Shown here: positions 1-56,978 of the stretch, one piece after another
Layout: the number at the start of each line of letters is the position of its first letter
Position numbering within the stretch: the first letter of the stretch is position 1
Virus record (IMG/VR): IMGVR_UViG_3300003279_000006
Location: 1 to 56,978 of that record
DNA from: a virus
Lineage: Duplodnaviria; Caudoviricetes
Reading direction: 5' to 3' (one strand)
Length of the DNA stretch: 56,978 bases
Notes under the pieces: model-generated
Told to the model about the DNA's origin: nothing
What the model saw: the letters and a program-made list of their open reading frames with translations, nothing else
The model's database searches: none
Position numbers and translations under genes: made by a program

Positions 1-14
1 TTTCTGATACTCAC

Positions 15-536
15 TCATGGCTTGCGCTCCTGGCGTTCCGCCACTATGAGTTCGATCTTCTCCCGGACTGACAGGTTCCCCAGCCTACTGTTGCACTCCG
101 CATGGACCAGCATCAGATTGTTGAGGTTATTCGAGCCCCCGCTTGATCGGGGCGCGAAGTGCTCGATCGTCCGATCGTCACCAGTCGTGATCCGTCCGCA
201 GAGCCCGCAGGTTGCCCCGTCCCGGGCCAGCAACCCCCCGATGATCGCGCGCTTCCGAGCCGTGCCCGGCTTCGCCTCCCGCTTAGCTGCAACCCAGCTA
301 GCGTTCGTGCGAAAGGCCAGAAACGCCGTGTCGGCGCCGTTCTGCCAACTAGAGATCAAATCTCGCTCATTCCGGTAGATTATTCCGACTCCGTTTTCCA
401 CCGAAAACCGGAGGACTTCATACTTGTTAGTCGGGGCGAGAATGCTCGATCCGCGTTCCAACAACCAGCCTTCGAACTTGTCCACAACTCGAGAGAATTC
501 CTCCAGAGTCCGGGGAAGCTGCCCCCGCGAACTCAT
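15..536 (-). CDS. HNH endonuclease
   Basis: RDGATCGLCG...TIEHFAPRSSGGSNNLNNLMLVHAECN HNH motif; ATG at 536 overlaps the upstream stop. Confidence 0.9.
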   Translation of the reverse strand: MSSRGQLPRTLEEFSRVVDKFEGWLLERGSSILAPTNKYEVLRFSVENGVGIIYRNERDLISSWQNGADTAFLAFRTNASWVAAKREAKPGTARKRAIIGGLLARDGATCGLCGRITTGDDRTIEHFAPRSSGGSNNLNNLMLVHAECNSRLGNLSVREKIELIVAERQERKP

Positions 537-706
537 AATGCCATCCCCAGCGGACGGAGCATCTGCATCAGGAGCCAGGCAAGGCCAACTGTTGCTGCGA
601 ACGCCCCCACAACCGCGAACACGATCCCCCTCAGGGTCGTCAGGCCAAAGCCTAGGAGGGCACACCCCAGGCCGAGTAAGACCCAAAACTCAAACGATCG
701 TCCCAT
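533..706 (-). CDS. small membrane protein (57 aa)
   Basis: MGRSFEFWVLLGLGCALLGFG...; AAGGAGG RBS; two hydrophobic segments; not in ORF track. Confidence 0.6.
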   Translation of the reverse strand: MGRSFEFWVLLGLGCALLGFGLTTLRGIVFAVVGAFAATVGLAWLLMQMLRPLGMAL

Positions 707-786
707 AACTTCGCCTCCTTATGGATGGACTAGAGTCCAGTTTCGGAATAGACTGGCAACCAACGGCCCCAGCACAACCAACACGA

Positions 787-999
787 TCAGCAACCAGAGA
801 CGGACTGGTGACATTCCACTGCCTTTCGGGTTTGCCGGAGGCACTCGGTAAGCGCCGCATCCGCGGCGTCGATCGCCTCTATCGCTGCTCTTGGCAACAA
901 CCTGCGAAGCTCATTCAGCTTGCTGTCCAACCCCGCTACGAGCAGACCGATGTGCTGGCCACATTCCTCCGGAGGGGAGAGGGATTCCGACTCGGTCAT
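787..999 (-). CDS. hypothetical protein
   Basis: MTESESLSPP..; ATGA overlap with the upstream gene. Confidence 0.5.
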   Translation of the reverse strand: MTESESLSPPEECGQHIGLLVAGLDSKLNELRRLLPRAAIEAIDAADAALTECLRQTRKAVECHQSVSGC

Positions 1000-1277
1000 G
1001 CCCCCACCTTCCACCGAGCCATATACGGCTCGATCAGTTCCTCCGGAACCCATTGTTCGATTTTCAGCTTGCCCTTCTGGACAGAGTAAAAACAGACCAG
1101 CACCCCACGGGCTGGCATTCCGGATTTGCCCTCGCCCGTGGCTGGCGAAGTCCAGATGTTGGCATTCCCGACTCGGTGATAGTTCACCAGGGCGTTGTGC
1201 TTCCTCAAATAGGCTGTCGCCTGATGATCGGTCATGACGATCCGAGTCATTCCAAAAGTCGGATGGGGCTGGGTCAT
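996..1277 (-). CDS. hypothetical protein
   Basis: Fits tightly in the leftward operon; protein-like composition. Confidence 0.6.
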   Translation of the reverse strand: MTQPHPTFGMTRIVMTDHQATAYLRKHNALVNYHRVGNANIWTSPATGEGKSGMPARGVLVCFYSVQKGKLKIEQWVPEELIEPYMARWKVGA

Positions 1278-1279
1278 GC

Positions 1280-1552
1280 TCAGAGCCCAATCGCTTCAGC
1301 TTCATCGCCCAGGCGAAACCCCTTGGAAATCCTCCGAGTTGCCGAGTCGATCCTCGTGACTGGCGGGGCCAGGGCCAACTGGCGTGCCAGCATCGCGGTG
1401 ATCTCAGCGGTGAGCCCGGCATCCGCCAGCGGCGTGTCTCGGGCAAACCCTGCGAGCATATCCCGCACATCCCCGACGGTGATGGTCCGGGACGGGGTGG
1501 TGGGATTGGTTTGGACTAGGTAGTCAAAGTGCTGATCGGTGGGATCGGGCAT
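1280..1552 (-). CDS. hypothetical protein
   Basis: MPDPTDQHFDYLVQ..; first gene after an intergenic region. Confidence 0.55.
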   Translation of the reverse strand: MPDPTDQHFDYLVQTNPTTPSRTITVGDVRDMLAGFARDTPLADAGLTAEITAMLARQLALAPPVTRIDSATRRISKGFRLGDEAEAIGL

Positions 1553-1753
1553 CGGGCTGAGCTCCGGTTTGTGGGTGTGGGTGTGGCGGGGTGAAGGATA
1601 GGGTAATGGACGTGTCGCGGCCAATCACGTTTTCGTGATTGCGAAGCCGGAACGATTCCCGGGGTCGTGAGAGGCTCCAAAGCTGGGCACGCCCCATCGG
1701 GCGGGGCATTGCCCCCACCCCGCCACATGGCCATGCCACGCCCCGCAATGCCC

Positions 1754-2179
1754 CTATCCCGGCCCGCCTCCCGCCGCATCCCACCCCGCCCTAAACCAGA
1801 ACCCACGCGTCCCAGCCTTTGGCCTTGCCTCCGGCCTGGGCGTGCCTGCCCCCCGTGCGGCCTTCCCCCGATTATGCTCATGCAACGCGACCAGCGGATC
1901 TGTGACCAGTTCATCCTTCGGCCTGGCACCGGAGTTCTGGGCTGACCATCGGCCCAGGCTTGTGACCTCATACCGATCGACTAGTTTGTCATCCTCCATC
2001 CTGATTTGGGAATGCTCCACCACTTTGTCTCTGACAATCAGTCTTAGAATCCGTATGTCCTGTTCTTTATAACTGCTCCGCCAGGGCCCGGGCAGGGGGC
2101 TCCAGACTCCGCCCGCCTCGATCAGACGTTTGACAAACTGGAGTTGACGATAAGTGAGCAGATTCCGCTTGCGTGGCAT
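1754..2179 (-). CDS. hypothetical protein, possibly DNA-binding (winged-helix-like)
   Basis: MPRKRNLLTYRQLQFVKRL...YEVTSLGR; start overlaps the upstream stop. Confidence 0.55.
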   Translation of the reverse strand: MPRKRNLLTYRQLQFVKRLIEAGGVWSPLPGPWRSSYKEQDIRILRLIVRDKVVEHSQIRMEDDKLVDRYEVTSLGRWSAQNSGARPKDELVTDPLVALHEHNRGKAARGAGTPRPEARPKAGTRGFWFRAGWDAAGGGPG

Positions 2180-2616
2180 CAGAGTTCCCCCGTCTTTACA
2201 GCTGGGACCGGCGGCTGCAGCCAATCGCTCTCCCCTTCCTCCGCGTCCACCTCCGCTGCAACTTCCGCCGCTGTCCGGCCTTGGACTTCACCCCAACTCG
2301 CGATGGCCTGTTCCATTCCAGCGGGAACTCCACCCCGCTCCAGTTTCCGCCTTGCGCGCCTGCGCGCTTCCGACTCATTCTTCGCTCGAGTCAGGTTGTA
2401 GTGCTGGCGAGCCATCGCCAGGGTCTTGGAGGCTCTGCCCGGCGACTGCCCAGCAATATCAAGGGTCAGCCCCAGTAGGGCCTCCTCCCAGGTCTTGCGG
2501 CCTTGCCTCACTGCGAGCAGTTCTTGCCCCGCTCGATCTCGGATCGCCCCCCAGAGTAGCTCGAATTCCTCCCCTGCGGAAAGGATTTCATTCAGTCTTT
2601 CCTGTGTGATCGGCAT
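2179..2616 (-). CDS. hypothetical helical protein
   Basis: AGGAGG RBS before ATG 2616; MPITQERLNEIL.. Confidence 0.7.
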   Translation of the reverse strand: MPITQERLNEILSAGEEFELLWGAIRDRAGQELLAVRQGRKTWEEALLGLTLDIAGQSPGRASKTLAMARQHYNLTRAKNESEARRRARRKLERGGVPAGMEQAIASWGEVQGRTAAEVAAEVDAEEGESDWLQPPVPAVKTGEL

Positions 2617-2660
2617 TTCGTCCTCCTGTTTTGACAAAACCAAGTGTTGCGAAGCAAAAC

Positions 2661-2794
2661 CAGACTGCAACTTCGCGCACACAGACTGGCGTCCAATTCC
2701 CAATTCAGCTTCCCAACTTTGCATACCCAAAATCAGACTGCACTTTCCCGCGAGCAGACTGCACTTGCGTGCGAAGCACCTAGACTGCAACCTT
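2661..2794. repeat. direct repeats AGACTG(CA), five copies
   Basis: AGACTGCA at 2662, 2735, 2756, 2782 and AGACTGG at 2683; two pairs spaced 21 bp. Confidence 0.7.
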
Positions 2795-2916
2795 GCAGGC
2801 CCCAGCATTGGGAACCTCGATCGGCTGAGTGTGGTGGGCTGCAGTGGGTGGTGACGCGATGCGCCATTGTAGGGGGCCGATGGTGGGGGCCGATAGGGGG
2901 CCGGTATGGTGGGCGC

Positions 2917-2931
2917 GTTCAACCATTGAAC
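2917..2931. promoter_or_regulatory. palindromic operator-like element GTTCAA-N3-TTGAAC (copy 1)
   Basis: GTTCAACCATTGAAC; recurs in four other intergenic regions. Confidence 0.7.
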
Positions 2932-3101
2932 CATCCCCACCCTACCGGCCCATCATCTCCCACCCAGCGCCACCTCGGCCCCACCATGGCGAAGCCCCAG
3001 CTCCCGGCTGGGCAAGGCCCCCGCCATGTCTGGCAAGGCCCCGGATAATCCTCACGCTTTCGTGATCGGGCTTGGCGGATAATCTTCCGGTGTTCCGTCG
3101 A

Positions 3102-3136
3102 TTTTGCTTGCATCGCGGCCCGACTAGGCGCATATA
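3102..3136 (+). promoter_or_regulatory. sigma70-type promoter P1
   Basis: TTGCAT-N17-CATATA; 15-mer TTTTGCTTGCATCGC identical to P2. Confidence 0.65.
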
Positions 3137-3184
3137 CGCGGAACCGGAAGGCAATCACGCCGACCGAGAAACAGGATGAACACA

Positions 3185-3766
3185 ATGTCCGAGACCAATA
3201 CCGCCCCCGCCAATTCCGACCCGATTGTCGGTTATGGCGATGCCTTCAAGATCGCCATTTCCGCCCTTCCGCCCGCAAGCCTGCTGGCCATGGTTTCTCG
3301 GGGCATCACCCATTACATGGGGTCCGAGCAGTCCTCCAAGGTTGTCGCGGCCCGGAAGGCTGCGGAGGAAAAGGGCGAAGCCTTCACGGACGAAGCGGCG
3401 GAAGCCCTGAAGAACACCAGCCAGAAGGAGGCATGGCAGGCACTGCTGGACGGCAAGGTTGGCATGGGCAATCGCGGGCCGCGCGGCACGGCGACGGAGA
3501 CTGTGATGCGCCGGCTGATCGTGGCGGACATCACTGCGAAGCTCAAGGCGCACAAGCTCTCGGTCCCGAAGGGCGACGCAACCGTGACGCTTGGCAGCCG
3601 GTCCTTTACCCTGGCCCAACTGATCGAACGTGCCATGGCGCGGGAAGGCGAACGTTTCCGCCGGGAAGCGGAGGCCGAAATCAAGGCGATGGAACGCAAG
3701 GCCGCCGCCGCGATTGCCAAGGCCGCGCAGGCTGGTGGCGAAGGCCCGGATGCGTTGGGGCTTTAA
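3185..3766 (+). CDS. hypothetical Ala/Lys-rich helical protein (putative early gene)
   Basis: Own promoter and terminator; AGGA RBS; strong GC3 codon bias. Confidence 0.85.
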   Translation: MSETNTAPANSDPIVGYGDAFKIAISALPPASLLAMVSRGITHYMGSEQSSKVVAARKAAEEKGEAFTDEAAEALKNTSQKEAWQALLDGKVGMGNRGPRGTATETVMRRLIVADITAKLKAHKLSVPKGDATVTLGSRSFTLAQLIERAMAREGERFRREAEAEIKAMERKAAAAIAKAAQAGGEGPDALGL

Positions 3767-3791
3767 GCCCCATCCGGCTGGTGAAGAGAAG

Positions 3792-3816
3792 GGGGCCGAA
3801 AGGCCCCTTTCTTTTT
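3792..3816 (+). terminator. intrinsic terminator
   Basis: GGGGCC-GAAA-GGCCCC followed by TTTCTTTTT. Confidence 0.85.
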
Positions 3817-3848
3817 GCTTGCATCGCAAGCCCAGCCCATGTTATACC
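3813..3848 (+). promoter_or_regulatory. sigma70-type promoter P2
   Basis: TTGCAT-N17/18-(T)TATAC; shares the 15-mer with P1. Confidence 0.65.
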
Positions 3849-3895
3849 ATCCTCGCGGGGGCGATGGTGCCCCGGCTGAATACAGGATCGAAACA

Positions 3896-4105
3896 ATGAC
3901 AAAGCGGCTTTCCTTCTCTGATCGGATGTATGCGGTAACGGTTGAGTCATTCAACCGTCGCGCCGGACTCATGCTTGATCGGGACAACAAGAGGTTTTCG
4001 TCCCGTGACGAGGTGATGCGGCGCTTGTATCGTGAGCAGGCCCGCGAATGGGCACGCAAGGCGAATGCCGATCATGCGAACATGATTGCCTGGGCAAGCA
4101 AGTAA
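3896..4105 (+). CDS. small basic hypothetical protein (putative early gene)
   Basis: MTKRLSFSDRMY..; lies between promoter P2 and a terminator. Confidence 0.75.
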   Translation: MTKRLSFSDRMYAVTVESFNRRAGLMLDRDNKRFSSRDEVMRRLYREQAREWARKANADHANMIAWASK

Positions 4106-4130
4106 GGGGCGAAGCAAGACGGAAGAGAAT

Positions 4131-4157
4131 GGGGGCACGCTTGCCCCCTTTTTCTTT
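4131..4157 (+). terminator. intrinsic terminator
   Basis: GGGGGCA-CGCT-TGCCCCC followed by a T tract. Confidence 0.85.
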
Positions 4158-4700
4158 GTCCGGAGTCGGGGCAAGCGCCCCGATTTGGGCGAAAATCGGC
4201 ATTGCGTCCCGAGTCGCGCACATGAATGCCGGGCTTTGGACGGGCCGCCAAGGCGTTGGAAATTTCCAGGTAGTCGGGTATAGGCCCCTTGCCGGCCCGG
4301 CGTGGCCCATGCTCGTTAGCGATTTTTGCGGAATGTTTCGGTTAGTTGGGGTGGTTTGGGCATGTGCTGGGGCATTGCGGCGGTGGGATGGGGCACGAAG
4401 TGCCCCGGCGACATCGGCCCCCGATTAGGCAGCCCCCTTCCCGTTTCGATCACGGGGGCGTGATAGTTCGACTGGTTCTGTGAAAAAAAAAAATAATGAT
4501 GAAACTGTAACAATTTTCGGCTTGAAATGGCACCCTAGCCTAATCGGCCCCCGATGGTGGGGAGTCGTGCTGGGACGGTGTGGCCACGTGTTCGCCGATA
4601 ATGACCATTCAATGGGCAATACCATGGCGTGGGATTGGAATATTCCGGTGGGCGATTGCCCAGCCGGTGAGAATCCCTCCGGCTGAGACAAGTAACCAGC

Positions 4701-4758
4701 CAGTGGGAAAGTGTCTTGTTCAATGGTTGAAGTGTGGCCAAGGCGTTACACGTCCAAT
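4701..4758 (-). repeat. operator-like element copy 2, an inverted homolog of 36459-36501 and 36367-36379
   Basis: 35/43 identity to 36459-36501 (reverse complement) plus a shared ATTGGACGTGTAA. Confidence 0.75.
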
Positions 4759-5361
4759 ATATCCTAATCGGCTGGCCACGTCCCACGCAATCGGCACCAC
4801 CTCTCACAAACCCACCCCACGCGCCATGCGCCGCACTCAATCCCACCACCTGACCGAGTGCCCCACCCCACGCACTCGTGCCCCGCCCAGTGGGTAGTGC
4901 CTCTTCCACTGAGACGAATCCAACCGACTGGGATTGATCCAGTCCACACTGCCTTGCCAGGGTCCCAAGCCAGCCTGGCAGAGCCCGGGGGGCTGGCCCT
5001 GTCCGGGGGTCCCTGGGCCGCGGCCGAACACCCAAAGACAATTTTCAGCAAAAACACTATGGCCACCTTGCTTGCTTCGCAACACTGGAGCTTCGCACCA
5101 TTCTGGAATGTGGCCACGGAACGGTGGCTTCGCCACCTGTCCCACCCAATCGCCCTCGCCCGCCCGAGCACTCCCCCGCATACTCGCGCGCAGCCGGTCC
5201 GACAGGGTGCGGCGCCAGACGCCAGCGCGGGTGCCTCCTGTCACCGAGCCCTGGTCGTGGTGCCAGTCCCTTTGCAAACCTCAGTTTGTTCCTCCCCGAA
5301 CCCTGGGAGCGCGCATTAAGTCGGGCCGGTGCTTTGCAATGCTGAAACAGGAGCATCAGCA

Positions 5362-5763
5362 GTGAAAACCAAACGGAAACTCTTGCCAGGCTTTTTCCTC
5401 CTGGCATTCGCGCTCGCCGGGTGTTCCGGCGGCGTTCCCGTGGTCCCAGTCGATACCCCGCAGCAGGTCATGGTGGGCCTCCGGGCGTCCCAGATCACAG
5501 CGCTCAAGGCGTTCAACGCCTATGCCGCGCAGCCGTTCTGCGACCTGCCAGAAGCCGCTGGCCCGCCCCTGTGCGCCGACCGCAGCGTTGTCATCGAGGG
5601 CGCCGTGGTGGCCCGTGAGGCTGACGGCGCGCTGGACAAGGCGGACAAGGTGATTGCGGCGGCAGGGGTGTCCGACACGTCCTGGGCGGCAATCGCGGAC
5701 GTGAAGATGTGGGTCGAGCGGTTCAAGACGTTCGTCGGCCTGGCGACGGGGAAGACGCAATGA
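5362..5763 (+). CDS. lipoprotein (possible spanin or exclusion protein)
   Basis: Basic N-terminus, hydrophobic core, lipobox LAGC; AGGAG RBS. Confidence 0.75.
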   Translation: MKTKRKLLPGFFLLAFALAGCSGGVPVVPVDTPQQVMVGLRASQITALKAFNAYAAQPFCDLPEAAGPPLCADRSVVIEGAVVAREADGALDKADKVIAAAGVSDTSWAAIADVKMWVERFKTFVGLATGKTQ

Positions 5764-5960
5764 GCTTCATCGACATCCTCAACACCATCCAGCGCGTGGC
5801 CGTGCTCGGTGGCGACGTGGTGGCGCTCATCAACAAGGCGCGCGGGGCGATCGGCGCGGATGGGAAGGTCAGCCCGGACGCCTACGTTGAGCTTGTGGCG
5901 ATGGCCGATGCGGAGGTCGCGCGGCTTGAGGCGCGAGCCAAGGAAGCCGCGAAGCCGTGA
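5760..5960 (+). CDS. hypothetical protein
   Basis: MSFIDILNTIQR..; ATGA-coupled to the lipoprotein. Confidence 0.7.
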   Translation: MSFIDILNTIQRVAVLGGDVVALINKARGAIGADGKVSPDAYVELVAMADAEVARLEARAKEAAKP

Positions 5961-6450
5961 TCCTCGTGATCGCCCTATCGCTCGCCTACAGCGTCGGGCA
6001 CCTGGCCTGGCAATACCGCCACGGCGTGATCCGCGACGCGCCGCTGGCTTCGGGTGGAGGAAGTGACTGATGCTATTCGGCATTCTAATTGGGCTTGGAA
6101 TTGCTGCGGCGTTAATCGTGGCGTTTATCGTTTGCTTGCGACTGTTCCCCCCAAACTTCCTGCCGTGGTGACACCATGGGCGCGCCTGATGAACAGATGG
6201 CCTGGGCATTCTGGATTGTGATCGCGGTGCTCTTGGCCGTCGTCATCGGCGCCGGGTTCATCCCACTGTTCGGTGGCTATTCCCTGTGGGGGTGGCTGCG
6301 GCTGCTGGCTACCACTGACTGGCGGCATTGACCATGAACTGGTGGGGCTGGATGCTGCTGGGCATTGTCATCGGGTGTGTCCCGATTTGCGGCGTGCCGA
6401 TCCTGCCTGCGCTAGCGGCTAAACTGGCTATTCGGCTGAAACTCATCTAG
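5957..6450 (+). CDS. four tandem hydrophobic micro-ORFs (5957-6070, 6070-6171, 6176-6331, 6334-6450)
   Basis: 33-51 aa each, tightly coupled, each with a predicted TM segment; below the ORF-track cutoff. Confidence 0.6.
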
Positions 6451-6459
6451 GAGACTGAC

Positions 6460-6678
6460 ATGCTTCGTATCATCGCCCTTGCCGCCATCCTCGCCGCCGG
6501 TTCTGTGCCGGCCCATGCCGCCTATGGCATCGACGCGCAGAAGGCCGCGCTTGCCTGCACCGGCGCCACGATCTCCGAGGCGTTCCGGGGGGATTTTTCC
6601 CGCTGGGTGCTGCCGTGGGCCGGGAAGAACCTCCGCGCCGGCCAGTGGGTGGACGAAAACTGCCAGGTCCGCCCGTGA
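6460..6678 (+). CDS. small secreted protein with two Cys
   Basis: Signal peptide MLRIIALAAILAAGSVPAHA; AGGAG RBS. Confidence 0.7.
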   Translation: MLRIIALAAILAAGSVPAHAAYGIDAQKAALACTGATISEAFRGDFSRWVLPWAGKNLRAGQWVDENCQVRP

Positions 6679-6911
6679 GCGATCCGACCAATCCGAAGGA
6701 TGCGGTCTGGATCGGTGACAGCAATGCCCTTGCTGCTGACACCATCGCGACGACCATCGACGATGAAACGAACACTGTTTATGTTCGGTTCGGACAGAGT
6801 GTCGGCAATGCTGTTGTCGAGGTGGTGACGCTGGTCATCCAGAGGGATGTGGTCGAGTCCATTGGTGGGGCGTTGCTGAATCTGGGCAACAAACCTCGGC
6901 CTGGGGAATAA
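6675..6911 (+). CDS. hypothetical protein
   Basis: GTGA-coupled start; protein-like composition. Confidence 0.6.
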   Translation: MSDPTNPKDAVWIGDSNALAADTIATTIDDETNTVYVRFGQSVGNAVVEVVTLVIQRDVVESIGGALLNLGNKPRPGE

Positions 6912-6913
6912 TC

Positions 6914-7192
6914 GTGCTGGTTCTAGCAAAGAATTACCAGATGGGGTATCAGAAGGTTCTTGAGCTGGGAGTTTCGCCCAGAACTCGAATCGTCACGCCA
7001 GGACAAGAGGACAGAATCCGGGGGCTTGCTCTGGAAAGTGAACTGATCGAGGTGGCGGGTCGTCCGTGTCCGGAACTCGATCGGCTGGTTGAAGTTGCGC
7101 GCACACAGCGTGGAACGGTCCCAAACTATCCCTGGCCGGCAAGGTCGAAGCCAGGAAAAGCATCGAAGGAGTTTATCGAATGGAACTCATGA
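6914..7192 (+). CDS. hypothetical protein
   Basis: ORF in operon context. Confidence 0.55.
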   Translation: MLVLAKNYQMGYQKVLELGVSPRTRIVTPGQEDRIRGLALESELIEVAGRPCPELDRLVEVARTQRGTVPNYPWPARSKPGKASKEFIEWNS

Positions 7193-7377
7193 ATGCCCTG
7201 GCGGAAATCCCCGGCGTCGGCTGGATTCTGCCCTACGTCTCGTTGTTGATGGCACTGTCGAGTGTCCTCGCGACGATTATTCCACCGACCTCGGTCTGGT
7301 ATCGAGTGGTGAACGCTCTGGCCTCGAACGTCGGGCAGGCGCGGAATGCGGGTGATCCGAAGGTTAGTGGGAACTAG
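7180..7377 (+). CDS. small membrane protein, putative holin
   Basis: AAGGAG RBS; hydrophobic N-half, polar tail. Confidence 0.5.
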   Translation: MELMNALAEIPGVGWILPYVSLLMALSSVLATIIPPTSVWYRVVNALASNVGQARNAGDPKVSGN

Positions 7378-7388
7378 GAACCCCTGGA

Positions 7389-8030
7389 ATGTCCGACAAC
7401 CCCCTGGAAGCGGTCGATCAAGAGCTGGACGAACTCGACCACCTGATGGGCTTCGGCTCCGCCAGGGGCGGCCGCAAAGTGGCCAAGCCTCTGATGATTG
7501 AGGTCGTCAGGTCGTTGACTCAGGAGGACGTGCCGGCGCTGCTGGAGCCGTCCCCGGTGGGATCGCAGACCCCGACCATTGTGAGGCTTCGCCACCAGCA
7601 CCATATCCTGGCCCAAACACTGGCCGCTGGCCATTCGAACGAAGCGGCCAGTCTCATCACGGGGTATTCGATCAGCAGAATCAGCATCCTAAACGGTGAT
7701 CCGACGTTTCGGCAGCTGTTGGCGCATTATCAGGGGAATAAGGAGATCGCCTTTGTTGATCTGATTGATCGAATGAAGGCGCTGGGTCTGTCGACTCTGG
7801 AGGAATTGCAGTCCCGGCTGGATGATAATCCAGATGAGTGGACGAAGCGGGAGTTGATGGATTTGGCCGAGCTGCTGTTGGTCAAGGGAAAGAGCACTGG
7901 GATGGTCCCGATCAATGCACCGGTGCAGAATTCCATCTCGATCAGCTTTGTCTCGAGTCCGAATGCAGGAGAGTCTGGGCGAAGCCCAGACGGGCCGGTG
8001 ATTGAAGGAGTGGTGGCAGATGGCCGGTAG
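7389..8030 (+). CDS. HTH protein, putative terminase small subunit
   Basis: HHILAQTLAAGHSNEAASLITGYSISRISIL (HTH), helical middle, C-terminal beta strand ISISFV. Confidence 0.5.
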   Translation: MSDNPLEAVDQELDELDHLMGFGSARGGRKVAKPLMIEVVRSLTQEDVPALLEPSPVGSQTPTIVRLRHQHHILAQTLAAGHSNEAASLITGYSISRISILNGDPTFRQLLAHYQGNKEIAFVDLIDRMKALGLSTLEELQSRLDDNPDEWTKRELMDLAELLLVKGKSTGMVPINAPVQNSISISFVSSPNAGESGRSPDGPVIEGVVADGR

Positions 8031-8238
8031 TCAGGAGACAACCAGTCTGGTGGAATTGTCCGAAACGCTGGCCAATGCCGCCCTAGAAGGCCGAGCAAGT
8101 GGGGCGGTGTTGATACTGGTTGGCCGGGACGGTCTGACTGTTCAGACTGGTGGACATGTCGATGGTTTCCAGACCATTGGGATTCTCCACTCGGCCAATG
8201 TCTTGGTGATGCAGACGGTGATGGGGACGAAGTCATGA
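8020..8238 (+). CDS. hypothetical protein
   Basis: AAGGAG RBS; coupled to the next gene. Confidence 0.6.
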   Translation: MAGSQETTSLVELSETLANAALEGRASGAVLILVGRDGLTVQTGGHVDGFQTIGILHSANVLVMQTVMGTKS

Positions 8239-9659
8239 GCGAGGCACTTGCCGTTCTGCTGCCGCTGGGGCAGCAACAGTTCTTTGATGCGAATGGGAAT
8301 CCGCTGAGCGGCGGCAGCGTGACGTTCTACGTCCCGAACACGATGACGCTGAAGAACACCTGGCAGGATGCTGGGCAGATCACACTGAATACCAATCCAG
8401 TGGTGCTGGACGCCTCCGGCTCGGCGACGATATACGGGAGCGGGGACTACGTTCAGGTCGTCCGGGATATTGACGGAACAGTCCAGTGGACGAAGGCGAC
8501 CAGTTCGAGCATTATTTTCCCCACGATCGAGCAGTTGGGTGGGGCTCAGCTGGATGGGAACAACATCTGGACGGGGTTTAACCAGTTCAACGCCCCCGTG
8601 ACCATTTATGGGGCGGCATTGAACTGGTCCGAGGCCCCGACGATCGCGAGTGCGGCAGAGATCAATCTGCAAGAAATGCCTGGGAATAAGGGGTCGCTGA
8701 CCCTGGGAACCCCGGATGCGATCAGCAGTGTAATTCTGAACCAGGGTGCGATTAGGTTCATGCGGTTTTTGACTCCGATCAGCCTGACGGCAGGACCACT
8801 TTTTGTGATGCCAACGGGACTGACAGCGGCAGAAGCTGGGGACTGTTGCATTTTTGAGGGTGAGGCCGGAGGCCGGGTGAGAATCTCGATCTATCAGCGG
8901 GCGAATGGCGGTCCGGTGAATCAGGCCAGCCCGTCGGGAAGTGCGTCCAGCTCGATTTCGGGGAACTCAAGAGGGCTCAAGATCGTGGCTTCGCCGGGAG
9001 TGGGCACCGGGACGGTCACTTGCGAGGCGATTACGCTGCGAAGCGTGGCGGGGTTGTTCGCGACGGGACGAAATCTGTCCATGACATTTAACTCCGGCTC
9101 TGTCGGGGTGAATGGGCTGGAGTCGGGGACTGTGGCGGCGGACACTTGGTATGCTGTGATGGTGATTAGCAACGGGACCGGGACTTTCGGGACCTTGCTG
9201 TGCCTGGACCCAAATACCCCGATCTTGCCAACTGGCTATACGTTGTTCACCCGGGTTGGGTGGGTCCGGACGAGTGCGACGCCTGCGGCGTTCTATGGGT
9301 CTCGGCAGAGCGGGCAGATCGCCCGCTGGATGGTGGACGGCACGACGCTGACGAGCCTCCCGACGATTCTGGGAGCGTCCCAGGGTGATGTGGACGTGCC
9401 TGACTGGGTCGAGATCGACATCGAGGATGTCGTCCCGCCGACGGGGGTGAGTATCGCTGTGGTGGTTTACTCGGACAACAGTGGTGGGGCGATTGTCGCG
9501 CCGAATGATAACTACGGCGCGATTGATGATGGGACGAATCCTCCAATTGTCGGGATTGACCGAGTGGTAATGGCGGAGCTTCTACTGGAGACCTTCTCAA
9601 TCTTCGGGGCAACGGAATCTGGAGCGGGGATTTTTGCCTACGGCTGGACGGATACCTGA
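8235..9659 (+). CDS. tailspike/tail fibre with P22-type particle-binding N-terminal domain
   Basis: QQFFDANGNPLSGGSVTFY...TWQD...NTNPVVLDASG; beta-rich fibre-type C-terminus (DTWYAV, LPTGYT, RVGW). Confidence 0.8.
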   Translation: MSEALAVLLPLGQQQFFDANGNPLSGGSVTFYVPNTMTLKNTWQDAGQITLNTNPVVLDASGSATIYGSGDYVQVVRDIDGTVQWTKATSSSIIFPTIEQLGGAQLDGNNIWTGFNQFNAPVTIYGAALNWSEAPTIASAAEINLQEMPGNKGSLTLGTPDAISSVILNQGAIRFMRFLTPISLTAGPLFVMPTGLTAAEAGDCCIFEGEAGGRVRISIYQRANGGPVNQASPSGSASSSISGNSRGLKIVASPGVGTGTVTCEAITLRSVAGLFATGRNLSMTFNSGSVGVNGLESGTVAADTWYAVMVISNGTGTFGTLLCLDPNTPILPTGYTLFTRVGWVRTSATPAAFYGSRQSGQIARWMVDGTTLTSLPTILGASQGDVDVPDWVEIDIEDVVPPTGVSIAVVVYSDNSGGAIVAPNDNYGAIDDGTNPPIVGIDRVVMAELLLETFSIFGATESGAGIFAYGWTDT

Positions 9660-9677
9660 CCGGACGAGGTCTGGGCT

Positions 9678-10151
9678 GTGTCCCATCGAGTGGTGAAAGA
9701 GCTGGAATGGGCTCAGAAGGCGGAACGCCCGCCTGGAATGCCGATTGGCCGGCCGAGGGGAGCAAAAGCAGTCGGGGTGAGGTATGAGAAAGCTCTGGCG
9801 AAAGCCCTGCCCGGGATGGTGCATGGTCAGTGGTGGAATTTCCGGGACCGGAATGGGAACGGGTATTGCCAGACGGACTTCGTCCTCGACCGGGAGGATT
9901 TTGCCCTGGTGCTGGAGGCGAAATATACCTGGGTGCTTGCAGGCCACACACAGTTGCGAGACCTTTACATCCCGGTGGTCGGAAGGGCGCTGGCAAAGCC
10001 GGTGTTCGGGATTGTGGTTTGTAGGAATTTGATCCCTGGAATGCCGGACGTTGTCCGAGTGACGGATAGCCAGACCGAGGCGGCGAGGCTCGCGTCCCAG
10101 AGGGAATATGTGGTGTTGCACTGGAGTAGGTTGGGTGGGATGGGGGCGTGA
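9678..10151 (+). CDS. PD-(D/E)XK nuclease-like protein
   Basis: GVRYE...QTDFV...VLEAK...QL..LY motif spacing. Confidence 0.6.
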   Translation: MSHRVVKELEWAQKAERPPGMPIGRPRGAKAVGVRYEKALAKALPGMVHGQWWNFRDRNGNGYCQTDFVLDREDFALVLEAKYTWVLAGHTQLRDLYIPVVGRALAKPVFGIVVCRNLIPGMPDVVRVTDSQTEAARLASQREYVVLHWSRLGGMGA

Positions 10152-10456
10152 GGCGGCCCCGCCCCGGTGGGCGCGAAGCACCCATTGCCCGTTGTCCGCG
10201 CGTTCAGCATTCTGTCTCCGTAGCAAGGGGAGGCGCGAAGCGCCATGACACGGCTGGGACGTGGGATTGCTGGGAGACTGACGGGTGGGCAAGAACTGCG
10301 GAGGCCGAAAGCTGGCCTGCCTGCGGCACAGGATGAGAACGTCGCTGCTGCTGCGACGGCCCCAGCAGGGGGGCTGACACCCCGATTCCCGGAGCCGAAC
10401 AAATCCGCCCTGGCGGATGCGACCGCCGAGTTGCGTAAACAACACCCAAGGGGAGC

Positions 10457-10726
10457 TTGACCATGGCGAAGAACGCTCGACCGAGCGACACCGCAGCGAT
10501 CACGGCCCGCCCGATGCGGGCGGGGACGGACCAGTCGGTTTCGATCAGGAAGATCGACAATGGGTATCTGGTCCGGGAGTCGAGCTCGAACGACCGGACG
10601 GGGGAATACAAGTCCAGCGAGCATTTCTCCGCCACACTGCCGGTGGTTCCGACGCTCGAGCGTCGGGAAGAGGCAAGCGAAAGCTCGCTTCGCGAAGCGG
10701 TTGAGTATATGAAGGGGGACTGCTGA
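10457..10726 (+). CDS. hypothetical protein
   Basis: GGGGAG RBS; SVSIRKIDNGYLV beta hairpin. Confidence 0.7.
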   Translation: MTMAKNARPSDTAAITARPMRAGTDQSVSIRKIDNGYLVRESSSNDRTGEYKSSEHFSATLPVVPTLERREEASESSLREAVEYMKGDC

Positions 10727-11007
10727 TGTCCGATCGGATCGGGAGTCCGGCGCCCTGGGTTCGGAACAATGATCCGAATGTTGGGCCGAGTCTGTCGGCA
10801 GAGCAAATCGTTGATGATGTCGCGATTGAGGCGGGAAGGGCGATCTTGGTCAATTGCACCGGCACTGGGACGTTCATCTACACCCTGGTGAACGGCGGAA
10901 CGATCACGTTGAACCTCACCGCTGGGAATATTTACGAGTTCAACGACGCGGTGGTGGGAGTGAGTTCCTCCGGGACGGCGACCTACACGGCCTGGAACAA
11001 ATATTGA
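10726..11007 (+). CDS. small beta-rich virion protein
   Basis: Thr/Gly/Val-rich; TGATG coupling. Confidence 0.65.
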   Translation: MSDRIGSPAPWVRNNDPNVGPSLSAEQIVDDVAIEAGRAILVNCTGTGTFIYTLVNGGTITLNLTAGNIYEFNDAVVGVSSSGTATYTAWNKY

Positions 11008-11183
11008 TGGCTGGAGTGCTGGTCAAACGAGGCGGGCCGGGGCATCACGCCAGGGGTGGACCAGGAACCGGCGGAGTGGTGGCGGAAGCTGGCAGCGCCC
11101 CGCCCCCTTCCGATAATGCCAGGATCACCAGTGATGGCAACACTCGAGTCACGTCGTCCGGCGATACTCGGGTTGTGAGCTAA
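11007..11183 (+). CDS. small virion protein with RxTxxGxxR repeats
   Basis: ARITSDGNTRVTSSGDTRVVS C-terminus. Confidence 0.6.
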   Translation: MAGVLVKRGGPGHHARGGPGTGGVVAEAGSAPPPSDNARITSDGNTRVTSSGDTRVVS

Positions 11184-11343
11184 ACGGGAGGAATGTCTTG
11201 TGCATAGCTGCGGGAATGCGAATTGTTGCGCGTGCCGGGTCTTGCCCTTTGTTGCGGCCCAGCTGCAAGCGCTGGCGGGTCTGCTTGGCACTCTGTGCCA
11301 AGGAACGGACGAACTGGTTTTCACCCAAGAAGGAGAGACTGTG

Positions 11344-11643
11344 ATGAGTGTTGCGATTCCGGCCAATTCGGACAATGTCGCGGTGGTGCTGAAGGCGCTG
11401 CGGAACGGGAGTCCGTTCCCGCTCCCGGCCGATACGGTGGTGCAGTCGAGTGATTCGACCAAGGCCACGGTGGGGTTTGATCTGGCCTCGGGGCTCGTGA
11501 CCGTGACTCGGGTGGGTTTCGCCGCGAGCACGGTGGTCATCACCGCGCTGGGTGGTGGCCTGACGGCTCAGATGGAAGTCAACATCGCGGAGGCGGTGGC
11601 GACGGAGCTGGTGTTCGACGAGTCCACGGCGGTCAACTCGTAA
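11344..11643 (+). CDS. Ig-like domain protein A (in-frame upstream GTG at 11200 possible)
   Basis: LKALRNGSPFPLPADTVVQSSD..ATV..GLVT; AAGGAG RBS; paralog of the next gene. Confidence 0.65.
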   Translation: MSVAIPANSDNVAVVLKALRNGSPFPLPADTVVQSSDSTKATVGFDLASGLVTVTRVGFAASTVVITALGGGLTAQMEVNIAEAVATELVFDESTAVNS

Positions 11644-11731
11644 GGGGCGAAGTCCCGTCGTGGGTTGGTGGGCGAGGCGGCTGGTGCGCCGCCTCCTCCG
11701 CCTCCTCCGCTGGTTGATTGGGAGAACTGAA

Positions 11732-12058
11732 GTGTCCGTGTCCATTCCGTTTGGGTTTCAGGCAGTGACGGTGGAACTGAAGGCCAAGCGCAATGGACAG
11801 TCATTTCCACTTCCCGCGGGAATTGTGGTCAGTTCCTCGAATCCAGGGGAACTGGCGGTAGCACTAAATCCAGACGGAACCGTGACGGCCACGCGGAGTG
11901 CTGGAGCGAACGGGCCTTATCAAATAGCTGCAACAGCCTCCGGACTTATCGCTGGAATGACCGTCGATGTGCAGAGTGGGAGCAACTCTGCACGGAGGGC
12001 AACATCTGCTGGTGACATTCGATCAACCTCTGCGGGTGACACCCGCATAGTGGAGTAA
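11732..12058 (+). CDS. Ig-like domain protein B with RxTSAGD tail
   Basis: LKAKRNGQSFPLPAGIVVSSSNP..DGTVTA; GGAG RBS. Confidence 0.65.
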   Translation: MSVSIPFGFQAVTVELKAKRNGQSFPLPAGIVVSSSNPGELAVALNPDGTVTATRSAGANGPYQIAATASGLIAGMTVDVQSGSNSARRATSAGDIRSTSAGDTRIVE

Positions 12059-12063
12059 TCAAG

Positions 12064-12864
12064 ATGGCCGATGCGACAATTCCGGACCTTGATCCGATTG
12101 CGACGGCAGAGCCGACGGACCTGATCGAAGTCTGGCAGGACGGACTCCCCGCTGGGAATGAAAGCGGGAAGGAGACGCTGGCACAGGCGGTGCTGGCGGG
12201 GACGCGAGGCTCTGGGGACGATAACCCGGTCCAACTCGGGGTGGACGCAGATGCTGGCGGAGACTCTTCCGTCGCGGTTGGATATGGAGCAAAGGCGACC
12301 AACAGCGACACCGTTGCGGTCGGGCATGGGGCCGTGGCCGGGGCGGGAAGTGCCATCGCTATCGGTGCCGCCGCCAACGCTTCCGGCGCTGTAGGAATTG
12401 CCATTGGCAATTCGTCTGTTGCGGCGAGCGGTTCGACTGCGATCGGGTCTGTGGCAAATGCTTCTGGTGAGCAGGCAACCGCTGTCGGTTATGGAGCCAA
12501 CGCGACCGGGACGGGATCGGTAGCTTTTGGACAAGGTGCCACTGCCAGTATTGGGTTGTCTGTCGCCGTGGGTATCGGAGCTATTGCTTCAGATGCTTAC
12601 GCTGTTTCAATGGGGGCCGGGGCGCAAGCCACTGCAACGGCGTCCTTGGCGCTGGGGACAGGTGCCGTAGCATCTGGTGTCGGTTCTGTCGCTTTGGGTT
12701 TCGGCGCGAATGCGTCCGCGTCGGCGACCATCGCACTCCCCTTTGGGGACGCGGGGGACATTCTAGTTTGCGCTGGGGCCGGTGTTTTTTCTGTTCTGAC
12801 AAAAGGAACGGATGGCGACGTTCTTACGATGGTCGCTGGTGCCCCAGCGTGGGCTGCTCCATAA
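12064..12864 (+). CDS. fibre protein with YadA-head (Hep/Hag) 14-residue repeats
   Basis: About 11 repeats of type SVAVGxGAxA; fibre-type C-terminus GTDGDVLTMVAGAPAW. Confidence 0.85.
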   Translation: MADATIPDLDPIATAEPTDLIEVWQDGLPAGNESGKETLAQAVLAGTRGSGDDNPVQLGVDADAGGDSSVAVGYGAKATNSDTVAVGHGAVAGAGSAIAIGAAANASGAVGIAIGNSSVAASGSTAIGSVANASGEQATAVGYGANATGTGSVAFGQGATASIGLSVAVGIGAIASDAYAVSMGAGAQATATASLALGTGAVASGVGSVALGFGANASASATIALPFGDAGDILVCAGAGVFSVLTKGTDGDVLTMVAGAPAWAAP

Positions 12865-12875
12865 GGGAAAGAGCA

Positions 12876-13211
12876 ATGGCACAAGAGATTCTGACAGAAA
12901 ACGGCACGGAACTGAAGATCAGCGAAATGCCAATATTGCCGATTTCCGTTCTTGCGGATTTCGGTTCGGCAAGTTTTCCGGTCATCAGCACTGAACCTGA
13001 CAATTACAGGGTAACAGGTGAGATGATTTTTGCGGCTGTAGGTGCCATGTTGGCAGAGCCGGGTGCGCTAACGTCGCTGCTGAATGCAGCTTTTGGGACA
13101 ACTCCTGGGCAAATCCTTTACTGCGATACAGGTGGCAATTGGGTGACGCTGCCTCCCGGCCCGGAGTTGTCCAACTTGCAGATCGTCAACGGCATTCCGA
13201 CTTGGGCCTGA
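12876..13211 (+). CDS. short fibre-associated protein
   Basis: ILTENG/KISEMP N-terminus; C-terminus GQILY..LPPG..L..VNGIPTW like the preceding gene. Confidence 0.65.
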   Translation: MAQEILTENGTELKISEMPILPISVLADFGSASFPVISTEPDNYRVTGEMIFAAVGAMLAEPGALTSLLNAAFGTTPGQILYCDTGGNWVTLPPGPELSNLQIVNGIPTWA

Positions 13212-13232
13212 CCATTTGATTTGTCCTGGTGA

Positions 13233-13529
13233 TTGTTCCGTGGAGGAGTCGAGAAGTTGTCAATCCCGCCGGGTGGGGAGCAAAGGCTGCGTGAAATCGT
13301 CCGGGAGGAAATTGCAAGCAGCCGAATTCTCGACCACGAAGACACGGTTCGGACTATGCTCTGGGCGAATGACGCTCGGAAAGCCGAGGCCGAACGGAGT
13401 GAAAAACGCCGGACCAGTCTTGCTGGGTTGGGTTGGGGAATTGCTGGGACGCTCGGAACAACTGTCCTTGGGTGGATTACAGGAGCGGTGCCGTGGTTGA
13501 TCGAACGGCTGGGTTCTGGCCACAAATGA
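13233..13529 (+). CDS. coiled coil plus C-terminal TM protein (holin-like)
   Basis: Charged N-terminal part, then LAGLGWGIAGTLGTTVLGWITGAVPWLI. Confidence 0.6.
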   Translation: MFRGGVEKLSIPPGGEQRLREIVREEIASSRILDHEDTVRTMLWANDARKAEAERSEKRRTSLAGLGWGIAGTLGTTVLGWITGAVPWLIERLGSGHK

Positions 13530-13753
13530 AGATTGGTGAATGTGCGAGGAAGAGGCCGATTAGGTTTGGGGCGGCGTTTGGCCTCGGGGCAGTGCTTGGA
13601 CTGGGTCTGGGGATTTGCTTTATTGAGCTGGCGTGTTCGGACAATGTGGTGGTGGGCCGAGGTTGGTGGGACGCTGTCGCCGCTTGTGCGAAGACCGTGA
13701 TCGGGCAACTTGCATCCGCCCGGGGATGGACGGAATACTATCTCGGGTCCTAG
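13526..13753 (+). CDS. small membrane protein
   Basis: ATGA coupling; hydrophobic segment FGAAFGLGAVLGLGLGICFI. Confidence 0.5.
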   Translation: MKIGECARKRPIRFGAAFGLGAVLGLGLGICFIELACSDNVVVGRGWWDAVAACAKTVIGQLASARGWTEYYLGS

Positions 13754-13824
13754 ACTCCCGAGAGTGCTTGACGTGCCGGTAGTAGGGGCATGGTGCCCCT
13801 GCTTTGCGAAGCAAAGGAACTGAA

Positions 13825-15123
13825 ATGATCCGCAACAAGAGGCTGCCGCGCGGCGGTCGACTGGCCCTGCTAACGGCTTCTGCCGTTGTGGGCCTGAGTG
13901 CAGCGGCGCTCGCCGCAGGGTTCTTCACCAATGGTCTGCCGCAGGCCGGGCAGAGCCCGTATACGTTCACCATTCCGCTGACGGGGGCAGAGTTGATCCC
14001 GGCGGATACCCAGCTCCCGGGTGGGATGTCCCCGCAGTCCGAGGCGATCAGCACCCTGCAACTCGCGAACTACGCGGCCTCGATCGGCGCGAACGGGCCG
14101 AACGCCCTGGTGAACGGGGACATGAGCCAGTGGCAGCGCGGCACCAGCACGAGTGGGGACATCGCGAATGTCCTGACGTATTGGGCCGATCGCTGGGCCA
14201 ATCTCGGTGGAGCGAGCAGCGCCATCAACGTGTCCCGGCAGGCGAGCACCCAGGCGGGGTTCACGTATGCGCTACGCTTCGCGAGAAAGGCCGCGAACGC
14301 CGACACCGCCGCGATCTGCACGGCCCAGGTGCTGGAGTCCGCGGACAGCGTCCGGTTCCAGGGGCAGAAGGCGGAGTTCACGCTCTACGCCAAGGCCGGA
14401 GCGACGTTCTCGGCAGCGAGCTCGATTGCCACCGTGACCATCGCGACTGGCACCGGCACCGACGGGACGACCGCGAACTTCCTGGCCGGATCGTGGACCG
14501 GGTATGCCGCCGCGATCAGCCAGCCGATCACGCTGACCACGACGATGCAGCGGTTTGCTTTGCAGACGACCATTCCGGCGACCGCCGTCCAGATCGGGGT
14601 GAAAATCTGCTACACTCCGGTCGGAACCGCCGGGGCGACGGACCATCTGGAGTTCACGGGGGCGCAGCTCGCGGTGAACCCCGGGGCGACGAGTGGATAC
14701 TATGGTCTTGCATCTGGCACCATGCCGCTGGCCTTTGGCTACCGCCCGTTCAGCACCGAACTCCGGATGGCCCAGAGGTATTACTGGAACATCACCGAGC
14801 CGGCGGCGACTGTGATGGTTGGGGCGAGTGGCCAGGGCGCGACGACCACGACCTGCCAGATCGCCATTGCGAATCCCGTCTCGATGCGGGTAGCGCCGAC
14901 GCTGGCATTCTCGGGCACGGCGCTGACGACGACCACCTGGACCGTCACCCATGTCGCGACGGCGACAGCCCTGGCGACGCCGTTCCTGGCGGTGCTCGGG
15001 GCCAACACGGTGGATCAGATCAACATGACGGCGACGGTGGCGAGTGGACTCACCGTCGGGCAGACCTGTGTGCTGACCGGCGCAGGGGGTGGGAGCATCC
15101 TCGGTGCCACGGCGGATTTGTAA
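13825..15123 (+). CDS. carbohydrate-binding-type fibre/adhesin protein with signal-peptide-like N-terminus
   Basis: NALVNGDMSQWQRGTS..ADRW..GAQL..YRP..EL..QRYY..PVSMRVAPT pattern; Thr/Ala-rich. Confidence 0.7.
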   Translation: MIRNKRLPRGGRLALLTASAVVGLSAAALAAGFFTNGLPQAGQSPYTFTIPLTGAELIPADTQLPGGMSPQSEAISTLQLANYAASIGANGPNALVNGDMSQWQRGTSTSGDIANVLTYWADRWANLGGASSAINVSRQASTQAGFTYALRFARKAANADTAAICTAQVLESADSVRFQGQKAEFTLYAKAGATFSAASSIATVTIATGTGTDGTTANFLAGSWTGYAAAISQPITLTTTMQRFALQTTIPATAVQIGVKICYTPVGTAGATDHLEFTGAQLAVNPGATSGYYGLASGTMPLAFGYRPFSTELRMAQRYYWNITEPAATVMVGASGQGATTTTCQIAIANPVSMRVAPTLAFSGTALTTTTWTVTHVATATALATPFLAVLGANTVDQINMTATVASGLTVGQTCVLTGAGGGSILGATADL

Positions 15124-15160
15124 CCCGCTGGGGCGGACTTCGCCCTGCCTTGACTGAACG

Positions 15161-15191
15161 GGGTGGGGAATCTGGGAGACCGGGTTCCCCA
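15161..15191 (+). terminator. strong RNA hairpin between the fibre gene and terL
   Basis: TGGGGAATCTGG-GAGA-CCGGGTTCCCCA with G-U pairs and a GNRA loop; weak U tract. Confidence 0.5.
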
Positions 15192-15226
15192 TCACTGTTT
15201 GGGAGGCGAAGCGTCCTGCGGCCCAT

Positions 15227-15241
15227 GTTCAACCGTTGACC
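15227..15241. promoter_or_regulatory. operator-like element copy 3, upstream of terL
   Basis: GTTCAACCGTTGACC followed by CCCACCATACC. Confidence 0.65.
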
Positions 15242-15266
15242 CTAACCCACCATACCCGGTCCCTTC

Positions 15267-16601
15267 ATGTCAGTCTCTGCCCAATTCCCTGAGAAGCTGC
15301 AATGCCTGTTCCAGCCGATGCGGACCAAGGTCCTTTATGGTGGAAGGGGTGCGGGGCGGAGCTGGGGCGTTGCCAGGGCGCTGTTGATCAAAGGGACTAT
15401 GAAGCCCCTCCGCATACTTTGCGTGCGCGAGCTACAGAATTCTCTATCCGAGTCAGTGCATAAGCTGCTCGATGATCAGGTCTCGAATTTGGAACTGTAT
15501 CAGTTTTATGATGTTCAGGTCGGGAAGATTGTGAGCAAGGGCATTCCGACTGGAGAGGGCACGAGCGACATCACGACCTTTGCCTTTGAGGGAATCAAAA
15601 ACAACACTGCGAAGATCAAGTCCTATGAGGGGATTGATATTTGCTGGGTCGAAGAAGCGAATAAGGTGAGTAAGTCGAGCTGGGAAATTCTGATCCCGAC
15701 GATTCGGAAGGCAGGATCGGAAATCTGGCTGACTTTCAATCCGGAACTGGAAACTGACTACACCTACAGGCGTTTCGTGAAGGAGGCGTCGCCAGACTCG
15801 TTCGTGGTCAAGATGACCTGGCGGGACAATCCGTGGTTCCCGGATGTGCTGATGAAAGAAATGCTTGATCTGCGCGAGCGCGACTATGATGCGTATTTGA
15901 ACGTCTGGGAAGGCAACTGCCGCCAGATGTTGGAAGGGGTGGTTTACGCGCTGGAGTTGCGTGCAGCCCAGTCCGAAGGTCGGATTACCCAGGTCCCGTG
16001 GCATCGGGAAACCCCGGTGGATACGTTTTGGGACCTGGGACGAGCCGACCAAACTGCGATTTGGTTCGCCCAACGGGTGGGAATGCAATACCGGGTGCTG
16101 GATTATTACGAGAACTCTGGGTTCGACATCCACCATTATTTGCAGGTTTGTCAGGGGAAACCCTACACTTACGGGGTGTTCCACCTCCCGTTTGATGCGA
16201 AGGCAAAGACTCTGGGTTCGAAACGCAGTATTGAGGAAATCGTCCGGGCCTCCGGCAAGACCGTCCGAATTGTGCCGAAGCTCTCTCGAACTGATGGAAT
16301 CAACGCCGCTAGGATTATCATGTCGAACTGTTGGTTCGACGAGAACAAGTGTGAAGAGGGGCTGAATCGGCTGAGGCACTACAAGTATGCGGTGCAGAAC
16401 GGCCAGGTGACTGGTGATCCTCTCCATGATGAGAACTCGAACGGGGCGGATGCCTTTCGGTATCTGGGGGTAGCCATGCGAGGGCCAAAAGCCCGCAGCC
16501 CCCTGGCGGAACGTCTGGCCGAGGGCCTCGCTCCGATCGCCGAGTTGTTTAAGGGGCGAAGCCCCAGGGGCGAAGCCCACGAACAAAGTTGGATGAGGTA
16601 A
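15267..16601 (+). CDS. terL: terminase large subunit (PBSX-type)
   Basis: YGGRGAGRS, CVRELQNS, WVEEA, LTFNP, WDLG, ADAFRY motifs. Confidence 0.95.
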   Translation: MSVSAQFPEKLQCLFQPMRTKVLYGGRGAGRSWGVARALLIKGTMKPLRILCVRELQNSLSESVHKLLDDQVSNLELYQFYDVQVGKIVSKGIPTGEGTSDITTFAFEGIKNNTAKIKSYEGIDICWVEEANKVSKSSWEILIPTIRKAGSEIWLTFNPELETDYTYRRFVKEASPDSFVVKMTWRDNPWFPDVLMKEMLDLRERDYDAYLNVWEGNCRQMLEGVVYALELRAAQSEGRITQVPWHRETPVDTFWDLGRADQTAIWFAQRVGMQYRVLDYYENSGFDIHHYLQVCQGKPYTYGVFHLPFDAKAKTLGSKRSIEEIVRASGKTVRIVPKLSRTDGINAARIIMSNCWFDENKCEEGLNRLRHYKYAVQNGQVTGDPLHDENSNGADAFRYLGVAMRGPKARSPLAERLAEGLAPIAELFKGRSPRGEAHEQSWMR

Positions 16602-16607
16602 GTCCAG

Positions 16608-18836
16608 ATGTCGGACGCACAGAACGGCCTACCGAGCACCGGCGATCCGCTGATGGACGAAGTCCGTGATCGGTCTCAACGTTGTGTTGAGTTCGAGTCA
16701 GTTGCTCGACAGAGATTTGTCGAAGATATGAAGTTTGCGCACGCAGACTCGGATAATGGGTATCAGTGGCCAGGAGAAATCCGCCGGGCGAGGGATATTG
16801 CTGCTCGGCCGTCGCTGACGATGAATATCACCCGGCAGCATAATCTGCAAATCGTGAATGATGCGAAGCAGAGTCCAGCGGTGGTTTCTATCCGGCCAGT
16901 GGGGAACGGGGCGACCAAAGAAGCGGCTGATATGTTCCACGGAGTGGTGAGACATATCGAGAATCAGTCGAAGGCCGGGGCCGCCAATGGAGCCTACGCT
17001 ACGGCGAGGGAGTTCCAGGTATTTGGTGGTATTGGCTGGTGGAGAATCGTCACAGAGTATCTGCATGACGATACTTTTGAGCAGGAAATTTTCATCCGGA
17101 GAATCACTGATCCGTTGTCGGTTTACTATGATCCGGCGGCTCGGGAGGCAGATAAGACCGACTCGCAGTTTATGTTCGTCTTTGACGAGGTGCCGAGAAA
17201 GGAGTTTGGCGAAGCCTATCCGAAGTATAAGGACATTGCCGGGCTGAGTCCGATCGGAGTAGGAGAGGTTGGAGACGACTGGAATGGGAAGGACAAGGTT
17301 CGGCTTTGTGAGTATTTCCGGAAGGTGATGAAACGGGACCTGATGATCTCGTTTCTGGATGAGAATGGGGTTCGACAGCAGGTTCGGAAGTCAAAGTTCC
17401 CGGAGAATGGGCTGGAAGCCCTGCTGTCTGCCGAAGGCACGATGGTCCGGGATATTTTTGAACAGGTGATTGAGTGGAAACTCATCGCCGGGCAGAAGGT
17501 GATTGACGAGACCGTTTGGCCGGGGAAATACATCCCGCTGGTCCCGGTGATCGGAGAAGAAATCATCATCGACGGGATTATGGATCGGAAGGGCCATACT
17601 CGGGCAATGAAGGACTCGCAGCGGATGTTCAACTACAACGCGAGCGGACAGGTCGAGTTCGTGGCGTTGCAGAGCAAGACTCCGTGGGTGGCGGCAGCCA
17701 AGGCGGTCGAAGAATATGAACAGTATTGGAACACCGCCAACACGACAAACCACGCATTCCTGCCGTTTAATCACCTGGATGATGAGGGCAACCCAGTCCC
17801 ACCGCCGTCCCGGACTGATCCTCCCCAGGCGAGCCCGGCGTTCGAAGCTGGAATGACCACTGCCTTCAACCAGATGATGATGGTGAGTGGACAGTGGCAG
17901 AACCAGATGGGAATGGGTGGGAATGAGAGGACTGGAGATGCGATTGCCAGGCGGCAGGACCAAGGGGATACAGCGACGTTCCACTATCGAGGGAATTACG
18001 AGGCCGCGCTGGTGACCACCGGGATGATGCTGGTCGATCTGATTCCGAAAATCTACGATACTCGGAGGATTATCACGATCCAGGCGGAAGATGGGACTGA
18101 TCTGGAACTGGAAATCGACCCGGGGGCGAAGCAAGCGTTCCAGATGCAACAAATGCAGGACGCGGAGACGGCGAGGCGGATTTTCAACCCGGCTGTGGGC
18201 CGTTACTCCGTGCTGCCGCTGCCAGGCAGTGCCTTTGGGACTCGCCGAGAGGAGACTGTGAGAGCGATGACCCTGCTGCTGACCCAGGCTCCGCAGCTGT
18301 CCGGGATCATCGGGGACTTGTTGCTGTCTAGCATGGACTTCAAGGAAGCGCAGGAAGCGGCGATTCGACTGAAGAGGCTGGTCCCGCCGCAGGCGCTGGG
18401 GCTCGGCCCCTCCGAGGCGGAGCAGGCCATGCAGCAGCAGATTGGACAGTTGACCGGGGCGCTGGAGAAGGCGCTGACGCAGAGTGGGAAAGACGCGGTC
18501 AAACTATTGAGCAAATCGGAACTCCGGAGTATTAACATCTACGATGCTGAGACCCGTCGCTTCGTGGCGTTTAAGGATATACTTGGCCTCGATCCACAGG
18601 GGATGAAGAGGGTGCTGGAGCAGTTGCTCGACGAGAGCAGTGATACGACACTCAACTCGATCTCGGCGGCGAACAAGGATGATCTGGAAGCATCCACGCT
18701 GGCAGAGCATGAGGGCGAGGGAGAGGCTCCGGTGCCGGGGGCGAGAAAGGCACCGGACGGCCAGTGGTATCTGGACGACCCGACCAGGCCGGGGAAATTC
18801 ATGATGGTAGTTCCGAAGGAGCAGGGAAATGGCTGA
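16608..18836 (+). CDS. P22-like portal protein
   Basis: 742 aa directly after TerL; QWP..RP.LTMN, GGIGWWRI, PGKYIPLVPVIG, MKDSQRMFNY. Confidence 0.93.
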   Translation: MSDAQNGLPSTGDPLMDEVRDRSQRCVEFESVARQRFVEDMKFAHADSDNGYQWPGEIRRARDIAARPSLTMNITRQHNLQIVNDAKQSPAVVSIRPVGNGATKEAADMFHGVVRHIENQSKAGAANGAYATAREFQVFGGIGWWRIVTEYLHDDTFEQEIFIRRITDPLSVYYDPAAREADKTDSQFMFVFDEVPRKEFGEAYPKYKDIAGLSPIGVGEVGDDWNGKDKVRLCEYFRKVMKRDLMISFLDENGVRQQVRKSKFPENGLEALLSAEGTMVRDIFEQVIEWKLIAGQKVIDETVWPGKYIPLVPVIGEEIIIDGIMDRKGHTRAMKDSQRMFNYNASGQVEFVALQSKTPWVAAAKAVEEYEQYWNTANTTNHAFLPFNHLDDEGNPVPPPSRTDPPQASPAFEAGMTTAFNQMMMVSGQWQNQMGMGGNERTGDAIARRQDQGDTATFHYRGNYEAALVTTGMMLVDLIPKIYDTRRIITIQAEDGTDLELEIDPGAKQAFQMQQMQDAETARRIFNPAVGRYSVLPLPGSAFGTRREETVRAMTLLLTQAPQLSGIIGDLLLSSMDFKEAQEAAIRLKRLVPPQALGLGPSEAEQAMQQQIGQLTGALEKALTQSGKDAVKLLSKSELRSINIYDAETRRFVAFKDILGLDPQGMKRVLEQLLDESSDTTLNSISAANKDDLEASTLAEHEGEGEAPVPGARKAPDGQWYLDDPTRPGKFMMVVPKEQGNG

Positions 18837-19767
18837 ATATCCTGATTTGACTCCGCCGGGGCAGGACCCGAATCTGGTGATAACTCCACCGGAGGTGGAT
18901 AATAAGCTGGTGCTGGTGCCTCCGCCGACAACGACGGTCAATGCGCTGTCCCCGTATGTTCCGGGGATTGCCTACGGCAACTATGTGGGTGGACTGGAGT
19001 CTGGGGGAGACCCTAATGCGAAGAACCCGAAGTCCAGTGCAACGGGTTTTGGCCAGTTTACCAAGGGCACCTGGCTGGATTTGATCAAACGAACCCGGCC
19101 GGACATTGCCCAGGGTAAGACGGATGACCAATTGCTCGAACTGAGGAAAGACCCGACGCTCTCCCGGGCGATGATCATCGAGTATGGGAAGCAGAATGCC
19201 CCGTTGCTGACGAAAGAAGGCATCCCGGTGAATGATCAGAATTTGAGGTTGATGCATCTGGGACCTGGGAATGCCTTGCCAATTCTGAAGGCGTCCCCAG
19301 ACACAGTTGTCGACACATTGCTGAGCAAAGATGTGCTGGAAGCCAACCCGACTTGGAAGGGAATGACTGCGCAACAGTGGATCGCTGCGAATACGAAGGG
19401 TGGAGGGGGAGGGGGTGGAGCCCCTGCCAGTCCTGGACAGCCGGCTGTCCCGGCTCCGCCTGCCAATGCTTTGGCATTTCCCCCCTCGGCTGATCCGCTA
19501 GCCCAACTGGATGCGAAGAAGGTCGAGGCGGAAGCCCGTGCTGTCGAGCAGAAGAAACGGACCATGCTGGCGATGGCCTTCTCCAACTTTGCAGGGGGCT
19601 TCCGACCAGTGTCGTATGATCCGTGGAAACTCGCGATCCCACCCGACCACACGAGTCCCCGAGGTTTTGTCCCGGTGGGGGATCAGTCCGTTCGGCCGAT
19701 GCAAATACTGGGCCGGGTTGGTTCCGCGGCGGATCAGTATTTCACCGCAGGTGCTCGGGGAACTTAA
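18829..19767 (+). CDS. lytic transglycosylase/lysozyme-like protein
   Basis: LESGGDPNAKNPKSSATGFGQFTKGTW catalytic Glu motif; HLGPG; low-complexity C-terminus. Confidence 0.8.
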   Translation: MAEYPDLTPPGQDPNLVITPPEVDNKLVLVPPPTTTVNALSPYVPGIAYGNYVGGLESGGDPNAKNPKSSATGFGQFTKGTWLDLIKRTRPDIAQGKTDDQLLELRKDPTLSRAMIIEYGKQNAPLLTKEGIPVNDQNLRLMHLGPGNALPILKASPDTVVDTLLSKDVLEANPTWKGMTAQQWIAANTKGGGGGGGAPASPGQPAVPAPPANALAFPPSADPLAQLDAKKVEAEARAVEQKKRTMLAMAFSNFAGGFRPVSYDPWKLAIPPDHTSPRGFVPVGDQSVRPMQILGRVGSAADQYFTAGARGT

Positions 19768-21153
19768 ATGTCAGAGGCACAGGGGGCAAGGCCACAGTAT
19801 GCTGATTGGCGTTCGGCGGCCCTCGCCGGGAATCTGGCATCGCATGCCTGGGCAAATCGGCCGGACATGGAGCAGTTGGTTCCGGGGTTTGACCGGGGCG
19901 GGAACCCGATACTGAAGGGACTGGACTACGCGAGTGTCCCCGCGAGGGTGTTGACGAATGCGCTGTTGGAACCGGTCAAGGCTGGTGGGGATGCCTTCGC
20001 CCGGTGGATGGGTGGTGACCAAGGGCCGGAAGCCCGACGAGCGATTAGTGAGGCCACTGTTGGGATGGCACTCAATGGACTGGCGGTTAGTAACCCGCTC
20101 CGAGTTCGGCCTAATGAACTCCTGGCGATGCCGGGGTTTCATGGGACTCCCCATACGTTCGCAAAAGAGCCTGGGGCACCACTTGGCAGCTTCCGAAACG
20201 ACAAGATCGGGACGGGGGAGGGAGCCCAGGTCAGGGGATGGGGGCACTATATCGCGGAACGCGAAGGCGTTGCGAGAAGTTATCAAGAGCAACTGGTGCA
20301 GCGTTTCCCTCAAAAATACGCCCATCCAGATCAGGTAGTGCCGGATTCAGTCCATGATATTTTGCAAGGTTTCCGGGCTGATTATCCAAAAACCAGTGTT
20401 TCGGAGTTGGTCCACTATGCGAAAGAGTGGCATCAGCGCAATATCGACATGCGCAGGGCGGAAGGGACTGTTACAAGGGACGGAGAAGAAATTTTCGATC
20501 CCAAGCTGATTGGTGAAACCAGTTATAGAAGAATCCAGCAAAGTGAAGCCGATTTGGCTTGGCTGAACAGGTTCGGAAACAGACTTGAACAGCAAGGAAC
20601 CCCAGAGGGGAACCTATACTCCGTCGAAATCAATCCAGAAAAACACCAACTTATTGACTTGGACAAACCGTTCTCGGCACATCCTCCAGCGTTGCAGCGA
20701 GACATCGAACGAGCGATAGCCAATATCAGCGGGCACAATCGAGTCGATCCGGATATGACGGGGGAACAAATCTACCTGGCGTTGGTAAAACATACTGGAA
20801 GCCCGCAGGCCGCGTCGTTGGCGCTGCATGAGCAGGGGATTCCGGGGATGCAGTTTTTGGACCAACTGTCGAGGCGGATGCCGGAACCAATAATTACCAA
20901 ATTGTCACCTGGGGCAGATGGGAAAATATATTGGGAGGCAAATCTTGATGGTGGTGGACTACCCGCTGATATGTCTAAGTATGGGATTTTTAATTCTGAA
21001 CGAGAAGCTCGCATTTGGGCAAAGCAAAATGCTCCCCGCCGCACCCACAACTTCGTGATCTTCCACCCTTCCAACCTCCGCATCACCGGGGCGAACGGCC
21101 AGATGCTAGACTACGTCCCGGTCGATCAGAACCCTTGGAGTCCCAAGCCATGA
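19768..21153 (+). CDS. ADP-ribosyltransferase-like (ART-PolyVal-type) domain protein
   Basis: FHGTPH.F...KIGTGEGAQVRGWGHYIAE...A.SY, NLYSVEI, GIPG, NFVIF. Confidence 0.7.
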   Translation: MSEAQGARPQYADWRSAALAGNLASHAWANRPDMEQLVPGFDRGGNPILKGLDYASVPARVLTNALLEPVKAGGDAFARWMGGDQGPEARRAISEATVGMALNGLAVSNPLRVRPNELLAMPGFHGTPHTFAKEPGAPLGSFRNDKIGTGEGAQVRGWGHYIAEREGVARSYQEQLVQRFPQKYAHPDQVVPDSVHDILQGFRADYPKTSVSELVHYAKEWHQRNIDMRRAEGTVTRDGEEIFDPKLIGETSYRRIQQSEADLAWLNRFGNRLEQQGTPEGNLYSVEINPEKHQLIDLDKPFSAHPPALQRDIERAIANISGHNRVDPDMTGEQIYLALVKHTGSPQAASLALHEQGIPGMQFLDQLSRRMPEPIITKLSPGADGKIYWEANLDGGGLPADMSKYGIFNSEREARIWAKQNAPRRTHNFVIFHPSNLRITGANGQMLDYVPVDQNPWSPKP

Positions 21154-21509
21154 GTCAGAAACCGCAGGCGCACGCGCACAAGCTGGTCTACCAGACTGCT
21201 GTTGGCATTGCCCACGAGCTCTATGATAACCTGATGTCCGTGCCGGCATTCTATGCCGAGTGGAAACGGCTGAACCCCGAGGCCACGGCGAAGCAACTTG
21301 AAACTCGGTTCGTGAAACGTCACGTTGGGAAGTGTCTCCCGCAGGCTAGGGCCACACTTACCCTTATGCTTCGCGGCCCACACGATTCCGCGTTGAAAGA
21401 ACAAATCCACGAGGCATTATGCCTGGATGCTGCGCTCGTTCGCGGGCGTGGGCCTTCAACCCCGATACAGGAGAACGGGATCGTGCTGAATCATCAGGTG
21501 CGCGGATGA
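21150..21509 (+). CDS. hypothetical protein
   Basis: ATGA-coupled on both sides. Confidence 0.75.
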   Translation: MSQKPQAHAHKLVYQTAVGIAHELYDNLMSVPAFYAEWKRLNPEATAKQLETRFVKRHVGKCLPQARATLTLMLRGPHDSALKEQIHEALCLDAALVRGRGPSTPIQENGIVLNHQVRG

Positions 21510-22375
21510 GTGGGACACAGGGAACGACCGAAGGGGGTGCCGAAGGCGCCGCTGCTCCGGTAATCGACGGGACGTGGACGGCAGTTGTTGACCAAGCAGC
21601 AGCAGGTGCGGGAGCCGAAGGCACCGCTGGCAATGCTCTCGATGGGCAGGGTGCCGAAGACACAGCCACAGCCGCAGCGCCCACCCCGGCGGTGCCGCAG
21701 GCAGGTGACTGGCGGGACCGTCGCATTCGGCAGCTGACGGCCCAACTGCATGAAGCGAGAGCCAAGGCTGGTGGGGCGGCTCCAATCGCTGGTGAAAACG
21801 AGGCTGGGACTGGGGCCGCTGCCGCGCAAGCAGGCTATACACAGGAAGAATTCCAGCGGCAGGTCGAGGCCGCAGCGGCGCGGCAGGCGGAACTGAATGA
21901 GTTCAACCGGGTTTGTAATGAGGTTGCGGCCCAGGGGCGTTCCGCGTTTGGCGAAGCCGAGTTCAATGGTCGGGTGGCAGAACTGAGCAAGATCGTCAAC
22001 GGGGCGGATCAGGGTGAGGTCGCGAAGTATAATGATTTTCTCCTCGCCACGATCGAGACCGGCCAGGGGCCGAAGTTGCTCCACGCACTGGGTGGGGACC
22101 TGAACAACGCGGCGAGAATCATGTCCCTCTCCCCGGTGAAGATGGCAGTGGAACTGGCGAAGCTCGCGCTTGCGGATGCAGGGGGAGGAGGCTCTGCCCC
22201 CGCTGGCAACGCCATTACCTCCGCTCCGCGGCCAATCACCCCGGTCGGGGCGAGGAATGCCGAGGCAGCGAACATCGCTGCCAGTGATGCCAACCGTGCC
22301 GATGCGTTGTCCACTCGTGACTGGATGGCGAAGCGTGAAGCGGAGGTTGCAGCGAGGTTTGCTGCGAGACAGTAA
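21506..22375 (+). CDS. scaffolding protein
   Basis: Acidic Ala-rich N-terminus, RRIRQLT coiled coil, APRPITPV, position before the coat gene. Confidence 0.85.
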   Translation: MSGTQGTTEGGAEGAAAPVIDGTWTAVVDQAAAGAGAEGTAGNALDGQGAEDTATAAAPTPAVPQAGDWRDRRIRQLTAQLHEARAKAGGAAPIAGENEAGTGAAAAQAGYTQEEFQRQVEAAAARQAELNEFNRVCNEVAAQGRSAFGEAEFNGRVAELSKIVNGADQGEVAKYNDFLLATIETGQGPKLLHALGGDLNNAARIMSLSPVKMAVELAKLALADAGGGGSAPAGNAITSAPRPITPVGARNAEAANIAASDANRADALSTRDWMAKREAEVAARFAARQ

Positions 22376-22597
22376 GGGCGAAGCCCACCTCCCGGGAGGT
22401 CCCCGGTGCCGAGTCTTGGTCCTCGTCTTTGACCATGGTGAAGTGAGGGACTTCAGGCTGTTCCCTCCCGAGGCGGGCCATCGGTAATCGGCTTGTCCGC
22501 CCTTTGTTGAGCTTGGGCAACTCATTGGACGGCGAGGCCGTTCAAGTCCTTGTATCAACAGCGCGCCGCAGGTGCGTAGCAGAAGGAACAGACTCAG
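22376..22597 (+). ncRNA. structured leader upstream of the major capsid gene
   Basis: 222 nt non-coding with at least five hairpins, some needing G-U pairs. Confidence 0.45.
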
Positions 22598-23821
22598 ATG
22601 AGCAATACGCTTCTCACGATCAACATGATTACTCGGGAGGCCGTTCGTCTTTGGAAGAACTCGAACGCGTTCCTCCAGAACGTGGACATGCAATACGATT
22701 CCAGCTTCGCTGTCGCCGGGGCCAAGATCGGCAGCGCCCTTCGCATCCGACTCCCGAACGACTTCGTCGTGACGACCGGGCCAGGGCTGAGCGTCCAGGA
22801 CACCACGGAAACGAACACGACCCTGGTCCTGGCCACCCAGAAGCACGTCGATGTCAGCTATTCCACCGCTGATCGGACGTTGTCCCTGGATGATTACTCC
22901 CGCCGGGTGCTGGCGCCGATGATCAACAACCTGGCCGGTGCGGTCGCGGTGGATTTGATGTCCGGCAGCGAAGGCGGCATCTGCAACTTCGTCGCCAACC
23001 AGGACGTGAATAATAACGTGCTCAGCCCGGTGATGTCCACGTATCTGAATGCCGGCGCACAGCTGGCGCTGAACTCCGCTCCGATCGCGAACCGCAAGAT
23101 CGTGAACAACCCGATCACCGAGGCGCGAGTGGTGGCATCCCTCTCCGGGCTGTTGAATCCGGCGAGTCAGATTTCCCGCCAATACACCACCGGCCGGATG
23201 TATGATGCGCTGAACTTCATCTGGATGTCGGATCAGACGGGCATCGCGCATACGACTGGGACGCTGGCCCAGGGCAGTGCCACCGTGGACGGCGCCGACC
23301 AGACCGGACTCAACCTGACGGTGAATGCCTTGGCCGGCTCGCTCAACATCGGCGACATCATCACCATCGCCGGGGTGTATCAGGTCAACCGCATCACCAA
23401 ACAGACGACCGGCCAGCTTCGCCAGTTCGCCGTCACGGCGAACGTGGCGGTTGGTGCCACCTCCATTCCGATCTATCCGGCACTCGTGCCGGCGGTGAAT
23501 GGTCAGCCGGTCCAATACCAGACCGTCACGGTGAGTCCGGCGGATGGGGCTGCGGTGAATCCGGCCTCGACACTGGCCGCCGGTGTCACCTACCGGAAGA
23601 ACTTCGCCTATGCGCCGGAGGCCGTGACGCTGGCAACCGCCGATCTGGAAATGCCCCGTGGAGTTCACGAGGCCGCCCGGGAAGAGTTCGACGGAATCAG
23701 CATGCGGATGATCACCGACTATATGATCGGAACGGATCAGCTGATCACCCGCCTCGACGTGCTCTACGGGTATCTGTGGATTCGGCCGGAGTGGGCGTGC
23801 GTGGTGGCCGATCAGGTCTAA
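22598..23821 (+). CDS. major capsid protein (P22 gp5 family)
   Basis: MSNTLLTINMITREA..KIGSALRIRLP..RLDVLYG..RPEWAC. Confidence 0.95.
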   Translation: MSNTLLTINMITREAVRLWKNSNAFLQNVDMQYDSSFAVAGAKIGSALRIRLPNDFVVTTGPGLSVQDTTETNTTLVLATQKHVDVSYSTADRTLSLDDYSRRVLAPMINNLAGAVAVDLMSGSEGGICNFVANQDVNNNVLSPVMSTYLNAGAQLALNSAPIANRKIVNNPITEARVVASLSGLLNPASQISRQYTTGRMYDALNFIWMSDQTGIAHTTGTLAQGSATVDGADQTGLNLTVNALAGSLNIGDIITIAGVYQVNRITKQTTGQLRQFAVTANVAVGATSIPIYPALVPAVNGQPVQYQTVTVSPADGAAVNPASTLAAGVTYRKNFAYAPEAVTLATADLEMPRGVHEAAREEFDGISMRMITDYMIGTDQLITRLDVLYGYLWIRPEWACVVADQV

Positions 23822-23840
23822 GGGCCGTAGGCCCGGACTA

Positions 23841-23870
23841 AGCCGGGGGCATCCCGCCCCCGGTTCTTTA
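23841..23870 (+). terminator. probable terminator after the coat gene
   Basis: CCGGGGGC..GCCCCCGG stem followed by TTCTTT. Confidence 0.6.
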
Positions 23871-23884
23871 CAGGAGGACTGACA

Positions 23885-24370
23885 GTGGCCCGACGAGCCC
23901 AAAGATTCACCGTCTACGACGCGATGGAAGCCAGGGGGGAATTCTCCGGCAATCCGGCGAATGCTGATTCACATGACTCCACTGGAACGAGCCTCTATCG
24001 CGGGCCGGTCAAGTTCCCACGGATGCTCTATCATCCGACTGGCGCGGAACGCATCACCAATCCGGGGGAATACCAGGCGACTCCGATGGGGCCTCGATTG
24101 GTCGGGCAACAGTCGGAGTTGATCTCCCAGATCGTCAATGACGAAACTGAGGAGAAGAAGCTGCTGGACGCTGGTTGGCACAAGCACCCGGCGGATGCCA
24201 TGCGTGCAGCGGGGAAAGATGCTCCGCAGGTCTCTCCGTCGCGGAAGATTGCCGATCTGGAAGAACAAATCCGCAAGCTGGAAGCCGAACGGAACGCAAC
24301 GGCTGACGACATCATGTCCGCGAATAACTCGACCGGGACACTCAAGTCGAACGCGACGAAGGGGGACTGA
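23885..24370 (+). CDS. hypothetical head-associated protein
   Basis: AGGAGG RBS; FPRMLYHP..IVNDE.EE..GW.HP. Confidence 0.75.
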   Translation: MARRAQRFTVYDAMEARGEFSGNPANADSHDSTGTSLYRGPVKFPRMLYHPTGAERITNPGEYQATPMGPRLVGQQSELISQIVNDETEEKKLLDAGWHKHPADAMRAAGKDAPQVSPSRKIADLEEQIRKLEAERNATADDIMSANNSTGTLKSNATKGD

Positions 24371-24373
24371 TCG

Positions 24374-24817
24374 GTGACAAGTTTGAAAGCTGGGCGAGCG
24401 GTCGGAATTGGATTGGTGCTGGGGCTGGGCTTCGCCTCGTCGGCGTTTGCCCAGACCTCGTGTGCACCAACCGCCAACTCGACGTTGATGACCCAGCTTT
24501 CAAACAACGCCGCCCCCGGGAGCATCACGCCCCAGGTTATTCGGAATGCCATCTGCTCGACGACCCGTGGCCTTGCTGCGATTGGCGTCGCCCAAACTGT
24601 CGCGACCAGCCCCTACACTTTCACCGCGACGATCCCTGGGAAAGTCGTCGTGATGAGTGCCAAGATCGAACTCTCGGGGGATGGCGGCACGACCTGGACG
24701 ACTTTGTCCTTGACTGGTGGGGCCGTTCCCGTCGCTGCGAACGATCAAGTCCGGGTGACTTGGACTGGTGTTGGCTCGGATAATCTCCCCTCCGTGACGT
24801 GGTTCCCTGGTCAGTGA
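24374..24817 (+). CDS. beta-rich protein with signal peptide
   Basis: GIGLVLGLGFASSAFA|QTSC; C-terminal VPV..NDQVRVTW..P.VTWFP. Confidence 0.7.
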   Translation: MTSLKAGRAVGIGLVLGLGFASSAFAQTSCAPTANSTLMTQLSNNAAPGSITPQVIRNAICSTTRGLAAIGVAQTVATSPYTFTATIPGKVVVMSAKIELSGDGGTTWTTLSLTGGAVPVAANDQVRVTWTGVGSDNLPSVTWFPGQ

Positions 24818-24829
24818 AAGGCATCTGGC

Positions 24830-25636
24830 ATGTCCGCGCTTGACCCGAACAACACCACCGCGACGGATTTGTGCATTCAGTCGCTGAGGGAATGCGGCGC
24901 CTGGGGGGTGGGACAAACTCCGCTGGCGGATGACATCGCCGATGCGAGGATGCGGTTCCAGTGGATGCTTCAAGAGTGGGAGCGGAAACGCTGGCTGGTT
25001 TATCATCTGGTGACTTACTCGATTCAATCCACTGGTGCGGAGACCTACACGATCGGGCCGGGCGGGGATATTGACATCAGCAACAATCCGTTCAATGCTC
25101 AGTTCGGTCCGCAGTTCGGCGGCGGGGCGCTGACAACCCGGCCGAATAAGATCGAGAGTGCATTCGCTCGACAACTGGTGAATAACGTTCCCAACCAGGT
25201 GGACTACCCGCTTGAGTTGGTCTTTGCCCGCGAAGACTATAATCGAATTGCACTCAAATCCCTGACCTCGTTCCCGCAGTTGCTTTATTATGATAACGCC
25301 TGGCCGCTGGGAGTTCTCTACCCCTGGCCGGTGCTGCAAGCGAGCATTTACTCGCTCTTCGTAACGGTGCGGGCACAGCTTCCAGTCGCATTCGCCAATA
25401 GCAATGCTGTGATTTCGCTGCCCTACGAATACTACGGAGCCATTCTCTACAACCTGGCCATTCGGCTTCGCCCCAAGTATGGGATTGTGTCCAAGCAGGG
25501 GGATCATCTTCCCGGCCTGGCAAAAGATGCCCTCAACGCTGTCCGCACCGGAAATGCCCAGATCGCTCGACTCCGCATGCCGAGGGATTTGAACCGGCCA
25601 GGAGTTTACAATATCTACTCGGATCAAACATACTAG
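24830..25636 (+). CDS. head-to-tail adaptor (P22 gp4-like)
   Basis: TATDLCIQSLRE.GA.GVGQT, ML.EW, YTIGPGGD, LPYEY..AILYNLA. Confidence 0.85.
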   Translation: MSALDPNNTTATDLCIQSLRECGAWGVGQTPLADDIADARMRFQWMLQEWERKRWLVYHLVTYSIQSTGAETYTIGPGGDIDISNNPFNAQFGPQFGGGALTTRPNKIESAFARQLVNNVPNQVDYPLELVFAREDYNRIALKSLTSFPQLLYYDNAWPLGVLYPWPVLQASIYSLFVTVRAQLPVAFANSNAVISLPYEYYGAILYNLAIRLRPKYGIVSKQGDHLPGLAKDALNAVRTGNAQIARLRMPRDLNRPGVYNIYSDQTY

Positions 25637-25653
25637 AAGAAAGGACTACGATC

Positions 25654-26100
25654 ATGCTGCTGAACTCAATGTCCGAGTTGTTCTCGGTTTTCCAGCCGGG
25701 GAGGGCGCTTCAAGATGGTGGGGCGCTTGCCCAGCTGGTGGGCGTTCTCTTCTCGACCGAGGATGACATCACCGCGGCAGCTGGCGGTGGTCAGGACGAT
25801 GCCCGGCGCCTGACGGCGAGTAGCAACCGGGTCAAGACAGTGGAGACCTCCGAGGACTCGGTCATGCTCCCGCTGGCAATTCCCGGCCGCACAGTCACCA
25901 TCGAGAATGCGACGGCGACGACGCTGGGAGTATTCGGCGACCCTGCGAACCCGAACACCGGAGCAGGGGATACCATTGCCGCAGCAGCGAGTGCAACCCA
26001 AGAAGCGACGGCGACTGGTGTGACTCAGCCGGCGACGGCCCTCGGCGTCTATGTCTGCGTCAAGGCCGGGGAATGGAAGCAAGGGCTGCTGGTGACGTAA
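25654..26100 (+). CDS. virion structural protein
   Basis: ITAAAGGGQ..A..LT...NRV.TV...DSVMLP domain; AAGGA RBS. Confidence 0.75.
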   Translation: MLLNSMSELFSVFQPGRALQDGGALAQLVGVLFSTEDDITAAAGGGQDDARRLTASSNRVKTVETSEDSVMLPLAIPGRTVTIENATATTLGVFGDPANPNTGAGDTIAAAASATQEATATGVTQPATALGVYVCVKAGEWKQGLLVT

Positions 26101-26121
26101 GACCAGTAGCGCGAAGCGCCC

Positions 26122-27681
26122 ATGGCCCGGCTTCTGCTTCTCGGCGGCTCGTATGTTGCACGCAGCATCATCGCGAACGTCCAGAAGTGTCTGAACCTCT
26201 ACCCCGAGCTCAATACCAAGGACGCTCCGGTTCCGGTGACTTACTACCAGCGCCCGGGATTTCGCCCCCTGGCACAAGCCCAAATCCCACCGGAACCGCC
26301 GCCGCCTCCGACTCCGCCCCCTCCCGATCCACCGCCTCCAGCGGAATGCGGGTGCGGAACGGTTATCGCTGTCGGGGATAACGGTGTAGTCTTGCGCTGG
26401 ACCGACCAGATTGGGTTCTTCACCAGCATTGCTCCGGGAGCCGCAGCGGGGATTGCACTGAACTCGATTGCGTTCCAGGCTGGGACTACCACCCCAGATG
26501 TTCGGAAGTGGATGGCCTGTGGGAATGACCTCATCATTGTGTCGGAAGACGATGGGCTGACTTGGACCAGCATCACTCCGCCCGCAGCAGCAGTGAATTG
26601 GCTTTACGTCGCTGGAAGTGGGATGTTCAGCCAGGTTATGTTGATGTCCGTGGATCGGATATTCTTTTCAAGTGATTGGGGAGCAACTTGGTCTGAAGTG
26701 GTTCATGGTCTTCCAGCGCATGATTTCATCGGCTGTGCAATGGGCATCGACGGGACGGGGATTCTGATTCGAGCCGGAGGCACCACCGTTGCGAGGACGG
26801 CTCTTTCCACTGATCGGGGGCAGTCCTGGACTGCCGTAGACTTTGACAACGGGTATGGCGAGGCCAATAGGATTTCCCGCCTTCCGGGTTCGGCCTGGTC
26901 CAGCAGTTCGCTGCCGAGCCTAACCCCGAGGGAATTTGTCATCGGGCTGAATCAGCCGGGAATTGCATACTCACCAGATGGTGCAGGTGCGGTTACGGCG
27001 ACTGGCTCCATTGGTTTTGACTTCAACCCGAGTGATGGAGACACCATTACACTGAACGGTGGAGTGTTTACTTTCGTCACTGCTGGAGCGACAGGCGCCG
27101 AGGTGAATATCGAGGCTTCCCTTGGTTTAACTCTGCTTGCCGCGAAGACGGTGCTGGATGGGCTCGGCGCGCCTTACAATGATTTCACCTACGATGTTAA
27201 TAGTTTCCAAATTCTGCTGTCGGCGGCAACGCCTGGGGCGGCAGGCAATGCCCTGACAATTGCGGCTTCCGCAGCGTTTCCGGACAATCCAACTTTGCAG
27301 GGCGGGGTGGACACAACATGGGTGTTGGAATCCCACACTGGCTACACCGGCCCAACAGGGGCCTACGGCTGGAACGGGGAGAAGTTCTACGGATATGCCG
27401 AAGGGTCTGCGACGCAGACTTACTCAGCGAGTCTGGGTGATAATCCGACCCTGTCGGGGGCTGGTGATGAACGAGTCATTCATGATATGGTCAATGTCTG
27501 GAATGAGAACGCGATCCCTGGACCGTTCTGGCAGTTCTTTGTGGGGCCGCACACGGACAGCGTTAAGACAGGTATTTACTACACGACTGGGAACACTGAA
27601 ACCCTGATCCCAATGGTCAACCCGGTTCCAGGTTCGGTTTTGAGGGCAGTCCAATACATGCCTTGCACGGTGACGGACTAA
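26122..27681 (+). CDS. gp10 N-terminal segment, polyproline linker and BNR/Asp-box propeller-like domain
   Basis: LGGSYVARS..KCLNLYPE..PGFRPL; PPEPPPPPTPPPPDPPPP; SEDDGLTW, SSDWGATW, STDRGQSW. Confidence 0.8.
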   Translation: MARLLLLGGSYVARSIIANVQKCLNLYPELNTKDAPVPVTYYQRPGFRPLAQAQIPPEPPPPPTPPPPDPPPPAECGCGTVIAVGDNGVVLRWTDQIGFFTSIAPGAAAGIALNSIAFQAGTTTPDVRKWMACGNDLIIVSEDDGLTWTSITPPAAAVNWLYVAGSGMFSQVMLMSVDRIFFSSDWGATWSEVVHGLPAHDFIGCAMGIDGTGILIRAGGTTVARTALSTDRGQSWTAVDFDNGYGEANRISRLPGSAWSSSSLPSLTPREFVIGLNQPGIAYSPDGAGAVTATGSIGFDFNPSDGDTITLNGGVFTFVTAGATGAEVNIEASLGLTLLAAKTVLDGLGAPYNDFTYDVNSFQILLSAATPGAAGNALTIAASAAFPDNPTLQGGVDTTWVLESHTGYTGPTGAYGWNGEKFYGYAEGSATQTYSASLGDNPTLSGAGDERVIHDMVNVWNENAIPGPFWQFFVGPHTDSVKTGIYYTTGNTETLIPMVNPVPGSVLRAVQYMPCTVTD

Positions 27682-29039
27682 TGGCAATAGCACCGTATCC
27701 AGTCCGTTGCATCTACCGAGCGACGAATGGGAAGGGCTACTGTGTCATTGCCCGAAATGTCTTTTATGTTTCTCCCGACTGGGTCTTAACCAAGATCGGG
27801 GAATTGCAGGCCAACCGAGCCAATCCGTGCAGTATGCAGGATAATGGGTTCACCATTCTGCTGGTGGATGGCAGCACCCAGGGTTACACCATCAACATCG
27901 ACACGAATGATTTTGAGGTGTTCTTCGATTCCAGTGAAGCATTTGTCGGGGCTGATAAAGTCGGGTATCTTGACACTTATATGATTTGGAACTTCCCAGG
28001 GACTCGATTCTTCGGCTCGACGTTGTCTAACACACTGGATATCGACCCACTGTGGATCGCGGCCAAAACAGTCTATCCCGATCTCCTGATGTCGTTCTCG
28101 ATCAGTAAGAGGGAAATTCTCCTAATCGGGGAACTCCGGACCGAGGTCTGGTATAATGCAGGCAATCCGTTGTTTCCCTTTGCTGCTCTGCCGGGGGCGT
28201 ATATCGAGCACGGGACTTGTGCCAAATACTCGGTTGTCCAATCCGATGTGAACACGTATTTCCTGGGTCAAGACCGGGAAGGGAAGGGAGTTGTTTTCCG
28301 GGTTCGGGGGTATGACTGTAAGAGGATTAGCAATCATGCACTCGAATATGCCATTCGTAAAATGGCCGAGCGCGGGACAATCACAGATGCCATTGGATAC
28401 TGTCATCAGCAGGACGGTCATGTTTTTTATGTCCTGACCTTTCCGACGGGGGATGAAACCTGGGTCTTTGACGAGGCCACAGGGGAATGGCACCAGCGCG
28501 GCTGGACGGATTCTAACGGAGTTGTGCATCGAGACCGATCCAACTGTTATGCCTACCTTTACGGGCTGAATGTTGTCGGGGACTGGGAAAATGGGACTAT
28601 CTACGCGCTCGATCCGAGTGTCTACGTTGATACTGTAGATGGCACCGTCGGGCCGATTTCTTTCACTCGAGCATTTCCACATATTTCCCTGGCAGAGGAA
28701 GGTGAGGGACCGGAGGTCCAGGGAAAGATGAAAGCGAAGGCTGCGGATGGGATGCGAGTGCAATTTGCATCATTTCGTCTTGATCTGGAATGCGGAAATG
28801 GAGCCTTGGATGCCAACGGCAACCCGGCGACGGTATCTCTCCGCTGGAGTGATGATCGGGGCAAAACCTGGGGGAATGAACTTCTCCAGTCAACGGGGAA
28901 GCCTGGAGAGTGGTTAACAGCGCCGCAATGGCGGGGGCTGGGCATCGCTCGCGACCGGGTGTTTGAGATCACCTACAGTATCAACGGGGAGGCTGCCCTG
29001 AACGGTGCCTGGGTCGATGCAACGGTGCTCGGATCGTGA
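27681..29039 (+). CDS. tail hub / DNA stabilization protein (P22 gp10-like), lacking its N-terminal segment
   Basis: PVRCIY..SMQDNG..LDTY..TEVWYNAG..RISNHALE..QQDGHVFYVLTFP..LRWSDDRGKTW. Confidence 0.9.
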   Translation: MAIAPYPVRCIYRATNGKGYCVIARNVFYVSPDWVLTKIGELQANRANPCSMQDNGFTILLVDGSTQGYTINIDTNDFEVFFDSSEAFVGADKVGYLDTYMIWNFPGTRFFGSTLSNTLDIDPLWIAAKTVYPDLLMSFSISKREILLIGELRTEVWYNAGNPLFPFAALPGAYIEHGTCAKYSVVQSDVNTYFLGQDREGKGVVFRVRGYDCKRISNHALEYAIRKMAERGTITDAIGYCHQQDGHVFYVLTFPTGDETWVFDEATGEWHQRGWTDSNGVVHRDRSNCYAYLYGLNVVGDWENGTIYALDPSVYVDTVDGTVGPISFTRAFPHISLAEEGEGPEVQGKMKAKAADGMRVQFASFRLDLECGNGALDANGNPATVSLRWSDDRGKTWGNELLQSTGKPGEWLTAPQWRGLGIARDRVFEITYSINGEAALNGAWVDATVLGS

Positions 29040-29902
29040 GCGGCTTTGGCAATCCGTATCGGAGACAGTTGTTCGCGGGGATGCCGAACTCGAGCGCCCC
29101 GTTCCTAAACGACGACGGGACCATGTCAATTGCCTGGTATCAGTTCCTCGTCGGACTGTGGCAACGAAGCGGCGCAGCGATACCGCCGAGCGCGCAGTCG
29201 GTGTTTCTCCAACTCAATGGGGCTGCTGCCATTGAGGCATTCAACTCTTTGACCGGAGAGCCGATTCAAACCCTAGGCGGGGTTTCCAATATTGACACTG
29301 GGGCTGGGCTGGGTGGAGGCCCGATTACCGGGGCCGGGACGATCTTCATTCTGGATACGGGGGTCACTGCTGGAGCGTATCATCTGGCGAATATCACTGT
29401 TAACGAACGAGGGCAGCTTACGTTTGCAGCTGCTGGAACGGTTAGCCTCACCGCGGATGTAAGCGGGCAGCTTCCGCTGGCAAACATCGCGAGCATCGCC
29501 GATGTTGTTTTGCTCGGGAATGACTCTGGGGGAGTGGCACCGCCCAGCACGATTGGAGTTGGCCCTGGGCTGGAGTTGCTGGCTTCTGTTCTGGACCTGG
29601 CCCCGGTCGAGGCGGGGCTGGTTGCAACGGGGCTCACGCAGGCTGCTGGATATGCACTGGATCACGGGGTTTACATTTTTGAAACCGTGACTGTGACGGA
29701 TAATGCTGCGACGCTTCCGAACACACCGGGACGGGTCATTGTTCTGAACCGTGATGCTGCCGATGCGATGCAGTTATTCCCGCCGGTCGGGGGACAGATC
29801 GAGGCGTTGGGGATTGACGCCCCGGCGGCCATCGGCGCCGTAACTGGATCGCAACAGTGTTTTTCGGCGGATGGGTTGGCCTGGAAGGTTATCACGACAT
29901 GA
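29036..29902 (+). CDS. tail needle/short fibre protein
   Basis: Position after gp10; WYQFL..LW.R.G; GLGGGPIT, GVTAGAY..ITVNERGQLT fibre motifs. Confidence 0.7.
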   Translation: MSGFGNPYRRQLFAGMPNSSAPFLNDDGTMSIAWYQFLVGLWQRSGAAIPPSAQSVFLQLNGAAAIEAFNSLTGEPIQTLGGVSNIDTGAGLGGGPITGAGTIFILDTGVTAGAYHLANITVNERGQLTFAAAGTVSLTADVSGQLPLANIASIADVVLLGNDSGGVAPPSTIGVGPGLELLASVLDLAPVEAGLVATGLTQAAGYALDHGVYIFETVTVTDNAATLPNTPGRVIVLNRDAADAMQLFPPVGGQIEALGIDAPAAIGAVTGSQQCFSADGLAWKVITT

Positions 29903-30978
29903 GTGGTAGTGAAGCCCCATTCCTGATTCTGGCACTCCCCCGCTCTCGGACCGCTTGGCTCTCCAGGTTTTTGACCTACCGCGACTGGGTTTGCACTCAC
30001 GAACAGGTGCGGTTCCTCCGCGGGCTGGATGATGTCAAAAGCTGGGGGAAGTTGCCCCGAGTGGGGAGCGCGGAAACAACCGCCGGGCCGTGGTGGCGCC
30101 TGGTGCTGGATGAGTTTCCAGGGATCAAGCTGGTTATCATCCGGCGAAAGCCGGAGGCTGTTCTGGACTCGGTGATGAAAACCGTTTCTGGTATAGATGA
30201 AACTGAATTGGCAAAACACCTACGGTATCTGGATCGTAAGTTAGATCAGATCACAGTTCGAAATCCCGATGCCCTGGTCGTAGACTTCGACGATCTGGTG
30301 TGGGAAGCTGCCTGCGCGACGATCTTCGAACATTGCCTCCCGTATGAACACGATGGGAATTGGTGGCGGACACTCAGTCAGATCAACGTCCAGATCGACC
30401 TTGCGGGGATGCTCCGCTACATGGTGACGAATAAGGAACAACTGGATCGGTTGACTGGATTGGCCAAGTGGTCGAGCATTCAGAGAATGGGCTTCGGCCG
30501 AGCGGGGCCAAAGGAACTCGACGGCGTGACCATTCAGGAGGAACCGCTGGATGCGATGATGGCGGATGCTGCTGTGATGTTTGCCGATCATGCACTGGAG
30601 GTTGGCGAAGCCCCAGGGGCATACCTGACCAAGAACCTGGAACTGATGAGGAAGCTGGACGGGCTTGGCCTGGTCCAGATGACCACGGCTCGTGCCAACG
30701 GCCGACTGTTCGGCTACGTTTTTGCTCTGCTATCCCCAAGTTTGGAGTCCCCCGATCGACTAGTCGGGACTCACACACTGTTCTACGCTGACAAAACGTT
30801 TAAGGGATTGGGCCTTCGGCTGCAGCGGGCGTCAGTGGAAGGGCTGCGCCAGAAAGGTGTGGACGAAATCTTCTTCCGTGCCGGTGTGCGGGGGAGTGGA
30901 CCTAGACTCGGGACCATTTATAGGCGACTTGGAGCTGAGCCCTTTGGTGAAGCCTTTCGGCTGCCACTGGCGAGCTAG
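29899..30978 (+). CDS. sulfotransferase-like plus GNAT acetyltransferase fusion
   Basis: N-terminal FLILALPRSRTAW; C-terminal FYADKTFKGLGLRL..LRQKGV..IYRRLG. Confidence 0.7.
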   Translation: MSGSEAPFLILALPRSRTAWLSRFLTYRDWVCTHEQVRFLRGLDDVKSWGKLPRVGSAETTAGPWWRLVLDEFPGIKLVIIRRKPEAVLDSVMKTVSGIDETELAKHLRYLDRKLDQITVRNPDALVVDFDDLVWEAACATIFEHCLPYEHDGNWWRTLSQINVQIDLAGMLRYMVTNKEQLDRLTGLAKWSSIQRMGFGRAGPKELDGVTIQEEPLDAMMADAAVMFADHALEVGEAPGAYLTKNLELMRKLDGLGLVQMTTARANGRLFGYVFALLSPSLESPDRLVGTHTLFYADKTFKGLGLRLQRASVEGLRQKGVDEIFFRAGVRGSGPRLGTIYRRLGAEPFGEAFRLPLAS

Positions 30979-30988
30979 GAGAACTGAA

Positions 30989-31759
30989 ATGGGCGCAGCG
31001 GTTATTGGTGGTGGACTGGCAGCGGCAGGTGCCATCGGTGGGGCGATCATCGGCGGGAATGCCTCGAAGTCGGCAGCGAGCACGCAGGCGAAAGGTGCTC
31101 GGGATGCTGCCGGTGTCCAGATGGAGATGTTCAACACTACGCAGAAGAACTTGGCCCCCTGGATTAAGGGCGGGGCAAGTGCGTTTGACATGCTCCGAGT
31201 GTTGACCGGCGCAGCCCCAGGGACCAATCCCCTCACCGCTCCGTTGACGGCCAAGTTCGCTCCGACGATGGAACAGCTGATGGCTACGCCCGGCTATCAG
31301 TTTACCCTCGACCAGGGACAGAAGGCGGTGCAAAGTGGGTTCGCGGCCAACGGCCTGGCGTCCAGCGGTGCCGCGCTTCGTGGTGGGATCGGGTATGCCG
31401 AAGGCCTGGCAAGCACGACCTACCAACAGCAATTCCAGAACTACTGGGCGCAGAACCAAAACATTTACAACATGCTTTCTGGTCTCAGCACTACTGGCGC
31501 CAACGCCGCTGCGAACCTGGGCTCGACCAGTCAGGCCGTCGGCGCCAACGTGGGGAATAATATCACCGGGGCCGCGAATGCCTCGGCAGCTGGGATTGTC
31601 GGCCAAGCGAATGCCCTCACCGCCGGGTTGAGTCAGATCGGAAACTTCGGGACGCAAGTCGCCTCCGGGATGTATGGGCAGCCGAGCAGCTGGTTCGGCG
31701 GGAGTGGTGGGGCGAACTATGTTGACACTGGGTCCTGGTCAACCCCACAGGGAGTTTAA
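30989..31759 (+). CDS. ejection/DNA transfer protein (gp7-like)
   Basis: Gly/Ala-rich N-terminus; TPGYQF..QG; ANASAAGIVGQANA. Confidence 0.85.
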   Translation: MGAAVIGGGLAAAGAIGGAIIGGNASKSAASTQAKGARDAAGVQMEMFNTTQKNLAPWIKGGASAFDMLRVLTGAAPGTNPLTAPLTAKFAPTMEQLMATPGYQFTLDQGQKAVQSGFAANGLASSGAALRGGIGYAEGLASTTYQQQFQNYWAQNQNIYNMLSGLSTTGANAAANLGSTSQAVGANVGNNITGAANASAAGIVGQANALTAGLSQIGNFGTQVASGMYGQPSSWFGGSGGANYVDTGSWSTPQGV

Positions 31760-31761
31760 CC

Positions 31762-32319
31762 ATGAGCGAAAGCAATCCGATGCCTGGAGGAACCTCCGGC
31801 CCCGATCGTCCCCCTTCCCTGGAAGAGGATTTCAACCAAGCGAAAGCACGGTTCGAGCAACTGGATGAAACCCGCGAGAAGATTGAGATCATCGGGTCGG
31901 AACTGTCGGGTTTGGTCGCCAAGGGTGATGCAGTGACAGGGGACCAAGTGGTGCAGGGGGCAGGACGACTGGTGGCCCGTGGCATCGACGTGAAGGGTCT
32001 GGCGACCCTGCTGGCAAGCATGCCGACGAGTGATGGCGAAATCCTCGCCGGGTGGTTGAAATCCCAGGAAGAGAAGCTCTCCCAGGTGGGGGAACAGATC
32101 GCTGCTCCTTATGCGATTGCAAAGCATGAACTCGGCGTAGCCGCGCTGCATATGCTTGCCGCCAAGTCGATCGGGGCGACAGAGGCAATGGACAAGACCA
32201 TGGGAGCGGCGATCGAGAAGAAAGCCGTGAATGCGCTGACAGCACCGGGCAGTGGCGGGGGCAATGGGCTGATGCCCACTCCGCGCCCGACCAACACCGC
32301 TCCGGCGATGATCCAGTAA
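31762..32319 (+). CDS. hypothetical protein in the ejection cluster
   Basis: GGAG RBS; helical. Confidence 0.75.
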   Translation: MSESNPMPGGTSGPDRPPSLEEDFNQAKARFEQLDETREKIEIIGSELSGLVAKGDAVTGDQVVQGAGRLVARGIDVKGLATLLASMPTSDGEILAGWLKSQEEKLSQVGEQIAAPYAIAKHELGVAALHMLAAKSIGATEAMDKTMGAAIEKKAVNALTAPGSGGGNGLMPTPRPTNTAPAMIQ

Positions 32320-32340
32320 GTTTGAGAAGGGGCCACTGCT

Positions 32341-33960
32341 GTGCCGATTGATCCGAGCATCCCGATGAACGTCTATGGAGGAGGCGGGCCGGCTTCGCCA
32401 GCCATGACCAACCCGCTGACCAATCTCTCCACGATCATGGACATTCAGCAGAAGCAGAATGCCCTCACGGCGTTTCCGACCAACCTGGCGATTAAGCAAG
32501 CCCAGGAGCAGGAAATTCGGAACAAGCTGTTGGAGTTCCAACAAGGATATGAAGCCCGGCAAACTGCTGGACGGATCATCGCTGGGTCGAAGAACCTCGA
32601 CGAGGCGCAGCAGGCACTGCTGTCGAATCCGCAGGTCGCGGCGTTCGGGCTCCCCCATATTCAGAATTTGCGGCAACTCCAGCTGACCAATACCCAGATC
32701 GCTGGGGAGCAACAGCGCCAGCTGATCACCGGCGCAGATGCACTGCCGAAGATGCTGATCGGGGCGGCAGGCAATCCCGACTCGCTCCCAGCCCTGGTCA
32801 ATATGTGGGCGGCCACTCAACCGGAGTCCATCCGTGGACAGCTGGCCGGGCCGGCCTCCGCTCTGATAACTTCCCTGATGCCGCAAGGCACAATGGGGAA
32901 GCCATACTCGGCCTGGACGGAAGAACAGCGGAATCAGTATAAGAAAAACCAAGCGGCGTTGATGACTCAGGCTGGGGTGAACCCCTCCACTGCGCAGTTG
33001 GCTTTCGGCGCTCCGGGGACGACGACAGTCCAGGGAGTTCCGGTCCCGACCCAGACGGATTTGGCCACGGGAGCACAGACGATTGTCGGCGGGCAGTTGC
33101 GTCCGGGAGGCTCCGCTGCGGCAACACCGCCCGGCGGGCTGGACCCGACCCGACTGGCCGGGAATGGAGTGCCACTGGCGAGTGCGCTGGGCGTCTCTCC
33201 GAACCTGGGGACTTCGTCCCTGACCGGGCAGCCGATTCCGAACTCAGCGGAGACGCAGAAGAAACTCGCGGATGCCCATGTCGAGGATGGAAAAATCTAC
33301 GGGAACTCGCAAACGACCCTGGGCTCACTTCGCATCATGCGGGATGATTTGGATACCCTCGCTCGGGTGAACCGCGGTCAGGATGCGTCCAAGACCAACT
33401 TCTTGACGCCCGGTCCAGCAGCGGAACTTCGTCTTGGCCTGGCCAATGTCATCAACACGGTTAATAATATGACCGGGACTAAGCTGACATTTGACCCACA
33501 GCAGATTGCCTCCGGTGAGTCGTTTATTAAGCAAACCCAGATTTACGGTATCCAGACTCTGAACACCCTGCTGGGGGCACAGCGAGAAGCCGCTGCGACC
33601 ATCCACAACATCACGACGAAGGGGACGCCGAGTATTAGCAACTCTTACCTCGGCGCCCGCATCATCATCGGGGCGAACGAGGCTGCGGCCCAGCGTCTAA
33701 TCGACGAACATGATTTCCGTTCCGCCTGGATGGCCGACCCCCGGAATGCGGGGAACCTCCAGGGCGCTGACACCGCCTTCAACAAGGCGTTCCCGGCCAC
33801 GAGTTATATGGAGAAAGTGCTGAAAGAGTTCGGTCTGAACGAGCACGGTCACTTCTCCTCGCCGGAGGCGGTGCGCAGTGCGTATCACCGGGGGCTGTTG
33901 ACGCAGGGCCAGGCGGAGAAAGTGATCCAAGAGCAGTTTCCGAATAGGGGTCGCCGGTAA
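32341..33960 (+). CDS. ejection/DNA transfer protein (gp20-like position)
   Basis: MPIDPSIP start, Gln/Ala-rich helical sequence, synteny. Confidence 0.7.
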   Translation: MPIDPSIPMNVYGGGGPASPAMTNPLTNLSTIMDIQQKQNALTAFPTNLAIKQAQEQEIRNKLLEFQQGYEARQTAGRIIAGSKNLDEAQQALLSNPQVAAFGLPHIQNLRQLQLTNTQIAGEQQRQLITGADALPKMLIGAAGNPDSLPALVNMWAATQPESIRGQLAGPASALITSLMPQGTMGKPYSAWTEEQRNQYKKNQAALMTQAGVNPSTAQLAFGAPGTTTVQGVPVPTQTDLATGAQTIVGGQLRPGGSAAATPPGGLDPTRLAGNGVPLASALGVSPNLGTSSLTGQPIPNSAETQKKLADAHVEDGKIYGNSQTTLGSLRIMRDDLDTLARVNRGQDASKTNFLTPGPAAELRLGLANVINTVNNMTGTKLTFDPQQIASGESFIKQTQIYGIQTLNTLLGAQREAAATIHNITTKGTPSISNSYLGARIIIGANEAAAQRLIDEHDFRSAWMADPRNAGNLQGADTAFNKAFPATSYMEKVLKEFGLNEHGHFSSPEAVRSAYHRGLLTQGQAEKVIQEQFPNRGRR

Positions 33961-36176
33961 TGTCAGGATCAATTCGAGATTTTCTGAACGAAGGGCTGGC
34001 GGAGGATCAGGGAACTGGGGTGCCGTCTGCACCCCAGGACGTTCGGAAGTTTCTGGACGAGGGGCTGCCGGCCGGGACTCCCGGGCCAGCAATAGCCCCC
34101 ACTCCAGCTGGTGGAGCCTCCACCGCTGGCTACGTCGGCCGACGGGCCGCTGTCGGCGCTGTCCATGCAGCGGATCAACTCCGCCGGTATTTGCCTCCGA
34201 TGGCACTCATAAACAGAATACTTGGGGACAGCAATCCGTTAGCACCGGATAAGTTTCCTGTCCCGTCAAATGACCAGATCGTGTCTGGCCTCGGTGGAAC
34301 CCCTGGCGAGGCTCCGCCGAACCGACTGGCGATGTATGCCGGCAATGCAGCGGAGGCCATCACCGAAGCCCCCTGGTTCGCCGCTATGGCTCCAGCGGCC
34401 ACGGTCATCGGCTCCGCCGCGACGACGGCGCTTCGCGAGGCTGGGGCGCCGGAATGGCTCGCCGTTGCAGGGGGAATTGCCGGTGCACTCACCGGCCAAG
34501 GCGGAATTGCCATGGCCAAGAACTGGCTCCACGGTGAACGCCTGGGGAAAGAACTCACCGCTGCGGAGGAAGCGGCGCGAGCCGCCAAGGCGAATTTGCT
34601 CACAGCGCAGCTGGAAAATCCCGCCACCGCAGACGCCCGCAAGATCGCGCTGGAAGCTGTCCAAGACTCGCAGAAAGCCCTGGCCGCGAAGGCCATTGCA
34701 GCAGCAGACGCACAGTTCAACACGAACTCCGCTGCGATCGCCCGCATCCGGGATGAGGCGCAGACACTGGCAAGGTCTCAGATCACCGGGACCGCAGACG
34801 TGATCGCTCCGCTGCCAGCAGGCATCACCCGACAGTTGCCAGAGGCAACCGGAGTGGAACTCCAGGAGGCTGCGCGGAATTGGCTGGGGAAAGTCCTGCC
34901 CAGCAAGGTCTCGGCCGTTTGGCAACCAGTGGATGCCGCCCTGCCTCCGGATACACCTGTCCAGCTGTCAGGGCTGATCGGAGCCCTGGGCGGGATCAAC
35001 AACCAGGCAGGGGTCTTGGCCCCCCTGGCTAAGATGCTCAAGTCCAGACTCCCGGCCCAGATGGGGAAGACCCTGGACGATATGCTGGAATCCCCCGGAA
35101 TGGTCGCGGGAACCCCAGCCAAGCGGGAGGCATCCGGGCTGCTGGATGACATCGGCCTGCCGGTGTTGAAAGAGACTGCTCCCGCCGTTCCGGCGAAGCC
35201 CATCACCATGGCGGATGCCCAGGCGCTCCGGACTGCGATCGGTGATGCGATGGCGGACCCGACGGTGCTGCGGGACATCAGTGCACAAAACCTCTCCCGC
35301 CTTTATGCATCCTTGACCGCTGATATGCGCGCTCCGCATGTGAAGAATGGGACGGCTGCGCTGTTTGACTCTGCAAACACCGAGTCGGTTCGGCTCTACC
35401 AGCTTGCCGAAGGCCCATTCGCGAGGTTGGTGGCGTCCGCCACCCGGACGGCTGATGACATGACCCCTGGGAAGGTGGTCAACAGGCTGTTGACTGATGC
35501 CAAAGTCGATGGGTCGGACCTCGCAGCCCTCCGGGGTGAAATCCCCGGGGCGGTGGATCGCCTTGCCGGACTGCAACTCCGCACCGACCCGACTGGATGG
35601 TCCAAGCTCACAGAGCAGGCAAAAGCTGCGCTGGTCTCGGACCCGAGTCATCGGAGGGTTATCACCTCGGCGCTTGACGCCGAGGATGTTGCAGGCAACA
35701 CCGCAAAGACGGTCATTGATCAACTCCGGGAAGCTCGTGCAGCGGCTGTGGCAACGGTCCGAGCGACTCGGGATGCGGAAATCCGAGCGGCGTCTCGGGC
35801 AAATGCCCGGGAGTCTGTTGCAGAACGGACTAGTCTGGTGCGTCTCCGCCAAGCATCGGGCGAAGCCGACCTTGCTGCGAATGCCGCAGCGGCTGCGGCC
35901 GCAGGCCACCCGACGAATTGGAAAGCAATGCTGGGAATGGGCACCGCAGGTGGGCTTGCCGGACCCGGCCTAGTCGATATGCTCTATCCGCAGTTACTCG
36001 CCGGGGCGTTGCCGAATCGGGCTCAAATGACCGGGGCGATTCTAGGGGCAGCTGCCGTCCCGGCATACTATGGGGCCAAGGCTGTGGTGAAGAACCCCCT
36101 CATGCTCATTCCCCCGGTTGCCGCTGGGAATGCCGCGAACATTGCGAGGCGGAATGAGTTGGCCCCTGCGCCGTGA
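33960..36176 (+). CDS. large ejection/DNA transfer protein (gp16-like position)
   Basis: 738 aa Ala-rich helical protein with hydrophobic Gly/Ala segments; last gene of the late block. Confidence 0.7.
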   Translation: MSGSIRDFLNEGLAEDQGTGVPSAPQDVRKFLDEGLPAGTPGPAIAPTPAGGASTAGYVGRRAAVGAVHAADQLRRYLPPMALINRILGDSNPLAPDKFPVPSNDQIVSGLGGTPGEAPPNRLAMYAGNAAEAITEAPWFAAMAPAATVIGSAATTALREAGAPEWLAVAGGIAGALTGQGGIAMAKNWLHGERLGKELTAAEEAARAAKANLLTAQLENPATADARKIALEAVQDSQKALAAKAIAAADAQFNTNSAAIARIRDEAQTLARSQITGTADVIAPLPAGITRQLPEATGVELQEAARNWLGKVLPSKVSAVWQPVDAALPPDTPVQLSGLIGALGGINNQAGVLAPLAKMLKSRLPAQMGKTLDDMLESPGMVAGTPAKREASGLLDDIGLPVLKETAPAVPAKPITMADAQALRTAIGDAMADPTVLRDISAQNLSRLYASLTADMRAPHVKNGTAALFDSANTESVRLYQLAEGPFARLVASATRTADDMTPGKVVNRLLTDAKVDGSDLAALRGEIPGAVDRLAGLQLRTDPTGWSKLTEQAKAALVSDPSHRRVITSALDAEDVAGNTAKTVIDQLREARAAAVATVRATRDAEIRAASRANARESVAERTSLVRLRQASGEADLAANAAAAAAAGHPTNWKAMLGMGTAGGLAGPGLVDMLYPQLLAGALPNRAQMTGAILGAAAVPAYYGAKAVVKNPLMLIPPVAAGNAANIARRNELAPAP

Positions 36177-36373
36177 GCCACCAGGGTCGATAGGACGTTC
36201 GCCCGGGAGGGTGGAGTGGCCCGACTATCGCTGCGATCAACTCCACCCAGAGGGTGATGGCGAGCCAAAGGCCGCCGATTGCGAAAACACAGAGTATTAG
36301 GGTGATCATGCTGGGTTACTCCGGGAGGATTGGGGCGAAGCGGCAAGGGGTTGATTGGAAGGGAAAATTGGAC

Positions 36374-36406
36374 GTGTAATGGGCATGTAATGGGCGTGTA
36401 ATGGCC
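36374..36406. repeat. 11-bp tandem repeat RTGTAATGG(G/C)C, three copies
   Basis: GTGTAATGGGC ATGTAATGGGC GTGTAATGGCC. Confidence 0.85.
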
Positions 36407-36458
36407 GTTTCAGATTGCCCCGGATGGACGGACCGGCCCTTATAACACCCGTTACACC

Positions 36459-36501
36459 CCTTGCCCACCAGTCAACCATTGAACAACCCATCTTCCCACT
36501 G
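36459..36501 (+). repeat. operator-like element copy 4
   Basis: CCTTGCCCACCAGTCAACCATTGAACAACCCATCTTCCCACTG. Confidence 0.75.
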
Positions 36502-36517
36502 ATTCTATCCATCACAG

Positions 36518-36766
36518 TCATGATCCGTCCAGATTGTCGTCGGGCATATTGACCCTTTCAACGGCGTGGAAGGTCCGGTAGCCAGGGCCGATGGACCACT
36601 GAATGGTGCCGGGTTTCACAGGCACCATCGCGTCTCTGGCGACGTCTAGGATCCAGCCGGAACGGCGCGCATGGACGAGGGCTTTCTTTGCCTTGCGCCT
36701 GGACATGCTGGTAATAGCGTGTGCTGTCAGCAGGCCTTCGGCGAACCAGTAGCGGTGTTGTTTCAC
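36518..36766 (-). CDS. hypothetical protein
   Basis: GTGA-coupled; last gene of the leftward block. Confidence 0.55.
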   Translation of the reverse strand: MKQHRYWFAEGLLTAHAITSMSRRKAKKALVHARRSGWILDVARDAMVPVKPGTIQWSIGPGYRTFHAVERVNMPDDNLDGS

Positions 36767-37092
36767 GGCGTGCTCTCCGGCGAGGCTTTTTGTGCGTCCA
36801 GCGCGGCCATGGCTTCGCGGGTGGTGAAGTGCTGGCCGTAATTCTCCCCACGAAAATCGGCGCACCACTTCCCGTCTAGTTCATACACGGTTGGGTCGCG
36901 CAAAACCGGGTGGTCGCCTTTGCGCGCCTCCGTCCACCGCCACCCCTCCGGCAGTTCCATCGCCTCCAGCGCGGAGGCGAGGCGGCGGATTTCGGACAAA
37001 GCTGCACGGTAGATGCCGTTGGTGTCGTATTTCGCCGCGACCTCTAGCCTCTTGACGATTTCAAACGCGCCGATCATGTCCCGCTCGCTCAT
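36763..37092 (-). CDS. hypothetical protein
   Basis: GGAGG RBS; ATGA coupling. Confidence 0.65.
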   Translation of the reverse strand: MSERDMIGAFEIVKRLEVAAKYDTNGIYRAALSEIRRLASALEAMELPEGWRWTEARKGDHPVLRDPTVYELDGKWCADFRGENYGQHFTTREAMAALDAQKASPESTP

Positions 37093-37496
37093 GCCCTTAC
37101 CTCCGGTGGTTCCATCCAAACATCTGGCCACTGATGCGGCTGGGTCGGCGCGCCGTAGTTGGCCGTGCCTGAGTTCTGCCACGCATGGCGGGTGGTGGGT
37201 GTCCAGTCGGCGCGGCTGACCAGCAGGCGGACCAGGGCCACATCGTAAAGCTGCCCCTCATCCGTCCATCCGGCGATGATCAGTTTCCCGACGGGCGCCG
37301 TCTCAATCGGCTGCCACGTCTCCAGCACCATGCCGGCAGCCTCATCTGAGGCGCGCATGGCGCGGACATCCTCAACCCACAGGGGCCAATCTCTGTCTTC
37401 CAGAGATTGGTGTTGCTGCGGGGTGATGGTGTCCCCAAACGATCTGATGCCGTGTGCGCGAGTCATTGCCCGCGCCCGCCTCTCATCCGTGTTCAT
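37089..37496 (-). CDS. WQPIETAP-motif (DUF551-like) phage protein
   Basis: WQPIETAP..WMEPPE. Confidence 0.65.
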   Translation of the reverse strand: MNTDERRARAMTRAHGIRSFGDTITPQQHQSLEDRDWPLWVEDVRAMRASDEAAGMVLETWQPIETAPVGKLIIAGWTDEGQLYDVALVRLLVSRADWTPTTRHAWQNSGTANYGAPTQPHQWPDVWMEPPEVRA

Positions 37497-37697
37497 GGCT
37501 GTCTCCGTAGGTTGCGGATGGCTGCAATATCTCACTCGCTCGGCATCACGGCGAGGGCGGCAGAGAGGTCACGTCTGGCCCATTTGCGAAACACACTTCT
37601 TTGCTCTTCAGGAAAGACTGTCCATTTAATCTCCCGCCCAGGCTCAGGAGCCGTCCATTGCAGATATCGTGACGCGCAATAAGCCTCCACCATATCG

Positions 37698-38222
37698 TCA
37701 GTCGATTCCATTGTCCACCTCCTTGGCGACGGCGCGCCAGCCGTTCCACAATTCCGGCCCTAGATCGCACCACATCTCCTCTTTTGAGGAGAATTTACCC
37801 GGTGTCATTATTGAATAAAACTCCCACGCCACCCGCTTCGCTTCCGCATCCGGGTCTACCTTCGGCAGCGGCTGGGCAAGGCGGTGGGCTACGCGGGCGG
37901 CATCATTTCGCCGGATAAGCTCCGTGTTCCCAAATGCCTTACGCCACTGTTCCTCCGTCCACCCGTAGCACTGCGGCAACTCCACCTCTGCCGGCGCGCG
38001 GCGGAAGTGGCGGAGGGCGGCGAGGATTATATCCATCGTCGATAACAACTGAACGGTGTTCGGGTTGGTGTTATACCACGCGAGAATCTCCTCCCGCGTC
38101 GGCTCCGGGCCGCAGAGTAGGGCGCGGGCGCGGTCAGCGACGGCTATCCACACAGATTGAGCGTCAAGCGATCCCGGCGCCAACATCGCGGCCCTACGCA
38201 GTTCCTTCCACAACTCATTCAT
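37698..38222 (-). CDS. hypothetical protein
   Basis: AAGGAG RBS; MNELWKELRR.. Confidence 0.65.
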   Translation of the reverse strand: MNELWKELRRAAMLAPGSLDAQSVWIAVADRARALLCGPEPTREEILAWYNTNPNTVQLLSTMDIILAALRHFRRAPAEVELPQCYGWTEEQWRKAFGNTELIRRNDAARVAHRLAQPLPKVDPDAEAKRVAWEFYSIMTPGKFSSKEEMWCDLGPELWNGWRAVAKEVDNGID

Positions 38223-38502
38223 AGCCTTGCTCCTTGGCGTGGGTGAGGGCGGTGCGGGCGCCGTCGATAACATCTGCGATTGGACGCGCGGCATCGCCAT
38301 CAATTCGATCTGCGTGGTTTGTGATTACCAGCCACCATTTGCTGACATTCTTCAGCGCCCCCACCAGTTCCCGGATCAGCGTGTTCTGCGCTTCGAGGGT
38401 GGCGGCGGCTTCGGTGCAGGCGGAATATTCGTTGCACTCCTTGTTGCCGGTTGCTTTGTAACTCCATGCAATCTGTTTCAATTGCTTTACCAGGTCATCC
38501 AT
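38215..38502 (-). CDS. hypothetical protein
   Basis: MDDLVKQL..CTEAAATLE pattern typical of small phage accessory genes. Confidence 0.65.
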   Translation of the reverse strand: MDDLVKQLKQIAWSYKATGNKECNEYSACTEAAATLEAQNTLIRELVGALKNVSKWWLVITNHADRIDGDAARPIADVIDGARTALTHAKEQGYE

Positions 38503-39004
38503 TCCCTTCTTCCTTTTCCAGCGCGGCAAACACCGCCGCAAAACCGCAGAGAACAGCGCCGAAAACATTAAGACTGGACATAATCGGCAGTGTTGAATAA
38601 TGAAAAACGGCCAGCCCTGCGTTAACTGAGCTCAAATAAGCCTGTATGTATTTCCATTTCATAACTTCTCTTCCTTCTCCAGCGCGGCGATGGCGGCGGC
38701 GCCCAGACGTTCCCAGAAGTCGCCAGCCTTGAAATGCGGGCCATGCCGCCAATCAATGTGGATGTCGTGTTCATCCTTCAGGATGTCACGGATACGTAGT
38801 CCAACCGTCGCCCTCCAGCCGGGCGGGATTTCTTCAGGCATCTGGGTTCTCCTTCATCTTCACGTCCGCAACTTTCAGCAGGGCGGTGAGGGCGGCTTGT
38901 GCATCTAGGCACAAATCGGACTGCAAACGAAAGCCTAAACCGTGTCTGTGGCGCAGCGCCTTCTCCATCACCTCCACAGCTTTGCGGCGTTCGGCGGGGG
39001 TCAT
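38495..39004 (-). CDS. three small coupled ORFs (38495-38662 membrane, 38659-38841, 38834-39004)
   Basis: Overlapping start/stop codons with GGAG RBSs. Confidence 0.55.
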
Positions 39005-40218
39005 TCCAGCATTCCTTCCTGTCTTGGCAGTGGTTTGTAGGTCGTCGTCCCGGCGAAGCGTTCCATCAGCCCGGCCCGTTCCGCAATCTCGATCATCTTG
39101 ATGATCCGATCGGAGGGTATTCGTGCAGCCAGCCAACTGACAATCTCCTGCTCGCGGATCGGCATTTGCTTCCGCATTTGCCAGTGTGCAACCAGATAAT
39201 GATGAAGTTCTTCGAGGATCGCCGCGTCGGATTTCCCGATCATGGCTCGGAAAATATCCGGCATCAGTTGCTCAATCTGGATCAACCAGGTGATCGCCCT
39301 CTCCACGTCGATGAGTTCCACCTGCTCGAACGATCGACGAGAGATTGCGGAGACGATTGTGAGTTTGAGCGCGTGCAGCGTCCGGCGACGGACGTAGTGA
39401 ACAAGGCGAGAATGTGTCGGAGTTGGTGGACCCCCAGCGAGGTGCCACTGGCGTAGCCTCTCCCGGGCGGGCTCCGTCCAGGCAAGTTCCCCGTAGACCT
39501 CGGAGATTTCCCCCAATCGTTTCACGATGGCACTTCGTGCCTGGTCCGTTGCAGCGTTGTCGGCGAAAATATCTAGCAGGGGCGCATCCGAACAGTAGAC
39601 CATCAACATCCGGCTGGTAAGCCCCGTGCTCCAGGCTTCCTCCGGAAAGACGGACTTGAGCCAGCCAGGTTGGGCCCCACCCAGGATGTTGAGTTGAGCA
39701 TACTCGATTTCGACCTCCCGGACACTCCCGGTTCGCCTGCTCTCAGCATAAGGCGTATTCGGGTTGTTGTAGATTTTATTCAGCACCCCGATATACTCCA
39801 GATCGTAGGCGGGGAGCATAACACTGAACTCCTCCGCCGCGATCAGGAGGGAATGGTAAACCAGCGGGCCGGTGAGACCTTTCAGCAGTTTGTTCGTCTT
39901 CGCTCGGGCGAGGTTGTCGACCAGTGATGCCTTGGTCATCGAGTCGGGTGCGACTTTGAAGGCCTGGGAACGTGTGCTCGGACTTTGGGCCTCGTTCCAG
40001 AGCTCGCGAGCATCCTCAATCACTTGTTTGCCCACTCCAGGTGGGGCGACCAGCAAAGTGTAGAGGTTCGGAAATGTGACATTCCGCCCACTCCGCAGCC
40101 AGACCCTTCGCTCGCACGCCCCGGCGACCAGAGCAATTCCCGTCCAGAGCCGAAAGAGTTCTGGCGAAAGCGCCCCCTCGGTGAATGCCATGTAATCCTG
40201 GATGAAATCCTCGGACAC
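39001..40218 (-). CDS. DUF3987/YfjI-like P-loop ATPase (putative replicative helicase)
   Basis: PNLYTLLVAPPGVGK, AEEF, LNILGGAQP, GLTSR; C-terminal winged-helix-like region. Confidence 0.75.
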   Translation of the reverse strand: MSEDFIQDYMAFTEGALSPELFRLWTGIALVAGACERRVWLRSGRNVTFPNLYTLLVAPPGVGKQVIEDARELWNEAQSPSTRSQAFKVAPDSMTKASLVDNLARAKTNKLLKGLTGPLVYHSLLIAAEEFSVMLPAYDLEYIGVLNKIYNNPNTPYAESRRTGSVREVEIEYAQLNILGGAQPGWLKSVFPEEAWSTGLTSRMLMVYCSDAPLLDIFADNAATDQARSAIVKRLGEISEVYGELAWTEPARERLRQWHLAGGPPTPTHSRLVHYVRRRTLHALKLTIVSAISRRSFEQVELIDVERAITWLIQIEQLMPDIFRAMIGKSDAAILEELHHYLVAHWQMRKQMPIREQEIVSWLAARIPSDRIIKMIEIAERAGLMERFAGTTTYKPLPRQEGMLE

Positions 40219-40235
40219 GAAACGTGCGCTACCAT

Positions 40236-41765
40236 CTACTGACTAAATCCTATTCTCTGCAAGCCGGTTTTCCGGACTCGCGTGTCGGGGACTCGAAGGT
40301 TCCATTTCCGAAGCCCTTCTGGGTTCGTGACTGCACCGAACTTGTCTTTGCCGACGTAGCCCCAGTTCCAACCGATCTTGGCCTCACCAGGGACGACATA
40401 CCGGCGATTGCCGTGGCGGAGTTCGATCTTGAGAAGCTCAAGTGCTTGTTGAATAATGGTGTTTTCGTCGTCGGACTCACGGTATTGGAAGGTGATTGAG
40501 TCGAAAGTTTGAGCAAGCAGCTGGACCTGGGGCATCTTGTGCCAGACTCGCCACAGTCCCAGGTTCATCCGGTCGCCGGTCGTGGACTGAGGGAGAAAGG
40601 CAATTGCCTCTCGGAGTGTGGTATCGTCCCCAGGTCTGCCGAAGAAATGTCGCCGACGCCCGAAGGGTGTCACCAGCTGGTGAGTTGTCTGCAACTGCGT
40701 TGCGACCCATTGCCACCAGCGAGGGATGCACGGAAACGCGGCCTCGGGGCCTTTACAGTATCGGTATTGGAAATCCTCGGCCAGCTTGGGTGGAATTTTG
40801 AGAGAACGGGCCATCGTCCAGTGTTGGCCGTAGTAATTGCTGAGGTGGCTCCCCCGCTTTGCCATGTCCCGATAGCTAAAGTCCCGGTAGAACAACTGGT
40901 CCGCCATGGCACGTCGAGCCCGGGGATCCTCCGGCCAACCGAGTTCCTTCCAAATCAGCACCGCGTTGTTGGTGTGGAGGTCGCCGGACTCGCAAGAATC
41001 GAGGTAGGACCAGTCATCGAAGAGCATCCCACAGAAGAACCCAACGTCCCGGGCCTCGACCTGTTCCAGGTCGATGACGCAGAGTTTCCAGCCGGGGTCA
41101 GCCTCAAATATATAGCGAAGCGCCGGGGCGATGTTCTGGGCGTTCCCCCCGGTGCCGAAGGCATTCTGACTCGACGACGGCCTTCCCGTCTCGGTCCCGG
41201 CGATGTTGTAACTCGTTCGGAATCGGCCATCGGAGTCAATCTCCGTCTCCATCACGTCGAGTTGCTTCCCAATATCCCGAAGGGTGAGGATACTCGACGT
41301 GAACGGTCGGGCGAGCATGTATTGCTCGAGTTTCTCCAGGGCCTCTCGATTGGTCGAGACTCGGCGGACACCTTTCTGGGAGACCGTGACTTCCGGGAGT
41401 CGCATCGCTGAGTAGAAAAAATCTTTCAACTGTGCAGGGGACCTCGGATTCAGCCCCCGCCCCCAAACCGCAATGGCCATCTGATCCAGGCCACGTTGGA
41501 GCTTCCCCATCCGGGTGTGCAGCCCCGCTGCAGCATGGGCTCTCGCCCCCCTATTCACCAGAAACCCCCGCTGCATAATCTCCAGATACGGACCTTGCAG
41601 TGCCCGCTCGAAGGAGTAGATACTCGGCAGCTGGTTACCGATCTTGCCCAGTTCGTCTCTGACCTCCAGCGTAACCATGGAGTCCAGACCGCAGTAGACC
41701 TGCAACCCGATGTTGGAGGAGAAGACTGAGTCTTGGGTGATCTGGTCAGTTTGGACGTAGGGCAT
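40236..41765 (-). CDS. polA: family A DNA polymerase, C-terminal subunit (ExoIII plus polymerase domain)
   Basis: YCGLD; NPRSPAQL; GTETGRPSS; DLEQVEAR (A); RDMAKRGSHLSNY (B); TPFGRRR; QTFDS (C). Confidence 0.93.
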   Translation of the reverse strand: MPYVQTDQITQDSVFSSNIGLQVYCGLDSMVTLEVRDELGKIGNQLPSIYSFERALQGPYLEIMQRGFLVNRGARAHAAAGLHTRMGKLQRGLDQMAIAVWGRGLNPRSPAQLKDFFYSAMRLPEVTVSQKGVRRVSTNREALEKLEQYMLARPFTSSILTLRDIGKQLDVMETEIDSDGRFRTSYNIAGTETGRPSSSQNAFGTGGNAQNIAPALRYIFEADPGWKLCVIDLEQVEARDVGFFCGMLFDDWSYLDSCESGDLHTNNAVLIWKELGWPEDPRARRAMADQLFYRDFSYRDMAKRGSHLSNYYGQHWTMARSLKIPPKLAEDFQYRYCKGPEAAFPCIPRWWQWVATQLQTTHQLVTPFGRRRHFFGRPGDDTTLREAIAFLPQSTTGDRMNLGLWRVWHKMPQVQLLAQTFDSITFQYRESDDENTIIQQALELLKIELRHGNRRYVVPGEAKIGWNWGYVGKDKFGAVTNPEGLRKWNLRVPDTRVRKTGLQRIGFSQ

Positions 41766-41788
41766 TCGAGGGGCCTTCGGCTAGAAGT

Positions 41789-42178
41789 TCAGTCTTGGTT
41801 CCATGGTTTGAACGCGCGGAGCGCACTCGGGCGAAGCCGTTCCCAGTTTCCTCCGAAGCAAATCGCCCGGTCGTCGATGGTCAGGAAGGCCGGAGGCTTC
41901 TCGTTCGCGAACTCCCACTTGAAAGTCGTGCCGTGGGCAAGTCGGACTGGTGATGCCCACTTGGTTTCTTGCTCGGCAAGCCAGCGAGCCATGGCAGCAA
42001 TCCCTTCCGGGGTCTTGGACCGGCTTGAGTAGATGACCAGGCGGAACTGGGCTTCCGCCTCAAACGCCCATTCGAAAAATCCTGGTGTGACATCGTCATA
42101 GATCACTCCGTCCTGCCAACCTTTCGAGTAACGATGGATGACCCCGTCGAAGTCCAGGCATAGAATCGGCTTGTTCAT
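41789..42178 (-). CDS. HAD-superfamily phosphatase
   Basis: [21 protein letters not shown]. Confidence 0.85.
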
Positions 42179-42423
42179 TGTTTGATTTCCCTGCAAAGCA
42201 CCGGGCCGCGAGAACGGCCTGGAATGCTGGATTGAATTTTCATCCGGGCAGTGACACAGGCATCCAGGGACGTGAAACGTCCCTGCTCCTCCCATGCGAA
42301 GCATGCCCGTTCGTAGGCGATCATGGGCTCGGAGCCTAGGCACACCCCGAGGACGAGTTCAAAGATCAACTTGGCGGTCCTCCCATCCAGTTGGACAAAG
42401 TCAACACCAGGGAGACCCACCAT
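42175..42423 (-). CDS. hypothetical protein
   Basis: ATG start; stop overlaps the HAD start. Confidence 0.45.
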
Positions 42424-42502
42424 TTGAGAATTTCGAGCCCAAACCAGCCGACGAAAGTTCCCCAGACAAAGAATAGAATGTTCGTCAGGATTGGAAATTT
42501 TC

Positions 42503-43420
42503 TCACAGGTCCGCTTCCCCCCTAAAGCCCTTGAACACCGGATGCCTGGGCAGGTCCTTCACCCCAGCGGGGAGATACTTCACTACCACGGTTCGGCCAA
42601 CGAGTTTGGCTCGGGAAGCCCAGAATTCGGCCCGTTGGGCCGAGGTAAATCCGGTTCCAATCTGGAAGCGCTCCCCTGGGAACGGACTGTTGTCCAGGCC
42701 AATGACTGTCAGGGCCCCCATCACCCCGGATGGGGTCTGGTTGGCCTGGTGGCTTGAGCGGGTTGTCAGCCCTAGTTCCGACACCGTCTTCTCGTTGTCG
42801 TTGTGCATCAGCTCGATCATCCCAACGATCTTGGCCTCGAAATCCGCGAACCTCTTGACCTTGACCATCCCCTGCTCCCGCCACGTCGAGCGATTTTGCT
42901 TATACCCCCCGGATGGGGAACGGAGAATCAGTCCTTCATAACCAAAGCCAATCTTGGCCTCTTCCTCGGCTTCCAGCTGGATTGGATTAATAATCTTGGA
43001 TTGCGGCAGCACCCGGACTCGAATCCCCGCTGCGCCAAAGTCCATGCCAAACAAACTTAGGTTCCGGACCTCGAACTGGGCTCCGCCCTGGTCCCAGCGG
43101 TCAAAAACCAGATAAGTAAAGTCCGGTTCTCCGTCATGGGACATCAGGCCACTTACCGACCGAGTATAACAGTCCCCCGCCGTGGGTTCCCCGATGACCA
43201 GTTCCCCGTCCAGACCATTCAGGACTTTCGCATGCTGTTCGAAGAACCTCTGCACGGAGCGATTTGGAATCAGTTTCATCGTTCGGCTTCGCGCCCGGCC
43301 GTTCATTGCCAAGCAGCGAAGCCCGTCGATCTTCGGCGAAGCCCAAACCGGGAAGCGAAGCTCCGCCACTGGTCCCATCTGGGCTGCCAGCATTGGCCGG
43401 AACGGACGAAGCGGGTCCAT
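42503..43420 (-). CDS. minimal ATP-dependent DNA ligase
   Basis: SPKIDGLR, LDGEL, VFD, YEGLILR, KVKRF, IGTGFT, PRHPVF. Confidence 0.95.
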   Translation of the reverse strand: MDPLRPFRPMLAAQMGPVAELRFPVWASPKIDGLRCLAMNGRARSRTMKLIPNRSVQRFFEQHAKVLNGLDGELVIGEPTAGDCYTRSVSGLMSHDGEPDFTYLVFDRWDQGGAQFEVRNLSLFGMDFGAAGIRVRVLPQSKIINPIQLEAEEEAKIGFGYEGLILRSPSGGYKQNRSTWREQGMVKVKRFADFEAKIVGMIELMHNDNEKTVSELGLTTRSSHQANQTPSGVMGALTVIGLDNSPFPGERFQIGTGFTSAQRAEFWASRAKLVGRTVVVKYLPAGVKDLPRHPVFKGFRGEADL

Positions 43421-43818
43421 CAGTATTTCTTCCCGCCGAGCGCAGCCCGGACTGCATGGGTGTGATCGGCCCGGCGGGCATTATACTCCATCTTCTCTCG
43501 AAACGCCCCGGCGAGGTCCAGACCCAGGCCACCTGCAAAGTCGAACAGGCGGATCAAACAGTCCGCGATTTCGACCTCGACTCCGGGACGATGCGGCAGA
43601 TGATCGTCCATCTTCCCCTTCCGATGGGCTTCCATGGCTTCGGCCAGCTCGCTCACCGAAAGCATCAGAAGTTCCCCGACGTTCCGATGGATCGGTGCGC
43701 CCGTGTGAATATCCTGCCACCACTTCATATTCGCCTGGTGACAGACATTGGTCAGCACACGTATGAAGCCCTCGATAGAGGCTGGGTCGTAGTGGGTGGT
43801 TGTGGGCTGCTGCTCCAT
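43420..43818 (-). CDS. MazG-like nucleotide pyrophosphohydrolase
   Basis: SELAEAMEA..EVEIADCLIRLFD..KMEYN. Confidence 0.88.
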   Translation of the reverse strand: MEQQPTTTHYDPASIEGFIRVLTNVCHQANMKWWQDIHTGAPIHRNVGELLMLSVSELAEAMEAHRKGKMDDHLPHRPGVEVEIADCLIRLFDFAGGLGLDLAGAFREKMEYNARRADHTHAVRAALGGKKY

Positions 43819-43820
43819 GG

Positions 43821-44114
43821 TCAGACTTCCTTCTGCTGAAGTTCAAGTGCTTTCACGGCTTCGACTACCAGTTCCAGCCGTGACTCCCGCTCGGCCAGCT
43901 GCACCAGCAGGAACATCTTGGCCACATCGCTGGAGGACAGTCCAATCTCGTGGCCCGTATGGGCGGAGAGGTAGGCTTCCCAGAGTTGGGAAATCCGGAT
44001 ATACTGGGACTCGAAGTCCGGACTCATTGCCAGCTTCGCCCTGGAAAGACAGTATTCCGGCCCGGACTCTTCGGGAAGTTCCGTCGTGCGCTGGCGGTTC
44101 GTTTGCTTTGCCAT
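43821..44114 (-). CDS. DUF6378-like protein
   Basis: RISQLWEAYL..DVAKMFLL pattern. Confidence 0.55.
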   Translation of the reverse strand: MAKQTNRQRTTELPEESGPEYCLSRAKLAMSPDFESQYIRISQLWEAYLSAHTGHEIGLSSSDVAKMFLLVQLAERESRLELVVEAVKALELQQKEV

Positions 44115-44142
44115 CTTCAGTCTCTTTCCTGTTGTCGTTGAC

Positions 44143-44562
44143 TCAGAGTTTCATCATCAAGGCTTTGAAGAGTATCCTGGCGGAGTCCAAGTCTGGGACT
44201 CGGGAGACCAGCGGGTGGTATTGCCAGGTCCCGAAGTCCGGGTGTTCCCCGACTACGACCACTCGCTGCCGCAGGGCCAAGGCCATCCCCGCCTCGACCA
44301 GGGCGCCACGGAGCTTGTCCTCGGGCTCCGCATAAACCAGCACGGCATCTGCCGATCGGATGTCCGCCAGGTCGTGTTCCCAGAACACACTGGCGAAAGC
44401 CGGCTCATCCGGGACGGTCCCGACATGGAGAGTCGGCCACCGAGCCGTGAAGTGGATTTCCGGCCACTCGAGACGAAGCCTCTTCCAGAGATCAGCATGG
44501 GCGATCTTACTCGCCCCGTAGACCGAGTATTTATCCTCCCGTTTCAGCAGCGCCATGGTCAC
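44143..44562 (-). CDS. nucleoside 2-deoxyribosyltransferase / dNMP N-hydrolase-like protein
   Basis: YGAS; DLADIRSADAVLV; GALVEAGMALA. Confidence 0.8.
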   Translation of the reverse strand: MTMALLKREDKYSVYGASKIAHADLWKRLRLEWPEIHFTARWPTLHVGTVPDEPAFASVFWEHDLADIRSADAVLVYAEPEDKLRGALVEAGMALALRQRVVVVGEHPDFGTWQYHPLVSRVPDLDSARILFKALMMKL

Positions 44563-45722
44563 TCATCCTTCTTTACTGTGTCAGCCTTCGGCCGACGCAT
44601 TAGTTTCCAACTGGCTTCGTTCGTATAGATGGAACCGAGGAACCCCAGCCCCTTCTGCATTTCCGGAAAAAACGAGTGATGCAGCAGCATGGTGTCCTCG
44701 ACACAGCGGGTTGGGAAAATCCCCATCGAGGTGAGATACTGAAGATCGTAGATGAAATTCTGCCCGACCTTCGGACAATCCAGGGTTAACATGGTCTTGA
44801 CTGCTGACCAAGCCCGCAGCTCGATTTCGTCCGTCGGCCAGTAGGACCCGGTCGGATTGTCCAGGTCCACAAACGGAATAACAATGGCTTCGGCAACCGA
44901 GGCGGCAAAACTAATACACTTAATCATCCCTTGCCCAGTCTCAATGTCCGCAGCCAGAAGTGCAGGTGGCCGACGAAGCCACCGTTCCTCCCATTCGAGC
45001 ACCTCATCCAGAGTCGGGTTGACCAGCACTCGCCGGGCGGGTCTACGAATCTCCGGATATTCTGCCTCCCGGCTCGCCTTGATCAAATCCGCCACGACGA
45101 TCGGACGCCAGGACCACTGGCGCATCACCCCGGCGGGATGGTATGTCGGCAGGACTTTGAACTTCCGGCCGGAAGGTCCGAAGGGCCTGGACTCCGCCAC
45201 CGCCCCCCTGATCGACCCGATATTCGTCGCGTGGAGAAGTGCCCAGCAGGCCGTGTTCCCCATCGCGACGATTAGGTTCGGCGACAGTTGCAGGATTTCT
45301 TCCTCCAATCGGGTTAGTTCTGGCAGAAACTCGTCCCGGAGATAGCGTCCCCGTTGGATCGCTGGCAGGGCGCCTGCGGCGCTCCCGACTTCGGTGCGCT
45401 TTGAACTGATGTGTTCGATATTATTGCTGGGCGGGCGAAATGCCAGGACGTTGGTCATTCCAATCCCTGCGGCAGCAAGCCACTCGGAGCGATGTCGAAT
45501 CCAGGCGTTGTCGTATTTGAACATCGAGACGGCTTCGCCATGAAGCTCCGGGGCGATCCCACTCATAGCCTCTCCCAGCATAAGCCACAGTTCCCTCCCG
45601 GAATACCCGACGAAAGGCTGTCGGGCCTGGGCTTCGCTCTCGCCCCAGGCTTCCCCGACCAGGAGAATCTTCGGTGACTCCGGCCCGGCATAGGCCGCGA
45701 ATGCTGGCAATGCCTGGTGCAT
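44559..45722 (-). CDS. family-4-like uracil-DNA glycosylase fused to a partial 3'-5' exonuclease (N-terminal polymerase subunit)
   Basis: VGEAWGESE..PFVG, TNV, TYHPA; then ADIET (ExoI), GQNFIYD (ExoII), DTMLLHH. Confidence 0.88.
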   Translation of the reverse strand: MHQALPAFAAYAGPESPKILLVGEAWGESEAQARQPFVGYSGRELWLMLGEAMSGIAPELHGEAVSMFKYDNAWIRHRSEWLAAAGIGMTNVLAFRPPSNNIEHISSKRTEVGSAAGALPAIQRGRYLRDEFLPELTRLEEEILQLSPNLIVAMGNTACWALLHATNIGSIRGAVAESRPFGPSGRKFKVLPTYHPAGVMRQWSWRPIVVADLIKASREAEYPEIRRPARRVLVNPTLDEVLEWEERWLRRPPALLAADIETGQGMIKCISFAASVAEAIVIPFVDLDNPTGSYWPTDEIELRAWSAVKTMLTLDCPKVGQNFIYDLQYLTSMGIFPTRCVEDTMLLHHSFFPEMQKGLGFLGSIYTNEASWKLMRRPKADTVKKDE

Positions 45723-47197
45723 CAGGAAGGGTTCCGGGCCAGCGCTTTGGAACCTGCCCGCAGGGCACGGGCGCTTCGCAACAACTGACGTGCCGTCCCA
45801 ACAGTGGTTTCGTCCACATCCATGCCGAGGATGGACTTGCATCCGAGTTCCTCCGCCGCGCGCAGGGCCGAGCCCGCTCCGCAGGTCGGGTCGAGCAGCC
45901 TGGTGTTTTCGTCGATGAGCATGGAGAGGAAGTGCTTCAGCACTGGTTCAGGTTTCGCACTTGGATGGAAGCGTTTATCCGTCGGGGCTGCGTAGGCATC
46001 CGCCACGACCTTGACGATGTTCCTGCTCCCGCGAGTCGCGAACAGTGCGGTCTCGTAGATATGCCGGGGATGACGCCTTGCATCCGAGACGATCCCGGCA
46101 TTGTCGGACTTGAGCCAGACCAGCGGGAACGGGTAGAAGACCAGGCTCGGGGCCAGCCTCTTGAACAGGTCCATTGTGATCTCCCGGTTCCGGTCCGAAT
46201 ACCAGAAGACCAGATGCCCACTGATAGACATGAAGCGATCGAGGTGGGTGCAGAAGCACTCCAGCAATCGGACGTAAACGTCCTTGGAGTCCGCATACTC
46301 CGTCTGCACGCCAGAGGCATTCCCCTGCGAGCCGTCGAATAGATTTACTCCGTAGGGGAAATCACAATGGACCAGATTGAACTTCAGTCCGGTGTATCTC
46401 GGCGCCCATTGGAGGAAGGACTCGTGGAGGATGGAGTTGGCGGAGTTGGGGATGATTGGGGGTCGAGAGGGGACGTTGCCCGCTCCGATCGGGACTCGAT
46501 TGGACGGAGGGGTTTCAGCGATTTCACCCGCTTCGCCCTCGGGGGTTTCCCCATCCAAGAGGTCCGACACTTCAGCCGAGGTCCCTTCTTCCTCCCCGAC
46601 CTCGGCCGTCGGCTCTTCTTCGGCTTCACCCTCCAGGCCGAGTAGGGCATTCAGGGCGTCGCCCTGCGACCGCTGGTCCCGGCGAACCAGGGTGTTGTAG
46701 GCTTCCTTGAAAGTATCGGCCTTCGCGATGCGCTCTTCCCCCATTGCACTGTTGACCTTCAAGTGCATGGATATTGAACTCCGCGTAAGCCCGATGGCAT
46801 CACCAGTTTCTTCCATGGTCCATTCCGAGTCTTGGACCAAATACAGGGCATGAATCTTCCCCACACTCCGGGTAATATCCTGCCACTCGAGATCGCTCCG
46901 CTTGATGTTCTCTTCGAGTTCGATTAGCTGAAGTTCGATCGGGGTGAGAGACTCGATGAACCGCACCGGGATGTCGGGCAGGCCCAGCTCTTTACATGCC
47001 GTCCACCTGCGTTCCCCGGCCCGGAGCCGGTAGGGTGGGGATGCCAGGTCTCGTTCCACGATAATCGGCTGGAGAACACCCCTTGCGGCGATGGACTCGA
47101 TCAGTCCTTTGGTCGAAATCACTCGACGTTGTCTCTCATCCCGCTCAACAAAAATCTGGTCAAGTGGAAGGCGAGCAAACTCGTCTGTTATTGGCAT
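45722..47197 (-). CDS. ParB-like domain plus beta-class amino (N6A/N4C) DNA methyltransferase
   Basis: GVLQPIIV..AGERRW..EENIKRSDL; acidic linker; CDFPYG, HPSAKP, LDPTCGAGS. Confidence 0.88.
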   Translation of the reverse strand: MPITDEFARLPLDQIFVERDERQRRVISTKGLIESIAARGVLQPIIVERDLASPPYRLRAGERRWTACKELGLPDIPVRFIESLTPIELQLIELEENIKRSDLEWQDITRSVGKIHALYLVQDSEWTMEETGDAIGLTRSSISMHLKVNSAMGEERIAKADTFKEAYNTLVRRDQRSQGDALNALLGLEGEAEEEPTAEVGEEEGTSAEVSDLLDGETPEGEAGEIAETPPSNRVPIGAGNVPSRPPIIPNSANSILHESFLQWAPRYTGLKFNLVHCDFPYGVNLFDGSQGNASGVQTEYADSKDVYVRLLECFCTHLDRFMSISGHLVFWYSDRNREITMDLFKRLAPSLVFYPFPLVWLKSDNAGIVSDARRHPRHIYETALFATRGSRNIVKVVADAYAAPTDKRFHPSAKPEPVLKHFLSMLIDENTRLLDPTCGAGSALRAAEELGCKSILGMDVDETTVGTARQLLRSARALRAGSKALARNPS

Positions 47198-47235
47198 GGG
47201 ACGTTTCCGGAGCGAGTGGTTGCGAGGACAAGTCT

Positions 47236-47264
47236 GCTGGGAGGGGGTTGGGTTCCCTCCCAGC
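47236..47264 (-). terminator. hairpin after the SSB-like gene
   Basis: GCTGGGAGGG-N9-CCCTCCCAGC 10-bp stem. Confidence 0.55.
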
Positions 47265-47282
47265 TTAGTCTTTGAGCCGGCC

Positions 47283-47711
47283 TCAGCCTGCGGCGCCGAT
47301 GGCCCCGACCTGATTGCCGATCTCGTTGTTCTGCTGGTTCAGATACTGCTGAACCTCGATCGTGACCTGGGCTCCGATCATGTTCGGGAGGACCTCCTCG
47401 TAGGTCTTCCCGGACATATCCACGCCGCAGTCCGAAATCAGCTTGTCCAAGCGCCAGAGCGCGTCGTCCGTGATGAAGAAGTCCCGGCGCAGCTGCCGCT
47501 TCGGCAAGTCAATGTCGGCCTTGTCTTCCTCCTGGACATTCGGCCCCCAGCCCAGCAGGCCCAGATGGAACCGGACGTAGGGCGTCTTGTTCTTGTTCTG
47601 GTCGCCGAGCTCATAGCTCTTGATGACCCCGTGATAGTTATCGGCCGGGAGCGCCGGGGGACGCTTGGCTTCGCCAGCAGGTTTCTTGAGCAGAGAAGAG
47701 AAGTCAACCAT
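47283..47711 (-). CDS. DUF669-like ssDNA-binding protein
   Basis: PPALPADNYHGVI..FFITDDALWRL; follows the AAA ATPase. Confidence 0.65.
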   Translation of the reverse strand: MVDFSSLLKKPAGEAKRPPALPADNYHGVIKSYELGDQNKNKTPYVRFHLGLLGWGPNVQEEDKADIDLPKRQLRRDFFITDDALWRLDKLISDCGVDMSGKTYEEVLPNMIGAQVTIEVQQYLNQQNNEIGNQVGAIGAAG

Positions 47712-47782
47712 TTCGATTGATCCTTGAGTTGCAAGTGGGCAGGATGCCCGAGATATCGGCCACTTGGCCGAACTGGTGGAGA

Positions 47783-48619
47783 CTAGCCTGGAGTTGGGGC
47801 GTCCGCCCCACCCATACGGACGGCGGCGAAATACTCGGCAAGGCCAGTCTCGATATCATAGGACGGTTTGACCGCCAGGGGATTGGTGTTTTTGAGCTCG
47901 ATTACGTTCGAGGTTTGGGTGAGGATTTTGCGCTTGGCGTTGGTCCCACTCCCGACCGTCGCGGCCATCAGCACGGTGTTGAAATACCGGCCGACTTTGG
48001 GAGGAAGGGCCTTCCCTAGGGTGTTCGGATACCCCCGCTGGGGGGCGTTCTCCTCCCCGATGTAGGTGATATGACAGTTCACGATGACATTACACTTAAT
48101 CCCGTCGTCGTAGAGCATCTGAAGCAGGGACTCAATCATCTGCTGGCCGGTATACCAATCGGACTGATGGGGCTGCTGGCCCAGGCGGGCGTTCACGGAC
48201 AAGACGAAATTGAGTGCCCCGGTCGAGAGCATGGTGAGGGAGTCCAGCACCAGAACGTCGTTGGGTCCCCAACTGGCCACCGGCCCCAAATCCTCGTCCC
48301 CAGACTTCCAGCTGGAAAGCATCCCGACCGTCCGTTGCCAGACACTGGCCTTGCTCGGGATCAGCCTCCCGTTCACGTTCCTCATCGGATCGGTGATGGT
48401 CTCGAACGAGACTCGATCAATCGCGTCTGGTTTGTATTTCGATCCCGGCGCCATCAGGACGTTCTTCAGCACGTCCAGGCCATTGTCCAGGTCGAGGACC
48501 CGAACATTATACCCGGCGTTGGCCAGGCTCGCCAGTGCCCCGGATTTTCCGGAGCCGGAGTCTCCGACTAGGAGCATCTTGGTCGTCTGGGCGGATTGGT
48601 GAGAAGTGAGTTTGGCCAC
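47783..48619 (-). CDS. AAA_24 / Sak4-like ATPase (recombinase)
   Basis: LLVGDSGSGKS, LDLDNG, VLVLDSLT, NCH. Confidence 0.8.
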   Translation of the reverse strand: MAKLTSHQSAQTTKMLLVGDSGSGKSGALASLANAGYNVRVLDLDNGLDVLKNVLMAPGSKYKPDAIDRVSFETITDPMRNVNGRLIPSKASVWQRTVGMLSSWKSGDEDLGPVASWGPNDVLVLDSLTMLSTGALNFVLSVNARLGQQPHQSDWYTGQQMIESLLQMLYDDGIKCNVIVNCHITYIGEENAPQRGYPNTLGKALPPKVGRYFNTVLMAATVGSGTNAKRKILTQTSNVIELKNTNPLAVKPSYDIETGLAEYFAAVRMGGADAPTPG

Positions 48620-48688
48620 CGAGTTTGTCCTGTTGTTTGAAGTGGTTTCAGCTTTGAATGACGGAGTCTGTCTTTGGAGAGGCTTCGC

Positions 48689-49678
48689 CTAGATGTCCCC
48701 ACGCTTATCCAGCGGATTCCAGACCCTCTTCACGTATTCGCTTTGCAGCCACTGTTCCCGTGCCCCAGGCGCCCGTCCGCAGATTTGCTGGAACACACAC
48801 CCGCCATACATCGAACAACTCTTGTCGTTCATTGGCCAGTGCTGGGCAAGCGCCGCCCGCTCGAGTTGGCCCAGCCAACTCCGGGTGTCTTCCAACCACT
48901 CGGCGAGGAAACTGTCACTCCGGGGGACGAGTGCCCGTTCAAACCGGGCAAAGGTCGCCCCGACCTGCACTCCATCCACGATCAGCCCATCGACTGGTGT
49001 GGCGAACGCGACTTTGCTGGCGAGGGCATACATGCTGAATTGGTTCCCCGGAGTGAACCCCGAGAAGAACCTCGGGCCGAGTGCCCCCACAGTGGTTTTG
49101 ATATCCACTACGTAGGGGACATCGTTCAGTTTGGCAATCCGATCCAGGTGGCCCGAGAAAACAAACTGTTCCCCCGTCGCTTCGGCGGTGATGCCTGAGT
49201 CATAGGCGAAGGTCAGTTCAACTGCGGGCTTGCCATTTTCGAGCACCAGGGTCTCGAGCGGATCGTTCCAGCCGAACTGCTCCAAATACCAGACGACGGA
49301 ACGGACGAGTGATAGTCGGTTCTTGGCCGGGTGGTCGGAAATCCAAGGCCGGCGAAGCGCCGAGTTCCAGGTCTGCCGAAGGCACCAGTGGACGGTGTTC
49401 TCCACCGCGGTTTGGTGTTCGACCCCCTGGGTGCGTGCATGGGCATATTGCTCGATCGCTCCGTGCATCAACAGCCCGAAGGTCAAATGCACAGACTCGG
49501 ACCTCGGCCGCAGCCCCCGAATGATCGAGTAGTAATATTTGCGGGCGCAGGTTTTGAACTCGCCGAGTGAAGTCGAGTCAATCGCGATTTGGAGACCTGG
49601 GAGCTGGCGGCTGAAAGCCGAGTTCTCGTCCGCGACCGTCTCGATTGCTCGGACCATGGCGCTTCGCTCGGATGTCAT
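48689..49678 (-). CDS. PD-(D/E)XK exonuclease of Cas4/AddB type (four-Cys Fe-S staple)
   Basis: FKTCARKYYY, FG..MH, GHLDRI..VDIKT, QFSMY, C..YGGC.F..IC. Confidence 0.85.
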   Translation of the reverse strand: MTSERSAMVRAIETVADENSAFSRQLPGLQIAIDSTSLGEFKTCARKYYYSIIRGLRPRSESVHLTFGLLMHGAIEQYAHARTQGVEHQTAVENTVHWCLRQTWNSALRRPWISDHPAKNRLSLVRSVVWYLEQFGWNDPLETLVLENGKPAVELTFAYDSGITAEATGEQFVFSGHLDRIAKLNDVPYVVDIKTTVGALGPRFFSGFTPGNQFSMYALASKVAFATPVDGLIVDGVQVGATFARFERALVPRSDSFLAEWLEDTRSWLGQLERAALAQHWPMNDKSCSMYGGCVFQQICGRAPGAREQWLQSEYVKRVWNPLDKRGDI

Positions 49679-49938
49679 AGCCCCAGGTCTTCCGCAGCAA
49701 CAACTGTTGAAGTGGCCTTCGGTCCAGCAGGGGCCTTGGCGCTTCGCGTGCCTTTGGCCGGTTTCTCCGCCTCGGTGGCAGCCCACCGGACCCGCTGTTC
49801 CCGCAGCACCGAGACGATCTTGGCCAGGTCCTGTTGACTATACCCCTCCGGGTCCCGGGAGAACAGTTCGGACAACGAGTCCGAGGATGCCTCCGCCAGG
49901 GCTTCGACCCCACCAGTCCCGATTGACAAATCGCTCAT
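49675..49938 (-). CDS. hypothetical protein
   Basis: ELFSRDP..; coupled on both sides. Confidence 0.75.
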   Translation of the reverse strand: MSDLSIGTGGVEALAEASSDSLSELFSRDPEGYSQQDLAKIVSVLREQRVRWAATEAEKPAKGTRSAKAPAGPKATSTVVAAEDLGL

Positions 49939-50132
49939 GCTGCGTTCTCCCTTTCGTCGATTTCCCGCTGCCGGAGTTGTTTCACCTTCGCGTGGATGAT
50001 TGCCCGGACGGCAGCGGAGACGCCGATTGAGTTCGGGGAATTTGCTCCGAAGAGCTTGGACAAATACTCCCAGTCCTCGTCATAAATAAACAGGTGACGA
50101 CGGGACTGCGGGAGGGAGACTTTCTTGCTCAT
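49935..50132 (-). CDS. putative ribbon-helix-helix DNA-binding protein
   Basis: Strand RRHLFIY, helix DEDWEYLSKLF, then GVSAAVRAII. Confidence 0.55.
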   Translation of the reverse strand: MSKKVSLPQSRRHLFIYDEDWEYLSKLFGANSPNSIGVSAAVRAIIHAKVKQLRQREIDERENAA

Positions 50133-50371
50133 AGCTTTGCCTCCAGGGCCTTTGGCCCTCCCCCCGCTCCACGGACGATCACCAGTTGCCCCTCATCAAA
50201 CGGACTCGTCCGGAGTTGCAAATTCACCAGCTCCGGCATTCCCGCATCGGCGCGGGCTCGATAAAGCTGTTGCTTCGCTCGGTGCGGATCATTCGTCCGA
50301 AGCACCACTCCGATCGGTTCATTCTTCGCCTGGAGCCATAGGCTCAGCCAGGGACTTGGCGCCTTTCCCAT
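50129..50371 (-). CDS. hypothetical protein
   Basis: Coupled ORF. Confidence 0.7.
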   Translation of the reverse strand: MGKAPSPWLSLWLQAKNEPIGVVLRTNDPHRAKQQLYRARADAGMPELVNLQLRTSPFDEGQLVIVRGAGGGPKALEAKL

Positions 50372-50829
50372 TAGAGAAGTTCCTCCAGGGTCTTGGATGC
50401 GAACTGTTCCCGCTCCAAGAGCCGTTCCCGAGCCAAGCGAATGATCGTTGGACTCGTCCGGAGGACCGTCGCTTCGCCCGGGCTGGCTTCTGGACTCAGC
50501 CCGGCTTTGCCCATCTGCTCCCCGACGATTTCATCAATCGTGAGTTCGAGCGCCCCGACACTCGGCTTTGCCCCTTTGATCTGGAACTGGTAATCCCCCG
50601 CATACTTGGCGATACGATCTTGGAGGGCGGCGATCGTCTCCGCTGGAAGAATCCCATCTGGTTCCCCGGCGATTGCCTCAATCACCCAGCGGGCCACGTT
50701 GTTCCTTACCGTCTCGGACAGCAACTGATTCATCGCATGGGCTTCACCCAGGGTCAGGATTGTCCCGGCCTCGAACCGTGGGGCGATGTGGAAGGGGTAA
50801 GATCGGATGGAGAGAGTTAGGGGAGGCAT
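50371..50829 (-). CDS. hypothetical protein
   Basis: First gene after a promoter; AGGA RBS. Confidence 0.75.
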   Translation of the reverse strand: MPPLTLSIRSYPFHIAPRFEAGTILTLGEAHAMNQLLSETVRNNVARWVIEAIAGEPDGILPAETIAALQDRIAKYAGDYQFQIKGAKPSVGALELTIDEIVGEQMGKAGLSPEASPGEATVLRTSPTIIRLARERLLEREQFASKTLEELL

Positions 50830-50861
50830 GGGAAATGGTCCTGTTGGGTGGCGTGGGTGGT

Positions 50862-50890
50862 ATTGTGGACGGGGGGCGGTGGGTTGGCAA
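50862..50890 (-). promoter_or_regulatory. sigma70-type promoter for the replication operon
   Basis: TTGCCA-N17-CACAAT on the minus strand. Confidence 0.65.
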
Positions 50891-50908
50891 GGTGTGACGG
50901 TGGGCGTA

Positions 50909-50952
50909 GGTAGGGTGGGCGCACGTTAACCGTTGAACAAGCCCACCCTACC
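50909..50952. promoter_or_regulatory. operator-like element copy 5 inside a perfect 12-bp inverted repeat
   Basis: GGTAGGGTGGGC-gcacGTTAACCGTTGAACaa-GCCCACCCTACC. Confidence 0.7.
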
Positions 50953-50960
50953 CGCCGCCC

Positions 50961-52190
50961 CTACCCGTCCAGCTTCACCCCGAGCGCACGCTCCCCGTTG
51001 CGGATGATTTCTTCCAGCAAGAACGTCTGCATCGTCCGGGTTTCATCCACCAGTCCATGGGCCAGATGCAGGTATTCTTCCAGAATAACTGCGGCGAGAA
51101 ACTTCACCTCACGGTCAAAGACCGCCAGGGGCAGGAGGATTTTCCCCTGAAAGGCGGCGCCCAACGCCACGCTGGTCGGACGTTCCCCCAGGGATTTCAC
51201 GATCACAATATCCTGGGTGATGGCATAACCCAGCCGAGCCAGAAACATCATCGCGGAGATCAGTTTGGCCCCGGCCTCTGGCGAAGTCTGCACCGGCTCT
51301 GGATCAATCGGCCCCATCTGGGTCTGGAACGCACGAAACACCGTCTTGTTCACCGTTGTCAAGGACTCATCCCGGACCCGATGCAAGACCTCGACGAGGT
51401 CAGCGCTCGGTGCTGCCCAGGTGTAAACCCAGTTCACGTTTTCCTCCGTCGTGTTGGGTTCCGGCGTCACGACCTGACGGAGCAAATCCAGGTCTTTGCA
51501 GTCCTGCGCGATCTGGCGGAAAACAAACCACTTGGCGCGGTCTTCATCCAGCGTCCGGTCTTCGGTCAAGGTCAGGGACTGCCTCACGATGTTATACGTG
51601 AACATGCTCGGCGCTCCCAGCTTCGTCACCCGGATGCCCTGGTAGTAGATATACTCGGATGGCCTCCGCCGGATTTCGAGGCAAGGCAGCACAATGTCCG
51701 GGGTGCCCTGGACGAGCCACTTCCCCTTCAGTCCGAACTCATCCACCGCCGGTTGGCCGGAAACCAGTATCCGGGTATGCCCTGGTTTTGCCACTGGTGC
51801 CACATTGACCAGCAAATCCGTCCCTCCCTCGTCCTTGGCGTTCGACCAGAGCTCACGATAGGCCATCCAAGGTTCCCAGGCTTTCCCCAGTTCGGTGGTG
51901 AACCCCAGTTCGAACTCTCGTGGCAGAGCCTCGCCGGGCGGGATTTCCAGCATTGTGATGAACTCGAACTCCTTGCCCCGGATGCTCTGGCGAACCGTGG
52001 CGAACTCGAACTCGGTGAGGCCGCTCTGGATTTTCACCTGGCAGCCCAGCCTCAGCCAAACGGCAATCGAGTATTTCAACCCCGTTCCAAAGAAGCCAAT
52101 GGGCGAAGCTCCGTCCTTGACATTCACCCCCATCGTCGTGATCAGCCGACGGTCGATCTCACCGGGGTTGGAGAAACACAGTATTGTCAT
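50961..52190 (-). CDS. GHKL (Hsp90/MORC-like) ATPase with permuted motif order
   Basis: SNPGEI, IGFFGTGLK, then AYRELWSNAKDE; C-terminal EEYLH. Confidence 0.7.
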   Translation of the reverse strand: MTILCFSNPGEIDRRLITTMGVNVKDGASPIGFFGTGLKYSIAVWLRLGCQVKIQSGLTEFEFATVRQSIRGKEFEFITMLEIPPGEALPREFELGFTTELGKAWEPWMAYRELWSNAKDEGGTDLLVNVAPVAKPGHTRILVSGQPAVDEFGLKGKWLVQGTPDIVLPCLEIRRRPSEYIYYQGIRVTKLGAPSMFTYNIVRQSLTLTEDRTLDEDRAKWFVFRQIAQDCKDLDLLRQVVTPEPNTTEENVNWVYTWAAPSADLVEVLHRVRDESLTTVNKTVFRAFQTQMGPIDPEPVQTSPEAGAKLISAMMFLARLGYAITQDIVIVKSLGERPTSVALGAAFQGKILLPLAVFDREVKFLAAVILEEYLHLAHGLVDETRTMQTFLLEEIIRNGERALGVKLDG

Positions 52191-52230
52191 GAGTAAGTTC
52201 CTTGAGTTGAGTTGAGTTAAGCTGTTCCGT

Positions 52231-52515
52231 TTAGTCTTGTGTCGGCCAAGGCTCCGGAGCGACATATGTGACCGGCTTCGTAAATGCTCCTTTTGACCAC
52301 GAAGCGTTGAACAAACGTGTCATAGCTGCATTCAGCGCTTTGATTTGTTGTTCGATTTCAGCCAAGGCAATTTCTTCTCCCGGCAAGCCAGAACCACGCA
52401 CCCATTCTTTGTGGATCGCCAAATTATCACGATAGTAAACAAGTGCTCTGTGAAAAAACTCCACGTCCTGGGACGGGATGGTGTATTCTGGTGCGAGACG
52501 AGTTTCGAGTGTCAT
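52231..52515 (-). CDS. hypothetical protein (AT-richer)
   Basis: ATG ORF filling the gap; coiled coil. Confidence 0.6.
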   Translation of the reverse strand: MTLETRLAPEYTIPSQDVEFFHRALVYYRDNLAIHKEWVRGSGLPGEEIALAEIEQQIKALNAAMTRLFNASWSKGAFTKPVTYVAPEPWPTQD

Positions 52516-52550
52516 GTCACGAGTCCTTGAGTTGGGTAAGTTCCGTTCCG

Positions 52551-53048
52551 TCAGCTAAACCTGGCCGCGTCCTGCTCTTCCTGATTGATCTTAGCCAGCA
52601 GTTCGTTCCCCTTCCTTTCCAGCTCGGTCCAAATCCAATCCGGACCTTCGTTCGCCAGTCGGATGAACCAGTCCCGGCCTTCGGTCGACGAGGTGCTGGT
52701 GAAGCACTCCCCACCAGTGATGGAACAGCCATCATAACTTTCGTGATCTTCCCACTGAGGAACGGGTGAGTGAACACAGGTATCCCACCCATGGGCTTCA
52801 CCGGCCCAAACCCCGATCAGGGATTTGCCCCAATTCTGTTCCACCGTCGTCGGGGTGAAGCCGGTGTCGATCCCGAACTCGACTGCACAAGCAGGGTTCT
52901 GGACGTTCCGCACCAGCCAGACCAAGTGCGCTCCGTGGACGCCGTGGCCACTTCCCCTCTGATCGTAGCCCTTCACCCAGTTGAAGCTTCGCGTCCACTC
53001 TCCGACCACTTGTTCCAGCATCTTACCTTCCATCCTCGATTTGGTCAT
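52551..53048 (-). CDS. hypothetical protein
   Basis: ATGA-coupled to the helicase; His/Cys motifs. Confidence 0.7.
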   Translation of the reverse strand: MTKSRMEGKMLEQVVGEWTRSFNWVKGYDQRGSGHGVHGAHLVWLVRNVQNPACAVEFGIDTGFTPTTVEQNWGKSLIGVWAGEAHGWDTCVHSPVPQWEDHESYDGCSITGGECFTSTSSTEGRDWFIRLANEGPDWIWTELERKGNELLAKINQEEQDAARFS

Positions 53049-54628
53049 GCCACAAACTCCTCCGAGTTCGCATTGATCAGCAAGAACTTACTTCTCGTCT
53101 CGCAGACATAGCGAAGGTTGAGTTCCTGCTCCATCGGCTTGCGGTTGCCAGCGGCCAGTGCCGCCTTGGCCTGCCGGCTGGGCAGGCGCCAGGGGTCCAG
53201 GTGGACCACGCATTCCCATTCCAGCCCCTTCGCCCTATGGATCGTCCCGAGGACCACCAGCCCAGCGTCCTGCGCAAACAACGCTTTGATCGCGTCTCGC
53301 AGTGCCCCCGCATCCCGGGCTTGCGCCGAGTCCAGCACGGCTCGGAGGCACTCCGCCCGATCGGTGATCTTGTCCACCTGATCCTCTTTCTTGTTGGCCA
53401 GTGCAAGCGCTGTCTCCTTCTGCTCCCACTCATCCACCTTCCCCCGGACAATGTCCGCTGGGGTCTTATCATCCTCGACGATTTTCTTCGAAAGGCTGAT
53501 CAACCCCTTGCCCAGGTCTCGGCCCAGCATCGTCACCCCGATGCCGCTACGGATGAGTTTGAAGGCCAGGCCCAGCAGGGGTGCCGTGTTCCTGCACAGG
53601 ATGGCGGTGCTCCGCAGCATGGTTGGACTCGGCATCAGCTTCTTCAGGTCCTCCACCGTCCAGCTAGCCTCCTCCCCGGTCGGATGGAGGGCAGCTGGCA
53701 GGTGTTCAAACCTCCCCTCGACATTGGTGTGCCAGGCTCGGTAGCCCGGGACATGCTCCTGCTGTCTGGCGACCACCACCTTCGGGCACCGGAACGTGGT
53801 TGCCAGTTCCCGATCAAACCATTCATCCTGCGTCCGCAGCCCCTTCATCTTCCCCATCGAGTCGTTTGTCGCCCCACGAAAGGCGTAGATTGACTGTTTG
53901 GGGTCCCCGACCACAGCGACCCGGCCATCGCTCCGCACACACCGCTGGAACATGATATGATTTAGCCCGTTCAGGTCCTGCGCCTCGTCGGCGAAGACCA
54001 CTGGGAACTGCGGAAACTTCCCGCCCAGCATGACCGAGCAGTAAATCTGATCGTCGAAACTGATGGTCCCGGACTTCGCCAGGGTAATATCCTTCTCCAG
54101 CACTTCCCGCGCGAGGTCCATGAGGAACTCCGCCTCATCCCGGTAGACATCAACCGAGTCGGCGAGGTCGATCCAACTCTCCGCCGTGTCCGGGATCAGG
54201 CCGTCCGGGCCGGAGCCTTTCGGAACCAGGCCAAGCAACTGTGCCCGGCTCACCATCTTGCGCATCGCATCCCACTGGTCCGAGTTAATCTCGACCTTGC
54301 GGTCCTTCGCGACCTGGGTGACGAGTTTACCCAGCTTTCGGTCGTCCAGAGCCACGGTCTTGGCGTCGATCGCCCGCATCCAGGCCCCATGTCCCAGGCC
54401 ATTGAACGTCTTCGGCTGGAAGTTCCCCGGCAGCTTCCCCTTCATGTCATCCGCGATTTTCTTGTTGAAAGCCAGGGCGAGGGCCGGCACCCGAACCTCG
54501 GGGGCGATCAGTTCGAGTGTGGACGTTTTGCCCGTTCCGGCATACGCGTTGATGAGCAGACTTCCACTTCGTCTCTTCATCACGTCCCAGATTGCAACTT
54601 GCTCGTCAGTCGGGGTGAACTTGGTCAT
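53045..54628 (-). CDS. UvrD/Rep-family SF1 helicase
   Basis: AYAGTGKTS, LAFN, DEAQD, VGDPKQSIYAFRGA, TFRCP, TIHRAKGLEW, YVCETRSK. Confidence 0.93.
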   Translation of the reverse strand: MTKFTPTDEQVAIWDVMKRRSGSLLINAYAGTGKTSTLELIAPEVRVPALALAFNKKIADDMKGKLPGNFQPKTFNGLGHGAWMRAIDAKTVALDDRKLGKLVTQVAKDRKVEINSDQWDAMRKMVSRAQLLGLVPKGSGPDGLIPDTAESWIDLADSVDVYRDEAEFLMDLAREVLEKDITLAKSGTISFDDQIYCSVMLGGKFPQFPVVFADEAQDLNGLNHIMFQRCVRSDGRVAVVGDPKQSIYAFRGATNDSMGKMKGLRTQDEWFDRELATTFRCPKVVVARQQEHVPGYRAWHTNVEGRFEHLPAALHPTGEEASWTVEDLKKLMPSPTMLRSTAILCRNTAPLLGLAFKLIRSGIGVTMLGRDLGKGLISLSKKIVEDDKTPADIVRGKVDEWEQKETALALANKKEDQVDKITDRAECLRAVLDSAQARDAGALRDAIKALFAQDAGLVVLGTIHRAKGLEWECVVHLDPWRLPSRQAKAALAAGNRKPMEQELNLRYVCETRSKFLLINANSEEFVA

Positions 54629-54671
54629 GGAGAGTTCTCTTTGCTTTGTTGTTTCGAGTGTAGTCTTTGGA

Positions 54672-55019
54672 TCAGAACCAAACCTGCCGGTCAAATACCA
54701 CCGCTGGTCCGGCGATCCAACTCAGCATTTCCGGGTCCATCCCGGGGTTGCGCGCAAGCGCTCCTGCACGATACAGCTTCGTGGCCTCTTCGTTTCGCCC
54801 CAGCGGAGGCCGGGTCCTCAACCTGACATGCCCAATCTTCGAGACAAACATGTCGAACGGATGCCCGGACTGATGCAGTCGCACCCGCTCGATCGGCTCG
54901 TTGTTCAGGATTGGACCGATCAAAGCCAGAAATTGCTCGTGTGAGGGCTGCGCCGGCCAGTCGACGAAGAGGGACCGTTTGGCCCCTCCCGTCTCCAGCA
55001 CGTGGTAGCGGGTAATCAC
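54672..55019 (-). CDS. hypothetical protein (DUF3846-like)
   Basis: IERV..DMFV..G..RNEEAT..IAGPAVV pattern. Confidence 0.6.
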   Translation of the reverse strand: MITRYHVLETGGAKRSLFVDWPAQPSHEQFLALIGPILNNEPIERVRLHQSGHPFDMFVSKIGHVRLRTRPPLGRNEEATKLYRAGALARNPGMDPEMLSWIAGPAVVFDRQVWF

Positions 55020-55705
55020 TCCGACGGCTCCGCCGATCCCAGTTCGATCGTATCCGACTGCAATCGCACCTGCGGCTTCCCGTCGGGGGCGAATTCCAGC
55101 TTCCCGAACGCCCGAACCCAGTCAGCCCCGAGCACTTCGACTGCGAGTTCCCCCGCCTCTCGGTTTCCGGGGCCGCCGGAGGCCCGTTGGGCCTTCCCGT
55201 CCGAGTCGGCGATGTAACCCAGCTGGAGCTCCGGCATCTCCAGCAGTTCCTCCAGCTCGTTCCCCGTCCCCTGCAACCGGGCCGACAACATCTCGTGCTC
55301 GGTCACCGGGACCTGGGTCGCCGGCACCACCCAGACGGAAATCGCCTTCGCGTCGTAGGGGTTCTCCGGTTCGGGGCGTAGCCCCAATTCCGCTCCGGCT
55401 GGCAAATGCTCCAGCACCTGCTTCGCAGGCGGCCGGAAGTGCATCCCGACCAGCGGGACGACGATCGACTTGATATTCGACATAGCCTTGACTCCAGTTG
55501 TAGCCTGTTGAAAACCCACGAAAACATCGTGGCCGTCTTGACGGTCGAGTTGCCCGTCAAGGTAGTGCCTGCCCTTGGAACACTCCACGAACAGATCACC
55601 TCTGTGGTCGCCCTTCACAGGGCAACAAGCATTTGGCTGGATGTAGTCAAACCCACCGTCCGCAACCAGCAGCGTTCCGGGGAGACATCCTGGACTCGAA
55701 CCCAT
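55016..55705 (-). CDS. HIRAN-domain protein (internal start at 55483 likely)
   Basis: LVGMHFR..LRPEPENPYDAKAISV..LGYI. Confidence 0.8.
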   Translation of the reverse strand: MGSSPGCLPGTLLVADGGFDYIQPNACCPVKGDHRGDLFVECSKGRHYLDGQLDRQDGHDVFVGFQQATTGVKAMSNIKSIVVPLVGMHFRPPAKQVLEHLPAGAELGLRPEPENPYDAKAISVWVVPATQVPVTEHEMLSARLQGTGNELEELLEMPELQLGYIADSDGKAQRASGGPGNREAGELAVEVLGADWVRAFGKLEFAPDGKPQVRLQSDTIELGSAEPSE

Positions 55706-55721
55706 GATTTAAATGGAGCGT

Positions 55722-56021
55722 TCATCCCTCGGACTCCAGATTGTCGATATCGGGGTGCAAAATGCTCGGTCGTTCGGTCGCTTCCGGCAGTTCTACTCCA
55801 GGCTTTGTCCGCCTACGGGAGGCCAAGATCACCCTGGCTTTTTCCATATTCTCCTCGGTGAGAAGATCACTTAGTTCGATCTGTCCATATGCCGAGAGCC
55901 CCCGCAGGAACTTCCTCCAGTCTTCCACCCGCTGTGCCTGACGATCTGCCGCATCCGCAGCTTCTTCGGTCTGATGCAGCCCGCCTTTGGCGTCCATGAA
56001 CGCTGTGATTGCCTTGGCCAT
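55722..56021 (-). CDS. hypothetical protein
   Basis: GGAGG RBS; MAKAITAFMDAKG. Confidence 0.7.
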   Translation of the reverse strand: MAKAITAFMDAKGGLHQTEEAADAADRQAQRVEDWRKFLRGLSAYGQIELSDLLTEENMEKARVILASRRRTKPGVELPEATERPSILHPDIDNLESEG

Positions 56022-56024
56022 GGG

Positions 56025-56231
56025 TTAGTCCTCCAGCCCTGTCGGGGTCTTCGGCTCTGTCGACTCTCCACGTTCCATTGTCTGGGCGCTGGTAAGCGCC
56101 GCCAGCGCCTTCTTTCGCCTCGCCAGATGCCATTCATTCCGGCAAGTGCCGGAGCAGAACCGCTTGTGTGGGGCAGCCACTGGCCGCTCGATGGGTTTTG
56201 TGCAGTTTGCGCAACTGGGTTGTTCAGGCAT
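56025..56231 (-). CDS. small zinc-finger protein
   Basis: CANC..FCSGTCR. Confidence 0.7.
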   Translation of the reverse strand: MPEQPSCANCTKPIERPVAAPHKRFCSGTCRNEWHLARRKKALAALTSAQTMERGESTEPKTPTGLED

Positions 56232-56500
56232 CAGACTGTTCCTTTGCTGGAATCCTTGGAAGGGGCCACCACCACCTTCGCTGGTTTCATAAACGCGATC
56301 AGGCCGTTTAGGGTCTGTTGCTTTGCTAAAGCAATTTGCCTCAGTCGTGGTCTAAGTCCAAGCCGAGAAGCTTCCGCTACATACCTCTGAGCCTCTGTCT
56401 CCATCAGCTTCACCGCCTCGTTCCAGGCTTCCTGTGCAGTTCGCACTTCAACCACCAGCATTGGTATTCTCCGATCCACTGTTTTTGGATTAAAGTCCAA
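56231..56500 (-). CDS. hypothetical protein
   Basis: Coupled ORF. Confidence 0.55.
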   Translation of the reverse strand: MDFNPKTVDRRIPMLVVEVRTAQEAWNEAVKLMETEAQRYVAEASRLGLRPRLRQIALAKQQTLNGLIAFMKPAKVVVAPSKDSSKGTV

Positions 56501-56978
56501 GTTCGTCTACGGACTTGAGGCTCGCCATCGTGACCAGCGGTCGGGGGAACCAAGCATCGGCTCGCTTCTGAAAATGTTCCCGTTCCTGCTGCATCCCGGC
56601 GATAGCCTGCTCATTCTGGGCAATGCCCCAGCGTTTCTCCCGTTCCCAAATGGCCCGCTGTGCGGTCCCGGGCTCACCCCGCTCGATGATATTGAACTTC
56701 TTAGTCTTGTTATGCCAAACCCGGAGTGATTGGTTCCATCCCTGTGCTTCGCGCAGGACCAACTGCCGGTCAACAATCAGCCGATCGAGCCTGCTCACCC
56801 AGGCGACAACAATTCGATTGCTGAGTTCGTAAGAAAGTTCCCGAGCGCCAAGGCAACTCGCCGTCTGGACCCCGTGCCAATTGCTCGGCCTCTGGTATCC
56901 GTGGTGGGCCAGCACTCCGAAGGCATCATGCGCGATTGCCCGCCCGCAAATCTGGCACTCCGCCCTGGGCGGGTCGGA
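56490..56978 (-). CDS. Zn-binding hypothetical protein; starts at position 18 across the circular junction
   Basis: MSEYQK (18..1) joins SDPPRAECQICGR..LAHHGYQRP..QTASC in one frame. Confidence 0.8.
   Translation of the reverse strand, partial: SDPPRAECQICGRAIAHDAFGVLAHHGYQRPSNWHGVQTASCLGARELSYELSNRIVVAWVSRLDRLIVDRQLVLREAQGWNQSLRVWHNKTKKFNIIERGEPGTAQRAIWEREKRWGIAQNEQAIAGMQQEREHFQKRADAWFPRPLVTMASLKSVDELGL

Follow-up and report, generated by a model that had tools for sequence, protein, structure and literature searches.

Replicative family A polymerases encoded by separate genes have precedents among phages. In the podovirus S-SBP1, the exonuclease and polymerase of a T7-like enzyme are separate genes, and the two subunits were taken to associate because their predicted structure can be superposed on that of an uninterrupted relative, according to excerpts of Czernecki et al. 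(2023, PMC10201439). In LUZ24, about eight unrelated genes, including an endonuclease gene, lie between the exonuclease and polymerase pieces, as described in excerpts of PMC3890496. The same excerpts of PMC10201439 present the CCPol-MP polymerase of staphylococcal SCC as retaining only the last exonuclease helices and as predicted to lean on a second protein. The locus described here also resembles the fused UDG-PolA enzymes of the N4-like, SPO1-like and SP15-like subfamilies and its own nearest fused relatives in the order of its domains, namely UDG, 3'-5' exonuclease and polymerase.

The two polymerase genes

The window (the whole 56,978-nucleotide stretch analyzed here) is the near-complete genome of a tailed phage. 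The first-pass annotation had described a family A polymerase whose halves, each with its own start and stop, lie about 2.8 kb apart with six genes between them. The list of open reading frames (ORFs) agrees with this in coordinates and strand: the N-half gene (44559-45722) and the C-half gene (40236-41765) are both on the minus strand, and the gap of 2793 nt holds six ORFs, one of which (46 aa) is uncertain. Separate starts and stops are seen in the window and in each of the 29 related loci in which both halves are present.

The N-half product (387 aa) comprises a UDG-like domain and the first two thirds of a 3'-5' exonuclease domain, as judged from the ORF, Pfam and PHROG matches and alignments. 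A longer ORF reaching 45842 was rejected, as the initial methionine of the homologues aligns at 45722. The UDG-like domain (approximately residues 10-222; 45057..45695, minus strand) is matched by the Pfam UDG model (E 2.7e-20, 73.3 bits against a cut-off of 24.3) and by PDB structures of family 4 UDGs. Among the UDG models tried only this broad superfamily model passes, the curated family 4 models falling below their cut-offs (NCBIfam TIGR00758, 55 bits against 125; NF040953, 49 against 250). Family 4 UDGs carry motif A, GE(A/G)PG, motif B, HP(S/A), and four cysteines for an Fe-S cluster. The corresponding window motifs are GEAWGESE (45633-45656, minus strand) and YHPAG (45129-45143, minus strand); GEAWG, with Trp in place of the motif A Pro, and YHPAG are nearly invariant across the clade, and the domain contains one cysteine only.

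DEDDy exonucleases are defined by ExoI (D-x-E), ExoII (N-x3-D) and ExoIII (Y-x3-D). The N-half encodes ExoI as DIET at residues 259-262 (44937..44948, minus strand) and ExoII as GQNFIYD at residues 320-326 (44745..44765, minus strand), and in an alignment of 40 sequences with identity down to 40-42% the residues D259, E261 and T262 of the first motif and Q321, N322 and D326 of the second are invariant. The protein ends in ...IYTNEASWKLMRRPKADTVKKDE followed by TGA, and direct reading of the sequence past ExoII finds no Y-x3-D, which bears out the earlier statement that the N-half stops before ExoIII. Consistent with this, its profile matches the Klenow fragment at chain residues 15-122 only. 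The C-terminal tail WKLMRRPKADTVKKDE (44562..44609, minus strand) is itself conserved, W372, K373, K384, D386 and E387 being invariant or nearly so, and a reading of the junction shows its codons AAG AAG GAT GAG TGA to double as Shine-Dalgarno sequence and stop context for the next gene. A similar 26-nt junction occurs at 43809-43834.

The C-half product (509 aa), whose gene is preceded by a ribosome-binding site, GAAGG, 9-13 nt upstream of the start, opens with the final third of the exonuclease domain, followed by the whole polymerase domain, in line with the earlier description; this assignment rests on Pfam, PHROG and alignments. ExoIII is YCGLD at residues 24-28 (41682..41696, minus strand), with Y24, L27 and D28 invariant in 40 sequences (identity down to 40-42%). 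Residues 83-440 belong to the Pfam DNA_pol_A family (PF00476; E 5.4e-23, 82 bits against a cut-off of 34.3), and Taq/Klentaq structures match the protein at E 1e-11. Family A polymerases are recognized by motif A (Asp), motif B (Lys and Tyr) and motif C (Asp), and all three are present on the minus strand: VIDLEQVEARD (D232; 41046..41078), which aligns to motif A of Taq, RDMAKRGSHLSNYYG (K303 and Y311; 40827..40871) and LAQTFDSI (D422; 40494..40517). D232, K303, H307, Y311 and D422 are invariant across the 40 sequences. The residue before the motif C Asp, usually His in family A polymerases, is Phe in the window; the consensus of the split clade is YDS and that of the fused relatives HDS.

Genes in this region are densely packed, with stops and starts overlapping or standing close. 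Upstream of the N-half is a gene for a protein with a ParB N-terminal domain and an N6/N4 DNA methylase (45722..47197, minus strand; Pfam ParB_N 4.5e-11, N6_N4_Mtase 3.5e-9), whose TGA shares bases with the ATG of the N-half as TGATG, as read at the junction, and which is also the upstream neighbor in most related loci. Downstream of the C-half lies a DUF3987 primase/helicase-like gene (39001..40218, minus strand; Pfam DUF3987 5.2e-11; phrog_14296 DNA primase 6.8e-37) that is syntenic in all relatives. No promoter-like site was found on the minus strand of the region; the one weak terminator-like site on that strand falls within the N-half coding sequence, and promoter- and terminator-like totals for both strands show no excess over shuffled controls. 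The two polymerase genes probably share one replication-operon transcript.

The break in the exonuclease domain and the predicted complex

Three results show that the pairing of the two genes is no coincidence. A single PHROG polymerase profile, phrog_17, accounts for both halves, its positions 549-804 aligning to the N-half and 809-1234 to the C-half, and the alignment to full-length UDG-PolA homologs, which the first-pass annotation had proposed, runs through the break in the fused relatives. The Pfam model PF01612 (173 positions) is covered to position 164-170 in three of three fused relatives, compared with 127-128 in two of two split N-halves. All three DEDDy motifs are encoded with their catalytic positions invariant, DIET and GQNFIYD on one product and YCGLD on the other, 2793 nt away, and the exonuclease domain is not one continuous polypeptide. 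Motif placement and the coverage of both profiles confirm the earlier claim of a family A polymerase divided through its proofreading site. Because the division falls within the proofreading domain, the editing site would have to be rebuilt from two proteins.

Structure prediction, another of the proposed checks, was carried out with the full C-half and residues 222-387 of the N-half, with our own alignments supplied. The ipSAE was 0.86 in all three runs, compared with 0.00 for the best of three controls, with a partner pLDDT of 83-84 and at least 95% of contacts agreeing between runs. With this tool, 58 of 80 solved complexes attain the mark used, as do 2 of 110 mismatched pairs, rates that serve as a rough guide here, where our own alignments were used. 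Modeled contacts join C-half residues 1-7, 16-40 and 42-65 with N-half residues 226-235, 255-262, 268-281, 319-329 and 340-354. The ExoIII segment is predicted to pack against ExoI and ExoII, such that residues 16-40 with YCGLD touch N-half residues 255, 257-262 and 319-325, and residue 25 touches D259. As single-chain family A polymerases of the same fold have been solved, this result may reflect likeness to that fold rather than prove binding between these two chains.

The two products might instead act independently, the N-half as a stand-alone UDG-like or DNA-binding factor with a vestigial exonuclease and the C-half as a proofreading-deficient polymerase with a structural exonuclease remnant. 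The JGI annotation of the N-halves is uracil-DNA glycosylase only, and CCPol-MP, as described in excerpts of PMC10201439, retains just three helices of the exonuclease and relies on a second protein. We nevertheless consider independence improbable, as no catalytic residue of the exonuclease varies on either side of the break in 40 sequences, which is not expected of vestigial pieces, and as the pieces are joined with high confidence in the model whereas the controls score 0.00; an incomplete DnaQ-like fold would also be unlikely to be stable alone.

Distribution of the split and contents of the gap

The split falls at the identical point in every one of the 29 related loci with both halves, among them that of the cultured Caulobacter phage Kuura, where the halves are Kuura_029 and Kuura_026. 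Besides Kuura, both halves occur on 15 of 16 viral contigs and 13 of 15 genome contigs, the remaining three loci ending before the N-half; the 29 amount to 27 distinct loci, since L015, L016 and L021 are near-copies. Among the best 120 C-half relatives in protein searches, 117 are of split size (473-546 aa) and three have an internal insertion, and for the N-half the best 120 measure 331-495 aa. The 80 longer, fused relatives in these searches show no more than 40% identity. A tree places the 22 split rows on one side of a branch with an SH-aLRT of 100, and one change of state is enough to explain them; it was built by quick search from 40 of the 80 fused matches and eight of the other 119 C-half relatives listed, and N-terminal columns that are all gap in split rows were retained. 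The split arrangement is a clade-wide trait and not a singular event. Decayed or mis-assembled copies do exist, as shown by L025, where each half is further broken across frames.

The gap between the halves differs greatly among these loci. In the relatives it runs from -1 nt, a stop/start overlap, to 1629 nt, which makes the 2793 nt of the window the largest; in L029 the halves abut and overlap as TGATG. The six ORFs in the window's gap all lie on the minus strand, and five of them match known families, in some cases weakly. Gene 1 (44143..44562, 139 aa) is nucleoside 2-deoxyribosyltransferase-like (Pfam Nuc_deoxyrib_tr 8e-6, below cut-off), and this superfamily is the commonest gap occupant among the relatives examined: tblastn places homologs of gene 1 in the gaps of L010, L012 and L026, and DUF1937, DUF7768 or DUF4406 genes occur in seven others (L006, L009, L013, L015, L017, L018 and L019). 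Gene 2 (43821..44114, 97 aa) has a weak DUF6378 match (0.0039) and no PHROG match. It is followed by genes for a MazG-like nucleotide pyrophosphatase (gene 3; 43420..43818, 132 aa; phrog_5658 pyrophosphatase 1.7e-51, no Pfam match) and an ATP-dependent DNA ligase (gene 4; 42503..43420, 305 aa; Pfam DNA_ligase_OB_2 1.6e-11, phrog_114 6.1e-49). ORF 5 (42366..42506, 46 aa) comes from the ORF list, encodes a hydrophobic product with no Pfam or PHROG match, and is uncertain as a real gene. Gene 6 (41789..42343) encodes a HAD-like phosphatase (Pfam HAD_SAK_2 6.5e-4, residues 60-126); PHROG matches begin at residues 53-57, and the true start is likely at 42178 (MNKPIL...). A start there would leave about 187 nt non-coding (42179-42365). 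HNH endonuclease genes directly follow the N-half in L008 and L017, and there is no endonuclease among the genes of the window's own gap. The six intervening genes are variable cargo.

A further alternative is post-transcriptional or post-translational joining of the halves, by splicing of an intron holding six genes, by a split intein acting in trans, or by ribosomal bypassing or frameshifting. Phage polymerase genes commonly hold introns and inteins, the C-half of some relatives is interrupted by in-frame insertions whose ends resemble those of inteins, HNH genes occupy two of the gaps, and PMC2677866 describes fractured genes in which split inteins flank an endonuclease gene. We regard such joining as very unlikely here. 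The first-pass annotation had seen no intein termini or intron hallmarks, and in line with this a permissive Rfam cmscan of both strands of 38000-48000 (E up to 1) returned no match to a group I or II intron or to any other family; the interval is filled by six ORFs. Intein halves have at least about 100 and about 35 residues. Only about 14 residues at the end of the N-half and about 23 at the start of the C-half are unaligned to the fused relatives, leaving no room for intein halves, and no intein family matched in the Pfam scan of the window, so the locus does not have the make-up of a split-intein fractured gene. The C-half begins MPYVQT, and a Cys, Ser or Thr at the junction is not conserved. 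No frameshift signal was found in the window, nor was a slippery site seen at the TGATG overlap of L029. Moreover, a separate start and stop for each half is the rule in all 29 loci, and gap contents range from nothing to six genes of ordinary protein families. An assembly artefact or a recently inactivated gene of no functional meaning, which the metagenomic derivation of the window and the frame breaks of L025 might suggest, can be dismissed almost entirely given one break point in 29 of 29 independent loci, one of them from a phage that has been isolated and sequenced, the split size of the best 120 relatives of each half (bar the three C-halves with insertions), and the invariant catalytic residues.

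Proposed origin and comparison with known systems

Taken together, the shared split, the invariant residues, the absence of intron or intein matches and the predicted complex support the two-subunit UDG-Exo/Pol enzyme with a proofreading site formed in trans that had been suggested earlier, and we think it highly probable that the locus encodes a heterodimeric family A polymerase with a composite proofreading site derived from an old gene fission. The gene of a UDG-Exo-Pol replicative polymerase would have been divided in the loop between ExoII and ExoIII, giving two genes that would be translated separately, each with its own start, stop and ribosome-binding context. Fragment complementation may then bring their products together: roughly the first 65 C-half residues, with the ExoIII segment and its Y24 and D28, are predicted to dock onto the N-half, whose incomplete exonuclease fold carries D259, E261 and D326, and docking would complete both the fold and the two-metal DEDDy active site, with the polymerase domain following as in single-chain enzymes. 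The fission appears to be old, being common to a clade that reaches about 37-40% identity, and the intergenic site would later have taken up cargo in the form of nucleoside-deoxyribosyltransferase-like genes and HNH endonucleases, to which the window phage presumably added the ligase, the MazG-like pyrophosphatase and the HAD-like phosphatase. A dependence of fidelity on subunit ratio is speculation.

No description of a polymerase split between ExoII and ExoIII, as in this clade, was found in the literature searched, and a clade with ExoIII apart from ExoI and ExoII differs from the published split polymerases compared (S-SBP1 and LUZ24), in which all Exo motifs reside in one subunit. The locus is like S-SBP1 in having separate exonuclease and polymerase genes and in that association of the products is suggested by a predicted structure. 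However, the S-SBP1 exonuclease product gp15 (171 aa) carries DLE, HNIIGYD and YCIQD, and that polymerase is therefore cut at the exonuclease/polymerase domain boundary rather than between ExoII and ExoIII. In the excerpts of PMC10201439 the S-SBP1 genes overlap, arose via a 1-nt frameshift, include no UDG domain and have no cargo between them. The LUZ24-like Pseudomonas phages likewise encode an exonuclease piece (gp25) and a "DNA polymerase part II" (gp34) as separate genes, but LUZ24 gp25, the "DNA polymerase exonuclease subunit" (169 aa), holds DLE, HNILDYD and YCLQD together. Unlike the window, LUZ24 is without a UDG domain, and its polymerase part contains an additional break accompanied by an endonuclease VII gene.

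The fused UDG-PolA relatives, the nearest of which include those of Microcystis phage Mel-JY34, a Desulfofustis phage and P0243, share the neighborhood of the locus, with ParB/methylase upstream and DUF3987 primase downstream, but are single polypeptides of 765-1100 aa, the nearest being 40% identical to the N-half. A comparable division of an essential phage enzyme into two genes is the NrdA of Aeromonas phage Aeh1, which reportedly was cut by insertion of a homing endonuclease and still forms an active complex (Friedrich and colleagues, 2007), and HNH genes likewise follow the N-half in two related loci. Unlike such genes in pieces, the window has a gap without an endonuclease, and insertion need not have caused the fission, because L029 has no gap at all. 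Finally, the CCPol-MP locus does not encode the missing part of the exonuclease, and an unrelated beta-barrel serves as the partner, as given in the excerpts of PMC10201439, whereas in the window an upstream gene encodes this part and preserves its catalytic residues.

Two genes for one polymerase

The window, a virus record of 56,978 bases, is complete or nearly so (99% completeness by CheckV). Terminase, portal, and tail fibre genes lie on its plus strand; the minus strand carries a replication module with, among others, genes for a helicase, PD-(D/E)XK exonuclease, Sak4-like annealing protein, ParB/methylase fusion, and DUF3987 primase-like protein. Two minus-strand genes share the family A DNA polymerase. 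The N-half (44559-45722, 387 aa) carries a UDG-superfamily domain (Pfam E 2.7e-20), ExoI (DIET, residues 259-262), and ExoII (GQNFIYD, residues 320-326), and in the C-half (40236-41765, 509 aa) residues 24-28 read YCGLD and are followed by a family A polymerase domain (Pfam E 5.4e-23). The ParB/methylase stop and the N-half ATG overlap as TGATG, the N-half product ends in KKDE before a TGA, and a GAAGG ribosome-binding site lies 9-13 nt 5' of the C-half ATG. The two-gene description in the first-pass annotation, with DIET and GQNFIYD in the N-half and YCGLD in the C-half, was accurate, as was its statement that the N-half lacks an ExoIII of its own: no Y-x3-D is present in its sequence beyond ExoII.

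Comparison with single-chain ("fused") relatives places the break within the exonuclease domain. The fused proteins of Microcystis phage Mel-JY34, Manatee Spring phage, and Desulfofustis phage (779-826 aa) have the order UDG-Exo-Pol, and their genes are also flanked by ParB/methylase upstream and DUF3987 downstream. Both halves align to the fused relatives end to end, with the break between GQNFxYD and YNxxD, as the split first described would have it. On a single PHROG polymerase profile the N-half occupies positions 549-804 and the C-half positions 809-1234. Coverage of PF01612 (173 positions) extends to 164-170 in all three fused relatives versus 127-128 in both split N-halves, and the match of the N-half profile to the Klenow fragment is confined to chain residues 15-122. 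A phmmer search of C-half residues 1-100 against the PDB, intended to place ExoIII, returned only a chance match to an insect taste receptor; ExoIII was placed instead via Pfam PF01612 and the fused relatives.

The two halves would be expressed as separate proteins, a reading supported by the start and stop that each half possesses in every locus, the lack of any intron match in an Rfam scan of 38000-48000, the short unaligned ends, and the variable content of the gap between them. The new termini contain approximately 14 and 23 residues that do not align to fused relatives, too few for split-intein halves; the reported absence of intron or intein hallmarks stands. Scanning 38500-48000 for sigma-70 promoters and terminators gave counts no higher than shuffled sequences; on the minus strand between the halves there is no promoter-like site and one weak terminator-like site, located within the N-half coding region, and the halves are thus likely to be co-transcribed, judging from sequence. 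A look-up of public sequencing runs listed no RNA run and two DNA runs with small shares (0.07 and 0.06). The window junctions at 44547-44572 and 43809-43834 share a 26-nt motif (81% identity), which reads on the minus strand as AGAAGGAnGnnTGACCATGG and comprises a Shine-Dalgarno sequence, a stop, CC, and ATG, so that the conserved K-K-D-E end of the N-half would double as the ribosome-binding site of the next gene.

The proposed composite proofreading site and the UDG-like domain

In alignments of 40 sequences each, N-half residues D259, E261, N322, and D326 are invariant down to 40% identity, as are C-half residues Y24 and D28 down to 42% identity; D232, K303, Y311, and D422 of the polymerase domain are likewise invariant among the 40 C-halves. 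Selection for exonuclease chemistry thus appears to persist on both sides of the break. Two-metal catalysis by DEDDy exonucleases needs residues of all three Exo motifs, and the active site would therefore require both chains.

A complex of the full C-half with N-half residues 222-387, each supplied with its own 40-row alignment, was predicted with an ipSAE of 0.86 in three of three runs, versus 0.00 for the best of three controls. Of solved complexes, 58 of 80 reach the mark applied to such models, as do 2 of 110 mismatched pairs; these rates are rough here since our own alignments were used. The partner had a pLDDT of 83-84, and the runs shared at least 95% of their contacts. C-half residues 1-7, 16-40, and 42-65 meet N-half residues 226-235, 255-262, 268-281, 319-329, and 340-354, including a contact of C-half residue 25 with D259, and these modelled contacts are those expected of a restored single-chain exonuclease fold. 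The high score may only echo the many solved single-chain family A polymerases, and the model is to be taken as a likeness and not as proof of binding. Taken together, the split, the invariant residues, and the model support in silico the two-subunit UDG-Exo/Pol enzyme originally proposed, in which the proofreading site would form in trans.

Two further features set the window's proteins apart from fused relatives. In polymerase motif C (40494-40517) the usual His beside the catalytic Asp has been replaced across the split clade: the window has FDS and the split-clade consensus YDS, against HDS in fused relatives. The UDG-like domain contains an insertion of approximately 30 residues at 45465-45563 (N-half residues ~54-86) that is absent from fused relatives. 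This domain also has Trp for Pro in GEAPG and only one Cys, and it scores below the NCBIfam family-4 cut-offs. A Pfam search of 10 further replication-module ORFs found no thymidylate-synthase-like gene, which would have provided a link to a thymidine-modified genome as for the SP15-like UDG-PolAs.

Distribution of the split and contents of the gap

The best phage match, at 39-41% identity, is the cultured Caulobacter phage Kuura, which has the same split: Kuura_029 (the N-half, annotated as "hypothetical protein"), two small genes, and Kuura_026 ("DNA polymerase"). The available text of the Kuura paper says of this enzyme merely that a DNA polymerase was identified (PMC9959647). Both halves were present in 15 of 16 viral contigs and 13 of 15 genome or MAG contigs scanned, the three remaining contigs ending too early to hold both. 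The split point is identical in all 29 loci with both halves, Kuura included (27 distinct loci, L015, L016, and L021 being near-copies). From N-half stop to C-half start, the relatives span -1 nt (L029) to 1629 nt (L008), and the 2793 nt of the window is the largest gap found among the loci examined. The halves abut in L029 (a MAG contig labelled Terriglobia, 2400-2480), with a TGATG stop/start overlap and no cargo; fission without any gene between the halves thus exists.

Scoring 8000 candidates for each half gave 2780 relatives for the C-half and 2270 for the N-half at E <= 1e-10. Lengths of 473-546 aa account for 117 of the 120 best C-half relatives, and the other three have an internal insertion; the 120 best N-half relatives measure 331-495 aa. 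The 80 relatives longer than these are all fused UDG-Exo-Pol proteins of at most 40% identity. In a quick tree of 65 rows (22 split and 43 fused, the latter including every second of the 80 fused relatives), a branch with SH-aLRT 100 separates split from fused rows, and the stem of the split rows is long (0.81); the search was short, used LG+G4, and kept N-terminal columns that were empty in split rows. A single change of state is sufficient to account for this.

The closest genome-contig relative (L025, 68% identity in the C-half) lies within approximately 47 kb of the end of CAVTRT010000003.1, a 4.7-Mb contig of an Actinomycetota MAG, with its N-half spread across three frames and its C-half across two. 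It is either a decaying prophage or the product of assembly indel errors; if real, it hints at a host group. Loci L024-L038 include 40-52 kb contigs with a phage-type replication module binned into MAGs of very different phyla (among them Patescibacteria, Saccharibacteria, Acidobacteria, Bdellovibrio, and Dehalococcoidia), and mis-binning of phage contigs is the most likely explanation.

The window gap holds six ORFs, encoding a nucleoside-deoxyribosyltransferase-like protein, a 97-aa protein of unknown function, a MazG-like pyrophosphatase, an ATP-dependent DNA ligase, a 46-aa hydrophobic product that may not represent a real gene, and a HAD-like phosphatase. Homologues of the deoxyribosyltransferase-like gene were found by tblastn in the gaps of L010, L012, and L026; for the ligase, MazG-like, HAD-like, and two small ORFs, no related locus had a match within approximately 8 kb of its polymerase genes. 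Pfam scans covered gap ORFs of loci other than L024-L038. Ten ORFs chosen because they adjoin a half comprised nine members of the nucleoside-deoxyribosyltransferase superfamily (counting DUF1937, DUF7768, DUF4406, and Nuc_deoxyrib_tr) and one TSCPD-domain protein, and 10 further gap ORFs included two HNH_3 endonucleases and one HTH protein. In L013 a gene of the deoxyribosyltransferase superfamily is alone in the gap. Small genes with the TSCPD domain, which is known from ribonucleotide reductase-related proteins, lie between the halves at L014:7624-8004 and L008:6897-7256. Homology suggests a start at 42178 for the window's HAD-like gene, which would leave approximately 187 nt non-coding (42179-42365); the predicted fold of 42170-42375 was unremarkable (z-score -1.77), with no promoter-like site there.

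The fission could have been a simple one, as in L029, with later insertions, or it could equally have begun with an insertion, such as that of a homing endonuclease, and the inserted genes could then have been exchanged over time. Both HNH_3 homing-endonuclease genes (L008:6298-6897 and L017:7310-7684) are directly downstream of the N-half, a hint that an endonuclease targets the break point or once did. Repeats on either side of the cargo, which would point to a single inserted element, were sought in 39000-47300, and only short, imperfect pairs were found.

In-frame insertions of approximately 285-290 aa are present at three different conserved C-half sites in protein relatives P0081, P0100, and P0117 and in loci L037 (8922-9776) and L038 (~7110-8000). 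The sites are after SCE of DSCE|SGDLH, within motif B between GHG and SNY, and after the GTG preceding NxQN. The first residue of each insertion is Cys and the last two are GN, with Ser or Thr as the next residue. Searches of the L037 insertion (~285 aa) against the PDB and NCBIfam, and of P0081, P0100, and P0117 against Pfam, matched neither intein nor endonuclease families, and we call the insertions "intein-like" on the basis of their ends.

Significance and relation to known split polymerases

If the two-subunit reading is correct, this would be a natural example of two genes that divide an enzyme's active site itself, and do not merely part at a domain boundary, with the division maintained in a large phage clade. 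The N-halves carry the JGI label "uracil-DNA glycosylase" and the C-halves resemble proofreading-less polymerases, and viral polymerase surveys could therefore miscount proofreading capacity. For engineering, the loop before ExoIII may offer a naturally validated split site for fragment complementation of family A polymerases. The fission point is also a recurrent insertion site (gaps of -1 to 2793 nt) beside a gene that gathers intein-like insertions, which together may make it a compact model for the influence of mobile elements on essential genes of phages. We consider it rather improbable that fission makes exonuclease and UDG-like activity hinge on supply of the second subunit, with fidelity tunable by product ratio or timing and the gap acting as a protected dock in which replication-linked cargo (NDT-like, ligase, MazG, and homing endonucleases) is co-expressed and hard to lose. 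Kuura provides a cultured system in which these readings could be tested.

Split family A polymerases have been described in several phage groups. As far as the available portions of these sources go, the S-SBP1-like members of the T7-like cyanophages are described as the first with exonuclease and polymerase in separate genes (PMC10201439), LUZ24-like phages have a polymerase in "part I" and "part II" (PMC3890496), and further cases are in print for cyanophage MAGs (bioRxiv 10.1101/325100) and OM43 phages (PMC10580990). UDG-fused polymerases with structures are all described in the corresponding portions as single chains (PMC10201439; PMC13697223); PDB 9qhs is among the matches to the N-half profile. 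The "split" in the available text of Kazlauskas and Venclovas 2011 (PMC3201878), considered as a precedent, refers to PCNA and not to PolA. No polymerase cut between ExoII and ExoIII and no split UDG-PolA was found in the literature searched, which lay outside subscription journals and supplements, a scope that leaves their absence unproven. Our comparison of cut sites covers S-SBP1 and LUZ24 among the published cases. S-SBP1 gp15 and LUZ24 gp25 each contain ExoI, ExoII, and ExoIII, indicating that those polymerases are cut at a domain boundary. The window's polymerase differs from these: its cut divides the proofreading active site, the enzyme belongs to the UDG-fused type, and a variable cargo locus occupies the cut site. 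We classify the arrangement as a split family A polymerase, a variant of the split kind already published.
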